From: Barthelona sp. PCE
Taxonomy: Eukaryota
Assembly (NCBI GenBank): GCA_040285745.1
Contig: JAUFOR010000001.1
Coordinates: forward strand, 806,001-870,000
Length of the DNA stretch: 64,000 nt
Direction: 5' to 3'
The translations under genes were made by a program, and so were the position numbers. This document shows positions 1 to 64,000 of the stretch, one piece after another. Position 1 is the first letter of the stretch; the number at the start of each line of letters is the position of its first letter. Under the pieces are notes generated by a model. That model made no database searches, was not told where the DNA came from, and saw only the letters and a program-made list of their open reading frames with translations.

Positions 1-2
1 CA

Positions 3-287
3 ACAAGCTTTTATCTTTTCGAAACTCATGGAGACTATGTCAAATCTTTTGACAAGCGGCAATTCGATGAAGTTGTACGAAACAATGAGGTTCTTCTCAG
101 CAAATGTGGACGATTCTTAAGTTTTCAAGGTCACCCTGAGTTTGTCGGTCAGTTAGACTTTCTGGATGAATTCGTTCTACCGTTTTTTAACGTTGATACA
201 TCGGAAGCACGTGAACAATTCAAAAATTTTGATACTTTACAAAACAATGTTATTATTGATGCTATACATGAATGGATTTCAGACTAA
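3..287 (+). CDS. Class I glutamine amidotransferase (GMP-synthase/GATase1-like), 3' part only; 5' end outside window
   Basis: Not in ORF track. Manual translation from position 3 gives TSFYLFETHGDYVKSF...FLSFQGHPEFVG...HEWISD*. HGDxV and QGHPE (catalytic His-x-Glu) are GATase1 motifs. Stop TAA at 285-287. Confidence 0.75.
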   Translation, partial: TSFYLFETHGDYVKSFDKRQFDEVVRNNEVLLSKCGRFLSFQGHPEFVGQLDFLDEFVLPFFNVDTSEAREQFKNFDTLQNNVIIDAIHEWISD

Positions 288-853
288 TCACGTTTAAGAG
301 CAGCTACGTATGGGAGATCACGGTATTTCTGCTCGAAATCGATGCCATACCCTATTATCCATACATCTGGTGATGGAAAACCAACATAATCAGCATTAAT
401 ATCAACCTTATGATTCTCAACCTTGTCAAAAACAACAGCAATCTGCATAGACGCCGGTTTCTTCTCCGCCAGGATATCATATGCATGCTTGAGTGTAACT
501 CCAGAATCTATCATATCTTCAACAATCAGAATATGTTTGTCTTCTATGGAATACGCCACATTACGTCTGATTGTGGGTGTGTCTGATGGGGTGGTGCTTG
601 TCTCTCCGTAGAAAGATACATCTATGGGATCAATAAATATCTGGAATTCAACATTGCGATCAGAACTAATTCGATTTAAGTTTCTTGAAATGTCTGTACA
701 AAAGAAGAAAGACGAGACGAGAACGGGCACTAAGGTTATCTCATGTACTCCTTTTGAGACATAGTGCTCAAATATTTCCACAGAGAGCTCGTGTACACGA
801 GCTTCTATCTCATCTTTAGTAAACATAATATTCCCGATCTGTGATTTGCTCAT
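284..853 (-). CDS. hpt: Hypoxanthine(-guanine) phosphoribosyltransferase
   Basis: PRPP-binding motif ILIVEDMIDSGVTL; C-terminal WIIGYGIDFEQKYRDLPYV is typical of HPRT. Confidence 0.92.
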   Translation of the reverse strand: MSKSQIGNIMFTKDEIEARVHELSVEIFEHYVSKGVHEITLVPVLVSSFFFCTDISRNLNRISSDRNVEFQIFIDPIDVSFYGETSTTPSDTPTIRRNVAYSIEDKHILIVEDMIDSGVTLKHAYDILAEKKPASMQIAVVFDKVENHKVDINADYVGFPSPDVWIIGYGIDFEQKYRDLPYVAALKRD

Positions 854-953
854 CTTGCTTGTGTGCCGCTATCTGATAATTTGAAAAGGAATTAAAATGC
901 AAAAACTTGTTTTTATTTTTTGTTCCCATTACATTCATGTTATAAGCAAAATT

Positions 954-3320
954 ATGGACGATATACTTGATTTGATTGACCAGACGGAAGAAGAGGTCCT
1001 TTCTACCCTGAATAAGGAAGAAAACACACCACCCGAAAACGGTAATTTGAAAGAAAACGATGAAGGGGAGTCTTTGTCCAAGAAAATGGACGAGCATGGG
1101 GAAGTTAATACTGCTGAGGATGTAGATGAAGCAATAGACATTGTCCTTACGGAGAATATAAGCATTGTTGAAAACAATCCCTTACCTAACACCGTATCCA
1201 CCATGAATGAAGCTCAGGAGACAGATGTCGTAGACGACATGGAGGATGAGATACAAGTTGCGCAACCAGAGAAAAAGGAAATTATTGTTGATATTCTTGA
1301 TAATACAGAGGATGAAATTGATGATGAGACCCTTGTGGTTGAATCTGAACCTGAAAATCTGGTTGATGAGACGATTAATGATGTTATAGAAATAGAAGAG
1401 GATGTAGTAGACGTGATGGAAGAAGTTCCTACCATAGTTGAATCTAAACCTTCCTTACATGTTGATGAAACAGAAGACAAACCAGTGGAGAATGTTAGTG
1501 AAACATCAAACAACGAAAAAGAAATAACTGAGGCGAAAGATATTTTGAGTGACAAAACAGAATTTACAAAAGTCACAGAAGAGGTGTTAAACGACATCAT
1601 CAAGCCTGAAAAGAAACCAGAGCCTAAGAAATCCCCAAAAAGAACACCTAAAGCGAAGAAGAATAGCACCGAATCATTTTTTATTACAGAGACTCATGTT
1701 AAGATCCCATTTGCATCGAGTTTAAGCAAGAGAAAGACACCCCCACCTTTTTCTCCAAACAGAGTTAGTTCTGATAATAGTGGATCTCTTACTGCACGTA
1801 AGAGACGCAATGTATCACCTGCAAAGGTCCAGCATCTGCTCACCGAGTACGAAGTGATGCGCAAGGCGTGGAAAGGTGAGGCATTATCACCTGATCAGAA
1901 GGCTATTGTAGATAAGCGGAAAAGTGAGACATCTAGACTTAAAAAACTAAGAATTGACCAAGAGAAACGCGAAAAGAAGCGTGTACAGTTGAGTTTGAAA
2001 TTAATGGCTGAAGAAAAAGCTGAGGAAGAGCGGAAAAAGAAGGAAAAAGAAGCTCTTGAAAGATTAAAACAGCAAGAGTATAAGGACCAGCTCAACGAGT
2101 CCATTCGACGACGAAAAGACCTGAAGCAGAAAAGGGAGGAAGAGCAGAAAAAGTTTGAAGAAGAAGCCAAGAAGACCCAGAAACGTCTACATAGCAAACC
2201 TCTTTATAAACGCTTTGAAGAGCGCTACAATGAGCGTGAAAACGAAAAGAAAAAGAGAGAGGAGGCTTACTTCCAAAAACTACACAAGGAGATGTCGCCT
2301 CTTGATCTTGAAGAGCTTAGGAAAAGAGAGCAGGAGCTTGCAACAAAGAGTAAGAAGCGCAAACCTCGTTTTGAACGTGTTGAACAGCAACCAACTCCAA
2401 AATACTATAAGGGCAAATCTAGGATGCATGCCATCAGTATGTCTGAAAAGGAAAAGCAGAAGCGAGATCATGAACGCCAGCTTGCCAAAGAAAGACTGAT
2501 GAGAGCTAAAGAATATGGCAGAAAAGTTAAAAAATTTCATACACCAAAAAAAAGAAAGATATCTTCGCGTACATCAACACAGTCGATGCCAGTGAACAGC
2601 TATACATTTACAACACCTCTCCATAAGCCGGTTGAAGAAGAAAAGCGAACAGTGACACCTCCGGGAGTTGTTTCAGAGCTGCCATCAGAAAGCGAAGTTG
2701 TTGTCGACCTTTCACCTCCCAAGGCTACCGGGCCAGTTGTTGATACAACACCAAAAGAACCTGAGAAAGAGAAAGAAAAGGAAAAAGAAAAACCTCAAGG
2801 TGTGAAGCAAGTTACAGAGGAGCATGAACATCCTAAAAAGGAAACAAGAAGACGTAGAGGTGCACATCGTGTAAGAAACAGAAGAATACGTACCCAAAAG
2901 TCTCAGGAAGATTTGAAAACAGCAACCGAGATGAGCACGTTGCCTAACGACCCGGCGTATGAGGTTAAAAAACGCGGGCAGTTGGCAGAGATCGAACTTG
3001 AAAAAGCCTCGGAGAAGCCAGTTGATGGAGAAGAGGATCTAAGTAAGGAAATCAAAAAGAGCGAAATGTACGTCAATATGAACGATAAGGTGCTTAATGA
3101 CGTTGAAAGCGAGCTTCTGGAGCTGGGCGTTAAGATTTCTGAACCGCCATCGGTTGAGGAGCATATTGAAGTTGAACATGTTGAGGGAAAAGCTGATGAG
3201 GATAAAATGGAAGTATCCGTTGCCGTAGAGTTGGCTAAACCACCAGCTTTCCTGTTGGACAGCCCCAATCCTGAATCTTTAGATCCACCAAAAATGACAA
3301 ATCTTACTGAACATGAATAG
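954..3320 (+). CDS. Hypothetical acidic/coiled-coil protein
   Basis: Long ORF (897..3320); more likely start is ATG 954 (MDDILDL). Acidic low-complexity N-terminus and charged E/K/R coiled coil. Confidence 0.6.
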   Translation: MDDILDLIDQTEEEVLSTLNKEENTPPENGNLKENDEGESLSKKMDEHGEVNTAEDVDEAIDIVLTENISIVENNPLPNTVSTMNEAQETDVVDDMEDEIQVAQPEKKEIIVDILDNTEDEIDDETLVVESEPENLVDETINDVIEIEEDVVDVMEEVPTIVESKPSLHVDETEDKPVENVSETSNNEKEITEAKDILSDKTEFTKVTEEVLNDIIKPEKKPEPKKSPKRTPKAKKNSTESFFITETHVKIPFASSLSKRKTPPPFSPNRVSSDNSGSLTARKRRNVSPAKVQHLLTEYEVMRKAWKGEALSPDQKAIVDKRKSETSRLKKLRIDQEKREKKRVQLSLKLMAEEKAEEERKKKEKEALERLKQQEYKDQLNESIRRRKDLKQKREEEQKKFEEEAKKTQKRLHSKPLYKRFEERYNERENEKKKREEAYFQKLHKEMSPLDLEELRKREQELATKSKKRKPRFERVEQQPTPKYYKGKSRMHAISMSEKEKQKRDHERQLAKERLMRAKEYGRKVKKFHTPKKRKISSRTSTQSMPVNSYTFTTPLHKPVEEEKRTVTPPGVVSELPSESEVVVDLSPPKATGPVVDTTPKEPEKEKEKEKEKPQGVKQVTEEHEHPKKETRRRRGAHRVRNRRIRTQKSQEDLKTATEMSTLPNDPAYEVKKRGQLAEIELEKASEKPVDGEEDLSKEIKKSEMYVNMNDKVLNDVESELLELGVKISEPPSVEEHIEVEHVEGKADEDKMEVSVAVELAKPPAFLLDSPNPESLDPPKMTNLTEHE

Positions 3321-3362
3321 TGTAAAAAACAACAAATGAAAAACAGTACACTTTATTTGCGA

Positions 3363-6300
3363 TTAAACATCAACAAGAATACCAGGAATACCAGCAACGA
3401 GTTTGTTAACTCCTTCTTGTGAAATGCGAGTGTCGCGGCAAGTGAACTCACGAAGTAATGCACAGTCACATAGATCTGCGCAGGACTTGTCTGTGACTTC
3501 AGTGTGAGATACATCAAGCGACATAATGTTGGGGCAAACGGCAGCGATGTACCAAATATGTTCATCAACAAAGTACTTGTGACTAAACTTTAATGTGAAA
3601 ACACGCTCACCGAGAATCTGGCACGTCTGCAGCTCGTCATCGAGTATATCATCAAACGGCTTTGACAAAACACGGGTAACAATCTGGTTTGCGTACTCGA
3701 AAGGCCACTCAGTAGCGTGGGCTTCATATACAGAAGCCAACTCCTCGTTTGAGTAGTCGGAATAAGCACGCTTGCACCATACCATATCAATAGATCTGGC
3801 AGCACACTTCTCCTCAAGAGAAAGCAGTTCGGGTAGGGTGTAATCCACTACTGTTGAGTTGGCAATGAGTTCAAACACATCAACCATCTCAACCTCTCCG
3901 TTATTTAAGAGCACATCAATAACATCAAAGAAGACGATTGTGAGGCCCAACATTTCGCAAACGGCGAGAATATCAAACGCTTCACTGTTAACGTCGCCAA
4001 CAAGCTCACCTTCAAGAAGGTATGCGAGGACGGCCTCAACTGCCGCTTCCGAAATACCAGTAAGGTCAACCGATGTTCCACTGACAGTGATACTACCGCA
4101 AACAGAGAGTGGTAGCGTGTAACTTGATGAATCTGTGATGAATGTTATTTGTTCTTCACGTTCTTCAAACTCCACAGGGGATAGAGGTTCAGAACGAATC
4201 GAAAACGCCTGAGATCCTTCTGTGATATCATCTCTTAAAGCGCTCTGCAAGTTCTTCGCGGTTGGTGATGACACACCACCTCTGGCCTTAGAGTACAATG
4301 AGTAAAGGGATCGAAGACCCTTGACACTCTTCATACATGCGGAATCCTCCTGCATGCGTAACGTAGAACGCTTCTTTGGAGTTGCTCTGCCTGGTGTTCT
4401 CCTCGGGCTGCGCTTAGGGGAGTGTTTGGGGCTACGCTTAGGTGATTGCTTAGCCAAAGGTGACTGCTTGGGACTGGGCTTGGGACTAGCCAGCTTTTCA
4501 GTAAGGGCATTCTCAATGAGCATTTCAGGGAGTGAAATACTGACAACCTCGGGAACGGGCTCGTTTGGCTTCTTATCGGCCAGAAGAGCAACGGGAGATA
4601 GACCATTGATGTGTGATTGAGTAACCTTCTTCTGTTTCTTCTTCTTTTTCTTCTTCTTGGTCTTCTTACCGGTGTCAAGTAGACCCTCATCAGCAACGTC
4701 AAGCTTATGCGTCATTCTCAATTTCTTCAGATAACGCTCCTCCTCTTCCTTCTCCTGGCGGTTGACATCCTTGTCGAACTTCTTCGTCTTCTTTGACAAA
4801 TCCTTCATCATGTCAACGACCTGTGCAATATCTTGGACATCATCCAATGCACTGATCAGGGAATCAACAGACTGCACGACCTGCCCGAACTTCGACGCTA
4901 GCACACGGATACCGCTCTCGTATTTGGTGGATGTGAGTGTTTTGACGTTGTCTGCTACGTCGTGGACTCGCTGCAACGTCTTCAGTGGAGATGGCACAAA
5001 CTCATCATTACCGTATTGACTTAAAAGAGACTCAAAGAGCTCTGGGTTGTTCTTGAGCTGCTCCAACAGTTCGGGGTTACTCTCAATATCGAGCAGAAGC
5101 TGTTCTGACATCAGTGGTGAGGAGTACAGTTGATACAAACGGTCAGCAAAATCCTTTCGCTCATTCTCGAGCTTCTCTCTGCTTTCAATCTCCTTAATGT
5201 GCAGGATGGTATCCTCAATCAGGTCTTCCATGCAGCAGGTGATCTCTACACAGTCAAACAAAACGTTCTCAACCGTTAATATCTCACGAATATCGCAAGC
5301 CTCGACAAGTGCAATCTCAACCATCTCGTGAACAACTGCAAGACAGTGGTCCTCCGGTGTGGGTTGATACTCAACATAGTCCAGGAGGTCCTCCAGGGAA
5401 AAATCAACCTCGAATCGCTCACTCTGAGGTAAAGTGTCTGGAATCTCGGAAAGCGAACGTAATTGGGGCACATATACTTCGCGGTCGTCCTTCTGAACAA
5501 TGACAACATCCTCGGACACATCAATGTGCTGTTTGGTGCGACGTCCAACGTTGAATTCTGCAGAAAGCTCGCCAATATACGTTGTCCTCACCTGGTCGAT
5601 GTTGGACATAATTCGATCGATTGAAACGGCACCCTGACTTTGAATGTCCAACAATAGATTAGGAATGGCAAGCTGGCTGTATGCAAGACGCTCAGCTGCA
5701 AGACGTTGTGCCTCGTGAACAACCTCATAGAAGGCCATATTGTCCTGATCCTTCTCGGGGATATAGTCAGTTATGCTTGAGTAGGGCTCGCTACCGTTGT
5801 AGGTATTCAAGGAACATGGGTCACCTACCATCCACATGTATATGCGGTTGAAGCAGTTGATGACGTCAAACGACTGTAAAAGACTGTATTTATCCCTGCG
5901 GAGGGAAGCAATCTCGCCCAGTGTCTCTTCTTGGGCCTGTTTCAGGGCCTCCGGCTGCTTCTTAAACTCACGCTTGAGCGTATAGAAACGCTGCTCATGC
6001 ACTGAAGAGCGGGCATCAAGACTGAGCACGCGATCGTGAACAGCGGAGAAAATTCGAGGGAAGAATAAGTTGACAAACGTCTTGGAGAAGAGAGAAAAGT
6101 TACACCACTGATAATCACTGTTGTTGAAGGAGCAAAACTCTTCATAAGTAAGGTTCTTACCGTAAGTCATGATCCACACATTCTGCTTCTCGTTAAGGCA
6201 CATCATTTCCTCATCATACAGCTCACCAATGTCACCACCGAAAGTTTCTTTAAACTCAGCCGTAACCCTCTCAAAGACGGGTAAGACTTCGCTCTCGATT

Positions 6301-8762
6301 TCAATGTTGCGCTCCTTATAAAAACGAATTCCCTGCAAAGAGCTGAGCTCCTCAGCAGTCAACATTTTATCCTTCATACGATTCATTGGTATCATTCCAT
6401 TGCGGTCAACCAGTATCTGAACACCATCAATAGACATATACATCCACACCATACCTAGATAAACACCGGCACGTGGGGGTTTAAAGATGGGGCACTCGTG
6501 ACGCCACCCAATCGCATTGGTGATCCATCTTTCTTCACAAGAACTCAAGAGTGCGGTGTAACCGAGGCCGTTGTACTTCTCGTACAAGAGGTGCTCAACC
6601 TCACTCACCGGCTTCCACTGGTGACCGAGGATCTCAGGACATGCGTGCATGCGTCTAATGAGAAGAATAGAACATGAATAACATGGGGTGAGATCGACAA
6701 CTCTGGGGTAGAGGACGCCCAGCTCAGCAGTCGAAAGCTGCTTCTTGAGCTGCTCATATGCATCCTTGTAGTGGGAAGCAAGACCTGTGGGTGCTCTTAG
6801 CTGTGTCGTTGGATCCTTCTGGGCTGGTTGTGAAACGCAGAAAAGATCAATGTCGTCGTTCTCGTACGGAGCACGGCCACACATCTCTGCATGGGGCAAC
6901 TCCAGGTCCTCTGTAACGAGTATGCGGTCAGATGAAAACCAAAGCGTGGATAAAAATACCTTACCACGACCAAGCGAAGACTTCTCGGCAACGTGCAACT
7001 GGCGCATCGGGTTGATCTTATACAGGTTATAATCAAATGGCTTGGGTGAGGCGTTCATATCATTGCGAGATGGTAGGGGGAACATTGAGAAATACCTTAA
7101 GAAATCGTGAGACAGTTGGGACACAAGCATGAGGAGCTCATCAATATCAACATCACTATGCATGCCTCCCTCGACATCAGCAATTGCAACGTTCTTTGTC
7201 AGCTCAGCAAGTGCCTTCTTGAGTTTGAGCTTGGATGCAAAGATTTTTTCGCTGGACTTGAGATTCATTGACCACTTGAGCAGCCCAATCAAACACGACA
7301 CGTAGTAATAAACGGTGTCGCGGGAGAGGGTCTCGTCGACCATATCGTTGATGATATAATCAAATACTTGGAACCAGCATCCCTCGTTGATGAGTCGTTT
7401 TTGCAGCGTGCGAATGATCATGACACGGTTATCCGTTGTGAGGCGCGGGTTAACAGCCTGGTCAACAAGATCGGTCAACTCGTGGAATGACTGGGGTTCG
7501 GTTGAATCAACGGGGTTGAAATGGAGAGCGAGCTCAACGTTACGAATTCGTTGAACAAGACTCTCGGTCTCATTCAACTTTGAATCAATGACTGTGAGGT
7601 GGTTAAGATAAGAAGCAGCAGAAAACAGCTCGCGTGCTTCTTTGCTCGATTCAACTAGTAAGATTTCATTATCAAGTTGGAGTGTCCACTGTTGCTTTGA
7701 CTCACGCTGGTTTGCAGCGCAAGAAATTAAAAGTTGTTCAACAACGGGCCAGGTCTGAACGATTGAAAATCTTTGCAAACGCCATCCAGTCGCTGCAAGA
7801 GCAACAATACACCATCCACCTGTCCAATCGCGGACAATAGCGAGCACTCGGTCGCTCTTCTTCTTCTTGACGCCTTCCATAACGGAGCAACGCATAGCAT
7901 AGAGTACGCGGACTTCACCATTACCACGCTCAACAAAGCACTGTTCCTCGACTGTCTCAATAAGTTCGTCGCGCAACAGTGTCTGTAGGATAGCGTGCGG
8001 TTTGAAAGTGACTGGTGTACCGCCAACAATATTGGAGAAAATATTGGAGAACAAAGAAGTATGATCGTCATTTTCAAAGACAACCGTCTCTTCCGGTTCA
8101 AACACCTTCTCGGGTTCCACAACAACGACATCCTTGGCAACAGCCAACTTCTGCTCGCTATCAACAATAAGCTCAACCTCTTCTTCTTCCTTAGCATCAT
8201 CTGTCTCTTCTTCAACAGCAGTAACTGTGATATTAGGGACAAACCATGAAGGTCTTTTGGTGCCCAGATTAACAAAGTAGTGTCTGTTGTTCTGCTCATC
8301 AAGACTAACTTGATAAACAAACTCGATCTCTTTCAATGTCTTGTTAACTGGATAAATGTACTGTTTCTGAGTTTGAGGATCAATGAAACAGTTGTATCCA
8401 TGTGGGGGCTTGAACACGTTGGTCATCTCTTGCATGATTGGCTGTAATGCTTCACCTGTCTCATCTTGCGCTAAAATTCCAGTATTCTTCTCAACCTGAC
8501 GGATCTCAAAGACAGGAGCCTGGTGGTAGCTGTCTCTTGAGAATGTGTCCTGTGGTCCGACAACTCTCTCTGTGTTTTGAGCGTGATCGACCTCAACAAT
8601 AGCTAAATTCAAAAAATCCTTTTGCAAGAACCCACCCTTGTCCGAAAACTGCCTGAGCTGTTCGATAATGGGTAATTCTTCATCAATCGTAGTTACCAGA
8701 GTGGTTTTCGCTCGTGGGTTATTGCGATCTTGATCCCATATGACTTTGAACTTGATAATCAT
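3363..8762 (-). CDS. 1799-aa multidomain protein with ANKFN1/WAKE-like central domain, coiled coil, SP(K/R) cluster and C-terminal BTB-like/LRR-like region
   Basis: Long ORF. Segments resemble the ANKFN1 C-terminal region (see findings). ISEAAVEAVLAYLLEGEL...DILAVCEMLGL is BTB-like; CPNIMSLDVSHTEVTDKS is LRR-like. Confidence 0.6.
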   Translation of the reverse strand: MIIKFKVIWDQDRNNPRAKTTLVTTIDEELPIIEQLRQFSDKGGFLQKDFLNLAIVEVDHAQNTERVVGPQDTFSRDSYHQAPVFEIRQVEKNTGILAQDETGEALQPIMQEMTNVFKPPHGYNCFIDPQTQKQYIYPVNKTLKEIEFVYQVSLDEQNNRHYFVNLGTKRPSWFVPNITVTAVEEETDDAKEEEEVELIVDSEQKLAVAKDVVVVEPEKVFEPEETVVFENDDHTSLFSNIFSNIVGGTPVTFKPHAILQTLLRDELIETVEEQCFVERGNGEVRVLYAMRCSVMEGVKKKKSDRVLAIVRDWTGGWCIVALAATGWRLQRFSIVQTWPVVEQLLISCAANQRESKQQWTLQLDNEILLVESSKEARELFSAASYLNHLTVIDSKLNETESLVQRIRNVELALHFNPVDSTEPQSFHELTDLVDQAVNPRLTTDNRVMIIRTLQKRLINEGCWFQVFDYIINDMVDETLSRDTVYYYVSCLIGLLKWSMNLKSSEKIFASKLKLKKALAELTKNVAIADVEGGMHSDVDIDELLMLVSQLSHDFLRYFSMFPLPSRNDMNASPKPFDYNLYKINPMRQLHVAEKSSLGRGKVFLSTLWFSSDRILVTEDLELPHAEMCGRAPYENDDIDLFCVSQPAQKDPTTQLRAPTGLASHYKDAYEQLKKQLSTAELGVLYPRVVDLTPCYSCSILLIRRMHACPEILGHQWKPVSEVEHLLYEKYNGLGYTALLSSCEERWITNAIGWRHECPIFKPPRAGVYLGMVWMYMSIDGVQILVDRNGMIPMNRMKDKMLTAEELSSLQGIRFYKERNIEIESEVLPVFERVTAEFKETFGGDIGELYDEEMMCLNEKQNVWIMTYGKNLTYEEFCSFNNSDYQWCNFSLFSKTFVNLFFPRIFSAVHDRVLSLDARSSVHEQRFYTLKREFKKQPEALKQAQEETLGEIASLRRDKYSLLQSFDVINCFNRIYMWMVGDPCSLNTYNGSEPYSSITDYIPEKDQDNMAFYEVVHEAQRLAAERLAYSQLAIPNLLLDIQSQGAVSIDRIMSNIDQVRTTYIGELSAEFNVGRRTKQHIDVSEDVVIVQKDDREVYVPQLRSLSEIPDTLPQSERFEVDFSLEDLLDYVEYQPTPEDHCLAVVHEMVEIALVEACDIREILTVENVLFDCVEITCCMEDLIEDTILHIKEIESREKLENERKDFADRLYQLYSSPLMSEQLLLDIESNPELLEQLKNNPELFESLLSQYGNDEFVPSPLKTLQRVHDVADNVKTLTSTKYESGIRVLASKFGQVVQSVDSLISALDDVQDIAQVVDMMKDLSKKTKKFDKDVNRQEKEEEERYLKKLRMTHKLDVADEGLLDTGKKTKKKKKKKKQKKVTQSHINGLSPVALLADKKPNEPVPEVVSISLPEMLIENALTEKLASPKPSPKQSPLAKQSPKRSPKHSPKRSPRRTPGRATPKKRSTLRMQEDSACMKSVKGLRSLYSLYSKARGGVSSPTAKNLQSALRDDITEGSQAFSIRSEPLSPVEFEEREEQITFITDSSSYTLPLSVCGSITVSGTSVDLTGISEAAVEAVLAYLLEGELVGDVNSEAFDILAVCEMLGLTIVFFDVIDVLLNNGEVEMVDVFELIANSTVVDYTLPELLSLEEKCAARSIDMVWCKRAYSDYSNEELASVYEAHATEWPFEYANQIVTRVLSKPFDDILDDELQTCQILGERVFTLKFSHKYFVDEHIWYIAAVCPNIMSLDVSHTEVTDKSCADLCDCALLREFTCRDTRISQEGVNKLVAGIPGILVDV

Positions 8763-9122
8763 CCTAGAACGGTGTCAATGAAACGAAATCAAATGTACAA
8801 AGTGTAAAAAGTAAAGGAAAGCTTAAAGAAAGCCAAGATAAATTTGAAAACGAGACAAGTATCTTCTGCATATACGCGGTTGGTATATGTGGAAGCAATA
8901 TTATACATAGACTCAGTAAAAGGGTACTAAGTTTACACATCTTAAAAAAGAAAAGAATAAATTCACCCAAATACCTGCTTGTATACTGTTTGTATAATCA
9001 TCTGTTAATTGCATAAAAAGGGTTTGTAAACCCATAAAACACCCATAACGTTTTTAAATCAGACGCTAAAGCTAGACATATTTGTTCTACAATTTCTCCC
9101 CTTTTCACCATTTTTTTCGATT

Positions 9123-10043
9123 TTGCTTGAACTTAGCGAAACACTCAGGCGTAAAGAGAAGAATCGCCTTGTTGATCATGCTCTATCTACATTTCAAAGT
9201 TTTCTTCTTAGAAATCCACCAACAAAAAAGCCTTATCGTTATGTTTTAAACTTTTCATTCCTTGCGTTTGTGGTAGTTTACCTGAGTAGATTCTATTTTG
9301 TAGGTTCTAATGCGTATTCTGTTGTACCAATTGGTTCAGAATGGACTTCTAGCACACTACCAACCTTAAATCTACTTTTTCTTTTAAGTACAACATACCA
9401 GTACTTCTCTTACAAATCCCTATCACGTTTTTCTACAACCGTTTCTGCAACATTTTGTGCAGTTCTAATAGTTTCATTATGCACGTATATCGTTCAACTT
9501 TATGACAGTATCCAGTGTTTTCTTCTCTTTTACATCATCATACATGTGCTTTTACAGTTGGATTCAGTATGTTTTTTATTACATTGGAGTTATATAACCA
9601 GAAAAAAAGTTTCAACAAGAAAAGAACGAATATTATTAGCAAGACCCATGTGGTTAAAATTTCTTTTAGCTTTTATTTTAATTTTTATGGGTCTCTTCAT
9701 GGTTCTTGTTTTGTTGAGGGTTAATAACACTAATCAAATGTGTTTAGCCTTAACATACTTCGAAGGAGTCGAACTAGTACCAAAGATGCAGGTATTTGAA
9801 AGAATCAACATTGCTAACAGGGATGAAATTGTGATGCCATGGGGTATGTCTTTGTATACAGAAAATGGTATTGATTTTAATGTTACAGTACCAAACACAA
9901 TAGATTTTGATCATACGGCATTCCGTTCCATCTTTAAGTTGGAGCCATTTTATTGTGAAGCAATTTATTTTGAAAAACTTCAGTCACCCAATAATTATAT
10001 AAAAGCAAAGATGCTGCAGGTATGTCGAGGTCGTGGTTGTTAA
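9123..10043 (+). CDS. Hypothetical multi-pass membrane protein; start uncertain (no early in-frame ATG)
   Basis: 306-codon ORF with about 5 hydrophobic segments; opens with TTG. Confidence 0.5.
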   Translation: MLELSETLRRKEKNRLVDHALSTFQSFLLRNPPTKKPYRYVLNFSFLAFVVVYLSRFYFVGSNAYSVVPIGSEWTSSTLPTLNLLFLLSTTYQYFSYKSLSRFSTTVSATFCAVLIVSLCTYIVQLYDSIQCFLLFYIIIHVLLQLDSVCFLLHWSYITRKKVSTRKERILLARPMWLKFLLAFILIFMGLFMVLVLLRVNNTNQMCLALTYFEGVELVPKMQVFERINIANRDEIVMPWGMSLYTENGIDFNVTVPNTIDFDHTAFRSIFKLEPFYCEAIYFEKLQSPNNYIKAKMLQVCRGRGC

Positions 10044-10149
10044 GTGAGCCATTTATGCTTTATAATATAATACATTCCCTCTGAATAAAAGTAATTGAAT
10101 TTTATCTTTATTGTGCTAGTACATCACACACTGCGTAACTTTGAAATTA

Positions 10150-11876
10150 TTAGATGACAGCGACAATATCATCAATCTTAAGAATGGCATTAACAAGCTC
10201 GGTAGCGAGGGTTAAAGCACTTGTGTTGACCAAGAGAGGCTGAAGAATATCCAGCGATCTCATGTCGACAATCTCACCACTGTCACAGTTAATACCAGCA
10301 TAAGTGATACCTTCGTTGTGGGCAGCACGTAACTCAGTAACGACCTTGATGGCGTCAAGACCAGAGTTCTCAGCCAAAGTGGTAGGGATGATCTCGAGGG
10401 CATCGGAATAAGCTCTCATACAATGAGAGAGAACACCTGTAACCTCCTTCGACTTCTTGTACAAACGGAGGGCACACTCTGTTTCTGGGACACCACCACC
10501 GGGGAGAAGGAAAGGCTTCTTGATGAGGGCACGCATAACGCAGAGAGCATCGTGCAATGAACGCTCGGCTTCATCAAGCATGAGTTCGTTAGAACCACGA
10601 CAGAGAATAGAACAAGTGTGACCAGAGACACGAGGATGGTGACATCCTGTGATCTCGATGATAGAACCGCCCTCGATTGGCTTCTGAACAACGAGCTCGG
10701 CTGTACCCAACTTCTCAGGGGTGAAGTAAGAAATATCAGCTGTAGGAAGAGCGCCGGTAGCCTTTGAGATGAACTCCATCTCGCGACGATCAATGTCTCT
10801 GATGACCATGATCTTGGCCTTGCGAAGGTAGTGAAGTGCCAGGTCAGAAACAGGGTCACGAAGGGTCGACTTCTGGATTAAAAGAACGTTACACTTCGTT
10901 TTCTTGATTCTCTTGATCAGGGATCGAATGTAGTCACGTTCTTGTCTAAAGGCGCGGTCCATGGCCTCCTCGTCAGCAACGATAACAGACTGATCCATGT
11001 CGGTCTTAGGGGGGGAAAGACAGAACTGAATGAGACCAATCTTGGCGTTCTCGATACGAGAGGGTCCACCACGCATGGCGTGAGCAGCAACAACACCCTT
11101 GGAATCAGTGAGGGTGTTGGCAAAGATCAAACCATCAATGAAGTGAGTATCAGCAACAGTGGCACCAATCTTCTTGACAACACGGATGTTTGTAAGATCA
11201 ACGTTATCAACGAGGGCGGGGTCAACAATGGAGTTGACAGCACGAACGGCAATGGGAGCCAAGACGTCGGCGTATTGAGATACAATCTTTGACTGGAGAG
11301 ATGTTACAGCATTCTTCATCAGAACAGATTGATCAGTCAGATCAACGGGCAAAGCAATCTCGTTCAGGATCTTGACGGACTCAGCAAGACACTTCTGGAA
11401 TGATTGTGAGATCTGATTGGCGTGAATACCCTTCTCAAGAAGAACAAGTGCGGCTTCAAGCAGGGCACCAGCGAGTACAACAACGGATGTGGTACCATCA
11501 CCGGCTTCACTGTCTTGTGCCTTAGAGATATCAATAAGCATCTGAGCAGCAGGATGTGTAATTTGCAGGTTCTTCATGATGGTAGCACCATCATTGGAAA
11601 TAAGAACATCCTTATTCTCGTCCTAAGAGTGAGTTTATCAATGTAAAATAGCTATAAAGTAACATACAACAATCATCTTATCCATACCACGAGGACCAAG
11701 AGATGATCGAACTAAGTCGCAGATCTGCTTAGCATGCTTAATGTTGGACAGACGAACGTCCTTCTCTTTCTCCTAAATATAAGTAAAGTGTACATTCAGT
11801 TGACGCAAAATGCGAACGACGCTATCCATACAGTTTCAATGAGTGTCTCACCCTTTCGATATGTTGCAGAGCTCAT
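10150..11876 (-). CDS. CCT4: T-complex protein 1 subunit delta (CCT4), 3 exons: 11876-11832, 11772-11668, 11622-10150 (540 aa)
   Basis: GDGTTSV motif and CCT4-type [17 protein letters not shown]. Removing two phase-0 GT-AG introns restores the N-terminal DVRLSNI...[30 protein letters not shown]. Confidence 0.95.
11623..11667 (-). other. Spliceosomal intron 2 of CCT4 (45 nt)
   Basis: GTATGT...ACTCACTCTTAG; joins conserved MDKMIV to [12 protein letters not shown]. Confidence 0.92.
11773..11831 (-). other. Spliceosomal intron 1 of CCT4 (59 nt)
   Basis: GTATGG...ACTTATATTTAG; contains an in-frame stop; splicing restores the frame. Confidence 0.85.
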
Positions 11877-12092
11877 GTGTGTACAGTTTAGTGTGATAAC
11901 TACGGAAAGAAGTGAATAATAACAACAACAATGTTCTCCTTTCGATAATGCTTATAAAACTGCCCACATGCCCTTCCCAAGCTTTATTAAGACTACTTTT
12001 AGTGTTGAAAGTGTATGCGCGTGTATACATGATGAGTTCTATTCCAACTTGCATTAACTTTTTTGTCTTACTTTCTGCGTTTTTTGTAGTCT

Positions 12093-13244
12093 ATGAACGG
12101 CAGCATTGGGGCTAATCTTTCGTCTTCGTTTGCGAATCTTACAACAACAGACGCCAACGGTGTACCACACAGTTTCTCATCTTTTAGTGAGAATATGGAC
12201 TCAACATTCGTTGAAACCATGCAGAATAATCATAAGAAAAGACTTGTAGGCATAATGGAGCAAAACAACAGTCTTTTAGAGGAGAAAAATCGTGAAATTG
12301 CAGAGCTACAACAGCAGCTTCAATCACAACACGATGATGCGTTACAGCGCGAGGCGCTCCTCCGTGCGGAGTTCCAGAACCTACGCCAATTGCATGCGGA
12401 TCAAATGAATGATCAGCAGCTAATTTTTGATCAAGAACGTGAGAAACAGATGGAAATCGAGGCAGAGCTTAAGGAACAGTACGAAAGCAGCATCGAGTTG
12501 CTTAAAAAGAGCCATGAGGAGCAGCTGCTAGCCATTGAAAATGATATTCAACATAACTTGCAACAACAAGAAATTGCAAAACAAGATATTCTCAAGGATG
12601 AGTTAACAAAACAGCATAGTATGGATCAACGGTTCCAAAACAGTATGGTCCAGATGCGCAACAGTCATTTGGATGTGATCAAGAGATATAAGGGAACTAT
12701 CAAACAAGAACAATTACTGAACAGCGAGCTGAGGGAAGAAATTTGTACACTTACTTTGAATAAGAACAATGAAGTAATGTTATTAAACAACGAGTTGAAG
12801 GATATGAAGCGTAAATATAATAATTTAGATGGTCAATATAAGAAAGAAATGAAGACTTTGCATGAACGTACTCTATCGTTCCAAAATGATATGGAAGGAG
12901 TCCAAAGACAGTTTTCTGGGAAGCTTAGGACTGAACGAAACAACTATGCAAGTGAGATTAAGAGATTAAATAACACAATCAGAACACTAAGGATGAATTT
13001 GGAGGAAAAAGAAAAATTGTATCAACGCAGAATTAAATCTAATGCTAGTGAAGTAGCTTCACTGAATGCCACGCTTATTAAGGCACAAACAGAGCTGTCA
13101 AATATTAGAGATACCCAGACCATGAGCAGTTTGGCAAAACACGAACTGCATCTTGCGCAAAGCGATCGATTGAGACTTACACATGAATTAGCTGCAAGTA
13201 GACGCGATGCCAACAGATACAGCAACTTTATATATGGTCGATAA
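12093..13244 (+). CDS. Hypothetical coiled-coil protein
   Basis: 383-aa ORF, Q/E/L-rich heptad pattern through most of its length. Confidence 0.65.
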   Translation: MNGSIGANLSSSFANLTTTDANGVPHSFSSFSENMDSTFVETMQNNHKKRLVGIMEQNNSLLEEKNREIAELQQQLQSQHDDALQREALLRAEFQNLRQLHADQMNDQQLIFDQEREKQMEIEAELKEQYESSIELLKKSHEEQLLAIENDIQHNLQQQEIAKQDILKDELTKQHSMDQRFQNSMVQMRNSHLDVIKRYKGTIKQEQLLNSELREEICTLTLNKNNEVMLLNNELKDMKRKYNNLDGQYKKEMKTLHERTLSFQNDMEGVQRQFSGKLRTERNNYASEIKRLNNTIRTLRMNLEEKEKLYQRRIKSNASEVASLNATLIKAQTELSNIRDTQTMSSLAKHELHLAQSDRLRLTHELAASRRDANRYSNFIYGR

Positions 13245-13288
13245 GATTATTCCAGTGTAAAATTATTGTTTTGGATTTCTATCCCATT

Positions 13289-16200
13289 ATGCATTTGCTA
13301 TTAAAGCATAAATGGATACTTTTGATAATTTTCATGACTCTGGTCACGTGTATCCGAGTTGAAGATTATCTCCCTGAGCAATATAGCGACTTTTTTGGGG
13401 AAAGCGAAGATTTTCATATTTATACACGTGTATTTCAAACAGTGAGGGGCTTATCAATTGTCACTGGGCGCTTTTACAAACCATCTACCACATACACACA
13501 AAGTATTCAGCCTTCATTTGTCATATCTACTGGGTGTTCTGTTCAACCCAAAGCCATAACATGTAGCACACATCATCAGCGCCAGCTGACAGATATGAGT
13601 GCCCCAGCAGATGGCTCGCTAATAGGTGGAGCGCTATGGGCCACAACATACATGAAGGGTATAAAACAGTTTTTAACAATTAACGTAGCTTTTGTTAGCA
13701 GCTCAGATCTTATTCAAATACAAGTGGATTTCAATTGTCACACATTTAAGTTTCTTGAAGAGGAAGTATCAAAGATAGAAAAAGTTTTTACAAAATTTTT
13801 TGGTTGTATTGAAGATCACTGTTTAGCAATGATATCTGACACATATGAACACAGTGTTTTTTTGGGTAGAACAACAAGCTTAAATTGTGATAGTCAGTTA
13901 GAAAATATTTTGGCACGTCATACACCAATTGGTATGCATTATATCCAAGATGACTGGAATAATTATATATATCTTCAATTTGAAGACCTCACAAAGAAAT
14001 GTGTTAGATATAATGCAAAGATTTTTCAAAGCGAACAGTCTGATGAGATATGTTATCATCCTCATATTGACCTCTCAGCAAACTATCAGTATTATTACAG
14101 TCCTCTATTACCTGAACACCCCAATCTTGACGACTATTTTATATCTATTGGTAAAGAAATTAGAGTATTTAGAAAAGAATTATTATGTCCAGGAGGTTAT
14201 AAGCAGGTTAGCATTTTGAATTCCAAAACTCAAGGTATTTACGTGTGTTATGTTGGCAGTGTATTATATATTGAATCACCAGTTATATTACCAAACACAA
14301 CAGTTTTTTTCGCCAACACAATTATGTGTGCTTCACGAAAATCCGAAAATGGACTAATTTTGAAACAGATGCGTGGAAGAGTATTTGTTTCAAAAAAAAC
14401 ATACTTTAATATAACGGCTGACATCAGCATGGAACTGCTGCATATGTATGAGGGTGATTTTCGAGCTATTGGTCTTTCCATTCGAAGTGAACAGTTCTAT
14501 ATGATTGACACTGATTTCACAGTGAAAGACACGCAACTGAACATAGGATACGGTGTTTTTCGATACACTCCCGTTGAAAATACTACAATTATTGTTCAAA
14601 ACTCCCTAACAATACATGGATGTTCTTTAAGCTCATGTGACATTGTAATTCTTCCATTTGCTCGTCTATTTTCTGTAGAAAACGAAAAATTGTGGACAAC
14701 ACTTACTCTCATGAACGCAGCCAGTTTATATGGTGATATTGAAGTTGTGAGTGCCTTAATTGGTCGTTATTCATATATTGATACAGTTCTAAACTGCGAG
14801 TTATGTGTAATTGATGAACTTACGACTACAATATCACATGAAGTTGATTCAATTTCAAAAACTGGATTTGTTGACGAATCGCGAATTAATCAGAAACTAA
14901 TATCAGATGATGCGTGCACCAGTGAAGAATTCCGCATAAAGCAGGAGGATAAAATGGATTATGTGTATGATGACGATACTGCCACACTTTCTGTGGATGG
15001 CTTGCAGTTTTCTCCAGCAGATATGCCATTCCAACTTCCACAAGATGAAACAACACCAAGCATCGGTAGCATGAGCAGCAACAACGGATCAACCATTATT
15101 CTTATGAATGAATTAATTAGTGAACCTGTTCTGCTGGAGGCCAAGATCGTTCGTATCGCTGACTCGGAATTCTTGGATACCATAACAGTGATAGGACATT
15201 CTTTTTTCGAAGGGGTAGTTTTCCATGATGAAGTAACCATTCATGGTGATGTATATATAGAGGGGAAAGGGGAACAGAAAAAAAAAAAATATATAGAAGT
15301 TCCTGTTTCAGATGTCCTGTTAACAGTTGTGAACGGTAGTTTATGGACAGGGGACATGATAAATGTGTCCCTCACGCTACTTGGTGACACAGTAATCTAT
15401 GGAGAAGATGACGGTGTTGAGCTTTTTGAATCAAGAATCTTGTGCTCTGGTATCTGTCATATATACAATGTTCATTTTGGGTTGGATACAGTAATTGAGG
15501 TTTCAAAAAATGCATCACTTACCATAGATAGTAGCTGCTCTGCAGATCAACCGGTTCCTCTTTGGCTAAGTGACAGCGCACAGTTCTCTTCTCAATCTAA
15601 CCTATTCTTCAGTGTTCAACACGTTGGTTCTTCTGTTGACCTAATCGACAATAAGTTATATGGAAATTGGAGTACTAGTCATGGCAGAACAGTTGTTCAT
15701 ATGCCAAACAAGGAATTTGAAACGATGTCTACTTTAACAACCGAGCTTGAGGATAATGTGTTCTATAACATGAAATTGAGCTATTTAGAAGTATCATATC
15801 CAATAAGTCTACATAATTTAACGGTTGATGTACTGGTTGTGAATGGTTGTGATATCAATCTTTTTGATTGCAATATTCGGGAATTGAGGGTGATTAGATC
15901 AAGCCATATAGTAACATATGGAACATGCATCATAGGTAAATTTAATTTTACAAGCGACACGGTAACATTTAAAGGCGGAGGGGATAACCCTACAATACAT
16001 TTTGGAACTGTAATTTTTAGTTCAGCTGTGGATATGAAAATGTCAAGCTATTATCTGTTAACCTTTGAAATGATTACTACATTCAGAACATTCAAATTTT
16101 TCAGTAACTTTATTGAATTTAGAACAGTAGATTTACAAAACAATGCGTTTTTTGAAATTTTTGGTATCATCCGTAGATGGGATCTATTAAAGGGCAACGG

Positions 16201-19200
16201 GTTCAACTGCTATTTTAAATTAACTCATGTAATAATCCCCAATATCTTTACCATTGATAACTACATGGGTCATCTCGTACCAATGGTTTTCAATGTAACA
16301 GAACTTCGTATTTTAGATTCTGAGGTAAAAGTATCTGGTGAAGGTGGTGTTTCCATGGAGAATTTATTCTTGTCCAACTCTGGTGCAACATTCAGTCCGT
16401 CATACTTTATGTTATCCAAATCTATGATTATAGATTCATTCAGATTTACTGATGTTCAAAATTTTAAATATCAGGGTTTTAAATATGCTTTAGAAGTAAG
16501 AATTGGTGGGGAAACTAAATCGCTTGGTGTTTATATTAAGGGATCGGTATCTTACAATCCTGAAAATATTGACCCTAACGATAATCATCTCTTTCTTTCT
16601 TGTTCAGGCATATGTGTACTAGATTTAGATATTCCAGAAGACATTAAAGGAAAATGGTTTATTTTACCTTTATATACAAAACATGATCAAATAATTTTCT
16701 TAAAGGAAGTATTTTTTGTTCCATGTTTTTATCCAACATCAAATTTTACAGAGACTTTTTTTTCCTTCAAAACATTTGAAGCAGAAAATTGTCTCGGTGA
16801 TACATTCTCTATTGGTCGTGATCCTGATATAAGTGAAAAAGGCTTTACTATGACTGAGATGTATGATTATTCAGAATCAAACGACAAGGTATACATAATT
16901 CGTTCGATGGGATCGTTAGAGAACTGGGATATGCAGTGTGAAGGGCTTCCTTGTGCACAAATTGTTATGATTATTGATGAAAACACCTATTTCCATGGTG
17001 TAACTTACACCCAAATCAATCTTAAAGTCGATATCGTTGTCCTACCAGGAGCAACATTTAAATTTGATTATATATGTGACGATTACACCATGAACCAATT
17101 GGAAAGTAATGATTTCGACTCTTTAATGACGATATTCGGCTCTCCTACATCCCAAATTGATGTGCAATCAATTTCAAGTGGAGAAATCTGGCCGATAAAA
17201 CTGGTTACAATGGGTGGCTTAACTTCAAACTATGGAAGATACTCATTACTGCTAGTTTTTAGTGTTGAACATATCTCTATCAAGGGAGGCTCAATATTAA
17301 CATATCCAGCAATGAGACATTATCGATGCGTTTTGTTTGGAGATCTGAATATTGACAGCCATATAACAATGAATTTGACAATGACTAAGGAACTATGGAT
17401 TGGCTCTGTTGGAGATAAAGACATTAATATTCGATATAGTGTTTTGCGATCTAGTACAAAAATGTTTGTTTTGTATGATACTTTTTTCTCTATTACCTCT
17501 GTTGATCAAGATCCTACTTTGTCTGTATTTATTCAATCATATCATAGCCCCACATTATTTGATTGTAATTTGGTTGTAACCCAAATATTTACAGAAGACC
17601 GAATGTTTTTTGCTGGAACCAACTATTTTGAGGAAGCTACATCATTTAATATGGGAGGATACAAAGTTTATATTGCAGAAAATAGCATTACAACAATTAC
17701 AAGTTCAGATTTACGTTTTAATGTTGACTATATCATTCTTCCAGGTGCAGTGTTAAATTTTACATGTTTAGAATGCGATGTATATGGTAGTACCAAGGAT
17801 ATATATAATTATGGCGATTTGATTCTCCACAGCTTCATTAAGGAAGCATCATACATAAAGATACCTTTGCAAAGTATATTTAACTTCAAAACAGTCTTCT
17901 TCAGCGAATCAAACATTGATTTTGAAACAACAAAAGTAATTTGTGATAAGCAAACAATTCCCCGACCAATTCTAAAATTTTCTTCTGCTAATCCTGCTAT
18001 TCCAGTTGTCAAGGTCCTTGAAAATAATCCTTTCGCTATATCGCATACTTTATGTTCATCTTGTAGCATAGTTTTTAATATTTCTGCATTTGATGCACCA
18101 ATTGAGAATATAGATGTAAGCTGCTTTCCATCTGTTGCTTTTGTTGACTTTGGTGAAATGCCAATTTCCTTAAGTACTTTTTCAGTTCCAAATAATGAAT
18201 ATCCAATATTATTTTCCATCAAGTACTCTGATAATTTGGTACTACCTGCAGGAAATTTCCGTGGTCTCAATATCGATTGCAATAAGTTGATGTCTGACCT
18301 TTCACTCGGTGGGAAGGCTACAATTTCAACAGTCAATGCTAATACAATGACTCTGAATTATGACTGTTCAAATACAAGTGCCTTCATCACATTTACTGAG
18401 GAGGAAGTCAGTTTCATAAACATAATTGGTACTGCTTTCATCAAAGCGGATGAATTAAATAGTTTTTTTGCCGAAATGGACACCAATGTCATTTTCAAGT
18501 GTAATTTTTTTGAAACAACAATGAATGATTGGAAAAGTAATTGGATAGTTGATACTTTTGATTTGAGCATTGATCTTGGTGGAATGCTTTCTAACAATGA
18601 ATTTAGTTTTATCATTAGAAAAAAGGTTATTGTTAGCATTAACAACATGATTTTTGATCGACGTTTCACATTTTTAGCTGGTGAAATTCTGATATCCGGT
18701 AACATTCCAGTTACTTTGAACTTTATCAATTGTGTTACATATTCTAATTTTTACATATCCTCAACACAAATCATCGATCTTACGTTCTTTTTTGATTCTG
18801 CATCTTATGGAAAACCTTACATTACAGAAATATATTCGCATGCATCCTTAATGTTCTATCTTAACGATAACAGTGAAACTTTCATTAAACTGATGGAAAC
18901 CGATGTACAAAATGTGGATTTCTATTTCGGTTACAATTCCAAATTAGTACTTATTGGAAATCAGTTAAGCATCAACTACAATAACGTATCAGAATTTGAT
19001 GCGTATACCAGACCAATAGTACATATATTTGTCGAAAATGTTACACTAAGCATTAATACACCTATCAAACATTGTGTTTTTTCGTTCAATTCTCTCAAAG
19101 ATATATTCAAATGGAGTACCAACTCAAGTGTGGTTGAAGAGGTGACTGTCAATGTTTCTTCAGTGCAATATTCTGAGTTTGTCAGTAACATCTACTACAT

Positions 19201-22200
19201 GTATAATGTTACCTTTGAGCTTACACACAATCCGAACAATATACTTATGTTTAACATGCACCTGATGAACGTTACAGCAGATGTGTCAGCAAACGCCACA
19301 ACCGTTGGTCTCAGTTCTTTTATGAGTATCGTACAATTTGCCTCAAGTGAATTCAACTTTAACGCTGTCTCGGTGAGCACTGATATATTTTTGACAAACG
19401 TGTCAGGTGGAGCACAGTTATTCGTTGAATGTGATGTTAAATCTCAAAATTTCATAGCTGATGAATTGCGCACTTACGATTCATACATCAATGGCAGTTT
19501 TGCAGGGCATGTACATGCATACGGACTCAGTGAACTCGATATTCAGCTGGACGATGAGGCCTATATTCACTATTTTGTGAAGGATCAACTTTTATTAACG
19601 AGCGATTCGTATTTGTTCCTAGTTTGTGGATCATGTGTAGTGGCAAACAGCCCAGATGTCATTGTCCACGCGTACATAGCACTGGATGTCTTAAACTCGA
19701 CAGTCAGGATTGCATTGATGAACCCTGGGATGGAGCTCAACATTGACGAAAGTTCAGAGTGCTTTGTGAGAACGTACTACCACGAACTCACACTTCACCC
19801 TTTTCCAGATCAAGAAGCAGGTGTATTCATCGCGTGTGCTGGTATAAAAAATGTGAAGAAAACATACGACTATTCCATACTGGTTATCTGTCAACACCAT
19901 CCAAGTGTGGTGATCTCAGATGCATTCATATTAAACATTGCTAGCGACACCCTTTTAGTTCAACAGCCAAAAGAGGGTGTGCATTTGTACGTTGATGCTG
20001 ATGTTTCCACTGATTGGATTCAGATCGTTTCTGAAGAAACTGGTCACAGTACGGATATTTCCGTTGGTTCTTTCTCGCCATACGGTATATTAAATTCTTG
20101 TTCAGTGGAAGCGCTTTGGTTTTCAAACGTGCATGTAACATGTTCAGGAACGCTGCTGGACCATCATGACTTGACGTATATAGTATGTGATATTGGAGGC
20201 TGTATTGACCCCGTCACCGTTGTTTTATCCCACGATCGCGTCACGTTCTCTATAGACAGGGCCCTATACCAACATTTCAGTGTTGTGTCAAAGGATAAAG
20301 ATTTAAGTTTGTCTTCATTTTCCGTTACCCAGGAGCTGCGTTATGTTGACGTGAAGTGCCCATCCTTGTTGGACGGATCAAATAGCATTAATGTAACATT
20401 TCCTTTCCCCATTCATAGCAATGATACGATCGCTTATCAACCCGTACACTTAAAGCGGTTATCTGACAGCGCGATATTTGAATTTACTAATGTTTCAATC
20501 GAGAACAGCACTATTTCATGTGTTCCACAGCTTCTGATAGGAAAAGAGTTGTATCGTTTGGTAATGCCAAAAGCGTATAAAGGAGATGACATTCAGTTAG
20601 TTCTCAACGCTTTCTCGCCGGAATCGGTGACAATTGAGCATCTGGGCACCAAGTTGAAGATTAGTGGAGTTGGTGTAATTGATACCTTTTCGAACTCATA
20701 CAAATACTTCTTAGATGGAATCTATTCAAATAGTTTGATAACCTTTAACAATGTGTTTGTAAGTGTTTCGCATTTTTCATGGTGTCCTGGTGAAACAAAG
20801 ACTCTTTTAATGAGTGGTTACAGTATATCAAATGAACTATTAGTCACCAGGCCTATGGAGACTGTAGAGTTTTTGTTTGAAAACAATGAAGTTCTTTTGA
20901 CGACTAGAAGTTCTCTGTATAAAAACTGTTTGGACATCTCACACAACGGTCGTTTGGACGAGGATTCCCTCATAGTGAGCACTACCGATAACCTAGTGTT
21001 CAAGATTTACTTTGAGCAGGCGGTTCCGGGTCTAGAACTTACGGTGTTGGGAGAAACTGCTTCGGAGTTTGTCCCTGACCCTACAGTTTCCTCGGTCGAC
21101 CGCGTAACTGCTGCAACAGACAACATGGTCTTGCGATTGAGCGGTTCCGGGCTGGGAGGTAATGCGGTGATGCGCCATCTATCAGTGCGCTTTGGTTCGT
21201 ACGATTGCACCATTTCTGACGCTTCTGAGACCGAGATATTGTGTAGTATAGAAGGGGTTGGAGCTGATCTTCAGCTGGAGCTCACTATTGGAACATATAC
21301 GGAATCCCTGTCGCAGAGAGTATCGTTCGACCCACCTATTTTGAAGAGTATAGTACCTCCGCTCGCCGGGTGTGTCTCTGACACTGTTGCCGTAATTCGG
21401 GGCATGAATTTCGGTATCGGTTCAGTTGAAGTAACCATTTCCCTCCCTGACGGTTCAACAACCACATCATCTCTAGTATCCGCATCCCACGGCTTATTAA
21501 GCGTCACAATTCCGGGAGACCCCACTGGAGAATGCTCTGGTTTTGCTGCAGTGTCAATTAGAACTGGTGGACAGACATCAAACCCACTAATTGTGGCGTA
21601 CGCTGTTGTTGGCTCGGTAGCTCCCGCCATTGTCCCTGCATCAGAGACTGCAACAATGCTAACGCTCGATGTTAGCAATGCTTATGCGGAACCTGTGCTC
21701 GTGCTGGTCGATGATGACGTCAGTATTGAGATCACCTGCACATACACCTCTTATAGAGTTACATGTAACACAGTTCTCAACGAACCGCGCACATACACTC
21801 CCTTCCTCTGCGATGGAACAACTGAGCTTGATGAATGCGAGGAGCCAAGCGGCTCTGTTACTGTATTCGGGGTAGAGCAGGACAGGCTCCTCACAGCAGG
21901 AAGCAACAGCGAAGCACGTGCGAGGTTCACGCTCGTCAATGTCGACTTCGACTTCGATCTGCGCAACATCGACTGGATTTCCACTCCCGTTGTTTCATCA
22001 CTTCTGATCGAAGGCAGCGTCGCTGATCCCTACTCCGCAGTGTTTGACTACGGTGCAGGGCAGCTCCCGCTTGAACCACAGCTTCTCAGTGTGGGTATTA
22101 TCCTGCAAGACGAGCTTGTTGTCTCTGGAGATCGTTTCGTAGTGAGCTCAGACTACCCACTTGATCAGGTATCTGTCACACTCAACGGAACCAACATCTA

Positions 22201-25200
22201 CTGCACCTCGCGTGTTGTTGATTCCACCACACTGCATGACTGTGTCGCGAACGTTGATCCCGGTGACTACGTAGTCAGATACACATCAACCGAGATCACA
22301 ACTTCTGTCGGGCTGCTCAGCGTGTACACGGTTACTAGCATTGAACCGCAGACTGTGTTTAGTGATAAACCTTTTGAAGTCATCATCACTGGATATAACC
22401 TGCCTGAAGTTGATGATCCCTTCTGTCAGTGGACTGTCTCACACATATCGTGCATCTCTACCGGTATTTCTGATGCACAGACAGTTGTTTTTGACTGGAT
22501 ATCAACGCCTATCACTGTCGACCCGTTCCCAGTGCTTGACCTTCCCGCTTTCGCTTACGTCAACACATCTTATGATATTTCATGCTCTGAGAACTGTGAT
22601 TTTCTTGTGAACAACACCGTGTTTACTACAACAACGGGAGACAAACCACTCGTCGCTTGTAACAATGCACACTGCGCTGTCTTCTCGAGTATCACCATTT
22701 CAGAGCCTGTGATCACTTCAATATCACCGCTGACCGTGAGTGTGACGAGTATAAGACCTATTACAGTTGCTGGACATTCATTCAAGCCGAGTTGCGTCTG
22801 TGACATAAGCGGCGAACGCGAGACGACTGTTGTTGACGATAGCACCATCATTTGCGATGTACCAACGGACGTAAACGTATATGGTGTTAATATTGTGTGC
22901 AACGGTATTGCATCGAACATGGAGTACTTCCAGGTTTCGCCCGTGCTCAGTCCCTACTGCCTTGCGGGTATTCCCACGTCGCTTGGCCCCATATTCAATG
23001 CGCAATCTGTCGCATCAGTGAGAGAAAGCAGGTGCATGCTTCAGCCGTCCGATCCGGTCAAGAAAAGTTCCTTTGTGTTTGATGGGGCGACCGATACCGT
23101 CGTGGATGGTGTTCTTGTGTCGTACTTTGACACATGCAACGTCCCATCAGTCAACATAAGCATTGGTGATGTGTCCCTTATTGTTAACTCAGATGCGACA
23201 TGCGACCGTTTGCCTTCGTTCGCCACCACACATAAGGTGTGCGCGTATAAGGTGGACATGTTCGTTGTGTCACCTGGCATGATCGTTGACGTATCAGTTA
23301 TTGATGGGTGCGACGCAACAAGCATCAACTCGATCGATCTCGTTGAGTTGCAACTTCTACAACCAGTGTCTGTCGCGATCACGCCCCCTACCACCGTTAG
23401 GGCGAATCCAGGAGACGTTTCAATCTCAGTTTCACTTGCGAACATATTCGGTGCACAAGTGACGCACGAGTATTTTGTTGATTACTGCAAACATTCATAT
23501 TCAGGCATTCTACCTGTCTTTGTGCTGCCACTGTGCCGCACATCATCTGAAGCGCTAACGGTAACGGCTTTTGATTCAATATCAAACGTGACGTTGAAGG
23601 CCAGCACGGTAATCGAGCCAACGCTCGGTGATGTCTTTGACCTCTCGTTCAGTAGCGTGGATGTTGAAGTTTGGAGCCGGGAAGCCGAGCATGTTCTGCA
23701 GTTCAACGCTACAGACTGGCTTGGCCGCAATGTTGATACTTCTTTTTCAACAAGCGGTTCTTGCAATGGTACGGTGCTCGCTGTATCAGCTGCATCAATC
23801 AGGTTCAACGCGTCATACGAACAGATAAGGAACTGCAGCCTCTGCGCAAGCAAATTCTGTGTCCCGTTGGTTGTTAATGAGCTGGAGTATGTGCACCGCT
23901 CATTCGACCTCACTGTATTCGGAGTAGTCGGTCCTGGTACGATATACATTGAGCCGAAAAATATTCCGCCACATGTACGCGTGTCGGAGTTGAATAGCAC
24001 TATAGCACACATCTCGGTTATTGCGCAAAACATTGAGGTAGACTCGATCGAGTTCATGCTCAATATGTCAGCGCAAAGCATTCCATACGCAATAAGCGAC
24101 CTCGCACCAGGAAGCATCTTAACATTTTCCCTACTATCTTCCAATGAGACTGTCGCTTTTGCGAATGCAACGATTGAGTGTCCAACGAGCACTGTCTGGT
24201 CAAGTACTACGCGGACGTGCGTCTGTGACAGGGGTACTTTCATTTCATCAACCGATCCTCTCTCGTGCGCACCGTGTGGTGAGGGGTTCTACCAGCCCGA
24301 CATACACAGCGCTGTTTGCTTTGAATGTCACGGAACGTTTACCTCACCATTACAAGCGCAATCTCAGGCAGAATGTTTCTGTCCCAACGGAACTGAGCTT
24401 CATAATTCAGTCTGTATCAAGTGTCCTGTACACTACATCTGCCGTAACGGTGAGCGAGTAGGTGTCCAAGCCGGATTCTACTCTGCCACATCAGTGCGGC
24501 CGTGTATTGATGCCTCTTCGTGTCTAGAGGTCTCCACGCTGAATACCACGTTGTGTAGCAGTGGGAGAAGCGGATATCTGTGCCACAATTGTGATAGTAC
24601 TCGTGTTTCCCGCTATAGTGAATGCGGTTCCGTAAAGATCGGTCCAAACACTGTTGCTGGTGTGATTCTTCTCGTTTGGTGCATTGTGTGCGCCTTTATT
24701 CCTGGCGTTCACTCGGTTTTTGCACTAAGTAGGGTGGCTATCAGCACAGGATCATTATTTAACCTACTAAACATGGATAACCGATGGTTTACAGTTGCAC
24801 TCGGTGATTTTGAGCTTGATTCTTTCGTCATTGGTGACATATCTACAATTGTTATTCTACCAACCGTTTTATATCTTGCATTCTACCGTTTGAAACACAC
24901 AAAACATAGTTTTAGGCTTTTTAGATTTGTATTTCCACTTGTCTTCCACTTTCTGTGGTCATTTGCAATGAGTTTTCCTGCACTGTCGATATCTCATACG
25001 CTCCAACTGTTTTCACACAATATATTCGTCTCAATAATGTGCTACTTGACAGCACTTTCCTTTTTGCTGTATAAGAAAAGATATGAATATCTGAGCACAA
25101 TTGTCTTTTTGTTGTACTCCTCTGTCACTCTTTTCACATATTCCTTAAGACTACTTATAACTTTACTTATCGTTGTCAGCATTCTTACATTCTATTCTGT

Positions 25201-25210
25201 TATGGAATAA
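13289..25210 (+). CDS. Giant cell-surface protein: signal peptide, long beta-rich region, IPT/TIG-like repeats, Cys-rich (GCC2/GCC3, ephrin-receptor-like) repeats, C-terminal multi-TM region
   Basis: Uninterrupted ~11.9 kb ORF; likely ATG at 13289 (MHLLLKHKWILLIIFMTLVTC). TIG-like PTVSSV...LRLSGSGL and PVITSISP...ITVAGHSF; CAPCGEGFYQ...C repeats; several hydrophobic helices at the end. Confidence 0.8.
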   Translation: MHLLLKHKWILLIIFMTLVTCIRVEDYLPEQYSDFFGESEDFHIYTRVFQTVRGLSIVTGRFYKPSTTYTQSIQPSFVISTGCSVQPKAITCSTHHQRQLTDMSAPADGSLIGGALWATTYMKGIKQFLTINVAFVSSSDLIQIQVDFNCHTFKFLEEEVSKIEKVFTKFFGCIEDHCLAMISDTYEHSVFLGRTTSLNCDSQLENILARHTPIGMHYIQDDWNNYIYLQFEDLTKKCVRYNAKIFQSEQSDEICYHPHIDLSANYQYYYSPLLPEHPNLDDYFISIGKEIRVFRKELLCPGGYKQVSILNSKTQGIYVCYVGSVLYIESPVILPNTTVFFANTIMCASRKSENGLILKQMRGRVFVSKKTYFNITADISMELLHMYEGDFRAIGLSIRSEQFYMIDTDFTVKDTQLNIGYGVFRYTPVENTTIIVQNSLTIHGCSLSSCDIVILPFARLFSVENEKLWTTLTLMNAASLYGDIEVVSALIGRYSYIDTVLNCELCVIDELTTTISHEVDSISKTGFVDESRINQKLISDDACTSEEFRIKQEDKMDYVYDDDTATLSVDGLQFSPADMPFQLPQDETTPSIGSMSSNNGSTIILMNELISEPVLLEAKIVRIADSEFLDTITVIGHSFFEGVVFHDEVTIHGDVYIEGKGEQKKKKYIEVPVSDVLLTVVNGSLWTGDMINVSLTLLGDTVIYGEDDGVELFESRILCSGICHIYNVHFGLDTVIEVSKNASLTIDSSCSADQPVPLWLSDSAQFSSQSNLFFSVQHVGSSVDLIDNKLYGNWSTSHGRTVVHMPNKEFETMSTLTTELEDNVFYNMKLSYLEVSYPISLHNLTVDVLVVNGCDINLFDCNIRELRVIRSSHIVTYGTCIIGKFNFTSDTVTFKGGGDNPTIHFGTVIFSSAVDMKMSSYYLLTFEMITTFRTFKFFSNFIEFRTVDLQNNAFFEIFGIIRRWDLLKGNGFNCYFKLTHVIIPNIFTIDNYMGHLVPMVFNVTELRILDSEVKVSGEGGVSMENLFLSNSGATFSPSYFMLSKSMIIDSFRFTDVQNFKYQGFKYALEVRIGGETKSLGVYIKGSVSYNPENIDPNDNHLFLSCSGICVLDLDIPEDIKGKWFILPLYTKHDQIIFLKEVFFVPCFYPTSNFTETFFSFKTFEAENCLGDTFSIGRDPDISEKGFTMTEMYDYSESNDKVYIIRSMGSLENWDMQCEGLPCAQIVMIIDENTYFHGVTYTQINLKVDIVVLPGATFKFDYICDDYTMNQLESNDFDSLMTIFGSPTSQIDVQSISSGEIWPIKLVTMGGLTSNYGRYSLLLVFSVEHISIKGGSILTYPAMRHYRCVLFGDLNIDSHITMNLTMTKELWIGSVGDKDINIRYSVLRSSTKMFVLYDTFFSITSVDQDPTLSVFIQSYHSPTLFDCNLVVTQIFTEDRMFFAGTNYFEEATSFNMGGYKVYIAENSITTITSSDLRFNVDYIILPGAVLNFTCLECDVYGSTKDIYNYGDLILHSFIKEASYIKIPLQSIFNFKTVFFSESNIDFETTKVICDKQTIPRPILKFSSANPAIPVVKVLENNPFAISHTLCSSCSIVFNISAFDAPIENIDVSCFPSVAFVDFGEMPISLSTFSVPNNEYPILFSIKYSDNLVLPAGNFRGLNIDCNKLMSDLSLGGKATISTVNANTMTLNYDCSNTSAFITFTEEEVSFINIIGTAFIKADELNSFFAEMDTNVIFKCNFFETTMNDWKSNWIVDTFDLSIDLGGMLSNNEFSFIIRKKVIVSINNMIFDRRFTFLAGEILISGNIPVTLNFINCVTYSNFYISSTQIIDLTFFFDSASYGKPYITEIYSHASLMFYLNDNSETFIKLMETDVQNVDFYFGYNSKLVLIGNQLSINYNNVSEFDAYTRPIVHIFVENVTLSINTPIKHCVFSFNSLKDIFKWSTNSSVVEEVTVNVSSVQYSEFVSNIYYMYNVTFELTHNPNNILMFNMHLMNVTADVSANATTVGLSSFMSIVQFASSEFNFNAVSVSTDIFLTNVSGGAQLFVECDVKSQNFIADELRTYDSYINGSFAGHVHAYGLSELDIQLDDEAYIHYFVKDQLLLTSDSYLFLVCGSCVVANSPDVIVHAYIALDVLNSTVRIALMNPGMELNIDESSECFVRTYYHELTLHPFPDQEAGVFIACAGIKNVKKTYDYSILVICQHHPSVVISDAFILNIASDTLLVQQPKEGVHLYVDADVSTDWIQIVSEETGHSTDISVGSFSPYGILNSCSVEALWFSNVHVTCSGTLLDHHDLTYIVCDIGGCIDPVTVVLSHDRVTFSIDRALYQHFSVVSKDKDLSLSSFSVTQELRYVDVKCPSLLDGSNSINVTFPFPIHSNDTIAYQPVHLKRLSDSAIFEFTNVSIENSTISCVPQLLIGKELYRLVMPKAYKGDDIQLVLNAFSPESVTIEHLGTKLKISGVGVIDTFSNSYKYFLDGIYSNSLITFNNVFVSVSHFSWCPGETKTLLMSGYSISNELLVTRPMETVEFLFENNEVLLTTRSSLYKNCLDISHNGRLDEDSLIVSTTDNLVFKIYFEQAVPGLELTVLGETASEFVPDPTVSSVDRVTAATDNMVLRLSGSGLGGNAVMRHLSVRFGSYDCTISDASETEILCSIEGVGADLQLELTIGTYTESLSQRVSFDPPILKSIVPPLAGCVSDTVAVIRGMNFGIGSVEVTISLPDGSTTTSSLVSASHGLLSVTIPGDPTGECSGFAAVSIRTGGQTSNPLIVAYAVVGSVAPAIVPASETATMLTLDVSNAYAEPVLVLVDDDVSIEITCTYTSYRVTCNTVLNEPRTYTPFLCDGTTELDECEEPSGSVTVFGVEQDRLLTAGSNSEARARFTLVNVDFDFDLRNIDWISTPVVSSLLIEGSVADPYSAVFDYGAGQLPLEPQLLSVGIILQDELVVSGDRFVVSSDYPLDQVSVTLNGTNIYCTSRVVDSTTLHDCVANVDPGDYVVRYTSTEITTSVGLLSVYTVTSIEPQTVFSDKPFEVIITGYNLPEVDDPFCQWTVSHISCISTGISDAQTVVFDWISTPITVDPFPVLDLPAFAYVNTSYDISCSENCDFLVNNTVFTTTTGDKPLVACNNAHCAVFSSITISEPVITSISPLTVSVTSIRPITVAGHSFKPSCVCDISGERETTVVDDSTIICDVPTDVNVYGVNIVCNGIASNMEYFQVSPVLSPYCLAGIPTSLGPIFNAQSVASVRESRCMLQPSDPVKKSSFVFDGATDTVVDGVLVSYFDTCNVPSVNISIGDVSLIVNSDATCDRLPSFATTHKVCAYKVDMFVVSPGMIVDVSVIDGCDATSINSIDLVELQLLQPVSVAITPPTTVRANPGDVSISVSLANIFGAQVTHEYFVDYCKHSYSGILPVFVLPLCRTSSEALTVTAFDSISNVTLKASTVIEPTLGDVFDLSFSSVDVEVWSREAEHVLQFNATDWLGRNVDTSFSTSGSCNGTVLAVSAASIRFNASYEQIRNCSLCASKFCVPLVVNELEYVHRSFDLTVFGVVGPGTIYIEPKNIPPHVRVSELNSTIAHISVIAQNIEVDSIEFMLNMSAQSIPYAISDLAPGSILTFSLLSSNETVAFANATIECPTSTVWSSTTRTCVCDRGTFISSTDPLSCAPCGEGFYQPDIHSAVCFECHGTFTSPLQAQSQAECFCPNGTELHNSVCIKCPVHYICRNGERVGVQAGFYSATSVRPCIDASSCLEVSTLNTTLCSSGRSGYLCHNCDSTRVSRYSECGSVKIGPNTVAGVILLVWCIVCAFIPGVHSVFALSRVAISTGSLFNLLNMDNRWFTVALGDFELDSFVIGDISTIVILPTVLYLAFYRLKHTKHSFRLFRFVFPLVFHFLWSFAMSFPALSISHTLQLFSHNIFVSIMCYLTALSFLLYKKRYEYLSTIVFLLYSSVTLFTYSLRLLITLLIVVSILTFYSVME

Positions 25211-25225
25211 TATCTACTAATAAAT

Positions 25226-25951
25226 TTATCTCAGTCGGCTCATCATTTCTTCCTCAGCAATGAACTGGCTCAGTACATTACGCTTGATTGCTTCCTTCTG
25301 AAGAGCCACAGTTTTCTTGGTCTTCTTAGACTTGTATAAGCGGTTGAAAACATCGGGCGTCTTGGCTTCTGGCACGTTCCTCTTTGTGAATCGGCTCATT
25401 TCTCTCAATAGCTTAACCAATCTTCGTGTATCTTTGGTTTCTACTACCTTTTTTATCTCATCAACGCGTGGGTTGCTTTTTGGTTTGGGAACTACAGATG
25501 TGTGTGTGTTTGGAACTGTATTTCTGGCTGGCTGGGCCTGTGCAATGTCGCATGTAGTTAATGTGTAATTCATATTACGACTAGGAATAGGAGCGGGTGC
25601 TGATAATTCTACAGTCTTGCTTGCAGGCTTCCAATCCCTCTTTCGTGGCTTAGAAAGGCGCAGTGTGCCTAACCATTCCCTTTCTGGAGATGTAGAGTGT
25701 GGAAATCCAACTACAGCCCTCTTTTTCCGACTCCTCTTGGGTGTCGGTGTTTTGTGGAAAACCTCATTCACTTTTGCCTTAGGCATTGATAAACGAGGGT
25801 ACTCTCCAGGACTGATAATGCGCTGAGGTGATTCATTACTGGTAAAAGAATTTAGAGAATATGTAGAGCAAGCATCATCATCGATTGTCTCTCTGCCCTT
25901 CAGATTGCTAAGAATATCCGTCGGATCCAACGTATCAAATCCTTCGAACAT
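25226..25951 (-). CDS. Hypothetical basic low-complexity protein
   Basis: The ORF track start overlaps the neighbouring gene; first ATG is at 25951 (MFEGFDTL). Confidence 0.55.
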   Translation of the reverse strand: MFEGFDTLDPTDILSNLKGRETIDDDACSTYSLNSFTSNESPQRIISPGEYPRLSMPKAKVNEVFHKTPTPKRSRKKRAVVGFPHSTSPEREWLGTLRLSKPRKRDWKPASKTVELSAPAPIPSRNMNYTLTTCDIAQAQPARNTVPNTHTSVVPKPKSNPRVDEIKKVVETKDTRRLVKLLREMSRFTKRNVPEAKTPDVFNRLYKSKKTKKTVALQKEAIKRNVLSQFIAEEEMMSRLR

Positions 25952-25989
25952 GCTGATGAAAGTGATATTTTTTAAACAACCTCTTTCAA

Positions 25990-26415
25990 ATGTCCAAAAC
26001 ACTTTTGCACAATTGGTACGAAGAGAGATACGCAGTTGAGAACGAAGATGAGCCAAATGACATTCTTCTCCAAACAACAAATGCTGAATTGCTTGTTGTA
26101 CAGAAATCAGAAGATAGGACCGATAAATTGTACCCTAGACAGAACAGAAGGCACGACCGTTTGCTGAGACAAGCTGAGCTCGCTGTAGAGGAAGCTGAGA
26201 AGAAGAAAGAGTTTATTGATCCTAAACCTGTTGAAGCTGATGAGTCCGCAGCCCCCATAGAATCCCAGTTGCCACAGGAATCAACGTTAAACAAGGAAGT
26301 TGTAACAATTTACTCACACAGTAACCAACATGTTTTAGGTGCAACAATCCCAACAAAAACCCATAAATTCGGTAAGAACTGCGACTTCAGCACCCCTATC
26401 GAGGAGAGAATGTGA
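25990..26415 (+). CDS. NWE-motif axonemal microtubule inner protein (SPAG8/FAP143/CFAP95-like)
   Basis: N-terminal TLLHNWYEER and C-terminal FGKNCDFSTPI resemble the SPAG8/FAP143-type MIP motifs. Confidence 0.65.
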   Translation: MSKTLLHNWYEERYAVENEDEPNDILLQTTNAELLVVQKSEDRTDKLYPRQNRRHDRLLRQAELAVEEAEKKKEFIDPKPVEADESAAPIESQLPQESTLNKEVVTIYSHSNQHVLGATIPTKTHKFGKNCDFSTPIEERM

Positions 26416-26431
26416 TCATTACTATGTATAC

Positions 26432-29400
26432 TTAATCATTGATGTAAAGAGAAGCTGCAAATGGAATACCTCGCTTGATCATAACTCTGGCATCAGCAAA
26501 CGCCTCCTGGATCTTTGGTGTGTTCAAGTAATCAGCCACAAGAGCCATCTGACGTAGAAGCTCTTCAAGACGACGAAGAACGCGTACTAGATCTCCCTCA
26601 AACGACAACCCCTCCTGACTTTCCATTGCCTCGGCAAATGTCGAGCCACTGGCATATGTCATCACCGGCACCATCATGTGTGGCTGTAAAGACTTTAAGT
26701 ACTCCTCCAGGTCAAGCTCAAGACCAGCCTGTACGCATGTTTCTCCGACATGCTTCAATGTTGCATTCATCTGTTCCATACCTTCCTTAAGGTCTTCTGG
26801 GGGGTCCACTTCGTTGCGCATGCGGGAATCAAAAACGAAAGTTGAAAGCAATCCTGTAAGTTGCAAAGCAGTGAATCCTGAAAAAAATCCTGAAAAGAGA
26901 AGCTCTGTCAATACAAGGGAGTCTGCAGTGGATATGTCCGCTGCTATACGTCCCTTGAGAGTAATACATTCGTTTGAATCAATGTAAGACATCTTCTTCA
27001 GAATGCGGAGACGTTGCGTCAACTCCTCCTGCAAAGAGGCGCTTGTGTTCGACTTAATCTGGCTATCCAGCATCTTTGCATGTCTCTTAAGGAACTCATA
27101 GCGTCTAAAAACGGCAAAGAGCCTCTGGTCTTCCTCAGCCTGTAGATCCAACTTTGTACTCGTCAACATACGTTGGAATGCGGTTGCGCGGTTCATCAGG
27201 GTCGCATATTCAGCGAAGTGGGGTGACTTCTCGTTAATAACATCTTCAACAACATCAAAGCGTCTCTGTGACAGTTTTCCAAAAATGCGTTGAAACTGTG
27301 TCTGGCTGTCACTGTCATCTACTGCGCGCAGCTGCTGAGACATTGCACTGGTCGCCACAGTTAGGGAAGTGAGCGGTGTTACGATTGAGCTGAGCTCATC
27401 CTCTCCTATGCGACGAACAATGTAAGAATCACTGCCGCCTGCATGGAACGTTCTCTCCTGACATAACACTTCCACAGAGTATTTGCCAATAAGCTCGTGC
27501 GAGTTACGTGAGCTCTTAACTTGACGAACGTTTGTAACGACAGCAATCTGGCTTGCAGCCGACTTCTTGTTGGTGTCGAGCTCCATCAAGCTGGCAACCG
27601 ATGTGAGATCGTCCTGCGTCATGCTGGAGTAGAAATCCTCCGGCGCATCGGTCGGAAAGACGTAGTCCAATAGGATATCTTCGCGCTCACTGTTGCGCAA
27701 TGGGAGCACCTCCTCCTCGTCCTGTAAGAAGAAGAACTGCTTGAGGGGGGCGATCGTCGTTGCAGGGGGGATTAAGAAAGGTGCGCTGTGCTCGGGTTCC
27801 ACGCGCATGACGCGGCCTTTCTGTAAGAGAGGTACCAAAAACTGAGGCTTCCTCCTAAAGTTGCGCAGCTTTCGTTCAACCTTTAAGAGTCCCTCACAAG
27901 CGATAAAGAAACGTGTCAACTGTTTATGCTTCTGCCTGTTAGCTCTAAGGAACGCGTCATAAGCCTTAAGCAACTGGTTAAGAGTGTCTCGCTTCTCCTT
28001 CAAGGACTCGAGGTTGTTTGTGCTTTGGTACGTCATGAAAGATCGAAGGATGAGATCATTGAGATGGGCCTTTGCCTGATCCTCCTGTATCCTCAAGAAG
28101 TTGAGAATCTGATAATTATGTAGTTTGAAAGAACTGGTGAGGATAAATGGCTGCCCTGTAAGCATCTCCTTCATTTTCTCGGGCTCAGATTTAGAGTTCA
28201 GATTCAAAATAACGATACCGCTTTCGTCGTGGCCACGACGTCCTGCACGGCCTGCCATCTGTATGTATTCACCAGAGTTGAGCATTCTAAAGCGTAAACC
28301 ATCGAACTTCTTGAGAGAGTTGAAGACGACAGTGTGCGCAGGCATGTTAAGACCCATCGCGAACGTTTCTGTCGCAAACAGGACCTTAATCAAGCCCTCC
28401 TGGAAGAGAATTTCAGTAATCTCCTTTAGAATCGGGAGCATACCACCGTGATGCACACCTAGACCGTTACGTAGGAAAGGGATGATGGCCTGCACCGCCT
28501 CCATCTCCTGGTCGTCCGGCGTTAATAAATCAATCGCTCTCTTGAAGATCATATCGACGAGCGCAACTTCGTCATCGTCATTGAATGTTATATTAGTACG
28601 TGAAACGGACTTGAGACACAACTCGCACTCCTTCTTCGAAAAAGAAAAGACAATTGCGGGATGCCACCTTTGCTTCATAATCTGTTCGATCAGCTCACCC
28701 AAAGACACAAACGTACCACTGCCCTTGACACCGAATCGTTTCTGTCGCTCGTCCTTTGCAGAGAGGTGATGCAGGCTCGCCATTGACTTCTCAAATGAAT
28801 CTTCACGGAATTTTTGAGTCTTATCAACAACTAAAAACAATTTCTTTGAATTCTCAGGATATATGAAATGCTGCAATGGAGTAGGACGAAAATCTGTGTA
28901 CACCACGTGGCATGGCTGAGACTTCAGGTCTGCAATCCAGTCTGCAAACTCTTTGGCATTGGGAACTGTCGCAGATAGAAAGACAAATCTGACAGTGTCT
29001 GGGAGTAAAATAATTGATTCTTCCCATACAACACCACGCTCAGGGTCTCTCATATAGTGGATTTCGTCGAAAATAACCCATTTAACCTCATTTAAAAGTG
29101 CAGAACCTCTGTACAGCATACTTCTTAAGATCTCGGTGGTCATAACAAGACACTGAGAATTTGGATTAATGGAGACATCACCTGTCAGCAGGCCGACATC
29201 GCCGAACTCTTCCTGGAACTCTGCGAACTTCTGATTCGATAATGCTTTGATAGGGGAAGTATAAATTACGCGTGCATTCTGCTTAAAACATTGTGCAATA
29301 GCGTATTCTGCTGTAACGGTCTTTCCTGCTGATGTGTGCGCTGAAACAAGTACGGACTCGCCATTGTGGATAGCTTTTATAGCCTTAACCTGGAAATCAT

Positions 29401-29614
29401 CTAATGTGAATGGATACTCCTTTGCCATCTCGAATCCAAGATCGTTCAGAGGCACTGCCTGCTTTTTCAGTGGAGGTTCGGTTGAAATCACTGTTGTTTC
29501 AGCACTGGCTGGTGCTTGTGATTGTGGAATAATTGGTTCTGTCGTTGTAGACAGTCGTGGAGTGTTTTTCTTCTGCTTTTGCCCTAATGAGAAAACGGAA
29601 AGTAAGTCTGACAT
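26432..29614 (-). CDS. MTR4: Exosome RNA helicase MTR4 (Ski2-like DExH helicase)
   Basis: SAHTSAGKT, DEIHYMRD, FLSAT, QMAGRAGRRG; MTR4-type C-terminus IKRGIPFAASLY. Confidence 0.92.
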   Translation of the reverse strand: MSDLLSVFSLGQKQKKNTPRLSTTTEPIIPQSQAPASAETTVISTEPPLKKQAVPLNDLGFEMAKEYPFTLDDFQVKAIKAIHNGESVLVSAHTSAGKTVTAEYAIAQCFKQNARVIYTSPIKALSNQKFAEFQEEFGDVGLLTGDVSINPNSQCLVMTTEILRSMLYRGSALLNEVKWVIFDEIHYMRDPERGVVWEESIILLPDTVRFVFLSATVPNAKEFADWIADLKSQPCHVVYTDFRPTPLQHFIYPENSKKLFLVVDKTQKFREDSFEKSMASLHHLSAKDERQKRFGVKGSGTFVSLGELIEQIMKQRWHPAIVFSFSKKECELCLKSVSRTNITFNDDDEVALVDMIFKRAIDLLTPDDQEMEAVQAIIPFLRNGLGVHHGGMLPILKEITEILFQEGLIKVLFATETFAMGLNMPAHTVVFNSLKKFDGLRFRMLNSGEYIQMAGRAGRRGHDESGIVILNLNSKSEPEKMKEMLTGQPFILTSSFKLHNYQILNFLRIQEDQAKAHLNDLILRSFMTYQSTNNLESLKEKRDTLNQLLKAYDAFLRANRQKHKQLTRFFIACEGLLKVERKLRNFRRKPQFLVPLLQKGRVMRVEPEHSAPFLIPPATTIAPLKQFFFLQDEEEVLPLRNSEREDILLDYVFPTDAPEDFYSSMTQDDLTSVASLMELDTNKKSAASQIAVVTNVRQVKSSRNSHELIGKYSVEVLCQERTFHAGGSDSYIVRRIGEDELSSIVTPLTSLTVATSAMSQQLRAVDDSDSQTQFQRIFGKLSQRRFDVVEDVINEKSPHFAEYATLMNRATAFQRMLTSTKLDLQAEEDQRLFAVFRRYEFLKRHAKMLDSQIKSNTSASLQEELTQRLRILKKMSYIDSNECITLKGRIAADISTADSLVLTELLFSGFFSGFTALQLTGLLSTFVFDSRMRNEVDPPEDLKEGMEQMNATLKHVGETCVQAGLELDLEEYLKSLQPHMMVPVMTYASGSTFAEAMESQEGLSFEGDLVRVLRRLEELLRQMALVADYLNTPKIQEAFADARVMIKRGIPFAASLYIND

Positions 29615-29691
29615 TGTGTGAGAAGGGAATTCAAAGAGAAACCAACACTCCTATTTCATAAAACATATACATCCCATTTCATCATTTATCC

Positions 29692-30510
29692 ATGACCATT
29701 AAGCAAAAGATTCACGAAAGACTCCCTTTCATTGCCGAGAAGCTCGGTATGTCTGTTGAAGAAATTCTTGAGAAACTCCCCCACCTCAAGATGGATGCTG
29801 ATCCTATCGCTCTCCCCAACATGTCTGAGGATGTCGACCCCCTCACACTTTCTGTCTACATTGACCACACAGTTCTTAAGCCAATGATCCAAAAGCAGGG
29901 TATTGTTGATTTGATCAACGATGCCAAGAAGCATAACTTCAAGGCTGTCTGTGTCAACGGTTGTTGGGCTGAGTTCTGTAAGGATGAGCTTGAGGGCACA
30001 GGAATCATGGTAGCTTCAGTTATTGGATTCCCTCTCGGTGCTATGACCCCCAGCGCAAAGGTAGGCGAGATCACAGAGCTCGTTGGCCGCGTTGAGGTTG
30101 ATGAGATCGATATGGTTCTCAACATTGGTCAGCTTCTGGATGGTAACCTTCGTTACGTCTATGATGAAATTGAAGTTTGTCATGCTGCCACCGAGGACAA
30201 GTGCCTGAAGGTCATCTTCGAGTGTGGTGCTATCTCTAAAGAATGTATTATTGATGCTTCTATCATCTGCGCTCTTATCGGTGTTGGTTTCGTTAAGACC
30301 TCCACTGGTTTCGGTTATGGTGGTGCTCTTCCCGAAGACGTCGAGCTCATGAAGCAATGCGTTGCTGAGCGTTGCGAGGTCAAGGCTTCCGGTGGTGTCC
30401 GTTCTCCGGTTGACGCAGTCAAAATGATTAACCTGGGTGCAACCCGTATTGGCACTTCTTCCGGTAAGAAGATCATCGCTGTCGATGTCGCCCCCGCCAC
30501 CGGATACTAA
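29692..30510 (+). CDS. deoC: Deoxyribose-phosphate aldolase (bacterial-type, with N-terminal extension)
   Basis: IDHTVLKP, VIGFPLG, EIDMV, FVKTSTGF, VKASGGVR, GATRIGTS motifs. Confidence 0.95.
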   Translation: MTIKQKIHERLPFIAEKLGMSVEEILEKLPHLKMDADPIALPNMSEDVDPLTLSVYIDHTVLKPMIQKQGIVDLINDAKKHNFKAVCVNGCWAEFCKDELEGTGIMVASVIGFPLGAMTPSAKVGEITELVGRVEVDEIDMVLNIGQLLDGNLRYVYDEIEVCHAATEDKCLKVIFECGAISKECIIDASIICALIGVGFVKTSTGFGYGGALPEDVELMKQCVAERCEVKASGGVRSPVDAVKMINLGATRIGTSSGKKIIAVDVAPATGY

Positions 30511-30828
30511 TTGTGTAAAAGTATCATAGTACCCTTTTGTAAAGGCTACATTTAACAATTTTTCTTGTTTCTTTTTGCTCTTTTTTTGATTTGATCAAAT
30601 ATTTTAGTGATGTAGGTTAACCCTCCACAATACATCCCACACAAGACCGACACATAAACAAATAAAAGAAAAGTAAGAATCCAATTGCGCCGTTTGTAAC
30701 CCGATCTGAACCTGTCAATTTAGACCGTAGTAAAGACAACAATCGACAACTAATACCTGCTTGCATGTATTCTTTTCAAGAAATAGGCGCTACATAGGTT
30801 TGTTTTTCATTTCTCACCATTTCACAAA

Positions 30829-32513
30829 ATGCCCGCTGGTTTATTAGCCGAAAAGAGTCCGGAGGAGCAGTACAATGAGTTAGACCAACGCTACCAATTG
30901 CTAGGTATGAATTTTGTGGAGGTAACCTCTTTTTTCGAAATTGAGCACTTTTTTAACGCGTTTGACGGCCCACGTGCCGCCAACACGTACCCCACAGATA
31001 CGCATGATAACACTTACATTTAGAAGCCGATAGAAAAGCGTATTATGAAACTTCCACAGCAATCTTAAAGGCAAACGAGAAGCTCATTCGTCAACTTAAG
31101 CAGACAAACAAGCAGCTCGGAGGATCATTGCTTGAGAAGAAGAAGTCTCGAGGCAGCGCTGAATCACGCGAAGAAGCGCTCGATTCTCAGATTAGCCGTG
31201 CTAGTGATAATCTATATCGCCAAAAGTCAAAGGTCGATCAGTTAAAACATCATAAGGCTGAATTAAAGAAGCTTATTAACGAGAAGAGGTCTGACCTGGC
31301 ATTAATTCAAAGACAAACACAACAGAACACCGAGAATGGTGAGGTTAATCCACTTAACGACCGCCTGCGCAAGCTCGAGACAGAACTCGACAGCGTTATT
31401 CTGAAATTGAACGATTGTAGACAGCTTTTCAGTACCTATAAGGCCATTTTTAACAAGCTTCAAGAGGAGCGCCTCACGTACGAGAACTCCACAGAGAAGC
31501 TAGAGGGTCTTGTCAAGACTAAGGAGATCGAGATGGATGAATTGCAGTTGATGCACTCTGGAGCAATCTTTGCAAAGGAAAATGCTCACAAGGAGTTGGT
31601 AAACTTCATAGAACAAGCCAACGTGGAGCGGGAGCAGCGTAACGCCATGCTTTCATCACGTAGGCAGATGGTTGAGAAGCGTATGCAGATCACTCAAAAG
31701 ATGGAGTTACGAGAGAAATTACGTCGCGACAAGGAAAAGACTGCCAAAAACTCTGATGAAATGGACGAGCTTGACATTGCACTCGCAGGTGTTGAGGGAC
31801 AGAGCAATAACGACTCATTGATGAAGATTGATAGCTTCGAAGAGGGTTTCCGTAAGATCAAGGAGGCTACAGGTGTCTCTGAAGTGAACGAGATCATTGA
31901 GAAGTTCCTTTCTCAGGATGAAACCACGATTCACCTTAACAAACTTATTGAAAAAGCCAAGGAGAAGTTGGAGAATCTCAAATCCGAATATGAACGATTA
32001 CGCACAAGGGCTGACCGTCTTCGCTTTGCCGATTCAGGTGTTGCCGCTGAGCGTGCCCAGATCTCAGAACTGCAGCAGAAATTGTCAGAAACAAACTCCA
32101 CTGTTGATCAGACCAAGACTGTGCTTAAAACGTTGGAGCAAACCACAGTCACTGTTCGTTCTGTTATCTCATCGTTGCGCTCACGTGCATCAACTATTGC
32201 GTCAAATATGTCACTGCCACCACCGTCTGACTCTCATCCCATTGTTGATATTGCTTCACTCGTTGTTAAGGTATCTTCATCCATTGGACAAAAGACGGTT
32301 GCTGCTCAGGAAGACCTGTCAGAGATCACAATGGCTCTGCAGGAGGAGGATAGCGAAGAGGAAGAGGATAGCGAGGAAGAGGAAGACTATGAAGTTGAGA
32401 AGATCCTTGATCGACAGACACTGAAGAAGCAAGCCCAAGATATTCTTAGTAGAAACCAAGGTGCCGGTGAGAAGGGTGCTGTCTCACATGGTATGCGCTC
32501 TAGTGATATGTAA
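30829..32513 (+). CDS. CCDC151: Outer dynein arm docking complex protein CCDC151/ODAD3-like; exons 30829-30904 and 31024-32513 (521 aa)
   Basis: Splicing gives LDQRYQLLEADRKAYYETS, like the CCDC151 LEGDRKAFxExS motif; also FRKIKEATGVSEVNEIIEKFLSQ; long coiled coil. Confidence 0.8.
30905..31023 (+). other. Spliceosomal intron of the CCDC151-like gene (119 nt, phase 1)
   Basis: AG|GTATGA...ACTTACATTTAG|; splicing restores the frame and conserved motif. Confidence 0.88.
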
Positions 32514-32538
32514 AATCTATTATTTATTATTTATTTAC

Positions 32539-33117
32539 CTACCTATCAGCTGAAAAAATTTGTGTTAATACCCCTGGACCCTCAGCCGTCTCGTAGGGTT
32601 CGAAGAGCACGGTTTTAACCTGCCCTGTCTTCAGTTTCATCTCAAATGAGTCAGCAAACCGAACTTCAAGTTCAACACCTGTTAACAATTTGTATGAACG
32701 TCTTAATAACGCAATCAGTTCTGTTTTCTTGCCGCAACTCAGCAGATAATCGTATTCTGAATTACAATGTATGACAAAAAAGTTATCTGTCAAAGTGCTT
32801 AAAGATACCAGACTGATACTCTCTAAAGATATCTTTCGAAGTACTTTAAAACTTACTGGGTGCAAATTGTACAAGTTTTGTGGTGATAAAAGAACCAAAC
32901 GATTCTGACTGGCGTTCTTTCGATTAACTTTAATACATAAATCTGAAAATAATACGCTAGTGGATGCTTCACGGTTGTCCCGCAGTATATCTTGGATCTT
33001 CTTCTGTGCTCTGAGATTCAAATGATCTCCTGTAGGTCGTTTGTTCATGCTAGAATTTCTTCTTTGCTTTTGTCTCATAAACGACGTATCTAGAGTATTC
33101 CAGTGGTCGAACGACAT
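32539..33117 (-). CDS. Standalone myosin-I tail homology-1 (TH1, PH-like) domain protein
   Basis: VLFSD..IKVNRK...RLVLLS...LYNL...RKISLESISLVSLSTLTDNFFVIH..EYDYLL...KTELI is the TH1 pattern; no motor domain in the ORF. Confidence 0.8.
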   Translation of the reverse strand: MSFDHWNTLDTSFMRQKQRRNSSMNKRPTGDHLNLRAQKKIQDILRDNREASTSVLFSDLCIKVNRKNASQNRLVLLSPQNLYNLHPVSFKVLRKISLESISLVSLSTLTDNFFVIHCNSEYDYLLSCGKKTELIALLRRSYKLLTGVELEVRFADSFEMKLKTGQVKTVLFEPYETAEGPGVLTQIFSADR

Positions 33118-33478
33118 GTAATATTATGGAATTTGATGGGTTAAAGCTGTTGGAAAAGGTTAAGAAAGGGAAATCATTTTTGCTAGAATTTTTTTATTCT
33201 TTTGATTCAAAGTTTTACCATAATTGATCAGCCTATCTGATACCTTATTGTGTTTTGGTAGTTTTACTTTATTTTTAGGGTATGAAGAGCATTGTAATTC
33301 ACAATTCTATTTCTTATTCCACCGAACACTTGTGTCAATGTTTCAGCACCGTTTATGGATGAACTATGGATTGGTTGTGTCTCAAACTCATTCAAATAAA
33401 CAAATTCCGCACCCCTAAAAAGTAAATCTGTTACTGGACTTCTCTCCTTCTCAATATATATTTTGGGGTCTTTTGACG

Positions 33479-33976
33479 ATGAACATCAACTTTTGCGATA
33501 CTTGCGGAGCACGCATGCTGCCGCACTGTGAATCTCTATTAACTGGGGAACATAATCTTCATTGGAAGTGTAACAACTGCGGAACACAATCAGAAAGCGA
33601 GATGCTGACGAACAAACCCGTCATTTTATTTAACCAAAACTTTCAAGCAAAGCAAGATGACACATTGTCTTCTTTACCATTAATTGATAACACATATCCA
33701 CGTAGAACAGCGCATTGTCCATTGTGTCGTGTTGGAAAGCAGGCATTCTACGTTCAGACTTTCTCCCAGCGTGAAGAGCTCATTGTGCATTACATTTGTG
33801 AATTTTGTCAAGGTATTTATCAGCATCCTCTCACTCAAGAGCAAGCCATGATGGACGATGGCGAGATTTCAGATATTGATTTGAGCGATGATGACTTCCT
33901 TGAAGATGAAGACGGTCAGGAGGCAGAGGGTCTACCTTCCCAGATGTTTGAACCAGTTTCCAGTATGTCAATGTAG
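33479..33976 (+). CDS. RPB9: RNA polymerase II subunit RPB9-like, two zinc ribbons plus acidic tail
   Basis: FCDTCGARMLP...CNNCG; DNTYPR...CPLC...YICEFC; lacks the RSADE loop of RPA12/RPC11. Confidence 0.7.
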   Translation: MNINFCDTCGARMLPHCESLLTGEHNLHWKCNNCGTQSESEMLTNKPVILFNQNFQAKQDDTLSSLPLIDNTYPRRTAHCPLCRVGKQAFYVQTFSQREELIVHYICEFCQGIYQHPLTQEQAMMDDGEISDIDLSDDDFLEDEDGQEAEGLPSQMFEPVSSMSM

Positions 33977-34010
33977 TCTAGCAACACATATTCTCTTTTT
34001 CAAATATTTT

Positions 34011-34043
34011 CACACCACACACACATCCACACACACCCACACA
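34011..34043. repeat. Imperfect (CA)-rich microsatellite between convergent genes
   Basis: cacaccacacacacatccacacacacccacaca. Confidence 0.7.
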
Positions 34044-34238
34044 TCAAATCAAAATTGTAAAAAGAGTCCAATGGTGGCATGCAAGCAAAGTTACTTTTAC
34101 ACTTCAAGTGGAACCTCTGCTCGCACCTCTTCATCTGCGTGTGACACTCACTCGCAATGCGTGTTAAAAAGATGTCAGCTGGCATGATGAGAACATTGTA
34201 ATGGAGAGTAAATTTTACTGTATGTATATACTTAAAAC

Positions 34239-35556
34239 TTAAGCAGAGGGAGCGCCAACAGCGTAGACACTTCCGAGGAAGCTGGCATCAGCCTGAACGA
34301 TGAAGTTGGAAGTGGAGATGTTTCCAGCACTGTAGATGGGGTACATGGTGTAGTCACCGCTAGCGTAGGACTCACCCATCTCAGAGGTCTTGGAACCGTA
34401 ACCGGATCTGGTGGTCTTGAGGGTCTTCTTGGTCTTGACGGCACCGGAGGCGGTGGTCTTCCAGGAAGTAACGAGGGCACCAGTGGTGGTCTCAAGGCTT
34501 AGAAGGGAGTTGGCAGGGGTGGCGGAGAAGCCGAAAACCTGGGAACCGAAAGTGGTCTTGGAGTAAGCCTTGGTGGGGCTGGCGGCCATACCGGAAACAT
34601 CGAGATCCTTGAAGACGACGGAAGTACCATCGTTGTCAATGTTATCGAACATCATATCGTCACCCTTGAAGGTGTTCTTCTCGACATCAATGTGAAGGTA
34701 GGTGGTGGCGAGACCAGTAACTTCACCGTTGTTGTTGCCAGAGAAAGCATCGAAGAAAGACTTACCGTTGACGTGGAAGAGGTCAAGGACACGGGAAGAA
34801 GTTAACTGAAGTTCGAGACCGAGGACGGTACAGTCGGTGTAGATATCCTGAGTAGAATCGGTACCAGTGAAGGTAAGGACGTTAGTGACGGAAGCACCGT
34901 GGAAAGACTTGGTAGTGGTGGTGGTAGTGAGGAGTTCAGCGAGGGTGCTGTTCTTGGTAGACTTGACATACATCTTGTATCGGTTGGTGGTACCAACAGT
35001 GACCTTGACATCAACGGCGTTACCATCGAGCCAGATACCGTTAACAGTATTATCAAGAGCAGTCCAGGAAGGGGTGTTAATAGTCTTAGCATTCTGACAC
35101 TGAAGGATCTTGCTGGAAGAACCAACGAAGACAATAATAAGGATGATGACAATAATACAACAACAACAGCCGCAAGCAGAACCCTTGGCCTTCTTGGATT
35201 GCTTGAAACGACCCCAGTAAGCTTGTTGGCCACCCATAGGCTGCATGGGCTGAGCCATGGGCTGTTGACCCATAGGAGCGCCGTAGCCGGGTTGAGGCTG
35301 AGCCATCATTTGAGGAGCGGGCTGCATCATACCCATTTGGGGGTTTCCGTATCCAGGTTGAGCATAACCTTGGTTAGTAGGTTGTCCGTACCTAAATATT
35401 AGAATTAAACGTCTAGATTGTTTCAAAATAGAACGCAAACAACAATATATTCAAATAAAAAACAAAAATATTACAACTGCTCAATTGAACAATTGTAACA
35501 TCACATCCTTTGTTGTTTATGATGTTGCGCGACTATCATTGACGAAAAACATACAT
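34239..35556 (-). CDS. Type II membrane protein: G/Q/P/M-rich N-terminus, Cys cluster plus TM, Ser/Thr-rich ectodomain; exons 35556-35555 (AT) and 35391-34239
   Basis: YGQPTNQGYAQPGYG..., ACGCCCCIIVIILIIVFV; strong codon bias. An ATG start is available through AT|G splicing. Confidence 0.75.
35392..35554 (-). other. Spliceosomal intron (163 nt) interrupting the start codon
   Basis: ...ctaAT|GTATGT...TCTAATATTTAG|G TAC GGA CAA. Confidence 0.75.
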
Positions 35557-35944
35557 TAGTAAAGATAAATAAGTAAGAAAAAGAAAAGCAAAATGGTCAA
35601 GTTTGGATAGAATTTCCAATGCACTTTGATCGATAAAAGTATAGTTCAGAGCTGATGCGTGCATAGATTTTGTCAAAATCGTTTAAACCAGAAATGTCTG
35701 ATTTCTTTTTCCCAAATTATTTGGAAATGTGATTTAACAGATGGTAAAGCAGGGAAATGTGCAGATATGTCTATATTGCAAACGATGCGTCTCTATAGTA
35801 TTATCAATGCATATTGGATTGAGTGTTTTGTTGCTTATCTTTTATTGAGTTAATTTTAACAATAACTTTTCGTAACATAAAGCATATCGTTGTTTTCATA
35901 AGAAATTTCATAATACAACAGAGGTAATTCATGAGAAACTCTCG

Positions 35945-37711
35945 TTAATGCTGCTCGGTTAACACCAGTAATCCTATAGTGGCCAGCACAACAATATCCT
36001 CACCGACAATACTCGTCTCAATAGGAGTTAAACCATTGGGAAATAGCCGTACTCGATTGGTTTCATTATTACGAAGGCATATGTGCATGTCAACATTATC
36101 ATATCCACAAAGTCTCGTACCAAGCTTGTCAATACCCATCTGCTCCCCAACTTCGAAGCAGCTCCGTTTTGGAATAATATTGTCCTTTGGATACATAAGA
36201 TCATCATATTCAATTCCTCCACATACATCGAAAATGGAGAGGATCTTTGTCAGTGGGTTGTACACGATGCGCATTTCGCCTGGAGACAGGTCATCAAATC
36301 TCTTGAGAACAGGTTCCTCATTCGATATATCGTACACTTTGACAGCATGTCTGTTACTTTTGTAAACAGCAACAAACATAAGGTGTGTCTCGGTTACATA
36401 GACGTCCCCGACACACTCGTGCTCTGCTAACAACCGCTTCATCTCTCCCTCTATTGTAAATAGTGCAATCTTACCGTTCCAGCACAAAACCAATTGACCA
36501 TCTACTGATGTTGTTATTCCCTCCCATCTGGTCGGATCTATTGCAACTGTCCTCTCAACGTGCCATGTAGATTCAATCTCGCATGCATCAAGAGTAATTA
36601 CTGAAACTAAGTCATCTGTTGAGAGAATTACCTTTTCAAGATGAATGTGTGCCCAGCCAACGTGGTAATTGGGCTTCTTTGGGGTGTAAGAGAAGACTAA
36701 AGCACGAGATTCACGATCAAAAATGCGAAGATGCCTTCCCCACGTGAGGATATGCTTTTCGTCATCAGAAACTTCCATATGGTCCGGTTTACCTACAGAG
36801 CCCTCGAAACGAACGGGCCTCATTGTCTCATGATTGTAGATAAGTAGAGTTTCACTTCCAAAAATCAAAATATTGGGTGAATAGCGCTCAAAATGAACTT
36901 GCTCAACATTGAACGTTATATCAATTGTATGAACGAGCTTGATCGTCCCTTCCAATGAATACAGACAAAGTTCACGATCAAACAAAACTGCTAGGTTTTC
37001 ACCTTCAGCTGATATGTCAATAATATCCCTGTTCATACTCTCTCCCTGTTCCATGATGAACAGTCCTTCCACATTGAACATGCTGAATCCCTCTTCCGTA
37101 ACTAAAATAATCTCGGATGTACCACACCATGCAAAGTCCGTCTTCTCAACACAAAAACGGGACTTCATGTCTAGATCGTCTGTGCAACACACACATAACT
37201 CTATCTCATCTTCCTGGACGACAAAGGCAATGTAGTCCCCACTCTTTGACAATTGAAGTGGTACTTTGGTGTTCACAAACTCTATGTTCTCTGATACTAT
37301 CAAAGAGCCGGTTTTGTCAAGCTTCATGATGGTACTGACACACGAACCAACATTCCCTTTACCATGCAGGTAAATGCTCTTCTCTGTCACACATATTGAG
37401 TATATTGCTTCCATTTCCGGCATGTTCGTTGCTATTTTCTCCACTTCCTTGTCGTAAATAACATACAAATGACTCTCTTTGTCAACAAGATATATTGTAC
37501 CGTCTGACTGAATACACTGGCACACGATCCTGTCAGTGATATCTACGCTGATGGAAGTCCTTTCAGAACCCATAACACGAAGGATTTCTCCTTCTCCATC
37601 ATCAAAAAAAAATGATTTTCCCCTTGCAGACTTACAAAACGATTTTAAATCGAATGAAGAGCCATATACTTTTGTGTTGAACGATGCTATGTTGCTACAA
37701 CTCGATCCCAT
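35945..37711 (-). CDS. Beta-propeller-like hypothetical protein with possible N-myristoylation/palmitoylation motif
   Basis: MGSSCS N-terminus; repeated short beta-strand pattern. Confidence 0.55.
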   Translation of the reverse strand: MGSSCSNIASFNTKVYGSSFDLKSFCKSARGKSFFFDDGEGEILRVMGSERTSISVDITDRIVCQCIQSDGTIYLVDKESHLYVIYDKEVEKIATNMPEMEAIYSICVTEKSIYLHGKGNVGSCVSTIMKLDKTGSLIVSENIEFVNTKVPLQLSKSGDYIAFVVQEDEIELCVCCTDDLDMKSRFCVEKTDFAWCGTSEIILVTEEGFSMFNVEGLFIMEQGESMNRDIIDISAEGENLAVLFDRELCLYSLEGTIKLVHTIDITFNVEQVHFERYSPNILIFGSETLLIYNHETMRPVRFEGSVGKPDHMEVSDDEKHILTWGRHLRIFDRESRALVFSYTPKKPNYHVGWAHIHLEKVILSTDDLVSVITLDACEIESTWHVERTVAIDPTRWEGITTSVDGQLVLCWNGKIALFTIEGEMKRLLAEHECVGDVYVTETHLMFVAVYKSNRHAVKVYDISNEEPVLKRFDDLSPGEMRIVYNPLTKILSIFDVCGGIEYDDLMYPKDNIIPKRSCFEVGEQMGIDKLGTRLCGYDNVDMHICLRNNETNRVRLFPNGLTPIETSIVGEDIVVLATIGLLVLTEQH

Positions 37712-37985
37712 AAGAAAGGAGGGAATTCTTTAAAACAGGGACTCTGGAGTCAATCAAGCGCTAATTCTCGATGTTCTATGTGTTTTCTCTGGTATTTTAT
37801 AGTGTGTAAAGTTGAAAAAACAAGAAATTTGCTATCTATGTTCTGCGCAACCTTTTTTCAACAACGTTTTTAACAATCTTTAATAAGAATTTTCTCTGAT
37901 TGGATTGTAAACCGTTTTAAATCCATGAAAGTAATATATAAAACTCAGAATTTAGCAAAAAAAATTTATTCCAACAATATTTCAC

Positions 37986-38714
37986 CTATTCTTTCTTAGG
38001 CTTTCGCTTCCTCTTATCGAGCAGCTGCCTGATTATGCCCCTGTTATCGTAGAAATACGTAGACATCGAGTAAATACTGAGACATGCACAAATCCACGCC
38101 AAAGTAGTCTGAAAGTTTAGTAGCCTTTGGGCATATCGTATAGGCACCCAATTATAGGCAAACATGATTGGAAGAGTAAAACAACAGCAAATTGTGACAC
38201 CCTGCATAAACGCCTTTAACTTACCAGCAAAACGAGCAGCCATGACCTTGCCCTTGGTTGCAGTCATCGCACGCAGTATAGTAATGATAATCTCACGAAG
38301 AACCATTAAAATAATTGGGGAAAAAGGAAGTATACCACTTGCCATTGCAACCTTGTCCTTATTCTTTCCTAAGAAAAAAACAAGAGGTTCAAAGACCTTG
38401 GATCCGGTGTGGTTGAGTGTTTTCTTAAATAATTGCTCCTCACAAAGGAAACCAGGAGGAAGTAGCAAAATCAACATACAAGACATGCGATATAGGGTGT
38501 CACAAAAAGGATCAAGTAATTTACCGGTATCAGACACCTCTTTACGTTTCCTTGCAACATATCCGTCAAGCCAGTCAGAAATTTCGGCGGCAAGGGCCAA
38601 AACTGCGCAAATCGGTAATCCAAGTTTGGCAGGGAGGTTTAAATACGACCAACAGATGAATGGGAGAATAAAAACGCGAAATAACGATAATTTGTCAGCT
38701 AATGCAATTTTCAT
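37986..38714 (-). CDS. pgsA: CDP-diacylglycerol--glycerol-3-phosphate 3-phosphatidyltransferase (bacterial PgsA type)
   Basis: CDP-alcohol phosphotransferase motif DWLDGYVARK...TGKLLDPFCD; LRE..I..LR; GKLK. Confidence 0.85.
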   Translation of the reverse strand: MKIALADKLSLFRVFILPFICWSYLNLPAKLGLPICAVLALAAEISDWLDGYVARKRKEVSDTGKLLDPFCDTLYRMSCMLILLLPPGFLCEEQLFKKTLNHTGSKVFEPLVFFLGKNKDKVAMASGILPFSPIILMVLREIIITILRAMTATKGKVMAARFAGKLKAFMQGVTICCCFTLPIMFAYNWVPIRYAQRLLNFQTTLAWICACLSIYSMSTYFYDNRGIIRQLLDKRKRKPKKE

Positions 38715-38984
38715 TAATTTTTTGTGTTGTAAAGTATATTGAGTGGTTCAGTAAGTTTTAAGAGACGAAAAACGAATACTATGTGAATCACAGTACTGGA
38801 AAAGAGAGTAATATCGAAAACCAAAAAAAAATCACAAGATTATTACTAATTATAGAACTCCTCAGTATTGGCATTCCCATTAACGAGACTTTATAAGTTT
38901 GTTTTCAATGATCTTGCAATAAAATATTCCAATACCATGAACCTGCATAAACTGTATAATCATAGTAAAGTTTGAATATTTACA

Positions 38985-39446
38985 TTAACTGCTCTTATTA
39001 ATCATCTCAGTCCCCTTCCTTCGTTTACGTCTCTTCACATCTTCCTCTCGTGCAGCATCTTCTGCTGTTTGTAAAGGTACATACTCAACAGATACTTTAA
39101 TTGGCTTTGGTCCTTCCTCTGCTTTGACTTCAACTATATGTGTGTCATCATACCCCTCAATCTGGTACTTTTCATACCTCTCCATGGGCTCTGCTGGCGC
39201 TTTCATTGGCTTTTCTCCGTGATGAGGGAAAGGTCTAATAGCAGGTAGATTAGACACTTGGAATTCACGTCCGACACGTGTTCTGAAGTTTAATCCCCGG
39301 TTTAGACCTTCCTGGGCATCAGGTTTTGTTAGATCGTGAGGAAACTCACGCTGATTGCTAAGTTTTCGTAAATAATGCAATTGATGTGACTCTACCTCTT
39401 CCTTTTGTTCATTTTGAAGCCCTTTTGCCTCAAATCTTGCAGACAT
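38985..39446 (-). CDS. Hypothetical protein with ELM2-like motif
   Basis: TRVGREFQVSNLP resembles ELM2 RVG..(Y/F)Q..P; basic C-terminal NLS-like stretch; probable start 39446. Confidence 0.45.
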   Translation of the reverse strand: MSARFEAKGLQNEQKEEVESHQLHYLRKLSNQREFPHDLTKPDAQEGLNRGLNFRTRVGREFQVSNLPAIRPFPHHGEKPMKAPAEPMERYEKYQIEGYDDTHIVEVKAEEGPKPIKVSVEYVPLQTAEDAAREEDVKRRKRRKGTEMINKSS

Positions 39447-39726
39447 AAAATTATGAAAAAACCCAAGAAAAACAAATGAAGAATTCATTCTATTATAGAT
39501 GTATTATTTGCTGCATTAGTATGTACTGTACATATATCTGTCATTAATGCAGTTGAAACAAGAAAAAGTTGTAAAAAAGGTTGCCTGTGCAAACACTCAA
39601 AGTTAACTCAATATTATTATCTGTTTAACAACATCATACACCTTAAAAACCGAAATACCTCGCTTTCCTGAACAATATGACATGAAATGAGTTAAAACAC
39701 AGGCTTTATCATTTACCACCTATCAA

Positions 39727-40242
39727 ATGTCATCTGCCGAACAAGGCAACGTAGTAACACCGAAAAGGGCAAAAACTTTGCAAAATAGACTGCTCAAGAG
39801 GAGACAACAACCGAGGAAAAGAGCAACAGGTTTTAATATTTCCTCATCATCACCTTCCAAAACTCAAAACACTGGATTGACCATTGACGCATCATATGCT
39901 GTTGTGAAAACAGAGCAACAACCGGAAAAACATACTAAGCCTGAAGGAATGAGTGATAATCAATGGGAACGTGAACTACGGTTGTATGAAGAAATTGACT
40001 GGACGGTAAAGCAATTGGAGCTTGGTCTAGCCAATGCGCGTGCTCACAAAGCTACTGCTGAAGAACTTTCTGAAGCACAGCGTCTAATTGCACTTTTCAC
40101 TGATCCAATGACGCCCAAGGCATCAAAAGCTCATGAACTATATCTTTTATTCGATGGAAAGGTCAGAGAACGTATGAACCAGCCCATAGAACCATCTAAA
40201 ACAAAGAAAAAGAAGAAGAAAAGGAAACGGAACAGAAGATGA
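39727..40242 (+). CDS. UPF0488/C8orf33 (DUF4615)-like protein
   Basis: EEIDWTVKQLELGL...EAQRLI..F..P..PK matches the remembered family motif. Confidence 0.6.
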   Translation: MSSAEQGNVVTPKRAKTLQNRLLKRRQQPRKRATGFNISSSSPSKTQNTGLTIDASYAVVKTEQQPEKHTKPEGMSDNQWERELRLYEEIDWTVKQLELGLANARAHKATAEELSEAQRLIALFTDPMTPKASKAHELYLLFDGKVRERMNQPIEPSKTKKKKKKRKRNRR

Positions 40243-40584
40243 TCAATTACCTTCTTCTTCTATTCTTTTGAAGTTTTGGGGGAACTCCCAGTTGGTGTCG
40301 ATGGGATGCTTTGTCTCCTGTTGAGGGAACTCATTCCAACGTTCATCAACGGTATCTTCAGGCAATTGATACACAAAATTTAACTCGTCATCGTTTTCGA
40401 TTTTTAGCATCTGAAGCGATGCCTCCAGGGGAAGAAATGTGTTATTCCTTAATAAACGAATCTCTTTGGTGTTTTTTTGGTTTATAGTTGCTAATTGCTG
40501 TACAAGATCATAAATCACGGTATCCGGATCAGCCGTAAGAAACACGGTAGTCGATTTTCTGCAACATCTAATCCAAATAGACAT
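40243..40584 (-). CDS. Ubiquitin-like protein, Elongin B-like
   Basis: IWIRCCRKSTTVFL.ADP.TVI..L...EIRL...IENDD pattern; no C-terminal GG. Confidence 0.65.
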   Translation of the reverse strand: MSIWIRCCRKSTTVFLTADPDTVIYDLVQQLATINQKNTKEIRLLRNNTFLPLEASLQMLKIENDDELNFVYQLPEDTVDERWNEFPQQETKHPIDTNWEFPQNFKRIEEEGN

Positions 40585-40644
40585 CTAACGCAATATAAAG
40601 GCTTTAAAAGCTGTAACAAATTTTTCAACCTTTACGTTATCTCG

Positions 40645-40953
40645 ATGCCACCAAAGGTGTCTGCAACGGCCTTCGAATTGGATTTAAAAGCATCCAGAGG
40701 CAAAAAGATTCTCAACAATAATATTGAAGCAACTCCTAGAACAAAGAGTGAAGCTATTTCTAGTCTATGTATTGCAACAGAAGTGTTTTTGGAGAACTTG
40801 GGTAATGAATTAACGCTTTATTTACAATCAAAGGGTAAAACCAGACTATCAGATCGTCTTGTTCGAGAGTTTTTAGATAAAATGGTCGATGATGGTGTTG
40901 AATACTACGATTTCCTACGGGATCATGCAGCAACAAACAAGGATGAAGATTAG
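40645..40953 (+). CDS. Histone-fold protein (NF-YC/CHRAC/DPB3-like)
   Basis: SRGKKIL...SEAI..LCIATEVFLENL...KGKTRL...YDFLRD; ATG at 40645. Confidence 0.6.
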   Translation: MPPKVSATAFELDLKASRGKKILNNNIEATPRTKSEAISSLCIATEVFLENLGNELTLYLQSKGKTRLSDRLVREFLDKMVDDGVEYYDFLRDHAATNKDED

Positions 40954-41429
40954 AAAGGAATCAACCTAATAATATGCACAACCACAAAGATATAAAAGAT
41001 AACTATTGGGAAGGAAAGTACGTGATAAGCGGGAAGGAGTGCTAAACCAAAAGAAAAGACACTAATAGCACCAGAAGCAGATGTTGTATAGAATTGTCTC
41101 TTATATTTAGGATTATCAATGCTTTCTTTCTTGATCACGTTCACGTACACCGTAAGGCCAACAAAACCGATAATAAAAAGTGTAAAACTGAACCACGCAC
41201 AATACCACCAAAAATCCCATACCTTATGATCAATAAAGACTTTTTGCTTGATCTCAAAGTACTTATATACTATGTACCCCACAATAATCCAAAGAATATC
41301 AATAACAGCGAGCTTTACCGTTTCGGTAACCTCAACTTTTTTCAAATCGCGATCCTCAATGGCTGCACTTGCGTATATGGTTTGTGGATCTTTGTCCAAA
41401 ATCCTTTTACGAACGGTTGTATCAGACAT
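40950..41429 (-). CDS. Four-TM membrane protein, TMEM128-like
   Basis: Four hydrophobic helices; GLALLPAYHVLSFPI resembles TMEM128 ALWPVWxFxT. Confidence 0.55.
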   Translation of the reverse strand: MSDTTVRKRILDKDPQTIYASAAIEDRDLKKVEVTETVKLAVIDILWIIVGYIVYKYFEIKQKVFIDHKVWDFWWYCAWFSFTLFIIGFVGLTVYVNVIKKESIDNPKYKRQFYTTSASGAISVFSFGLALLPAYHVLSFPIVIFYIFVVVHIIRLIPF

Positions 41430-41483
41430 TGAACTATAGAAGTTGATTTAACTTTTGCACATTCTTTAAGCACATTTTTTAAT

Positions 41484-43061
41484 ATGGAGGAGATCAACCA
41501 AATTTTCTTCAGATCCCTTGCGAGCGTGGGCATTCCTGTTCCTTCTCATGTTCAAACAGTAGCAGATATTGATGCTTCGTCCTTTGTCAGTCTCATTTCA
41601 TCGGTAGGAAAGAAGGTGCAGCCTCCCCTGGCGACACCAGAGGTGCTTCCCAATCAAATGTCAAAGCGATTCAAGATATGCAGCTTTGTAGCTGAAACAA
41701 TTAGTGATCTTGGTTATCCTAGCAAAATTGACTTCAACAACCTCATGTATCCACAACCTGAGGTGGTTCAGTCAGTTTTAAACTTCTTAATCGGCCTTAT
41801 TCCAAAGAAACAGCAAGTAGCTGAGGAAATTCAACCTTTGAAGGCAATTATTTCTGATTTCAAGAAGATTCCATATGCACTCCCCTGCTTTCTCCCAAAA
41901 AAACGTTCCCACGATGCTCTCATTAGGTACAAGTTCCCCAACTACAAACACAAGATATGCGTTGAACGTGTTTCCACAAAGCATCGACCTGCCGTTGACA
42001 CAATGAAGCGTGTGCTCAGGAAAGGCTTCAACGCGAAGAATCAGCGTAATGTTCTCGAGTTAATCAACTTCAAGTCGAGCTTCAACCGCTTTTCGCAGTT
42101 ACAAGATTTCGACATCCAGGTCACAAATGAGATACAATCCCAGTCGCAGGAGGAGCATATGCGCGAGCTTGAGGAGGAGATTCAGATGAAGAAGATGAAT
42201 TTGAAGAAGAACAAGGATCAGATTGATGATTTGCAGCTTGAGTTAGCTGAATTAAGGGAAGATATTATTGCAGTTGAGCAAGAACGTCTAGAGAAGGCTG
42301 GAGACCTGGAGATGTACAGAGACGTTGTTGAAATGATGGAGGACCCTGAGGTGGCCAAAAGGAAAATGGATAAACTTTACAAGAAGGCAAACGACAGTAT
42401 CGACAAGGTGGATTCGTACTGGCAGGAGACTTTTGCGCCTAAAAAGGAGGAATGTGATACATTGGAGCAACAGAACAAGGTCAATATGGATATTATTAGC
42501 GAGAAAGAAGCATATCTCAAGGAGTTGAGAGAGAAGCAAAACGATTTAATTAGAAAGACAAAGGAAAAGGAGACGTTAAAGAGTTTGCTGAAGCGTGAGT
42601 GGGATGCAACGGATAAGGGTGAGAACAGATCATTCTACTGTGAGAGAATCTATGAATTACACAAGTCCATTGAGAAGCAAAGAGGTGAAATCAAAAAGAT
42701 TTCCTTAGACATTACAATCGCAGATAAGGCCATCAAGAAGTGCTTGGATAACCTTAAGATCGCCGAGGGGGCGCTGGAGCAGGCAATTTTCAGACACGCG
42801 AAACGCGGGAAGTCAGAGGATCAGCAGTTATACAAGACTTTTGTTGACGTCCATTATACATGCAGGAAGCTTCTTGAAACTGTAGAGCAGCAGTCGAGAT
42901 TAGAAACCACGATTAAAAAACACCAGGTTATTATTGAGCGTCAAGAACGCATTGTTAATGCACTTCCAATAGAAAAGTTGAGCAAAGATTACTCATCCAT
43001 CAAGAAGGAGAACTCCAAGCTCAAGAAGCAGATCCACAAGTTGCGTAGTCAGCAAGAATAA
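41484..43061 (+). CDS. CCDC22: CCDC22 (CCC/Commander complex)
   Basis: MEEINQIFFRSL..VG..VP...LPNQMSKRFK...LGY...NLMYP N-terminal domain; RSFYCERI.E..KSIEKQ..EI.KI. Confidence 0.85.
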   Translation: MEEINQIFFRSLASVGIPVPSHVQTVADIDASSFVSLISSVGKKVQPPLATPEVLPNQMSKRFKICSFVAETISDLGYPSKIDFNNLMYPQPEVVQSVLNFLIGLIPKKQQVAEEIQPLKAIISDFKKIPYALPCFLPKKRSHDALIRYKFPNYKHKICVERVSTKHRPAVDTMKRVLRKGFNAKNQRNVLELINFKSSFNRFSQLQDFDIQVTNEIQSQSQEEHMRELEEEIQMKKMNLKKNKDQIDDLQLELAELREDIIAVEQERLEKAGDLEMYRDVVEMMEDPEVAKRKMDKLYKKANDSIDKVDSYWQETFAPKKEECDTLEQQNKVNMDIISEKEAYLKELREKQNDLIRKTKEKETLKSLLKREWDATDKGENRSFYCERIYELHKSIEKQRGEIKKISLDITIADKAIKKCLDNLKIAEGALEQAIFRHAKRGKSEDQQLYKTFVDVHYTCRKLLETVEQQSRLETTIKKHQVIIERQERIVNALPIEKLSKDYSSIKKENSKLKKQIHKLRSQQE

Positions 43062-43103
43062 AACGTGTTGTTACAATTTTTCATTTTTTCAATTTCTTTT
43101 CAA

Positions 43104-44078
43104 ATGTTGCACGGGGTTAAAAGAGAGCCGTTATCACCTGAAAAGGTACTTGAAATCAAGAATAAGGCAGATATTTACACTGAAATGCTTAACACATTTG
43201 CATCCAAATCGAAATGCCTATCTAAGGATGTTTACGACCTAACAACTAATTTATTGCAGATTCAACCAGAAGTTTATAGCTTCTGGAACTTCAGGAAGAG
43301 GTACTATGAGACCATACAAGATGAGTCAATACTCATTCAAGCATTTTCAGGTGAACTCAAGTTTATTGCTAAATGCCTACGCCAGAGTCCGAAACTATAC
43401 GCTATTTGGTACCAAAGACGCTACATAATTAGCCGATTGCATGATCTATTGCCAAGCACTGAGTTAATGTCAATCATTAAGGAAGACCACAGATTAGTTT
43501 CTCAGTTCTTCAAGTTAGATTCACGTAACTTTCACTGTTGGAATTATTATCATTGGTTGAATGAATTTATTGTTGAAAAAGGTATGGAAACACATTATGA
43601 TTCAATTAGGAGAGAGTGTGATTTTTTGCTGAGTGTGATTGACGCTAACTTCATTAATTTCTCAGCCTGGCACAATCTATTCCGCTTGTTGAGGGAAGAT
43701 GGGAGTTTGGTAAGTACGAAAACGCTACAAGAACTGCTTTTGAATGCTCTTTTTTGTGATATTGAAAGCCAAACAGTACATGAAATATTCTTGCTTTATC
43801 TCGATCTTGTGTTGTGCAAAGAGGGTCAACCCGATGTTTTTACAGCGTTTTCGGAGTTAAAATACAAAATAGACATGGGGGATTGCTTCTTTGAGGATCT
43901 GCTCAATTTATTCGAAATGTGTCATGAGGAGGAAATAGCAGAATTTGGATTGAAGATAATGCTTTACTTCAGCAAAATGAGTATCCGCTATGAACGATTC
44001 GATAAGAAAGTCTTGCTAGAAAACTTCAGAAAAATCAATAAGAGCGGTTATGAAAAATTGCTGTTTACAGATTGTTAA
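43104..44078 (+). CDS. RABGGTA: Rab geranylgeranyltransferase alpha subunit
   Basis: MLHGVKR start; PPTA repeats PEVYSFWNFR, PKLYAIWYQR, DSRNFHCWNY, NFSAWH. Confidence 0.85.
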   Translation: MLHGVKREPLSPEKVLEIKNKADIYTEMLNTFASKSKCLSKDVYDLTTNLLQIQPEVYSFWNFRKRYYETIQDESILIQAFSGELKFIAKCLRQSPKLYAIWYQRRYIISRLHDLLPSTELMSIIKEDHRLVSQFFKLDSRNFHCWNYYHWLNEFIVEKGMETHYDSIRRECDFLLSVIDANFINFSAWHNLFRLLREDGSLVSTKTLQELLLNALFCDIESQTVHEIFLLYLDLVLCKEGQPDVFTAFSELKYKIDMGDCFFEDLLNLFEMCHEEEIAEFGLKIMLYFSKMSIRYERFDKKVLLENFRKINKSGYEKLLFTDC

Positions 44079-44661
44079 TATCCTCCAATGTATTGATATT
44101 GATAAAAGGATCGCTGGGATAGACATCCGTGAGATCCAGGAAGTTCTTGGGAATGCCTTGATTGCCAGTGAAAATACGAATTGTATAACGATTCATTGAT
44201 CGCAAAAATCTACGTAATTTTGAAGGTAATTCAGGGAAAACATTCCAGATACCAAAGGTACAATGTTGTTGATCATTGTACATGGGGAAAACAACAGATG
44301 TCTCGGAAGACTTCAGATCATTATACATCCTTTCAAAGAGATCGTCAGGGAAAACGAAGGAATCACATGGTACAGTAAAAACATAGTCGTATTCGTTAGA
44401 GACAGCGGTGATGAATGCACCGAGGATGCCGCTAAGAGGACCAAAGCTCCTGTAATCACTATCATCAGGAGAAAGCTCATAATCAAGACCATCAATGGGT
44501 TCATTGCGGTTGATGTAGATCTTATCGATCTTCAGTGTCTGTGCTTTAACTCTATCAATGGTGTGTTCGACCATTGTTTTACCTTCATGTTGATATGTAG
44601 CCTTATCAGTGCCGAAGCGCTTAGAACTACCGTTTGCGAGAACAACACATGCAAATTTCAT
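44065..44661 (-). CDS. mobA: Molybdenum cofactor guanylyltransferase MobA-like
   Basis: VLANGSSKRFGTDKA, GPLSGI, TVPCDS, FININTLED. Confidence 0.8.
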   Translation of the reverse strand: MKFACVVLANGSSKRFGTDKATYQHEGKTMVEHTIDRVKAQTLKIDKIYINRNEPIDGLDYELSPDDSDYRSFGPLSGILGAFITAVSNEYDYVFTVPCDSFVFPDDLFERMYNDLKSSETSVVFPMYNDQQHCTFGIWNVFPELPSKLRRFLRSMNRYTIRIFTGNQGIPKNFLDLTDVYPSDPFININTLEDINNL

Positions 44662-44922
44662 TATTAGTTATATGAGACGAACTGGAAAGAGTCGGAAATT
44701 ATGATACATATTTCATTAATTAAAGTCAGCATTCGCTAACTCAAAACGGTTATTTTGTCCCATTTTCACAGTGCACACCTTAATAAATTCGCCAAAAAAA
44801 GACAATAGAAGAGACAAAGGTAACATGTTTTGAAAGCTTCTCTGCCTGACATAATCCGTGTTTAAATACGCATTTACACAAATTTACAACTCATAAAAGC
44901 TTTTTCAAGTAACAAAAAAATT

Positions 44923-45873
44923 TCAACTATCTATCTCCTTCAAATAACTAAAACTGAACCCAGTATATGTCTTGTATGTATCAGTAACCATCGAACTAAT
45001 ATCATTAGGCCTAATCTGTGCTTCCAGACAAATAGCACTATGATCATCAAACCCAGCATCTTGCAAGTAATTCCCTGTATACACCTGTAAACAGGGGTTG
45101 TCTGTTGTCAAGCTCATCTGAATGTTACGCCCCTTGATCGTTGCACTATCTGACGAATCCAAAACAAAACAGTGATCGTAACCCCTCGTTGTTAGTAACT
45201 CCTCACGAGCAGGCGCAATCACCCTCGGCTCCCGAAAATCAAATACTGTTGATTCAACACTGCAAAGCCGATGTGGAAGACAACGTCTATTCAATTTCCA
45301 ATATTCACTAGCATTAATTTCCATCTCCATTTCATTAACTGGGCAGTCCAGACTGAAGTAAATGTGGTTTGTCATTGCAATAGGTGTTGGTTTATCACTA
45401 TTTGCTCTGTATGCTATTCCAAAATTACTTCCTTTGATTGAATACTCCACTTTGGCAACTACCTCGTGCGGAAACCCTCCCTCCATGTGAACTGATATGT
45501 ATTCAAACTCAATAATATGTGGCTTACGTTCCACAACCGTCCAGACACGCTGATCAAACCCAATGGGGCCACTATGTAGATTATTGTTCCTTGATTCCTC
45601 GTTAATAGGGAGGTTATACGTTATTCCATCCAGTTCGAAAGTTCCATCCTCTATTCTGTTCGCTACACGGCCAACAACTGTGTTTAATCTAATACTGCGA
45701 TTTTTCACGTAACTGTCTAGGTCAGGGTAGCTCAAGACAAGGTTTGGAGAGCCGTCAAAGGAGATATACGTGACAATACATCCATAGTTCAATACCTTAG
45801 CAACAATATTCCCACACTGCAGTGTGAACTCAATAACTTCTTGCCCGTCCTCTAAATGCCCAAAAGAGTTCAT
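44923..45873 (-). CDS. galM: Aldose 1-epimerase (galactose mutarotase)
   Basis: GRVANRI, NLHSG, MTNHIYF, GYDHCF, LQVYTGN, ICLEAQ. Confidence 0.92.
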   Translation of the reverse strand: MNSFGHLEDGQEVIEFTLQCGNIVAKVLNYGCIVTYISFDGSPNLVLSYPDLDSYVKNRSIRLNTVVGRVANRIEDGTFELDGITYNLPINEESRNNNLHSGPIGFDQRVWTVVERKPHIIEFEYISVHMEGGFPHEVVAKVEYSIKGSNFGIAYRANSDKPTPIAMTNHIYFSLDCPVNEMEMEINASEYWKLNRRCLPHRLCSVESTVFDFREPRVIAPAREELLTTRGYDHCFVLDSSDSATIKGRNIQMSLTTDNPCLQVYTGNYLQDAGFDDHSAICLEAQIRPNDISSMVTDTYKTYTGFSFSYLKEIDS

Positions 45874-46207
45874 TGTTTCGAATTTAACACTGATTTAATA
45901 TTAATAGAGATTGAAAAATGGAAATCACATTCTTAGGCATCAATTGATGATAATTTATTCAATTATATGGAATATCACAGCATATGTATGCGTGTTTTAT
46001 ACTTACAAAGGCTAAATCAAGCAAGAACGCAAACCGGCAAAACTCAACAAAACAGTACCTCATGATAATTCTGAGACTGGATGCAACATATCCTGTCACA
46101 TGGTGATAGGTTAATTAAAAAGGAAAAACGCAGTATTCAACTGTTTTCCATAAATTCTTCTTTTTCTTTTTGCACATGTTATTTTATGAGGGCTGACAAT
46201 TCTTAAA

Positions 46208-48007
46208 ATGCCTAGATCCAAAACTGTAGTGTCTAAAAACTTCACATTTACATCATTTTGTAACTTAGTTGTTGTTACTGACATAATTAATGAATTTCAA
46301 CAAGAACAACCGCTCAGCATCATAGATAAGCGAAGTGATTTGATCTTACATGGTCCTCCAGTTGATGATTCTCTTCTGAGCGGATATGAGAAATGGAGTA
46401 TGCTAAAACCTTCTTTATTGGATCCATCCATCTTTTACCGCACCATACACATGCCAAGTGGATCTATTCTTGAACTGTTTAAATTCTTTGAGGGATCATT
46501 TGTCTTTTTTAAACGGCTTGAATTATCTTTTTTCTTTTCTGGGTGTTTAATTGATCGTTTATATTTGGTAAATAGGAAAAGAATAGAATATATGAATTCA
46601 CAGATCGAAATATACAACATAGATACTGAGGATTCTGTGTTTTCTGATAATTTTGAAGTCAATCAGATAAATTGTATTGTTCAAGATGGAATTGTTTACG
46701 TTATTGGAGTTAATATGTACTCCTACAAGGCAGTTGCGTTGGTTTCTTTTACAAAAGATGATATACCATTTCTCAGCAAAACTTTTTTTGATATTGTAGC
46801 ACTAGATTGGACACCAGGCAACAATAGGTTTATCCTAAACAATGACAGAACCGTTATATGTGAACGACTTCTGAATTTGCAAAACTGTTCTGAAGTAGCA
46901 AAAGTTTTTGGTGTTTACATTCCACGACCAAGCTTCAAAGATCAATTTCATGATGTTTTTTGCCGGTGTTGGAACTTTATTAGCCTGGATAAAGAGATAT
47001 ACTGCACAGAGTATAATGAATATAGTGGAGATACAATTTTTTATCGTATTTGTAGACGTGATGTCATCAATTGTCTTTTTGTTTTAAGTAATTGCACTGA
47101 TATTTTCTCTCATGTTAGATACCCGATGTCGTTAAAAAGGGTCCCTGTACTGTTTAACTGGTTTAATCAATCCATAATACTTCTGAAACCATCAACAGTT
47201 TTTGATAATGAAGCTTTCATTGCCACCACAAAATTTTATGATATTACTGCTCAAAAATGGTCTATATGTTTTATAATCGAAGCCACTGATGAGTTTAAGC
47301 TGTATGTTAATAATGAAACACCAATATTCCATTTCCCAAACAGAATATTCAAGCACATTTCACTCAATCTCAACCATATCGCTGTCATATATAGCACTTT
47401 TGGGGATAGTTGTGCGGTCATAAACCGTAATTTTGTTGTTGAAAACGTTCAAAAAGTAGAAATTGTAGGTGATCGCGCTTGGCTCATTGAAAACAACAGT
47501 GTTCTCAAAATGTTGATGTTACATCACGAGACTGGTCACGTTACCAACTCAGTAGAGCACATTTTACTCTGGTGTGTGCAGCAAATGATCGTAAATCCGT
47601 ACTGCCAAGACGAGTGTGTTATCACATGCAGCACTGGTTCTCTTTATGTGCGTTTCAACCCTGTTTCCGATTCACTCGATTGTGTTGAAATCAAATGCTG
47701 TGGTGTGGTGTGCTTCATTGACGAAGGCATGCTGCTAAGCGGTTACAAAGCGTATAGATTCTGCAATGAAATCGAAGAATGGGTAATTCCTTCTACCTTT
47801 GTTGAAGGCAAGCGTTTTTCGCCTGAACCAGGTGTAGTGGCTGAGTGCAGGTATATAAAGGGGTTTCAGGGAACATTAAGAACCTTAACCTTTTGCAATC
47901 ATACGTGCAGTTTTAGTGTTACAGAGCGGAACTTAGATGTTGTTAATTTTCTTTCAAAATGTGATGTGTCATTCACATTCTCTTCATTTGGTAAGTTTAA
48001 ATTGTAA
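46208..48007 (+). CDS. Hypothetical beta-rich protein, probably lineage-specific
   Basis: 599-aa ORF, F/I/V/C-rich, AT-rich codons; no recognised motif. Confidence 0.6.
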   Translation: MPRSKTVVSKNFTFTSFCNLVVVTDIINEFQQEQPLSIIDKRSDLILHGPPVDDSLLSGYEKWSMLKPSLLDPSIFYRTIHMPSGSILELFKFFEGSFVFFKRLELSFFFSGCLIDRLYLVNRKRIEYMNSQIEIYNIDTEDSVFSDNFEVNQINCIVQDGIVYVIGVNMYSYKAVALVSFTKDDIPFLSKTFFDIVALDWTPGNNRFILNNDRTVICERLLNLQNCSEVAKVFGVYIPRPSFKDQFHDVFCRCWNFISLDKEIYCTEYNEYSGDTIFYRICRRDVINCLFVLSNCTDIFSHVRYPMSLKRVPVLFNWFNQSIILLKPSTVFDNEAFIATTKFYDITAQKWSICFIIEATDEFKLYVNNETPIFHFPNRIFKHISLNLNHIAVIYSTFGDSCAVINRNFVVENVQKVEIVGDRAWLIENNSVLKMLMLHHETGHVTNSVEHILLWCVQQMIVNPYCQDECVITCSTGSLYVRFNPVSDSLDCVEIKCCGVVCFIDEGMLLSGYKAYRFCNEIEEWVIPSTFVEGKRFSPEPGVVAECRYIKGFQGTLRTLTFCNHTCSFSVTERNLDVVNFLSKCDVSFTFSSFGKFKL

Positions 48008-48593
48008 TTAATAAATGTGTTTTTTCAATTAGACTTAAAAGTAGTATTTTGAATTATGAATGTAAAAAGCACAATTATTGGCTACAAACAATTTTTTTTG
48101 AAGAGAATAACGTTTATTGTAAGTGCAGAAATTATCTCTTCATTTGGAACATTTTTTATTAAATTTATATTACATGACGCTGTTATTCATAACTATATAA
48201 TCAATTATATTAAAAAATATAGATAATACAAATAATATGTAGAGATTTTTTTTTTTTAGTGCAATCAAAAAACATAAGGACAATGTTCAAATTAAGTATA
48301 GTTGATTTTATAATATCATTTTTAATACAAGCAAAATTGAATTAATTACACTCAATGATTTTTGGATTTTATTATGGCTTGTTTGTTCAATTTTATGGAT
48401 TAAATATTAATATAACTAGTGAGTTATGTAATTAAAATCCATGTAATTAGAATATAAGTTGGATAAAAAAAAATTATTGAAAAATTGCTAATTTACGGTT
48501 ATATTTATTGTGTTATTAATTATAAACAGAGTTTTAAGTAAGAAAAACTTCAGTAAAAATAAGCTATTTTGCGTTTAAAAAAAAAAATTTAAT
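48008..48593. other. Very AT-rich non-coding spacer, the longest intergenic region in the window
   Basis: Long A and T homopolymers; no ORF in the track. Confidence 0.7.
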
Positions 48594-49781
48594 CTACAAA
48601 TTCATGGAAATTGTTTCCATTAGAGTACTCCCAACATTGTTATTTTTGCCAATAGCGTCATTAAGTTCAGACATTACTTGGTGCTCTAACCCGTCCATAA
48701 CGTCAAGGACATCGCTTGTATAACGGTAGAAAAATTCCAAGACAGTATCGTTAAAAGGAAGCGTTTTCATGTAATTTAGAAAACAATAGAGTGAAGCAAT
48801 TACAACTTCCTGTTCTGTTGCATCAATTTCACAAATGTAGTTATAGATTTTAGTTGAAATAGTCTCCTCAGCAATGCGGATATCAAGAGTGAAATGATTT
48901 AATGCAGAGAGGATCATTTTTGGATCATCAGGCTCTCCTTTTCTAACAAGAACCTCCCCGAGTAGCACAAATAGTTCATCAAATACATCAATAGTTGCTA
49001 TTGTCTCCAAAAGTCTGTGTAAATCATCAGTGTAAATTTCATCTATGTTGAGAAGGCAGAAAGGCACCAGTTCTTCTTTCACCCAGCCGAAGTCGGAGGG
49101 TGCATCCAGTTCTTGGTTCTTAAACATGTAGTAAAAGGCCCAAGAATACAATGAATTCGAGGGATCTAACTTCCACAATTGCAGAAGGTATTTATAAAGT
49201 GAATGATACATTTCTTTGCAGCAACCATCCGGATAGGACAGTGCAAAGTTTGCAGTGAAAAACCTTACCATCATGTCAGTTAATTCTGTATCGAAGTTGT
49301 TTTTCCTAAACACACAACCGATTACTAACCATCTGAAGAAGGCTTTCATGGGACCTGACGTACCGCTGATAATATTGTTTTCCATAAGTAGTGAAAAAAA
49401 ATTTAGGGTTTCCAGAAAAAGTTCTGGGGTTACTTCAATGTCATACTCGTTTTCAATGAATTTTAAGGAAATTGTTTGGAAAACTGAATCCATGTAGTAT
49501 TTATGGTCTCTTTTAATGTATTCAAATGTCACTGTATGGGCCAAAATCCTAAATATACTAATGAGGCACATGTGAGCTTCAATGTTATCTTTGATAGAAT
49601 CATGATTGAACCAACTGACTAAGCGGTCAATAATGGCAACTTTGTGCACTATCAAGTCAGGATTCCCGATAATTTCAAGTATTCCAAACAAATAATCTGT
49701 TGTTGGTTCACTTATCTCTAATACATCAATCAAAACATCATCTTCCCATTCATGATTATCCAAAGCGACAACAGCAGGCAT
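48594..49781 (-). CDS. Hypothetical helical (ARM/HEAT-like) protein
   Basis: 395-aa ORF with amphipathic-helix pattern; no family recognised. Confidence 0.55.
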   Translation of the reverse strand: MPAVVALDNHEWEDDVLIDVLEISEPTTDYLFGILEIIGNPDLIVHKVAIIDRLVSWFNHDSIKDNIEAHMCLISIFRILAHTVTFEYIKRDHKYYMDSVFQTISLKFIENEYDIEVTPELFLETLNFFSLLMENNIISGTSGPMKAFFRWLVIGCVFRKNNFDTELTDMMVRFFTANFALSYPDGCCKEMYHSLYKYLLQLWKLDPSNSLYSWAFYYMFKNQELDAPSDFGWVKEELVPFCLLNIDEIYTDDLHRLLETIATIDVFDELFVLLGEVLVRKGEPDDPKMILSALNHFTLDIRIAEETISTKIYNYICEIDATEQEVVIASLYCFLNYMKTLPFNDTVLEFFYRYTSDVLDVMDGLEHQVMSELNDAIGKNNNVGSTLMETISMNL

Positions 49782-50225
49782 TGAAATAATCCTTTGAGAT
49801 GCGCAAAGGGTAGAATTTTTTGAAACAAATTCTTCTTTTTCATTTTTGATTTGTTAATGATGTGAAGCGATGTTATTTATATATATATAAATCTGAAGAC
49901 GTTTTATCTCATAATAATTGAACACATTACATGCCTGCATAAAATTATGTGGATGATTTATTTGATTGGCTCATGGACCGATCCATTCCCACAAAGGCAA
50001 AGAGAACTCAGGGGAAGAGCGTATTCAGAACTGTAAGTGATCCTTTAAGCTGTTCTTTTGTTGCAGCGTATGTAGAAGGACCATCACTTATTAATGCAGT
50101 TTGTTCGAGATATAACACATATCACGAGGAATGTACCAAAAAACTAGATGGTTTTAAGGGTTGAACATCATGTTATAGAATTTTTCTTTTTATTTCGAGT
50201 TTTTCATTAAATTTTTAATCCTTAA

Positions 50226-51500
50226 ATGACCGAAGAAAAGAGGGATTTAACAGAAAACACACTGGAAAGTGAAGAAACAGCTGATTTCGTAGTTGATCCG
50301 TGGAAGGTCGAGGGTGAAGTTGATTACGATAAATTAGTGAAGCAGTTCGGATCAGAACTCATCACAGAGGAGATCATTGAGCGTTTAGAGGCACTAACGG
50401 GACGTAAGGCACATCCTTGGATTAGGAGAGGATTATTTTTCAGTCATAGAGATCTGAGCGATATTCTGGACGCATACGAACGCGGAGAGCCCTTTTATTT
50501 ATACACAGGCCGTGGTCCTAGCAGCTCTAGTCTTCACCTGGGTCACATGATTCCGATGCTTATGACACAGTGGTTGCAAGAAGTCTTTAACGTTCCGCTC
50601 ACTACTCAGATCACCGATGACGAGAAGAGTTTCTGGAAGGATTTGACATTAGATGAGTGCACCCATCTTGGAATCGAAAACTCCAAGGATATCATCGCCT
50701 GTGGTTTTGATCCTGAGCGCACTTTCATCTTTTTGAACACTGATTATGTGCCCAAGATGTACAGGATCATTAGGGAGATTAGAATGGCGTCCAGTTATAG
50801 TGATGTAAGGAAGATCTTCGGATTCGACGACGATTATCAGCTGGCTCAGGCTACATTCCCTTCAGTGCAGAGTGCCCCGGCATTCTCTTCCGCCTTCCCT
50901 CTTGTTTTGAGGGACCTGGTGCCCGAAGAGATTCGTGCAAAGGCTGTTGCGTCTAGCAAGAAGAAGAAGAAGAAGAAGAAAAAGAAGAAGAGGAACGCAA
51001 TCGATGTTATCAGACCCGATGATTACGTGCCCATTCGCTGCCTGGTGCCATGTGCTATCGACCAAGATAACTACTTCAGGTATTGTCGAGATGTCGCACC
51101 GAAGCTGAGGGAGATGAAGCCAGCGCTCATACACTCGAAGTTTCTCCCATCTTTGTTTGGTAGGAACACAAAGATGTCCGCGTCCAGCGCCAATACAACA
51201 ATCTGGATGGACACAACGAGGGAACAGCTCGAGGCAACCATTCGAACTCCCATTGATCCAGATGCTTGTCTGGACTACCTCCGATTCTTTGTTGCGGACG
51301 ATGAAGAGCTCGAGGCCGCGCTCGAAATGCCCTTTGAGCAGCAGCTTGATGTCCTTATTGATGAGCTGTGGAAGGTGATTGAGCCAATCCAGGCTCGTCG
51401 CGCTACCGTCACAAATGAGACAGTGCGTGAGTTTATGGTGGAGCGTCCCTTGAAGGGTCCCTTCTCATATGAAGCTAAGGACGAGGAGAAAGCTGAATAA
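50226..51500 (+). CDS. WARS: Tryptophanyl-tRNA synthetase, cytosolic eukaryotic type
   Basis: YLYTGRGPSS..LHLGH, QITDDEK, PCAIDQD.YFR, KMSAS. Confidence 0.95.
   Translation: MTEEKRDLTENTLESEETADFVVDPWKVEGEVDYDKLVKQFGSELITEEIIERLEALTGRKAHPWIRRGLFFSHRDLSDILDAYERGEPFYLYTGRGPSSSSLHLGHMIPMLMTQWLQEVFNVPLTTQITDDEKSFWKDLTLDECTHLGIENSKDIIACGFDPERTFIFLNTDYVPKMYRIIREIRMASSYSDVRKIFGFDDDYQLAQATFPSVQSAPAFSSAFPLVLRDLVPEEIRAKAVASSKKKKKKKKKKKRNAIDVIRPDDYVPIRCLVPCAIDQDNYFRYCRDVAPKLREMKPALIHSKFLPSLFGRNTKMSASSANTTIWMDTTREQLEATIRTPIDPDACLDYLRFFVADDEELEAALEMPFEQQLDVLIDELWKVIEPIQARRATVTNETVREFMVERPLKGPFSYEAKDEEKAE
50958..50990 (+). repeat. (AAG)n trinucleotide repeat encoding 11 Lys within TrpRS
   Basis: aag aag aag... 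with one aaa. Confidence 0.9.
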
Positions 51501-51538
51501 ATTATGTTAGTTAAATTTCCACCATTTCCACAGTGCAT

Positions 51539-52618
51539 ATGGAAGGCATTGATGTTAGCGACTTCAAAGTTGGGCAGACATTTAATTTGGGCAAGAGGGA
51601 ACCTCCAAGAAAGGTACAGAAAGTGCAAGAAGTGATTCCTATTGTTCGCGAGTTTGTGAGTGTTGAAGAGCTGAATCCACCCATCAATAAGGAAACTGCA
51701 GCACTAAAGCTTGATGCTATTATCGCACCCAATCTTGAAGCTGTTTTTTCACAACTAACAAGTGTGAAACCTTTTTGGTCAACTCCCCTACCCAATGTCA
51801 ACAGTACTGTTCACATTCCACAGTGCACTCTTGATGATAAACAGAGTTTAGCTGTCGAGAGTAAGTTTTACAAAACGAAGCGAGAGCGAAAGCGTGAACG
51901 TCGAGAACGTCGTAAAGCTGATCAGTTGCAGCGATTGCGCGAGGAAAGGCTAGGTATACGCCCAAAGAACATGAAAAGGCAGCAAAAACAGACTCGTGGG
52001 TACTTGACGAGTGCGGATATGGTGAATCCGACTTATTTACATTCCAGTGTTGTGGGATCGAAGTTGGAAACAGGCGTAGTCACGAGGAAAGAGATAAGCA
52101 GGACAGCAAAGAAGAAGAAAGCAAAGAAAAAGGTTGCGAAAAAATTTGATAAACGTGAGTTATGTTGCCAAGTTTATCAATTACCCAAGGTACGCATGCA
52201 GAAGATCATCTTTAACATCCAAAAGAAAGCGTTACATAAATGGGTAACTGGGTTTTTGTTGTTGAACAATGGCAAAACATATCCGGATTTTCTGTTCTTA
52301 GAAGGAAGAAAGAAGGACGTAAGGCACATTACCAACTATATAGAGAACCATCTTTCGGATACAACGTCAAAAATAAGCGATGTAGAGCGTGGTGTTTGTC
52401 ATAAAGGTGAGTGGGACTTGAAACGAGTCTTTAGTACTGTACGCAAAAGTCCATCGTTTAAATACAACATGCCGCAGCAGAAGCACAATCGCAGTCGCAA
52501 ATCTAGTGTTGCTGTGCGTTGGTGCGAAAATGATAATTGCACCAGTCAAATAATTCATGGTTTCAACAGATATGACTCAATTCTAATGATGTACAAGCAG
52601 TACTCGGTCAAGAGTTGA
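51539..52618 (+). CDS. PRP3: Divergent U4/U6 snRNP protein PRP3-like
   Basis: KTKRERKRERR.RR.....E.RLG..P and C-terminal VY......FNI...A...VTG......LEG..K resemble PRPF3. Confidence 0.6.
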   Translation: MEGIDVSDFKVGQTFNLGKREPPRKVQKVQEVIPIVREFVSVEELNPPINKETAALKLDAIIAPNLEAVFSQLTSVKPFWSTPLPNVNSTVHIPQCTLDDKQSLAVESKFYKTKRERKRERRERRKADQLQRLREERLGIRPKNMKRQQKQTRGYLTSADMVNPTYLHSSVVGSKLETGVVTRKEISRTAKKKKAKKKVAKKFDKRELCCQVYQLPKVRMQKIIFNIQKKALHKWVTGFLLLNNGKTYPDFLFLEGRKKDVRHITNYIENHLSDTTSKISDVERGVCHKGEWDLKRVFSTVRKSPSFKYNMPQQKHNRSRKSSVAVRWCENDNCTSQIIHGFNRYDSILMMYKQYSVKS

Positions 52619-53450
52619 CCCAGTTCGTTGCGTATCGTTTCAATCTGTTAAAAACATCGGTGATCAAGACTAAAACTCGGCCTTCGCTTGATTTAAGGGA
52701 ATAGTTTATGACCAGGCCTAATACAATAACATACATCGTCATCACAATGGTCACGGACGAGTATTGCATAGAGAAGTCGGGATGTATTGTTTGCAGCGAA
52801 AACGTTGCCGAGAATTTTCTTTTAAATTCGTTATATACGACAAAAAGCTCTCCTGAATCACCCACAGGGAGATATCGCTCACTGGCCTTGAGCAGAGGGA
52901 AGAAATCGTTTGTGAAGACTTTTTTTTTCGAAGAAACAAGGAAATCAGTTTCGTTATAGATAACAGTTGTATGTACTCCATTTCTAATGATGCTTGGCGG
53001 TTTAGCCCGCACTGAGTCGTGTAAAACTTGAAATACAATGCCTTCATGGGAGATTTCAAACAGTAAAACGAGACTTTCTTGATCTAGTAAGAATTGTGGA
53101 AGCATTCGACCAGTCAGACGGAAAACGAGCTGATTAATATCCTGTACACATGAAGTGAAGTCTGGGTCGAAAAGGAAATTAATGTTGCGTGTTTTTATGA
53201 CGGGTTTGGTAGAAAATATGTATAATTCACGTAAATCCCTTGATTCAAACCCTTTGTCAGTTGTGATAAATAGGCCCTGTGGACATCTGTTTGTATCGAA
53301 TGTTGAAATACAACCAAATAGTGGGGGTAAAATTAGTAAGTTAGGATTTGTGTTGAAGTTAAGCTTGAAAGTCGCTTCTGACGGAATAAGATCAAGAGCA
53401 GCGGTGCATGTTAAGGCACAAAATACTACAAAAATAAGAAAAGAGTACAT
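52608..53450 (-). CDS. Short PIG-T/Gpi16-like GPI transamidase subunit (tentative)
   Basis: Signal peptide; PDFSMQYS followed by a TM helix matches the PIG-T PDFSMPYNV-TM signature. Confidence 0.5.
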   Translation of the reverse strand: MYSFLIFVVFCALTCTAALDLIPSEATFKLNFNTNPNLLILPPLFGCISTFDTNRCPQGLFITTDKGFESRDLRELYIFSTKPVIKTRNINFLFDPDFTSCVQDINQLVFRLTGRMLPQFLLDQESLVLLFEISHEGIVFQVLHDSVRAKPPSIIRNGVHTTVIYNETDFLVSSKKKVFTNDFFPLLKASERYLPVGDSGELFVVYNEFKRKFSATFSLQTIHPDFSMQYSSVTIVMTMYVIVLGLVINYSLKSSEGRVLVLITDVFNRLKRYATNWVNS

Positions 53451-53834
53451 ATTTCGGAAAACAGATCATTTAACCTCTAGTCGATAGTATTATTCAATGA
53501 GCATGTTCAATATTCACGGATAGAACAGTTCACAATCGTATCAAGAGTTTTAGTGAGGTAACGCTTAACAGGTTGAATCATTTGGATGTTAGGTATTTTT
53601 GAATGTGATCCTTATGGGTTAACGTTAAAATGTCACCGCTGGAACGTGTTAAACAATCAATAATGCTGCATATGATTATTTTTCTTTTTTTCAGCACGTA
53701 TTAAAAATTTTAAGGTTCTTCAACATGTATTAATTGTGTAATTTGTAGCCAAACTGTCATTCATACATAAGAATCATGTATAATAAACTCAGAGTAGCTC
53801 CTTTTCTTATTTTTACTTCTTTTAACTCTTGCAA

Positions 53835-54573
53835 ATGTATGCTTCACTCCACAGCCACGTGGTACTGGTAAAGAACTAACACTAAGGCAAATTTTCGTCA
53901 AGACACTCACTGGCGTATGTTTTTAGCAAATTGGATCATGAGAAGATATTCTTTGGAATTGGGACAGCTATTTTAGCTGGAAACATTGGCAACAGCTGCT
54001 GGTTAGGGGAGTACAACTCAGAATCAAGAAAGCTTGGGGTTTAGTAGTAATCTCGATGCATCTTCGTTTTTGTGTCACTTGGAAGCCCCAAACACTTTGC
54101 AAAGGTATAACGTGGGGTCTCCAATATCCAAAAGTCTGTGTACAGTTGTGTCCATCCATTTTTTATTTTTTCTCGACGTACAATGATTTTCGCTTTATTC
54201 TAACACCTAGAAGACCATTGCCATCACTTGTGAGCAGAATGAGAGCATCACTTCTGTTAAGCAAAAGATTTCTGCCAAGGAAGGTATTCCTGCCGATCAG
54301 CAGCGTCTCATCTACTCTGGTAAGCAGCTCGATGAGGGCCGCACCCTTGCCGATTACGGTATTCAGAAGGAGGCTACTCTCCATCTCGTCCTTAGACTGA
54401 GAGGTGGTGCTAACGATATTCTTCCCGCTTTGGAAGCTCTTGCTGCCAAGTACAAGTGGCACAAGAAGATTTGCCGTCGTTGTTACTCTCGCAATCCATT
54501 AAACGCCACTCGTTGTCGCAAGAAGAAGTGCAGATGCCCCGACCTTCGTTTGAAGAAGATCCCCGCTGCTTAA
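53835..54573 (+). CDS. UBA52: Ubiquitin-ribosomal protein eL40 fusion; exons 53835-53836 (AT), 53887-53914, 54211-54573 (130 aa)
   Basis: Missed by ORF track. Spliced product [13 protein letters not shown]...[52 protein letters not shown]...LRLKK. Confidence 0.95.
53837..53886 (+). other. Intron 1 of Ub-eL40 (50 nt), splitting the start codon
   Basis: caaAT|GTATGC...ACTAACACTAAG|G CAA ATT TTC GTC AAG. Confidence 0.88.
53915..54210 (+). other. Intron 2 of Ub-eL40 (296 nt)
   Basis: GGC|GTATGT...TCTAACACCTAG|AAG ACC ATT joins TLTG to KTI. Confidence 0.93.
54034..54097 (+). ncRNA. Candidate intron-encoded H/ACA-like guide RNA hairpin
   Basis: Stem TTGGGGTTT/AAGCCCCAA, internal loop, short upper stem, then ACA at 54092-54094. 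Confidence 0.4.
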
Positions 54574-54800
54574 TTGGTTAGCGTAACCGCCTTTAGAGTA
54601 AACTGAAGACGTATTAAGTCGTTTGTTATTGTCGCCTGCTTCATTCTTTGAGTTTTTCAAAAGAAGCATTTCTAACACATTGAACAATTTGTACCCTTTC
54701 TGGACACAAATGTGAAGATTTTCATGCATTTACTTGATCATAAAGCACCAAAAATGTGGTTGAAAATTTGTTATTCTGTTTTCCCCTTATTTCATCAACC

Positions 54801-55490
54801 ATGGATAGAAGTCGATACATTGACGTCGAAACTAACATCAGAAACAAGCTGGAGAACATCCAGGAGGCTATCAGGAGGATTTCTCGTTCAACCAGAGCTG
54901 CACAGATCAGTCAAATGCAATCCCGTATTCCTCGAATTATTAATGAGTGTGAGACGCTACTTCGCGACTCCCGTACTCTTTTCTCACAAGAGGGATGTGA
55001 GCAGAACCACAGCCAATTTTTCCAATTGCTCAGCGACTATAAAGGACAATGGGATCGTGAACTTACGTCTGCCACACGTCGTCTCGGCGTTGGAGAAAAC
55101 GGAAGAGTGGCCAATAATGAAGCTGCAAAAGCTGAGGCTGAACGCATTAGGCAACAGGCAATGATTAGCAACGAGGCTCAGAACGTCAGTCAGATGGTGA
55201 ATAACCGTAATAAGGAGATCACTGAGTTTGTCAGAGACCTTGGTGTCGTACAAGATACCATGCGTGATCTTTCAGAAGCAATTTCTACAAATGATGTGGG
55301 AATTGAAAGTCTACAAGACAACGTAGATGAGGCTGTTGTGTTTATTGAACGTGGTAATAGAGATCTTGTCACATCTGAAGGCAAACAACGTGGCAATCGT
55401 TCACGCCTGTGCTGCTTTTTTCTCATAACTCTAGTTTGTGCTCTCCTTGTTGTTTATATCTTATTGAAGAAACTGAAGGTTATGAAGTAA
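54801..55490 (+). CDS. Qa-SNARE syntaxin (possibly endosomal syntaxin-7/12-like)
   Basis: Helical N-terminus; SNARE motif RNKEI.......V...MRDL...I......IESL.DNV..A...IE.G...L; CC then a C-terminal TM. Confidence 0.8.
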   Translation: MDRSRYIDVETNIRNKLENIQEAIRRISRSTRAAQISQMQSRIPRIINECETLLRDSRTLFSQEGCEQNHSQFFQLLSDYKGQWDRELTSATRRLGVGENGRVANNEAAKAEAERIRQQAMISNEAQNVSQMVNNRNKEITEFVRDLGVVQDTMRDLSEAISTNDVGIESLQDNVDEAVVFIERGNRDLVTSEGKQRGNRSRLCCFFLITLVCALLVVYILLKKLKVMK

Positions 55491-55662
55491 AGTAAATAGA
55501 CTATTTAGGATGATCCCTGCATTTAGATTTTCTTTTTTCATTTGTTGTACAATTAATTCTCACACCCGCTGTGCGATGACAGAGATTGAATAGTGAAAAA
55601 CCATTGTGGTCAACGAGAAAATCGTACAAATCGCATTTCTTTCTTTTTCACCCCTTTACACA

Positions 55663-57138
55663 ATGGAAACAGCAATTAAACAGTACGAATACGTCTTTGC
55701 ACGTGCAAGATTCATCCTTCCGATGAACCCAGAGCTCGAAAATGGTTATAACACACGTATTGAAGATGGTTACGTTCTTTGTAACGAAAAAATTATTGAA
55801 TGTGGTCACTATACAGCTGAAATCGGCACCAGAATCAAGACCGAGTACCCCACCGTCCACGTTATGGGCGCTAATGATGAGGAAGATTTCCCTATGCTTG
55901 ATGGTGTTCTCATGCCCGGTTTTATCGTCGCTCACGGTCACGATCACGAGTCCCCCATTGTTGGTTTGGCTAAGGACGTTCCATTAACCGCATGGCTTGA
56001 TGGCGCTGTTAATGTTTTTACTGGTATGCTCAACGAGAAGAAGGAAGAGCTCAGCGAGATGTTCAGCGGTTCTCCTCACTACGTTGCGTACATCAAGGCG
56101 CGTCTTGATAACATCCAGTACGGTGTTACTTCATGTTGTGTGCACCACTGCAACCATAACAAGTACAACGTTGAGCCAATTGTTAGAGCCAACGTTAAGG
56201 CTGGAACCAAGATGATTGTCGCTGTCGGATCACAGGACCGTCACTACGATCCCCGTATCCTAGACACACCTGAAGAAGCTGTGGCTCGTATGGACTCTTA
56301 TCAGGAGCAGTTCGCAAATACTCCCCGCACAGAGGTCATTCCTGGTCCTGATCAACTGTTTTCGAACGGTCCCGAGATTCTCAAGGCACTCAAGGAGTGG
56401 AGCGAGAAGCACGGAAAAATGTTCCACTGCCACTCAAGTGAGGAGCCCAACACAACTAAGTGGTTCACAGAAGAGTATGGTATGACCCCAGTTGAGTACG
56501 CACACTCCATCGGCATTCTCAACGAGCGCACGGTGTTTGCTCATCAGGTCAACTCGACCGAACACGATATTGATTTGTTAAGGGAGAACAAGGTGAAACT
56601 TGTCCACAACCCACTCGCTAACACAGTTTTGGGAAGCGGAATGCCTGACATTATCAACTGGCGCAAGAACGGAATCCCCACAGCTATCTCAACTGACGGT
56701 TCCGGTTCAGCTGATTGCCAGAACATTCTTGGTGCCGCCAAGTGTGCTGTTCAGTATCAGAGGGCTCTGCACTGCGATCCTTCTGTGTTGACCGCTGTCG
56801 ACGTTCTCGCTATGATTACACGTGCCCCTGCAGACTTTTACAACTTCAACGCTGGTACGCTTGAGGCCGGTAGAGATGGTGATTTTGTTCTCATTGATTT
56901 GACACGGCCCAACCTAACACCCACGCTCATCGATACCGTTATGGAGAATCTTGTATGGTGCTCTGACGGCAGCGAGGTCAAACATGTTGTAGCCAATGGT
57001 ATTGTACTGAAGGAAGATTTTGAGTTCAAGACTTTAAACGAGAAGAAGATTAAGGAAGATGTCCTCGAGCTCACTAGATACCTCCACGCTTACAAGCGCA
57101 CTGCTGCTGAGATCAGAGGCACTGGTGCTCACAAGTAA
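55663..57138 (+). CDS. Metal-dependent amidohydrolase (MtaD/guanine-deaminase/AtzA-like nucleoside deaminase family)
   Basis: MPGFIVAHGH (HxH), HCHSSE, FAHQV, VHNP..N..LGSG, ISTDG, GTLEAG.DGD. Confidence 0.85.
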   Translation: METAIKQYEYVFARARFILPMNPELENGYNTRIEDGYVLCNEKIIECGHYTAEIGTRIKTEYPTVHVMGANDEEDFPMLDGVLMPGFIVAHGHDHESPIVGLAKDVPLTAWLDGAVNVFTGMLNEKKEELSEMFSGSPHYVAYIKARLDNIQYGVTSCCVHHCNHNKYNVEPIVRANVKAGTKMIVAVGSQDRHYDPRILDTPEEAVARMDSYQEQFANTPRTEVIPGPDQLFSNGPEILKALKEWSEKHGKMFHCHSSEEPNTTKWFTEEYGMTPVEYAHSIGILNERTVFAHQVNSTEHDIDLLRENKVKLVHNPLANTVLGSGMPDIINWRKNGIPTAISTDGSGSADCQNILGAAKCAVQYQRALHCDPSVLTAVDVLAMITRAPADFYNFNAGTLEAGRDGDFVLIDLTRPNLTPTLIDTVMENLVWCSDGSEVKHVVANGIVLKEDFEFKTLNEKKIKEDVLELTRYLHAYKRTAAEIRGTGAHK

Positions 57139-57154
57139 ATGAAAAATTTGTTTA

Positions 57155-60058
57155 TTATTCACCGAACTCACAGTAGTCCTTGAGATCGTCTAGGAATGAA
57201 AGATCATCTTCGGTGAGCTCATGTTTGAAACCAGCAAGCAAAGCTGTGACACCAGCCTTTGTAATATTCGTTACGAAAGCATCGTTGAGCTGAATATCTC
57301 GACCTATCTGGTGGATTGGCTCGCCAACAATAGGCTTGATCTTGACAGATCCCTGCTCGCCCTTGTTGATGTGCTGTACCTCAGCGTGGTTGACCTCGAT
57401 AGATTCGATACGACCAGCTAAAAAGCGGAATCCTCTTCTCTGAATAGAAAGAGGTGCACCGACATGCAAACGACCTCTACGAACCTCGAGACCCACAACA
57501 ATGGGGTTTCTGCTGTTGAAAACACAGCCAGGAACGATTGTTGCGACACCAGGCCATACGGCGTTACCCTTAGCGAGAGCTTCCTCTTCGACACGCTTCC
57601 TGTAGTTTGTTCTCCACTCGTAGTAGTCGTCGTGAAGATGGTAGATGATTTCAGCTGTGAAGATCTTGACGTTTGCCTCAGCTGCATACTCTTCAACAGC
57701 AGAGTCCACCTTGACATTGAAAGCTAATACACAGGCGTATTCACTGTTTGTGTCGTGCATGATCATACCGGACATCACATCCATCTTGCGCACAGGGCCA
57801 ATAGCGGCGGAAGCAATAGGGATATCGGTGTAGTCATGGAGATACTTGATGAGTGCCTCGAGAGCACCAAGGGTTGAGGCTTGTAGATGGACACCTTGTT
57901 CAGCACGGGCACCAGCAAGGACATCACTGACCTCCTTCTTTGCAAGTTCGACGCAGTAGTCGTACTCATCGTCTTTAACGGCAACAAAGATGGGGGAGCC
58001 AGCAAGAGCCTCCGTGACGTCTGCACACTGGATACGCACTCCTGAAGAACCCTGCAGGCTCTGGTGGAGTACATAAGCGCCAGTACCAGCGTTGGTACGC
58101 ATTTCTTTGAGTGGTTTGGGTGTCATCAGCTCACGAACCTTCGTTGTAACGACACCGTTCAGCCCTGCCATAATGATGGTGTCACCTCTGTTAATGGTAC
58201 CGTTTGCGAGCACACAATCGAGTACACAACCAACACCAGGTAATACCTTAACCTCAAGGACGGTACAGTCAACATCGTCAATGAAGCGGAGCTTGGGACC
58301 GAGGAAGCGCTCCGAGAACTCCATAATGCAGTGCATAAGATCACCGAGACCTTCACCAGTCCAGGCAGAAGTGGGTACGAGGGACACTTCCTTTCTGGGG
58401 TCCGATATCTCTGTGTAAACGTTCGCAAAGATGCCCTGGTCAGAGAGCTGGGCGATGACGTCATGAAGACGCTCTGTGAAGTGGTTCCTTGTGTGTTGTG
58501 ATTGTTTTTCGAAAGTTTTTTCGAAAGTCATGTCCTTGTGCTCTTTCCACTGCGACAGACGGTCGATCTTGTTGAGAGCAATGACGAACGGGACGCGGCC
58601 GCTTCTCAGGAGGTTGATGGACTCGATGGTTTGTGGCTCGAGACCATGCATAATATCAATGACGAGGATGGCGAAGTTAGCCATATTTGATCCACGGGAG
58701 CGCAAGTTGCTGAAAGATTCGTGGCCGGGGGTGTCAATGACAAGAACACCAGGAAGTTTGTAGGTGTGGTTGCGGGTAACAGGGAGCTCATCTGCTATTT
58801 CAATCACCTTTTCAACGGGGAAGAAGGATGCACCGATTTGCTGGGTGATACCGCCTGCCTCATCAGCTTGGACGTGTGTGGATCTGATGAAATCTAGAAT
58901 AGAAGTTTTACCAGTATCTACGTGACCGAGAATCGTCACAATGGGAGCCCTGAAATCATTTTGAATTGAAAGACGCTCAGCACGATCTGCGCGGGTTTTT
59001 CTACGATGCCCGATCTTCTGCAGCTCCTTTTGGCGCTCAGCCTCGGCAAGTTCTTCCTCCCAATTGGGATGGAGTTCGTTGAACTTCTTCAGTTGTCGAT
59101 CATAGCGTTGACGCTCACGGCGCCCCTTCTGACCCTTCTTCTTGCACAATACCTTGTACTGCTTGTCTGTGATTGGTCTCCAATCCTCAGGGAGAGCATC
59201 CTCCTCCTCTTCTTCTTCAGCAACGACCTCTTCCGGTTCCTCCTCGATAACCTCCTCTTTGGGTTTCTCGGCAGCAGCAGCCTTTTCTTCCTCCTCAAGG
59301 GTCTCGAGTTCGGCTTCCCAGTCTTCTTCGTCAACAAAATTCTCAAGCTTGGCTTCTTCTTCCCAGTTGTCAGCATCATCCTCCCAGGATTCTTCTTCAT
59401 CCTCCCAGTCTTCTTTGCCGCTCTCGACGTTCTCTGCTGCAGCTTCCCAGTCGAGATCTTCCTCAGATTCAATTTCTTCAGGCACCTCTTCGGGGGTTGT
59501 GGTTTCTTCAACCTTCAGCTTCTCCTCCTGCTCACGCTTCAGTTCGAGTTCACGTTGTTTCTTACGCTCCTCCTGCCTTCTGCGATGTTCGAGACGTTCT
59601 TCAGCCATTTTCTCGCGAAGCTCTTCAGCGTTTGATACACCGTACTTCTTCATGAGGCCCTCGGCACGCTCTTGTTGAGCACGCTCAGCGTCCAACTGCC
59701 TCTGTGTCTTATAAAGACCAGCAGCTTTGAGATCTTGGATCTTTTGCTTCTTGGCATCCTTACGCTCTTGCCTTTTTTTTGCTTCTTCCTCTTCACGTTC
59801 CTTCTCAAGGCGCTCGGCCTCTTCAATGGCACGCTGTTGTTCTTGCAATAAACGCTCTTCCTCTTCTTTAGCAGCTTTACGTGCAGCTACTTGAGCTTGA
59901 ATGGCAGCTAACTGCCTATTCTTTTGAGCTTCTCCCTGACTTGGTCTCTGACCAGGTTTTTGCCCAGGCTTACGAGCACCAGGCTTATTACCCTTTGGCT
60001 TCGTCGGTTTTTTACCAGGGGGTTTACGAGCACCAGGCTTTGGTCTCTTAGGTGGCAT
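57155..60058 (-). CDS. eIF5B: Translation initiation factor eIF5B
   Basis: GHVDTGKT, GGITQQIGA, DTPGHESF.NLRSRG, NKID, QASTLGALEAL; charged N-terminus; ATG at 60058. Confidence 0.95.
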   Translation of the reverse strand: MPPKRPKPGARKPPGKKPTKPKGNKPGARKPGQKPGQRPSQGEAQKNRQLAAIQAQVAARKAAKEEEERLLQEQQRAIEEAERLEKEREEEEAKKRQERKDAKKQKIQDLKAAGLYKTQRQLDAERAQQERAEGLMKKYGVSNAEELREKMAEERLEHRRRQEERKKQRELELKREQEEKLKVEETTTPEEVPEEIESEEDLDWEAAAENVESGKEDWEDEEESWEDDADNWEEEAKLENFVDEEDWEAELETLEEEEKAAAAEKPKEEVIEEEPEEVVAEEEEEEDALPEDWRPITDKQYKVLCKKKGQKGRRERQRYDRQLKKFNELHPNWEEELAEAERQKELQKIGHRRKTRADRAERLSIQNDFRAPIVTILGHVDTGKTSILDFIRSTHVQADEAGGITQQIGASFFPVEKVIEIADELPVTRNHTYKLPGVLVIDTPGHESFSNLRSRGSNMANFAILVIDIMHGLEPQTIESINLLRSGRVPFVIALNKIDRLSQWKEHKDMTFEKTFEKQSQHTRNHFTERLHDVIAQLSDQGIFANVYTEISDPRKEVSLVPTSAWTGEGLGDLMHCIMEFSERFLGPKLRFIDDVDCTVLEVKVLPGVGCVLDCVLANGTINRGDTIIMAGLNGVVTTKVRELMTPKPLKEMRTNAGTGAYVLHQSLQGSSGVRIQCADVTEALAGSPIFVAVKDDEYDYCVELAKKEVSDVLAGARAEQGVHLQASTLGALEALIKYLHDYTDIPIASAAIGPVRKMDVMSGMIMHDTNSEYACVLAFNVKVDSAVEEYAAEANVKIFTAEIIYHLHDDYYEWRTNYRKRVEEEALAKGNAVWPGVATIVPGCVFNSRNPIVVGLEVRRGRLHVGAPLSIQRRGFRFLAGRIESIEVNHAEVQHINKGEQGSVKIKPIVGEPIHQIGRDIQLNDAFVTNITKAGVTALLAGFKHELTEDDLSFLDDLKDYCEFGE

Positions 60059-60239
60059 TTTCAAAAAATTGTAAAGGAAAAATGGTAAAAATAACCTAAG
60101 TAAAAATTTTCTGACGTAAAATTTGATATTCACTGTTTATTGACATTAATGAAGAAATATCTATGATGATAACCGCTTTTTGATATTGTTAAGTACATTT
60201 AAACAAAATTAGATATGTGCAGTTTACTCAAAGTATTAA

Positions 60240-61000
60240 TTACTCCTCTTCAACCTGCTCCTGCTCGACTTCAGCGGGGGCATCGACTTCCTCGACACCA
60301 GGCTGCTCGAGTTCCTCAGCAACTTCCTCACCTTCAGTGGGTTGAGCAGCAATACGCTCGCGTTGGGACTTGGCCATCTTTCTGGACATGAACAATTGAG
60401 GGATAACAAGGAGCAAGGGGAAGATCTTGGACATAACCTTCTTCATGGGGCCCTGGGGAAGAGGTCTCTTGGCGGCAGAAACGGACTTGTGGAGCTCACC
60501 ATCATAGATGAAAGCGGAGAAAGCGCTGGGACCGTTGGCGGCGATTCTGACAAAGCCCTTACCCATAGCAGTGGAGGAAATCTTAACCTTGTTGAAGGTA
60601 TCAGCGAAGTTAATAGTGAACAGTTCGGTCTTCTTACCATCCATCTCATCAGAAACAAAGACAACACCCTCAGTCTTGGTGTCGAGCTCGATCTCAACGT
60701 ACTTGACATCTTCGTAAATACCGGTGTTGTTGAAGAAGAATCTTCCACTCAAAGTCTCGTTTGTCTTAACAATTTCAAGTGTGTAGACCTTGCAGGCTTC
60801 GCTCTCGATCTCACAGATCTCGAGGTCCCATGTGCTAGGTGTTAGAAGTTAATAATATCGGGGAAAATTACATGCGCTGGTAACACGTTGAATAAGTTGA
60901 AAGCGGGCTGTCTGGACTTGCCTGCTCCACCCAAACCGGGTAAAAAGGCGTTAGCGGAGGCGACGTAAGCCAAAAGAACTAAAACAAAGACGATCTTCAT
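60240..61000 (-). CDS. Hypothetical signal-peptide/membrane protein; exons 61000-60876 and 60834-60240 (239 aa)
   Basis: MKIVFVLVLLAYVASANA signal peptide joins the downstream ORF through a 41-nt GC-AG intron; hydrophobic segment then acidic tail. Confidence 0.7.
60835..60875 (-). other. GC-AG intron (41 nt, phase 2)
   Basis: GC|GCATGT...TCTAACACCTAG|C; the only consensus-like donor I found in the required phase. Confidence 0.7.
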
Positions 61001-61268
61001 TGTATAAGGGATATGTATATTGAAGTGGATTTATAGGTTTATAGTAACGTTCATACAGAGGGATTGGTAGAGAACAATGTGTTAAATGCTGTTTTATCGA
61101 TGTAAATGTATTATACGACAGTTTTTTAATGGGGGATCAACATAAGGCTCACGCTATTGAAAACGTGAGTGATGTTGAGAGTTAATGGCAGTACGAGCAG
61201 CAAAATGCGGACTAAAGTTATAACAGCATTAGTCATACAAAACTCATCAAAATTTCTAGAACTAGCAT

Positions 61269-63023
61269 TTACTCATCAGTTGTGGCCTCCTGCTCCTCAC
61301 CCTCGGGGCACAGCATCTCGTACATGTCTACAAGTTGGGCATTCTGCTTGAACGATTCACCCAGATCACGAATCAATTTATAGTACTTTCTCTCCTGCGC
61401 CCACAACAAACCGAGGTCGTCTTCGTTCTCCCGCATCGTGTCTTCCTTCTTAACCGTCAACAAGCTCATCTTGTCCAGTTTAGATGAAAGATCCTTTCCA
61501 ATGTTGCCGAGGTACGTATTAAGGATTGTAGAAATGTTTCTGTTTTTAGAGTTAGTATGGAAGTAGTCAGTGATATTGGTATATAACTCTGTTTGTTGTT
61601 CGAAAAAGGCCTTCTTCTTAATTAACAAATTGTAATGATGGAACAAGGACTCTGTTTCATCGTAACGCAGCGAAATCTCTTCGTATATCTCACCGAATCG
61701 CCTCTCAAACTGCTCCATCTCTGCACGGACTGGAAAAGCATCAATTCTTCTTTGCATCTCGAGACACTTCAATGTAAGCTCTCCGAGCGTCTTCCTCCAT
61801 CGAGCACACGATTTTTCGCTCAGCTTAATACGCTTATTAATCTCACTCAGCGCTTCAGCATTACCACTCGCCAACAACTCAGTCAATTCTATTATCCTTG
61901 TCTCAAGCTCCTCATACTCAGCCTCGTAGTTTGTATTGAGAGTAGTTACTTCATCACGCTTCAAGTGCGCCTGCTTGTACTTCTCAATCATCTCAAGTAA
62001 CTGAGGCCCATTGTCCCCTTCCAATGCGCGTTTGATCTTTCTCAAAAACTTGTTGTCGCTGTCCATCTGGGCCTTCAGGGCTGCGTATTCATCCCCCCTT
62101 TCAGAGAGCTCAGATTGTAACTCTCCAATAACAGCGGTAGCGGCTGCCAGCTTTTCATCTAATTTGGCATTTTGCGAGGTGAGTTTATGCATCTTTCTAT
62201 CGAGCTGGTTCGACTCGTCTTCCAGCTCTTTGCTCTTTGCGCTCAGTTTCTTCAATGCTTTAGTCTGCTTCCGATCTATTCCGAAATCATACTCAACCGC
62301 TTCGCTTTGGAAATCGCGCAAGTTCGAATTGAGTTGGTCCAGAGCCTGGGTTACCTCGTCGTCGTCTACAACACCATCGTTGTTCGCATCAGCCAACGAG
62401 AATAAGGACTTGATCAACCTCTGTGGAGCAACACCATATTCAAGCAGGGAAAGAGGTGCTGTCTCATCTGATATACGTGGACGGCGGGCAGGCCTGCGCT
62501 CTCTGTTGGGCATTGTTTTCTTGATAACAGTATCAACAATGGTGGAACGTGTGCTAAGTTGTTTGTTCTTCTCTGCTGTTTTATCGTTAGTAAAACCATG
62601 AGGGAATTGGCGCTCCCACATGAGCTGAGAGAAGTCGTGGTGGATTGCCTCTGTTTCTGAACGTATTTCAACAACACGTTGCACTAGCCATTGGATAATG
62701 GGTAAAAACGCTTTATAATCCAAAGAACGGATCTGAGGTGCCGAAATAGGGTGAGGGCACTTCATGTAACGAAGAGAACGAACGATCTTCTCACCCATTC
62801 TGATTATCATACCAAGATTTGCATTCTCTTGGAAGTTTACGTCAACCTCGACGTCCCCGTGGCAACTCTGAATGCACCAGACCATTCCACCCACTACACG
62901 ATCGAAATTAGACAGCGACTGGATTCTAGCTCTGAAATAACCCGCAGCAACGAGATAATCGATAATATCGTAAAAGGCCTTCTCCTCAACCTCGTCGTAG
63001 CCTAAAGTAGACACGAATGACAT
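61269..63023 (-). CDS. CCDC93: CCDC93 (CCC/Commander complex)
   Basis: LVAAGYFRARIQSLSNFDRVVGGMVWCI, MKCPH.I...QI..LD, R.ID..P.RAE..Q...RF.E.Y. Confidence 0.9.
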   Translation of the reverse strand: MSFVSTLGYDEVEEKAFYDIIDYLVAAGYFRARIQSLSNFDRVVGGMVWCIQSCHGDVEVDVNFQENANLGMIIRMGEKIVRSLRYMKCPHPISAPQIRSLDYKAFLPIIQWLVQRVVEIRSETEAIHHDFSQLMWERQFPHGFTNDKTAEKNKQLSTRSTIVDTVIKKTMPNRERRPARRPRISDETAPLSLLEYGVAPQRLIKSLFSLADANNDGVVDDDEVTQALDQLNSNLRDFQSEAVEYDFGIDRKQTKALKKLSAKSKELEDESNQLDRKMHKLTSQNAKLDEKLAAATAVIGELQSELSERGDEYAALKAQMDSDNKFLRKIKRALEGDNGPQLLEMIEKYKQAHLKRDEVTTLNTNYEAEYEELETRIIELTELLASGNAEALSEINKRIKLSEKSCARWRKTLGELTLKCLEMQRRIDAFPVRAEMEQFERRFGEIYEEISLRYDETESLFHHYNLLIKKKAFFEQQTELYTNITDYFHTNSKNRNISTILNTYLGNIGKDLSSKLDKMSLLTVKKEDTMRENEDDLGLLWAQERKYYKLIRDLGESFKQNAQLVDMYEMLCPEGEEQEATTDE

Positions 63024-63172
63024 CCTAAGATTGTGATTGAAGCAAGAAATTTTTTAACAGCTTCATTTCCGCATCGATTTCTTCCCACATCCCAATCCTT
63101 TGAGACCACTTATATTGGACAACATTACAACGTGCTATCCACATGAATTAATAAATGAATTGTTTTGCTTTA

Positions 63173-64000
63173 CTACATGTTATTGATGATGTTTTCCATC
63201 TCTTCAATTTCTTGATGATCCTCTAACAAGGACGATGTACTTTTTGTCTTACTGAAAGTCTCAGAATAACTTGACATATTGCTTGAACTGCTGTGTGATC
63301 TTGGTCGTCGTGGAGAGTTTGGGACAACTATTGTTACAGCATCCAAAACATCGATGGTAGGGCTGTCCCACTGTGGTTCAGGGAGCACACTCATGCTGCT
63401 ACTGTTGCTCAGATTCATAGGTGTAAATGATTCGAAAAGCCACTCATGCTGCAGCAATATAGAGGCTGTTGGTCGATCATCTGGATCCACCTGTAGACAC
63501 TCCATGAGGAACTCCCTTGCGTACCTCGGAAGATCCTTCGGTATCTCTGGTTTCTCACCTCTTCCTATTCGTAAAAGGGCAGCCATAGGGTTGTAGTTTG
63601 AATACGGCGGCTTTCCCGTCAGCATTTCAAGAACAGTCGCACCGAGCGACCATATATCTGCCTTACGCCCATGTCCGCTCTGCAATACTACTTCTGGTGC
63701 TATCCAATACGGAGAGCCATGTAACGAACGATGATCGATTGATCCTGTTCCTAGCTTAACACTTGCACCAAAATCTGCAAGCTTGACGCATCCCTCAGGC
63801 GTTACAAGGATGTTTGCTCCTTTTATATCTCTATGTATGATGCGGTGCGCATGTAAAAATTCCAAGCCTTGCAAGATCTGTCGTGTGTAGTTCTTCGCCA
63901 CTTTGTTCGGGAGTCCGCCGAACTGCCGTATCAAACTGGATAAGGTGCCACCGGCTATGTATTCCAAAAATATAGACATAACGTTTGGAGATATTTCTGT
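63173..64000 (-). CDS. STE11/MEKK-type MAP kinase kinase kinase, 3' part (5' end beyond window)
   Basis: IFLEY..GG, HRDIKGANIL, KLADFGAS, GSPYWIAPEV, ADIWSLG.TVLEM.TGKPP. Confidence 0.88.
   Translation of the reverse strand, partial: TEISPNVMSIFLEYIAGGTLSSLIRQFGGLPNKVAKNYTRQILQGLEFLHAHRIIHRDIKGANILVTPEGCVKLADFGASVKLGTGSIDHRSLHGSPYWIAPEVVLQSGHGRKADIWSLGATVLEMLTGKPPYSNYNPMAALLRIGRGEKPEIPKDLPRYAREFLMECLQVDPDDRPTASILLQHEWLFESFTPMNLSNSSSMSVLPEPQWDSPTIDVLDAVTIVVPNSPRRPRSHSSSSNMSSYSETFSKTKSTSSLLEDHQEIEEMENIINNM

Follow-up and report, generated by a model that had tools for sequence, protein, structure and literature searches.

The stretch of DNA analysed here, referred to throughout as the window, is 64 kb of nuclear DNA from Barthelona sp. 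PCE, a free-living, anaerobic metamonad with a reported genome of 10.2 Mb in 8 contigs and a BUSCO of 63.7%, annotated with GeneMark-ET (RNA-seq-guided), AUGUSTUS and PASA (PMC11316075). On the minus strand of the window lies a gene, hereafter the target gene, with an intron that falls between the T and the G of an ATG triplet, an arrangement we write as AT/G. A second gene, encoding ubiquitin-eL40, has an intron at the same place. The positions of these and the other features discussed are collected in Table 1.

The predicted target protein consists of a 66-residue N-terminal tail rich in P, Q, G, Y and M (PQ/GY-rich), a Lys-rich stretch (KKAKGSACGCCCC), a Cys-rich, hydrophobic transmembrane helix and a C-terminal domain of 292 aa that is rich in Thr and Ser. 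A Pfam search with it found no family at E values up to 1 except for a chance match to OrfA. A search for homologues returned one weak architectural relative (P0123, from metagenomic contig L001) and one bacterial low-complexity match, and a single-sequence AlphaFold model was unusable (pLDDT 34.5). With regard to the domain, the target protein has no match at the PF13349 threshold for membership of DUF4097, or “toastrack”; an ESM Atlas feature of 0.86 and a match of P0123 to PF13349 at E 0.11 are leads only towards a DUF4097-like beta-repeat.

Table 1. Positions of the features discussed, in window coordinates
Feature	Positions	Strand	Length, place in CDS, phase	Remarks
Target exon 2: G completing the ATG, 383 codons, stop	34239..35391	-		Reading frame
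Target intron, predicted GT-AG spliceosomal	35392..35554	-	163 nt; after CDS nt 2; phase 2	Same junction in PCE1_004848
Predicted branch point fused to 3' splice site, TCTAATATTTAG	35392..35403	-		Pattern: 3 matches vs 0.06 expected, all intron 3' ends
Internal extended hairpin, intron positions 13-132	35423..35542	-		MFE -38.5 kcal/mol, z -3.55, 0/200 shuffles fold as well
5' splice site, GTATGTTTTT	35545..35554	-		Identical 10-mer at donor of ubiquitin intron 2
Micro-ORF of unspliced RNA, MYVFRQ-stop	35536..35556	-		Read directly from the sequence
A and T of proposed initiator codon, last two bases of exon 1	35555..35556	-		Deposited protein has M at junction
Leader, taken as 5'UTR part of exon 1, pyrimidine-rich	35557..35596	-		-40 to -1, 82.5% C+T, one G
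Rival upstream in-frame ATG, start of deposited 420-aa model	35662..35664	-		Deposited protein
CCT, first intron	11831-11773		59 nt; after CDS nt 45; phase 0	
CCT, second intron	11667-11623		45 nt; after CDS nt 150; phase 0	
ODAD1-like gene, intron	30905-31023		119 nt; after CDS nt 76; phase 1	
Ubiquitin-eL40, AT/G site	AT 53835-53836, intron 53837-53886, G 53887	+	50 nt; after CDS nt 2; phase 2	GTATGC…ACTAACACTAAG
Ubiquitin-eL40, second intron	53915-54210		296 nt; after CDS nt 30; phase 0	
Signal-peptide gene, intron	60875-60835		41 nt; after CDS nt 125; phase 2	Probable GC-AG

The target intron and its splice signals

Upstream of the intron the sequence is T/C-rich and ends in …ctttactaAT on the minus strand. 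The intron extends from GTATGT to TCTAATATTTAG (it reads GTATGTTTTT … TTCTAATATTTAG, also written GTATGTTTTT…GTTTAATTCTAATATTTAG), and its acceptor is followed by a G at 35391 and then by TAC GGA CAA. Joining the AT to this G gives a 1155-nt frame of 384 codons that has no internal stop and reads MYGQPTNQGYAQPGYGNPQMG…. The AT/G intron proposed in the initial annotation stands exactly as it had been placed, as an intron of 163 nt from 35554 to 35392 with an open spliced frame and a junction that recurs in a deposited protein. That protein is KAL0239157.1 (“hypothetical protein PCE1_004848 [Barthelona sp. PCE]”), which has 100% identity to the 383-residue translation that follows the acceptor. 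Across the junction it reads MHASALNYTFIDQSALEILSKLDHFAFLFLTYLSLLM/YGQPTNQ… (…TYLSLLM/YGQPT…), residues that can be obtained only by joining 35555 to 35391, and therefore the public model uses the same intron. Unspliced RNA reads ATG TAT GTT TTT CGT CAA TGA, so the accompanying claim that it would yield only MYVFRQ was borne out by direct reading.

The splice signals of this intron exceed chance. The 12-mer acceptor block TCTAAYAYYTAG is present three times in the 64-kb window, where 0.06 copies would be expected and none of 100 shuffles gave as many as 3; each copy sits at the 3' end of an intron that is independently defined by reading frame. The donor block GTATGTTTTT has 5 copies against 0.41 expected, of which two are verified donors, those of the target intron and of ubiquitin intron 2. 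Two further copies (14395-14404 and 39926-39935, minus strand) were set aside; they lie antisense within coding ORFs and gain no support from folding. Among the seven introns that we could verify in the window, the donor is GTATGN in six and GCATGT in one, and a YTNAY motif lies 3-5 nt before the YAG in all seven.

The extended hairpin within the target intron leaves approximately 12+31 nt (~43 nt) single-stranded, and the short introns of the window are 41-59 nt long. Support for such folding among the three long verified introns is mixed (z of -3.55, -1.97 and -0.22), with only one of the three clearly beating its shuffles. An Rfam search of the whole window found nothing that reached a gathering threshold, the target intron giving only sub-threshold hairpin matches. 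Taken together, reading frame, donor, branch-point motif and internal pairing all fit what is predicted to be a U2-type GT-AG spliceosomal intron in the style of an intron-poor metamonad.

Could the gene be expressed with no productive splicing at all? Transcription would then start inside what we call the intron, and the first downstream Met (ATG 35336), which is in frame 19 codons past the acceptor, would be used to make a protein 19 residues shorter. The frame itself, taken from stop to stop, has 20 open codons before the acceptor with no ATG among them. Against a start at the downstream Met, the RNA-seq-guided deposited model uses the junction, the putative intron is bounded precisely by consensus donor and acceptor blocks, and its folding resembles that of other structured introns in metamonads. 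Furthermore, the PQ/GY repeat extends over the 18 codons that separate the acceptor from that Met; QPGYG occurs in it twice, the copies differing only at three synonymous third positions. We consider it very improbable that the intron is bypassed in this manner and have little doubt, from its frame and signals, that the target intron is real.

A second AT/G gene and the introns of the window

The ubiquitin-eL40 gene offers a companion case. Its leader ends in …cttgcaaAT and, at 77.5% pyrimidine, is similar to that of the target gene. After the first intron the sequence continues G-CAA-ATT-TTC-GTC-AAG-ACA-CTC-ACT-GGC up to the second intron, beyond which lies the remainder of the gene. The Pfam match of the third exon to ubiquitin sets in only at position 9 of the 72 in the profile and is followed by one to Ribosomal_L40e. 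Because there is an in-frame TAA four codons upstream of the split ATG and splicing restores the opening residues, this gene must start at AT/G, no other start being available. Judged by its reading frame, then, ubiquitin-eL40 shows that AT/G introns exist and function in Barthelona. Its unspliced RNA also keeps an AUG, which heads an ORF that stops within the intron after 14 codons. Among the best 120 of 944 matches to the ubiquitin-eL40 protein there was no 100%-identical protein of 66-210 aa, which is no proof of absence; the deposited proteome may therefore lack the gene, an omission that would fit gene finders being unable to split a start codon.

By frame and homology we verified seven introns in five genes of the window, and the earlier count of two in seven at AT/G agrees with ours. 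None of the seven lies further than 150 nt into its coding sequence, which by itself amounts to a very strong 5' bias. Ranked by Wright's Nc, the five genes with the strongest codon bias include four that together hold six of the seven introns (Fisher p 4e-4), and the two most biased genes in the window are the two AT/G genes, the target having the lowest Nc (35.9) and ubiquitin-eL40 the next (36.9). Having the lowest Nc of the window genes, the target gene putatively belongs to the highly expressed class.

Is this placement, then, a selected feature of the whole genome, in which a class of highly expressed genes assembles its AUG by splicing as a checkpoint, instead of a coincidence? In its favor are the concentration of both cases in the two most biased genes and the fact that both unspliced RNAs keep an AUG and stop inside the intron, after 6 and 14 codons, respectively. 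In addition, the probability of finding at least two of seven introns at one given site is ~0.003-0.02 if the per-site probability is 1/85 to 1/30, a rough and post hoc figure. On this rough measure, taken from one 64-kb window, two of seven at AT/G is more than a smooth 5' bias predicts. Against it, the sample is tiny, the case was chosen for looking odd, the bias toward the start is very strong for all seven introns, and the bare word ATGTATGY is not enriched in the window (7 matches against 4.55 expected, with 18 of 100 shuffles reaching 7). Apart from the two cases already described, permissive scans of the window for introns after the A, the AT or the ATG of a start codon yielded nothing but noise. 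We regard genome-wide selection for AT/G as possible and somewhat doubtful.

An eighth intron candidate, 9567-9747 (GTATGTTTTT…CTAAT…TAG, with a hairpin of z -2.74), was rejected. It is read through in frame by the ORF at 9030-10040, ATG 9178 proved to be in the wrong frame, and removing the candidate by splicing would lead straight to a stop codon.

The start of translation

Where does translation of the target gene begin? The deposited model and the reading from the split ATG have the translation start as their sole difference: PCE1_004848, at 420 aa, starts from the in-frame ATG at 35664, 36 codons upstream, which makes the same intron internal and the split codon Met37. The initial annotation had described the intron as splitting the start codon, and AT/G does remain the best-supported placement, but it was silent on this in-frame ATG.

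The case for the upstream start begins with its 36 open codons, as they stand in PCE1_004848. A frame open for at least 41 codons upstream of the start occurs in only two of 30 other genes, from which we estimate that 36 open codons would arise by chance in roughly 5-10% of cases. A general model of coding versus intergenic codons is compatible with coding in the extension, although its score of -3.0 bits is ambiguous: 27 of 30 real windows of first 36 codons score higher, and 28 of 30 upstream non-coding windows score lower.

Codon usage specific to the gene argues against the upstream start, as there is a sharp break in it at the intron. CAI is 0.20, the level of non-coding frames, for the 36 upstream codons, versus 0.42 for the first 18 codons of exon 2, 0.56 for the first 60 and 0.80 for the whole exon. 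Under a codon model built on exon 2 the upstream codons score -51 bits, whereas within exon 2 the scores of 36-codon windows all fall between +20 and +76 (these windows being self-trained). TTT, AAA, CAT, GCA, TCA, ACA and GTA are absent among the 383 codons of exon 2, and many of them are present in the 36 upstream codons.

The last 40 nt before the split ATG, moreover, resemble a leader and not coding sequence. The pyrimidine-rich leader that had been noted before ctaAT is indeed present, and at 82.5% it exceeds the leaders of every one of the 35 other putative starts (mean 0.59); among the window's 2393 ATGs it ranks within the top 0.17%. The 40 nt before ATG 35664 are 50% pyrimidine, the median of all ATGs. 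Across 35 genes there was no correlation between the pyrimidine content of the leader and codon bias as Nc (rho -0.04).

The profile of upstream ATGs also argues against 35664. Near the 35 starts, a set that includes one (9178) later proved out of frame, there are 3 ATG triplets in the last three 10-nt bins versus 3-12 per bin further upstream, a count that is partly circular because the first ATG of each ORF was always taken. This depletion is confined to ~30-60 nt before the starts. The nearest upstream ATG in any frame lies at a median of 61 nt from the starts of the window and at 108 nt in the target gene. Together, depletion and distances suggest short 5'UTRs that would not reach 35664. 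A k-mer search for promoters found T-rich and TATA-like words and no positioned promoter or initiator element that would place the transcription start.

Nothing in P0123, the sole architectural relative that the search returned, corresponds to the extension: the PQ/GY-rich tail of P0123 begins at residue 1, although the similarity of the two proteins is mainly one of low-complexity sequence (BLASTP E 3e-4). With the annotated extension, the tail, which runs into the single strong transmembrane helix at its Lys-rich end, would be preceded by a hydrophobic stretch of 13 residues, an odd topology. The split ATG is further favored by the example of ubiquitin-eL40, with its AT/G intron behind a comparable leader. 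Finally, a gene finder's choice of start is no evidence for that start; some gene finders are unable to place an intron within a start codon. TOGA1, for instance, is reported to have failed on the AT/G exon of VAMP1 (10.64898/2026.06.30.735536).

Weighing these observations, we conclude that the split ATG is probably the real translation start, that initiation at 35664 is rather unlikely, and that PCE1_004848 probably carries 36 spurious N-terminal residues as an annotation error.

The account of the locus that we favor, and which we think likely to be right as a whole, including both the intron and the start at the split ATG, is as follows. An ordinary U2-type intron, whose GTATGT donor is extended, whose branch point and 3' splice site are fused and whose long interior is shortened by a hairpin, would lie in phase 2 of the initiator codon in the window's most codon-biased gene. 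Exon 1 would consist of a short, pyrimidine-rich 5'UTR and “AU,” and splicing would join it to “G-UAC-GGA…,” giving a mature mRNA for a 384-aa type-II membrane protein with MYGQPTNQ… at its N-terminus. The pre-mRNA would retain an AUG, made of the A, the U and the first G of the intron, and this AUG would open a 6-codon ORF; as that ORF ends inside the intron, unspliced RNA could not yield the protein. Transcription presumably starts downstream of ATG 35664, making the split ATG the first AUG. The intron may lie where it does because intron-poor genomes usually retain 5'-proximal introns in their highly expressed genes, and the micro-ORF may act as a fail-safe.

If the start at the split ATG is correct, it has practical consequences. 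The 36 probably spurious residues of PCE1_004848 would mislead predictions of targeting and topology, and ubiquitin-eL40 cannot be modelled at all unless a split start codon is allowed. Were AT/G starts common, the completeness of the proteomes of newly sequenced metamonads would be underestimated, and if the rate of the window held, tens to hundreds of genes would be affected in a 10-Mb genome. We can suggest, tentatively and as a proposition that we would ourselves bet against, that barthelonids use splicing to assemble AU/G in a considerable class of their most highly expressed genes, with a decoy ORF in the pre-mRNA. Such genes would be mis-extended in the proteome, as the target gene appears to be, or missing from it, as ubiquitin-eL40 possibly is, since a split start codon is beyond the gene finders in common use.

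Comparison with known systems

Barthelona appears to be a lineage without previously described introns. None of the papers available to our search describes them, and the main text of the genome report uses the word “intron” once, without giving intron features, although its supplements may hold intron statistics (PMC11316075). Introns at start codons have been reported in Yarrowia, in vertebrate VAMP1, in Spironucleus and in Giardia, and the arrangement is thus rare but not new to biology.

One close parallel to Barthelona is Yarrowia lipolytica, which is reported to be likewise intron-poor, with a strong 5' bias, introns in or directly after the initiator codon, and unspliced RNAs that mostly meet an early stop. 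According to that report, 42 intron donors immediately follow the A, T or G of the start codon and have the highest splicing efficiency and expression (PMC13309789); a first coding exon of A only (A/TG) is reported for 47 Yarrowia genes. Unlike Barthelona, Yarrowia is a yeast and its donor is GTGAGT. In its common form, A/TG, the pre-mRNA lacks the AUG, whereas in Barthelona AT and the G of the intron keep it. An AT/G split identical to that of the target is reported for vertebrate VAMP1, where the coding part of exon 1 is AT only and annotation software missed the exon (10.64898/2026.06.30.735536). VAMP1, however, represents just one gene, conserved in vertebrates and with long introns, and the part of that report available to us claims no link to codon bias and no genome-wide pattern.

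The phase-0 “start codon introns” of Nielsen and Wernersson (2006) are reported across eukaryotes, with an excess at the start of the CDS, especially in highly expressed or conserved genes (PMC1626468). Among metamonads, Rps4 of Spironucleus vortens is reported to have a start codon intron (PMC6679479) and a dynein light chain gene of Giardia an intron 3 nt from the start (PMC10711314). These and other phase-0 start codon introns follow the G (ATG/), whereas that of the target gene is inside the codon, in phase 2. The target protein also differs from the class described in PMC1626468 in that it is not short, lysine-rich or conserved.

In its general features the target intron is of a familiar metamonad kind. 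In Giardia, Spironucleus and Trichomonas, introns are reported to combine an extended, conserved 5' splice site with fusion of the branch point to the 3' splice site; in the long ones, internal pairing reportedly brings the splice sites as close together as they are in short introns (PMC6679479). The target intron appears to share this diplomonad and parabasalid pattern of extended donor, fused branch point and internal pairing, although its acceptor block, TCTAAYAYYTAG, differs from the motifs of these genera, and the density of seven introns per 64 kb in the window looks higher than that of Giardia. The metamonad pattern, in which the donor is extended, the branch point and 3' splice site are fused and long introns are structured, now takes in barthelonids, which add to it a lineage with introns clustered at the extreme 5' end of its most biased genes. 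What is somewhat distinctive here is that the G of the donor keeps an AUG in the pre-mRNA, at the head of a short ORF that ends in the intron.

Intron placement and splice-site choice

Introns are concentrated in the most codon-biased genes of the window, with six of the seven verified introns held by four of the five genes of lowest Nc (Wright's codon-bias measure, low when bias is strong), and none of the seven is more than 150 nt from the start codon. The 41-nt intron of a codon-biased minus-strand gene that has its ATG at 61000 and encodes a signal peptide is probably of the GC-AG type; a 53-nt GT-AG alternative fits the consensus more poorly. In the ubiquitin-eL40 gene (53835-54573, plus strand) the intron splitting the start codon (AT|G) and the second intron are both required for the encoded N-terminus. 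No 100%-identical protein (66-210 aa) was found among the best 120 matches to its product and, therefore, this gene may be missing from the deposited proteome.

A perfect donor-like word, ATGTATGT, inside exon 2 of the membrane-protein gene PCE1_004848 (34966-34973, minus strand), where it codes for …K-M-Y-V-K…, is evidently not spliced; a splice site in the window is not defined by GTATGT alone. Two more perfect copies of GTATGTTTTT, the donor 10-mer common to the PCE1_004848 intron and ubiquitin-eL40 intron 2, lie antisense within plus-strand coding ORFs (regions 39511-39935 and 14145-14404, both minus strand). CTAATGCAG comes after the former copy and stops 22 nt short of the start of a minus-strand gene (ATG at 39488), so region 39511-39935 could be a 5'UTR intron of that gene. 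Folding gave no support for either region (z +0.56 and -1.99, respectively).

An open reading frame without an early ATG

The 337-codon, membrane-protein-like ORF at 9030-10040 (plus strand) has no ATG in codons 1-205. Its frame stays open across an intron-like element, which we rejected as an intron because splicing would lead to an immediate stop. A protein search with the ORF (size range 185-590 aa) returned no match, and its Met206 form (131 aa) was absent from the searched protein collection. An upstream exon, an assembly indel or a pseudogene may account for the lack of an early start codon.

Features discussed in the text
Feature	Position	Strand	Details
Probable GC-AG intron	60835-60875	-	GCATGT…TCTAACACCTAG, 41 nt, phase 2
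Intron-like element	GTATGTTTTT at 9567 … CTAAT…TTTAG at 9747	+	motifs; hairpin z -2.74
P0123, 529 aa	L001 85-1671	+	encoded on metagenome contig

An architectural relative and intron folding

The metagenomic protein P0123 is laid out like the PCE1_004848 product: a tail rich in PQ/GY opens the protein at residue 1, KKKK and a Cys-rich transmembrane helix come next, and a large ectodomain (weak DUF4097 match, E 0.11) follows. The P0123 gene starts without an intron. P0123 may point to a broader surface-protein family among protists.

Folding signal was absent from ubiquitin-eL40 intron 2 (53915-54210, plus strand; z -0.22) and marginal in the ODAD1 intron (30905-31023, plus strand; z -1.97). 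The long PCE1_004848 intron forms a single closed hairpin (35423-35542, minus strand) that leaves ~43 nt unpaired, a pattern of intron folding also described in Giardia, Spironucleus and Trichomonas.

Follow-up and report, generated by a model that had tools for sequence, protein, structure and literature searches.

A ubiquitin-eL40 gene of Barthelona sp. PCE with a start codon very probably split AT|G by a 50-nt intron

The DNA considered here (the window) is a stretch of 64,000 nucleotides from Barthelona sp. PCE, a free-living metamonad of the BaSk clade with a genome of 10.2 Mbp and 5064 predicted proteins, according to the available text of the genome report (PMC11316075). Compact and with few introns, the window has 33 stop-to-stop ORFs of at least 200 codons in its 64 kb; Pfam matches identify ODAD1, CCDC22, and CCDC93, which are cilium and CCC-complex genes, and a minus-strand ORF of 490 codons (10150-11622) is 100% identical to the deposited "hypothetical protein PCE1_004444". 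The ORFs flanking the locus described below gave no significant Pfam match, DUF5618 on the ORF 60243-60833 reaching only E 0.092 (13.4 bits against a cut-off of 33).

The locus itself reads as a ubiquitin-eL40 gene of the UBA52/RPL40 type. The product of exon 3 (Table 1) matches both Pfam PF00240, ubiquitin (E 8.6e-23, 80.3 bits against a cut-off of 25.4), and PF01020, Ribosomal_L40e (E 3.1e-16, 59.5 bits against a cut-off of 23); after RLRGG comes a 54-residue tail that contains CxxC and C-x4-C. In codon usage, exon 3 scores +0.344 bits per codon, which exceeds its five other frames and is among the higher values in the window. The ubiquitin part is identical to five typical ubiquitins at 55-59 of 76 positions, a degree of divergence that is unusual for ubiquitin. 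All seven lysines are retained, together with Leu8, Arg42, Ile44, His68, Val70, Arg72, Arg74, and Gly75-Gly76, and since these key residues are kept and exon 3 is strongly coding, the gene does not appear to be a decayed pseudogene. In yeast, the ubiquitin part reportedly aids the production of eL40. An exhaustive search of representative proteins with the eL40 tail as query found identity over all 63 residues with KAL0239005.1, a 220-residue "hypothetical protein PCE1_004696" that is the deposited protein of this locus, and at most 68% identity with anything else among 1.84 billion representatives; a word-indexed search with the tail gave three candidates and one match at 57% identity, and another such search, limited to 210 residues, missed the 220-residue protein for that reason. 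Among the matches to the tail in the protein collection and the metagenomes, no ortholog from another Barthelona or from Skoliomonas was found.

Upstream of exon 3, G 53887 is followed by CAA ATT TTC GTC AAG, which encodes QIFVK, and the whole QIFVKTLTG stretch of exon 2 is also part of the deposited protein. Because the 30 sense codons that precede QIFVK in its frame, back to the nearest stop, include no ATG, the coding sequence has no contiguous in-frame start. The initial annotation had described an AT|GTATGC, a G-CAA-ATT-TTC with no adjacent AT, and a 3' motif between them, and every base of that description is in place. It had also noted that the unspliced RNA reads AUG in another frame, and this too is the case: from ATG 53835 there are 14 codons and then a stop, so that without splicing this AUG would yield a peptide of just 14 codons. 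Two further ATGs that lie upstream, at 53725 and 53776, each open very short frames. When positions 53835-53836, 53887-53914, and 54211-54573 are joined, they make 393 nt, a multiple of 3, in which the only stop is the terminal one, and the translation is a ubiquitin-eL40 precursor of 130 residues; a protein that begins MQIFVK with no extension is obtained only under this splice. Neither intron 2 (z-score −0.22) nor the start region (+1.15) is conspicuous for its predicted fold, and a search of 52000-55000 against Rfam at E up to 1 assigned the introns of the locus to no family, its sole match being a sub-threshold CRISPR repeat.

Table 1. Positions of the ubiquitin-eL40 gene, the deposited model, and other introns and candidates in the window.
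Feature	Position	Strand	Basis or remark
T-rich tract directly 5' of the start; presumed promoter-proximal region or short exon 1 leader	53790-53834	+	
Exon 1, coding part: AT, bases 1 and 2 of the start codon	53835-53836	+	read from sequence
Intron 1, 50 nt, GT...AG	53837-53886	+	splice signals; putatively spliced
Intron 1, 5' splice site GTATGCT	53837-53843	+	sequence
Intron 1, fused branch/3' splice motif, 12 nt, ACTAACACTAAG	53875-53886	+	sequence
Exon 2, 28 nt: G completing ATG, then nine codons, QIFVKTLTG	53887-53914	+	sequence
Intron 2, 296 nt, GTATGTT ... TCTAACACCTAG	53915-54210	+	also in the deposited model (tblastn)
Exon 3: ubiquitin residues 11-76, 54-residue eL40, stop TAA 54571-54573	54211-54573	+	
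Exons of the deposited model	52708-52947, 53855-53914, 54211-54570	+	tblastn
First exon of the deposited model, judged spurious	52708-52947	+	antisense inside ORF 52608-53465 (−)
ORF of 285 codons (280-codon version 52611-53450)	52608-53465	−	divergent from the ubiquitin-eL40 gene
Candidate split start: AT; intron of 163 nt, GTATGTT ... TCTAATATTTAG; G	35556-35555; 35554-35392; 35391	−	
CCT4 intron, 59 nt, GTATGGA ... ACTTATATTTAG	11831-11773	−	confirmed by deposited 540-residue CCT4 and tblastn
CCT4 intron, 45 nt, GTATGTT ... ACTCACTCTTAG	11667-11623	−	confirmed by deposited 540-residue CCT4 and tblastn
ODAD1 intron 1, 119 nt, GTATGAA ... ACTTACATTTAG	30905-31023		after ATG and 25 codons, before 495-codon ORF
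Seventh acceptor, TCTAACACCTAG	60835	−	after signal-peptide exon; only phase-correct donor GTTACC

The proposed intron 1 has the signals of the other introns in the window. A GTATG donor is found in all six in-window introns with a defined donor, and the 12 nucleotides that end at the acceptor have CT at positions 2-3, A at position 5, and a terminal AG at all seven in-window acceptors; intron 1 conforms to both. It should be noted that this consensus comes from only six or seven introns of one 64-kb window and that two of them, intron 1 itself and the candidate at 35554, are the candidates under test. No GTATG other than that at 53837 occurs in the 600 nt that precede the acceptor (53886). 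CTAACAC-N1-3-AG occurs 3 times on both strands (128,000 strand positions) against 1.27 expected from shuffles, and the 3' motif alone is not enriched, since three or more matches were found in 14 of 100 shuffles. The sequence ATGTATG was seen 17 times on both strands against 9.27 expected from shuffles, and there are 16 pairs of GTATG and loose 12-mer, where Markov simulations give 10.2 ± 3.7. The case therefore rests on position and frame rather than on motif counts. The probability that the 3' motif would by chance end one base before the CAA with an ATGTATG 20-400 nt upstream is about 3e-7, a figure that is arithmetic from the shuffle expectations of 1.27 and 9.27 in 128,000 strand positions.

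The context of ATG 53835 is also that of a start. Presumed gene starts in the window are usually preceded by a T-rich tract, and this was expressed as T20, the number of T residues in the best 20-nt window within 45 nt upstream of an ATG. The median T20 is 11 (range 7-14) for 20 presumed starts as compared with 8 for all 2393 ATGs of the window; ATG 53835 has a T20 of 15, a value reached by the top 0.9% of the 2393. The reference set of 20 consists of the first ATGs of 23 long ORFs, less four (9648, 11577, 25951, and 31533, where the first ATG, 15 or more codons from the beginning of the ORF, does not represent the true start), plus that of the signal-peptide exon at 61000. Four other starts at 17-26 codons into their ORFs were kept, two of which are confirmed as deposited starts; such confirmation extends to 3 of the 20.

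On sequence evidence, the best-supported model for the locus, and one that we consider highly probable, is the intron inside the start codon that the initial annotation put forward: the start codon of ubiquitin-eL40 would be split AT|G by a 50-nt intron, with the junction 53836^53887. In this model, exon 1 would supply a short leader and AU; removal of a spliceosomal intron of metamonad type, with a GUAUG 5' site and a 12-nt motif in which the branch point is fused with the 3' site, would join AU to G and create AUG-CAA-AUU; and removal of the 296-nt second intron, after codon 10, would complete the mRNA for the 130-residue precursor. Cleavage after Gly76, as in other eukaryotes, would then release a diverged ubiquitin and a 54-residue zinc-ribbon eL40. 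Splicing of intron 1, the short leader, and precursor processing are steps that we infer; the T-rich tract adjoining 53835 suggests that the leader is short. The initial annotation went further in proposing that translation of the gene is gated by splicing, but any coding intron needs to be removed before translation and nothing here shows regulation.

The principal alternative is the deposited model itself, in which translation starts at the ATG at 52708, about 1.1 kb upstream, and a 907-nt intron (52948-53854) leads to a protein of 220 residues, with 91 residues before QIFVK and Arg in place of Met1. Initiation from another upstream exon had been recognized in the initial annotation as a threat to its reading, and the deposited model proposes exactly that. 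KAL0239005.1 is the public annotation, and the available part of the Methods describes PCE gene models as the product of RNA-seq-guided GeneMark-ET and AUGUSTUS with a PASA check (PMC11316075); since RNA-seq hints were used, the deposited intron could have read support. The codon score of the deposited first exon is weakly positive (+4.9 bits). Against this, the exon, which supplies 80 codons of the extension, lies antisense within a 285-codon minus-strand ORF that has a signal-peptide-like hydrophobic stretch at its N terminus and a codon score of +0.085 per codon, above the −0.17 to −0.75 of its five other frames. Over the 80 codons that the two share, the antisense ORF scores +9.4 bits, and codon usage does not discriminate between them. 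The start at 52708 has an ordinary upstream context, with a T20 of 9, which is reached by 42% of all ATGs, and no significant Pfam match was found for the first exon or the extension. The other 11 residues of the extension come from translation of the final 32 nt of a 50-nt intron that is perfectly formed.

The splice sites of the deposited intron likewise depart from the other intron signals in the window: the donor is GTTTCG, the 12 nucleotides at the acceptor, TTCACTCCACAG, have neither CT at positions 2-3 nor A at position 5, and the length is three times that of any other intron in the window (45-296 nt). A donor other than GTATG may nevertheless exist elsewhere in the window, because GTTACC is the only phase-correct donor for the acceptor at 60835; GTATG may therefore not be obligatory, and this weakens the case against GTTTCG. 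Comparison with other ubiquitin-eL40 genes bears on the extension. When metagenomes were scanned with the eL40 tail, 51 loci were obtained, their tails being at most 66% identical, and a contiguous QIFVK-coding stretch is present in 35 of them. An ATG directly precedes that stretch in 31 of the 35; L020 and L034 have an intron after ATGCAG, and the start arrangement of L017 and L027 is unclear. An open N-terminal extension was seen at none of the 35 loci with a detectable QIFVK-coding start. Taken with the deviant signals, these observations lead us to judge the upstream exon spurious and the deposited model unlikely to be right.

The minus-strand ORF over which the deposited model runs (52611-53450 in its 280-codon version) is probably a real gene that the model has displaced. 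Its exact product sequence is absent from the protein collection, which fits a gene displaced by a chimeric model, and no Pfam match was found for it. The expectation in the initial annotation that ordinary gene finders would miss the split start has thus been borne out in substance, in that the deposited KAL0239005.1 does not use it. AUGUSTUS is not known to place an intron within a start codon.

A variant of the split start keeps the acceptor at 53886 and takes its donor from one of the other AT|GT sites, 53725-26|GTATTA or 53776-77|GTATAA, so that the start codon would still be AT|G but the intron longer. Both sites read ATGTAT and either would give the same protein. However, neither has the GTATG of the other in-window introns, their T20 values are weaker (12 at 53725 and 9 at 53776 as against 15 at 53835), and the use of either would strand ATG 53835 inside the intron for no reason; we regard these donors as very improbable. 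It is just as improbable, in our estimation, that the locus is a non-functional or unexpressed copy with a working ubiquitin-eL40 gene elsewhere in the genome. Such a copy would explain why the ubiquitin is only 55-59/76 identical to typical ones and why both the ubiquitin and the eL40 parts are unusually diverged, but the frame is open over three exons, both introns have intact signals, the codon score of exon 3 is high, and the lysines, hydrophobic patch, RGG end, and CxxC...C-x4-C cysteines have all been kept. The start context is the strongest T-rich one in the window, and the small genome described in the accessible portions of the report (PMC11316075) leaves little room for redundancy. 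Least credible is a distant or trans-spliced first exon, with AT 53835 a coincidence: trans-spliced introns do exist in Giardia, as stated in the part of PMC3916229 available, but no sign of trans-splicing was seen in the Barthelona lineage, and the locus has, 50 nt before the acceptor and behind a start-like context, a full donor with AT in front of it, an arrangement for which the chance probability was given above.

Another start codon that may be split AT|G by an intron lies on the minus strand of the window (Table 1), and this second candidate suggests that the first is not isolated. G 35391 is in frame with an ORF that continues down to 34242, and the in-frame stretch back to the preceding stop contains no ATG. 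The 18 codons between the acceptor at 35392 and the first internal ATG (35336) are rich in Gln, Pro, Gly, and Tyr and have a QPGYG motif in common with the downstream sequence, whereas the other two frames of this stretch give unrelated sequence, one of them with a stop; codon usage of the 18 codons (−0.011 in frame, +0.221 in another frame) is uninformative. The T20 upstream of 35556 is 15. None of nine versions of the product starting at internal Met residues was found in the protein collection, whereas all three controls with plain starts (41484-43058, 54801-55487, and 46208-48004) were present. The start contexts of the two AT|G candidates in 64 kb are the most strongly T-rich of the window, and there is no simple deposited model for either. 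With the 35556 candidate counted, the first intron is at CDS offset 2 in two of the five genes that have a definable first intron, the others being at offsets of about 45, 76, and 116; this in-window count is suggestive only. Two other arrangements were considered and rejected. The ATG|GTTTGT intron before CCDC22 (41380-41489) was set aside because the contiguous ATG at 41484 gives a product found in the collection, and an A|TG candidate before eIF5B (60243-60133) because its coding is implausible.

It is possible, if rather doubtful, that AT|GTATG introns splitting the start codon form a recurrent class in Barthelona sp. PCE, the genome of which is reported to be the smallest of a free-living eukaryote. 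If they do, highly expressed genes would be systematically mis-modeled in or missing from the deposited proteome, with neighboring genes displaced as well, and such a class could contribute to the modest BUSCO completeness of the predicted proteome, 55.4% in Table 2 of the genome report as available (PMC11316075). Together with the fungus-like A|TG loci described below, a recurrent class would indicate either that introns have repeatedly settled in or near the initiator codon of this gene or that they have been retained from ancient times. The case does not change the current understanding of splicing or translation. Its main value is the correction of an annotation in a notable genome, with a lead to a possibly recurrent class: a core ribosomal and ubiquitin gene of a phylogenetically important reference genome has been filed as a 220-residue "hypothetical protein", and with gene finders that need an intact ATG in the first coding exon the error would be repeated wherever split starts occur.

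The window also affords a first view of the intron signals of Barthelona, a GTATG donor with a 3' 12-mer in fixed register; in the available text of the genome paper, the word "intron" appears a single time, in Methods (PMC11316075). Published metamonad introns have, in the sections of the reports available, a GTATGT-like 5' site and a fused branch/3' motif, which is ACTAACACACAG in Trichomonas, VCTRACACRCAG in Giardia, and RCTAACAARHTAG in Spironucleus vortens, and in Trichomonas splicing is lost when the branch motif is displaced by 2 or 7 nt, the spacing being essential (PMC3916229; PMC6679479). The Barthelona introns are similar in being GT-AG introns with a GTATG-type 5' site, a 12-nt 3' motif, and a branch A eight bases from the splice site, and the motif of intron 1, ACTAACACTAAG, agrees with that of Trichomonas, as given in the excerpt available, at 10 of 12 positions (PMC3916229). 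They differ in that the 12-mer is looser than the published motifs, with CTAAC, CTTAT, CTCAC, CTTAC, or CTAAT at the branch, and terminates in TAG or AAG rather than CAG. These signals link introns of the BaSk clade with the design seen in Trichomonas, Giardia, and Spironucleus.

Introns at or near the start codon have been described in several of these and other organisms, in reports that were available in part. For the conventional introns of Giardia, the median distance to the start codon is 61 bp (PMC10711314). Phase-0 "start codon introns", directly after ATG, are over-represented, notably in ribosomal protein genes (Nielsen and Wernersson 2006, PMC1626468), and one is present in Rps4 of the diplomonad S. 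vortens, the introns of which are 40-67 nt long (PMC6679479). The S. vortens case resembles that of Barthelona in having a short intron at the extreme 5' end of a ribosomal protein gene in an intron-poor metamonad. However, phase-0 introns follow a complete ATG, whereas the Barthelona intron is situated one base earlier, before the end of the ATG, and exon 1 therefore contains no complete codon.

Start codons that are themselves split are rare but already known, and the rarity implied in the initial annotation is overstated. In a "start codon" class of 42 introns in Yarrowia lipolytica, the A, T, or G of ATG immediately precedes the 5' splice site, and the genes concerned show high expression and efficient splicing, according to the available sections of that study (PMC13309789). 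In vertebrate VAMP1, as reported in the accessible part of a preprint, the coding bases of exon 1 are AT only, and an annotation tool failed there (TOGA2 preprint 10.64898/2026.06.30.735536); this is exactly the AT|G split proposed for Barthelona and was likewise missed by annotation. Yarrowia and VAMP1 represent other organisms and other genes, and phrase searches of the literature for split or interrupted start codons gave no metamonad and no ubiquitin-gene case.

The ubiquitin-eL40 gene is one in which introns at the extreme 5' end recur. In Saccharomyces, RPL40A and RPL40B (UBI1 and UBI2) have an intron after the eighth coding base; these genes are like that of Barthelona in encoding ubiquitin-eL40 and in having a tiny first coding exon and a GTATGT intron, but the intron is in codon 3 and the start codon is intact. 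Of the 16 metagenome loci that have no QIFVK stretch, 9 are truncated or lack a clear arrangement; the L011 sequence breaks off shortly before its exon 2, and L004, with ATGCAAAT|GTATGT, has an intron at the yeast-type position. At five loci (L006, L010, L030, L031, and L049), the start codon is split A|TG, all five having the arrangement ...A|GTRMGY ... YAG|TGCARAT|GT ... CAG|YTTCGT, and their GTAAGT/CTRAC-type signals suggest that they are fungal. One literature search returned no paper on the A|TG arrangement in ubiquitin-eL40 among the results listed, and an AT|G acceptor was found at none of the 51 metagenome loci. The A|TG loci share with Barthelona both the gene family and an intron-split start codon, but the split is one base earlier, a 7-nt micro-exon follows, the second intron is after base 8 as opposed to base 30, and the splice signals are GTAAGT and CTRAC with a separate branch point. 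Because these five loci read A|TG, a split start already exists in the ubiquitin-eL40 family, one base away from that proposed here; the Barthelona gene would be one more case of a split start codon and would add the AT|G position to a gene that has extreme 5' introns in several other lineages.

A second gene in the window is a candidate for a start codon split AT/G by an intron (see table). The candidate intron is 163 nt long, begins GTATGTT and ends TCTAATATTTAG, and is followed by a 383-codon open reading frame whose N terminus is rich in Gln, Pro, and Gly; the context upstream is T-rich, as it is at the start of the ubiquitin-eL40 gene. No version of the 383-codon product beginning at an internal Met was found in the protein collection.

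Features of the window discussed in this part
Feature	Position	Strand	Length	Basis
Candidate AT/G split start codon, second in the window	35391-35556	-		sequence
ORF of 280 codons, divergent from the ubiquitin-eL40 gene	52611-53450	-		
Intron 2 of the ubiquitin-eL40 gene	53915-54210	+	296 nt	
Gene whose first exon encodes a signal peptide and whose intron ends TCTAACACCTAG	60835-61000	-		

Most presumed start codons in the window (for example, those at 12093, 43104, 46208, 50226, 55663, and 60058) are preceded, within about 45 nt, by a T-rich or pyrimidine-rich tract, and the best 20-nt window upstream has a median of 11 T at presumed starts, as compared with 8 at all ATGs; such tracts may act in the Barthelona sp. 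PCE genome as a promoter or leader element. The string ATGTATG occurs 17 times on the two strands of the window (9.27 expected), a count reached in 2 of 100 shuffles, and the split-start candidates account for two of these occurrences.

In the gene with the signal-peptide first exon, the sole donor that is correct in phase is GTTACC, giving a 50-nt intron; the nearby GTAATT puts the reading frame wrong. The GTTACC sequence is either a donor that departs from GTATG or the result of a base error in the assembly.

The first exon of the deposited ubiquitin-eL40 model (KAL0239005.1) is antisense to, and lies within, the divergent 280-codon ORF, the start of which resembles a signal peptide and which encodes a hydrophobic stretch close to the C terminus; its product is absent from the protein collection searched. 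The other introns in the window (45-163 nt) are far shorter than intron 2 of the ubiquitin-eL40 gene, in which an Rfam search gave no family match and fold analysis no signal suggesting a hosted small RNA.

The ubiquitin part of the product of this gene (53835-54573, plus strand) is identical to typical ubiquitin at only 55-59 of 76 positions, with all lysines and the hydrophobic patch retained, and the eL40 tail has at most 68% identity to any database relative. An environmental eL40 fusion, the 127-residue metagenome protein P0251, has an N-terminal ubiquitin-like part that is barely recognizable as ubiquitin; other uncultured eukaryotes therefore also have strongly diverged ubiquitin moieties on eL40. 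Five metagenome contigs (L006, L010, L030, L031, and L049) carry fungus-like ubiquitin-eL40 genes in which the start codon is split A/TG; a 7-nt micro-exon, TGCARAT, comes next, and a second intron lies after coding base 8.
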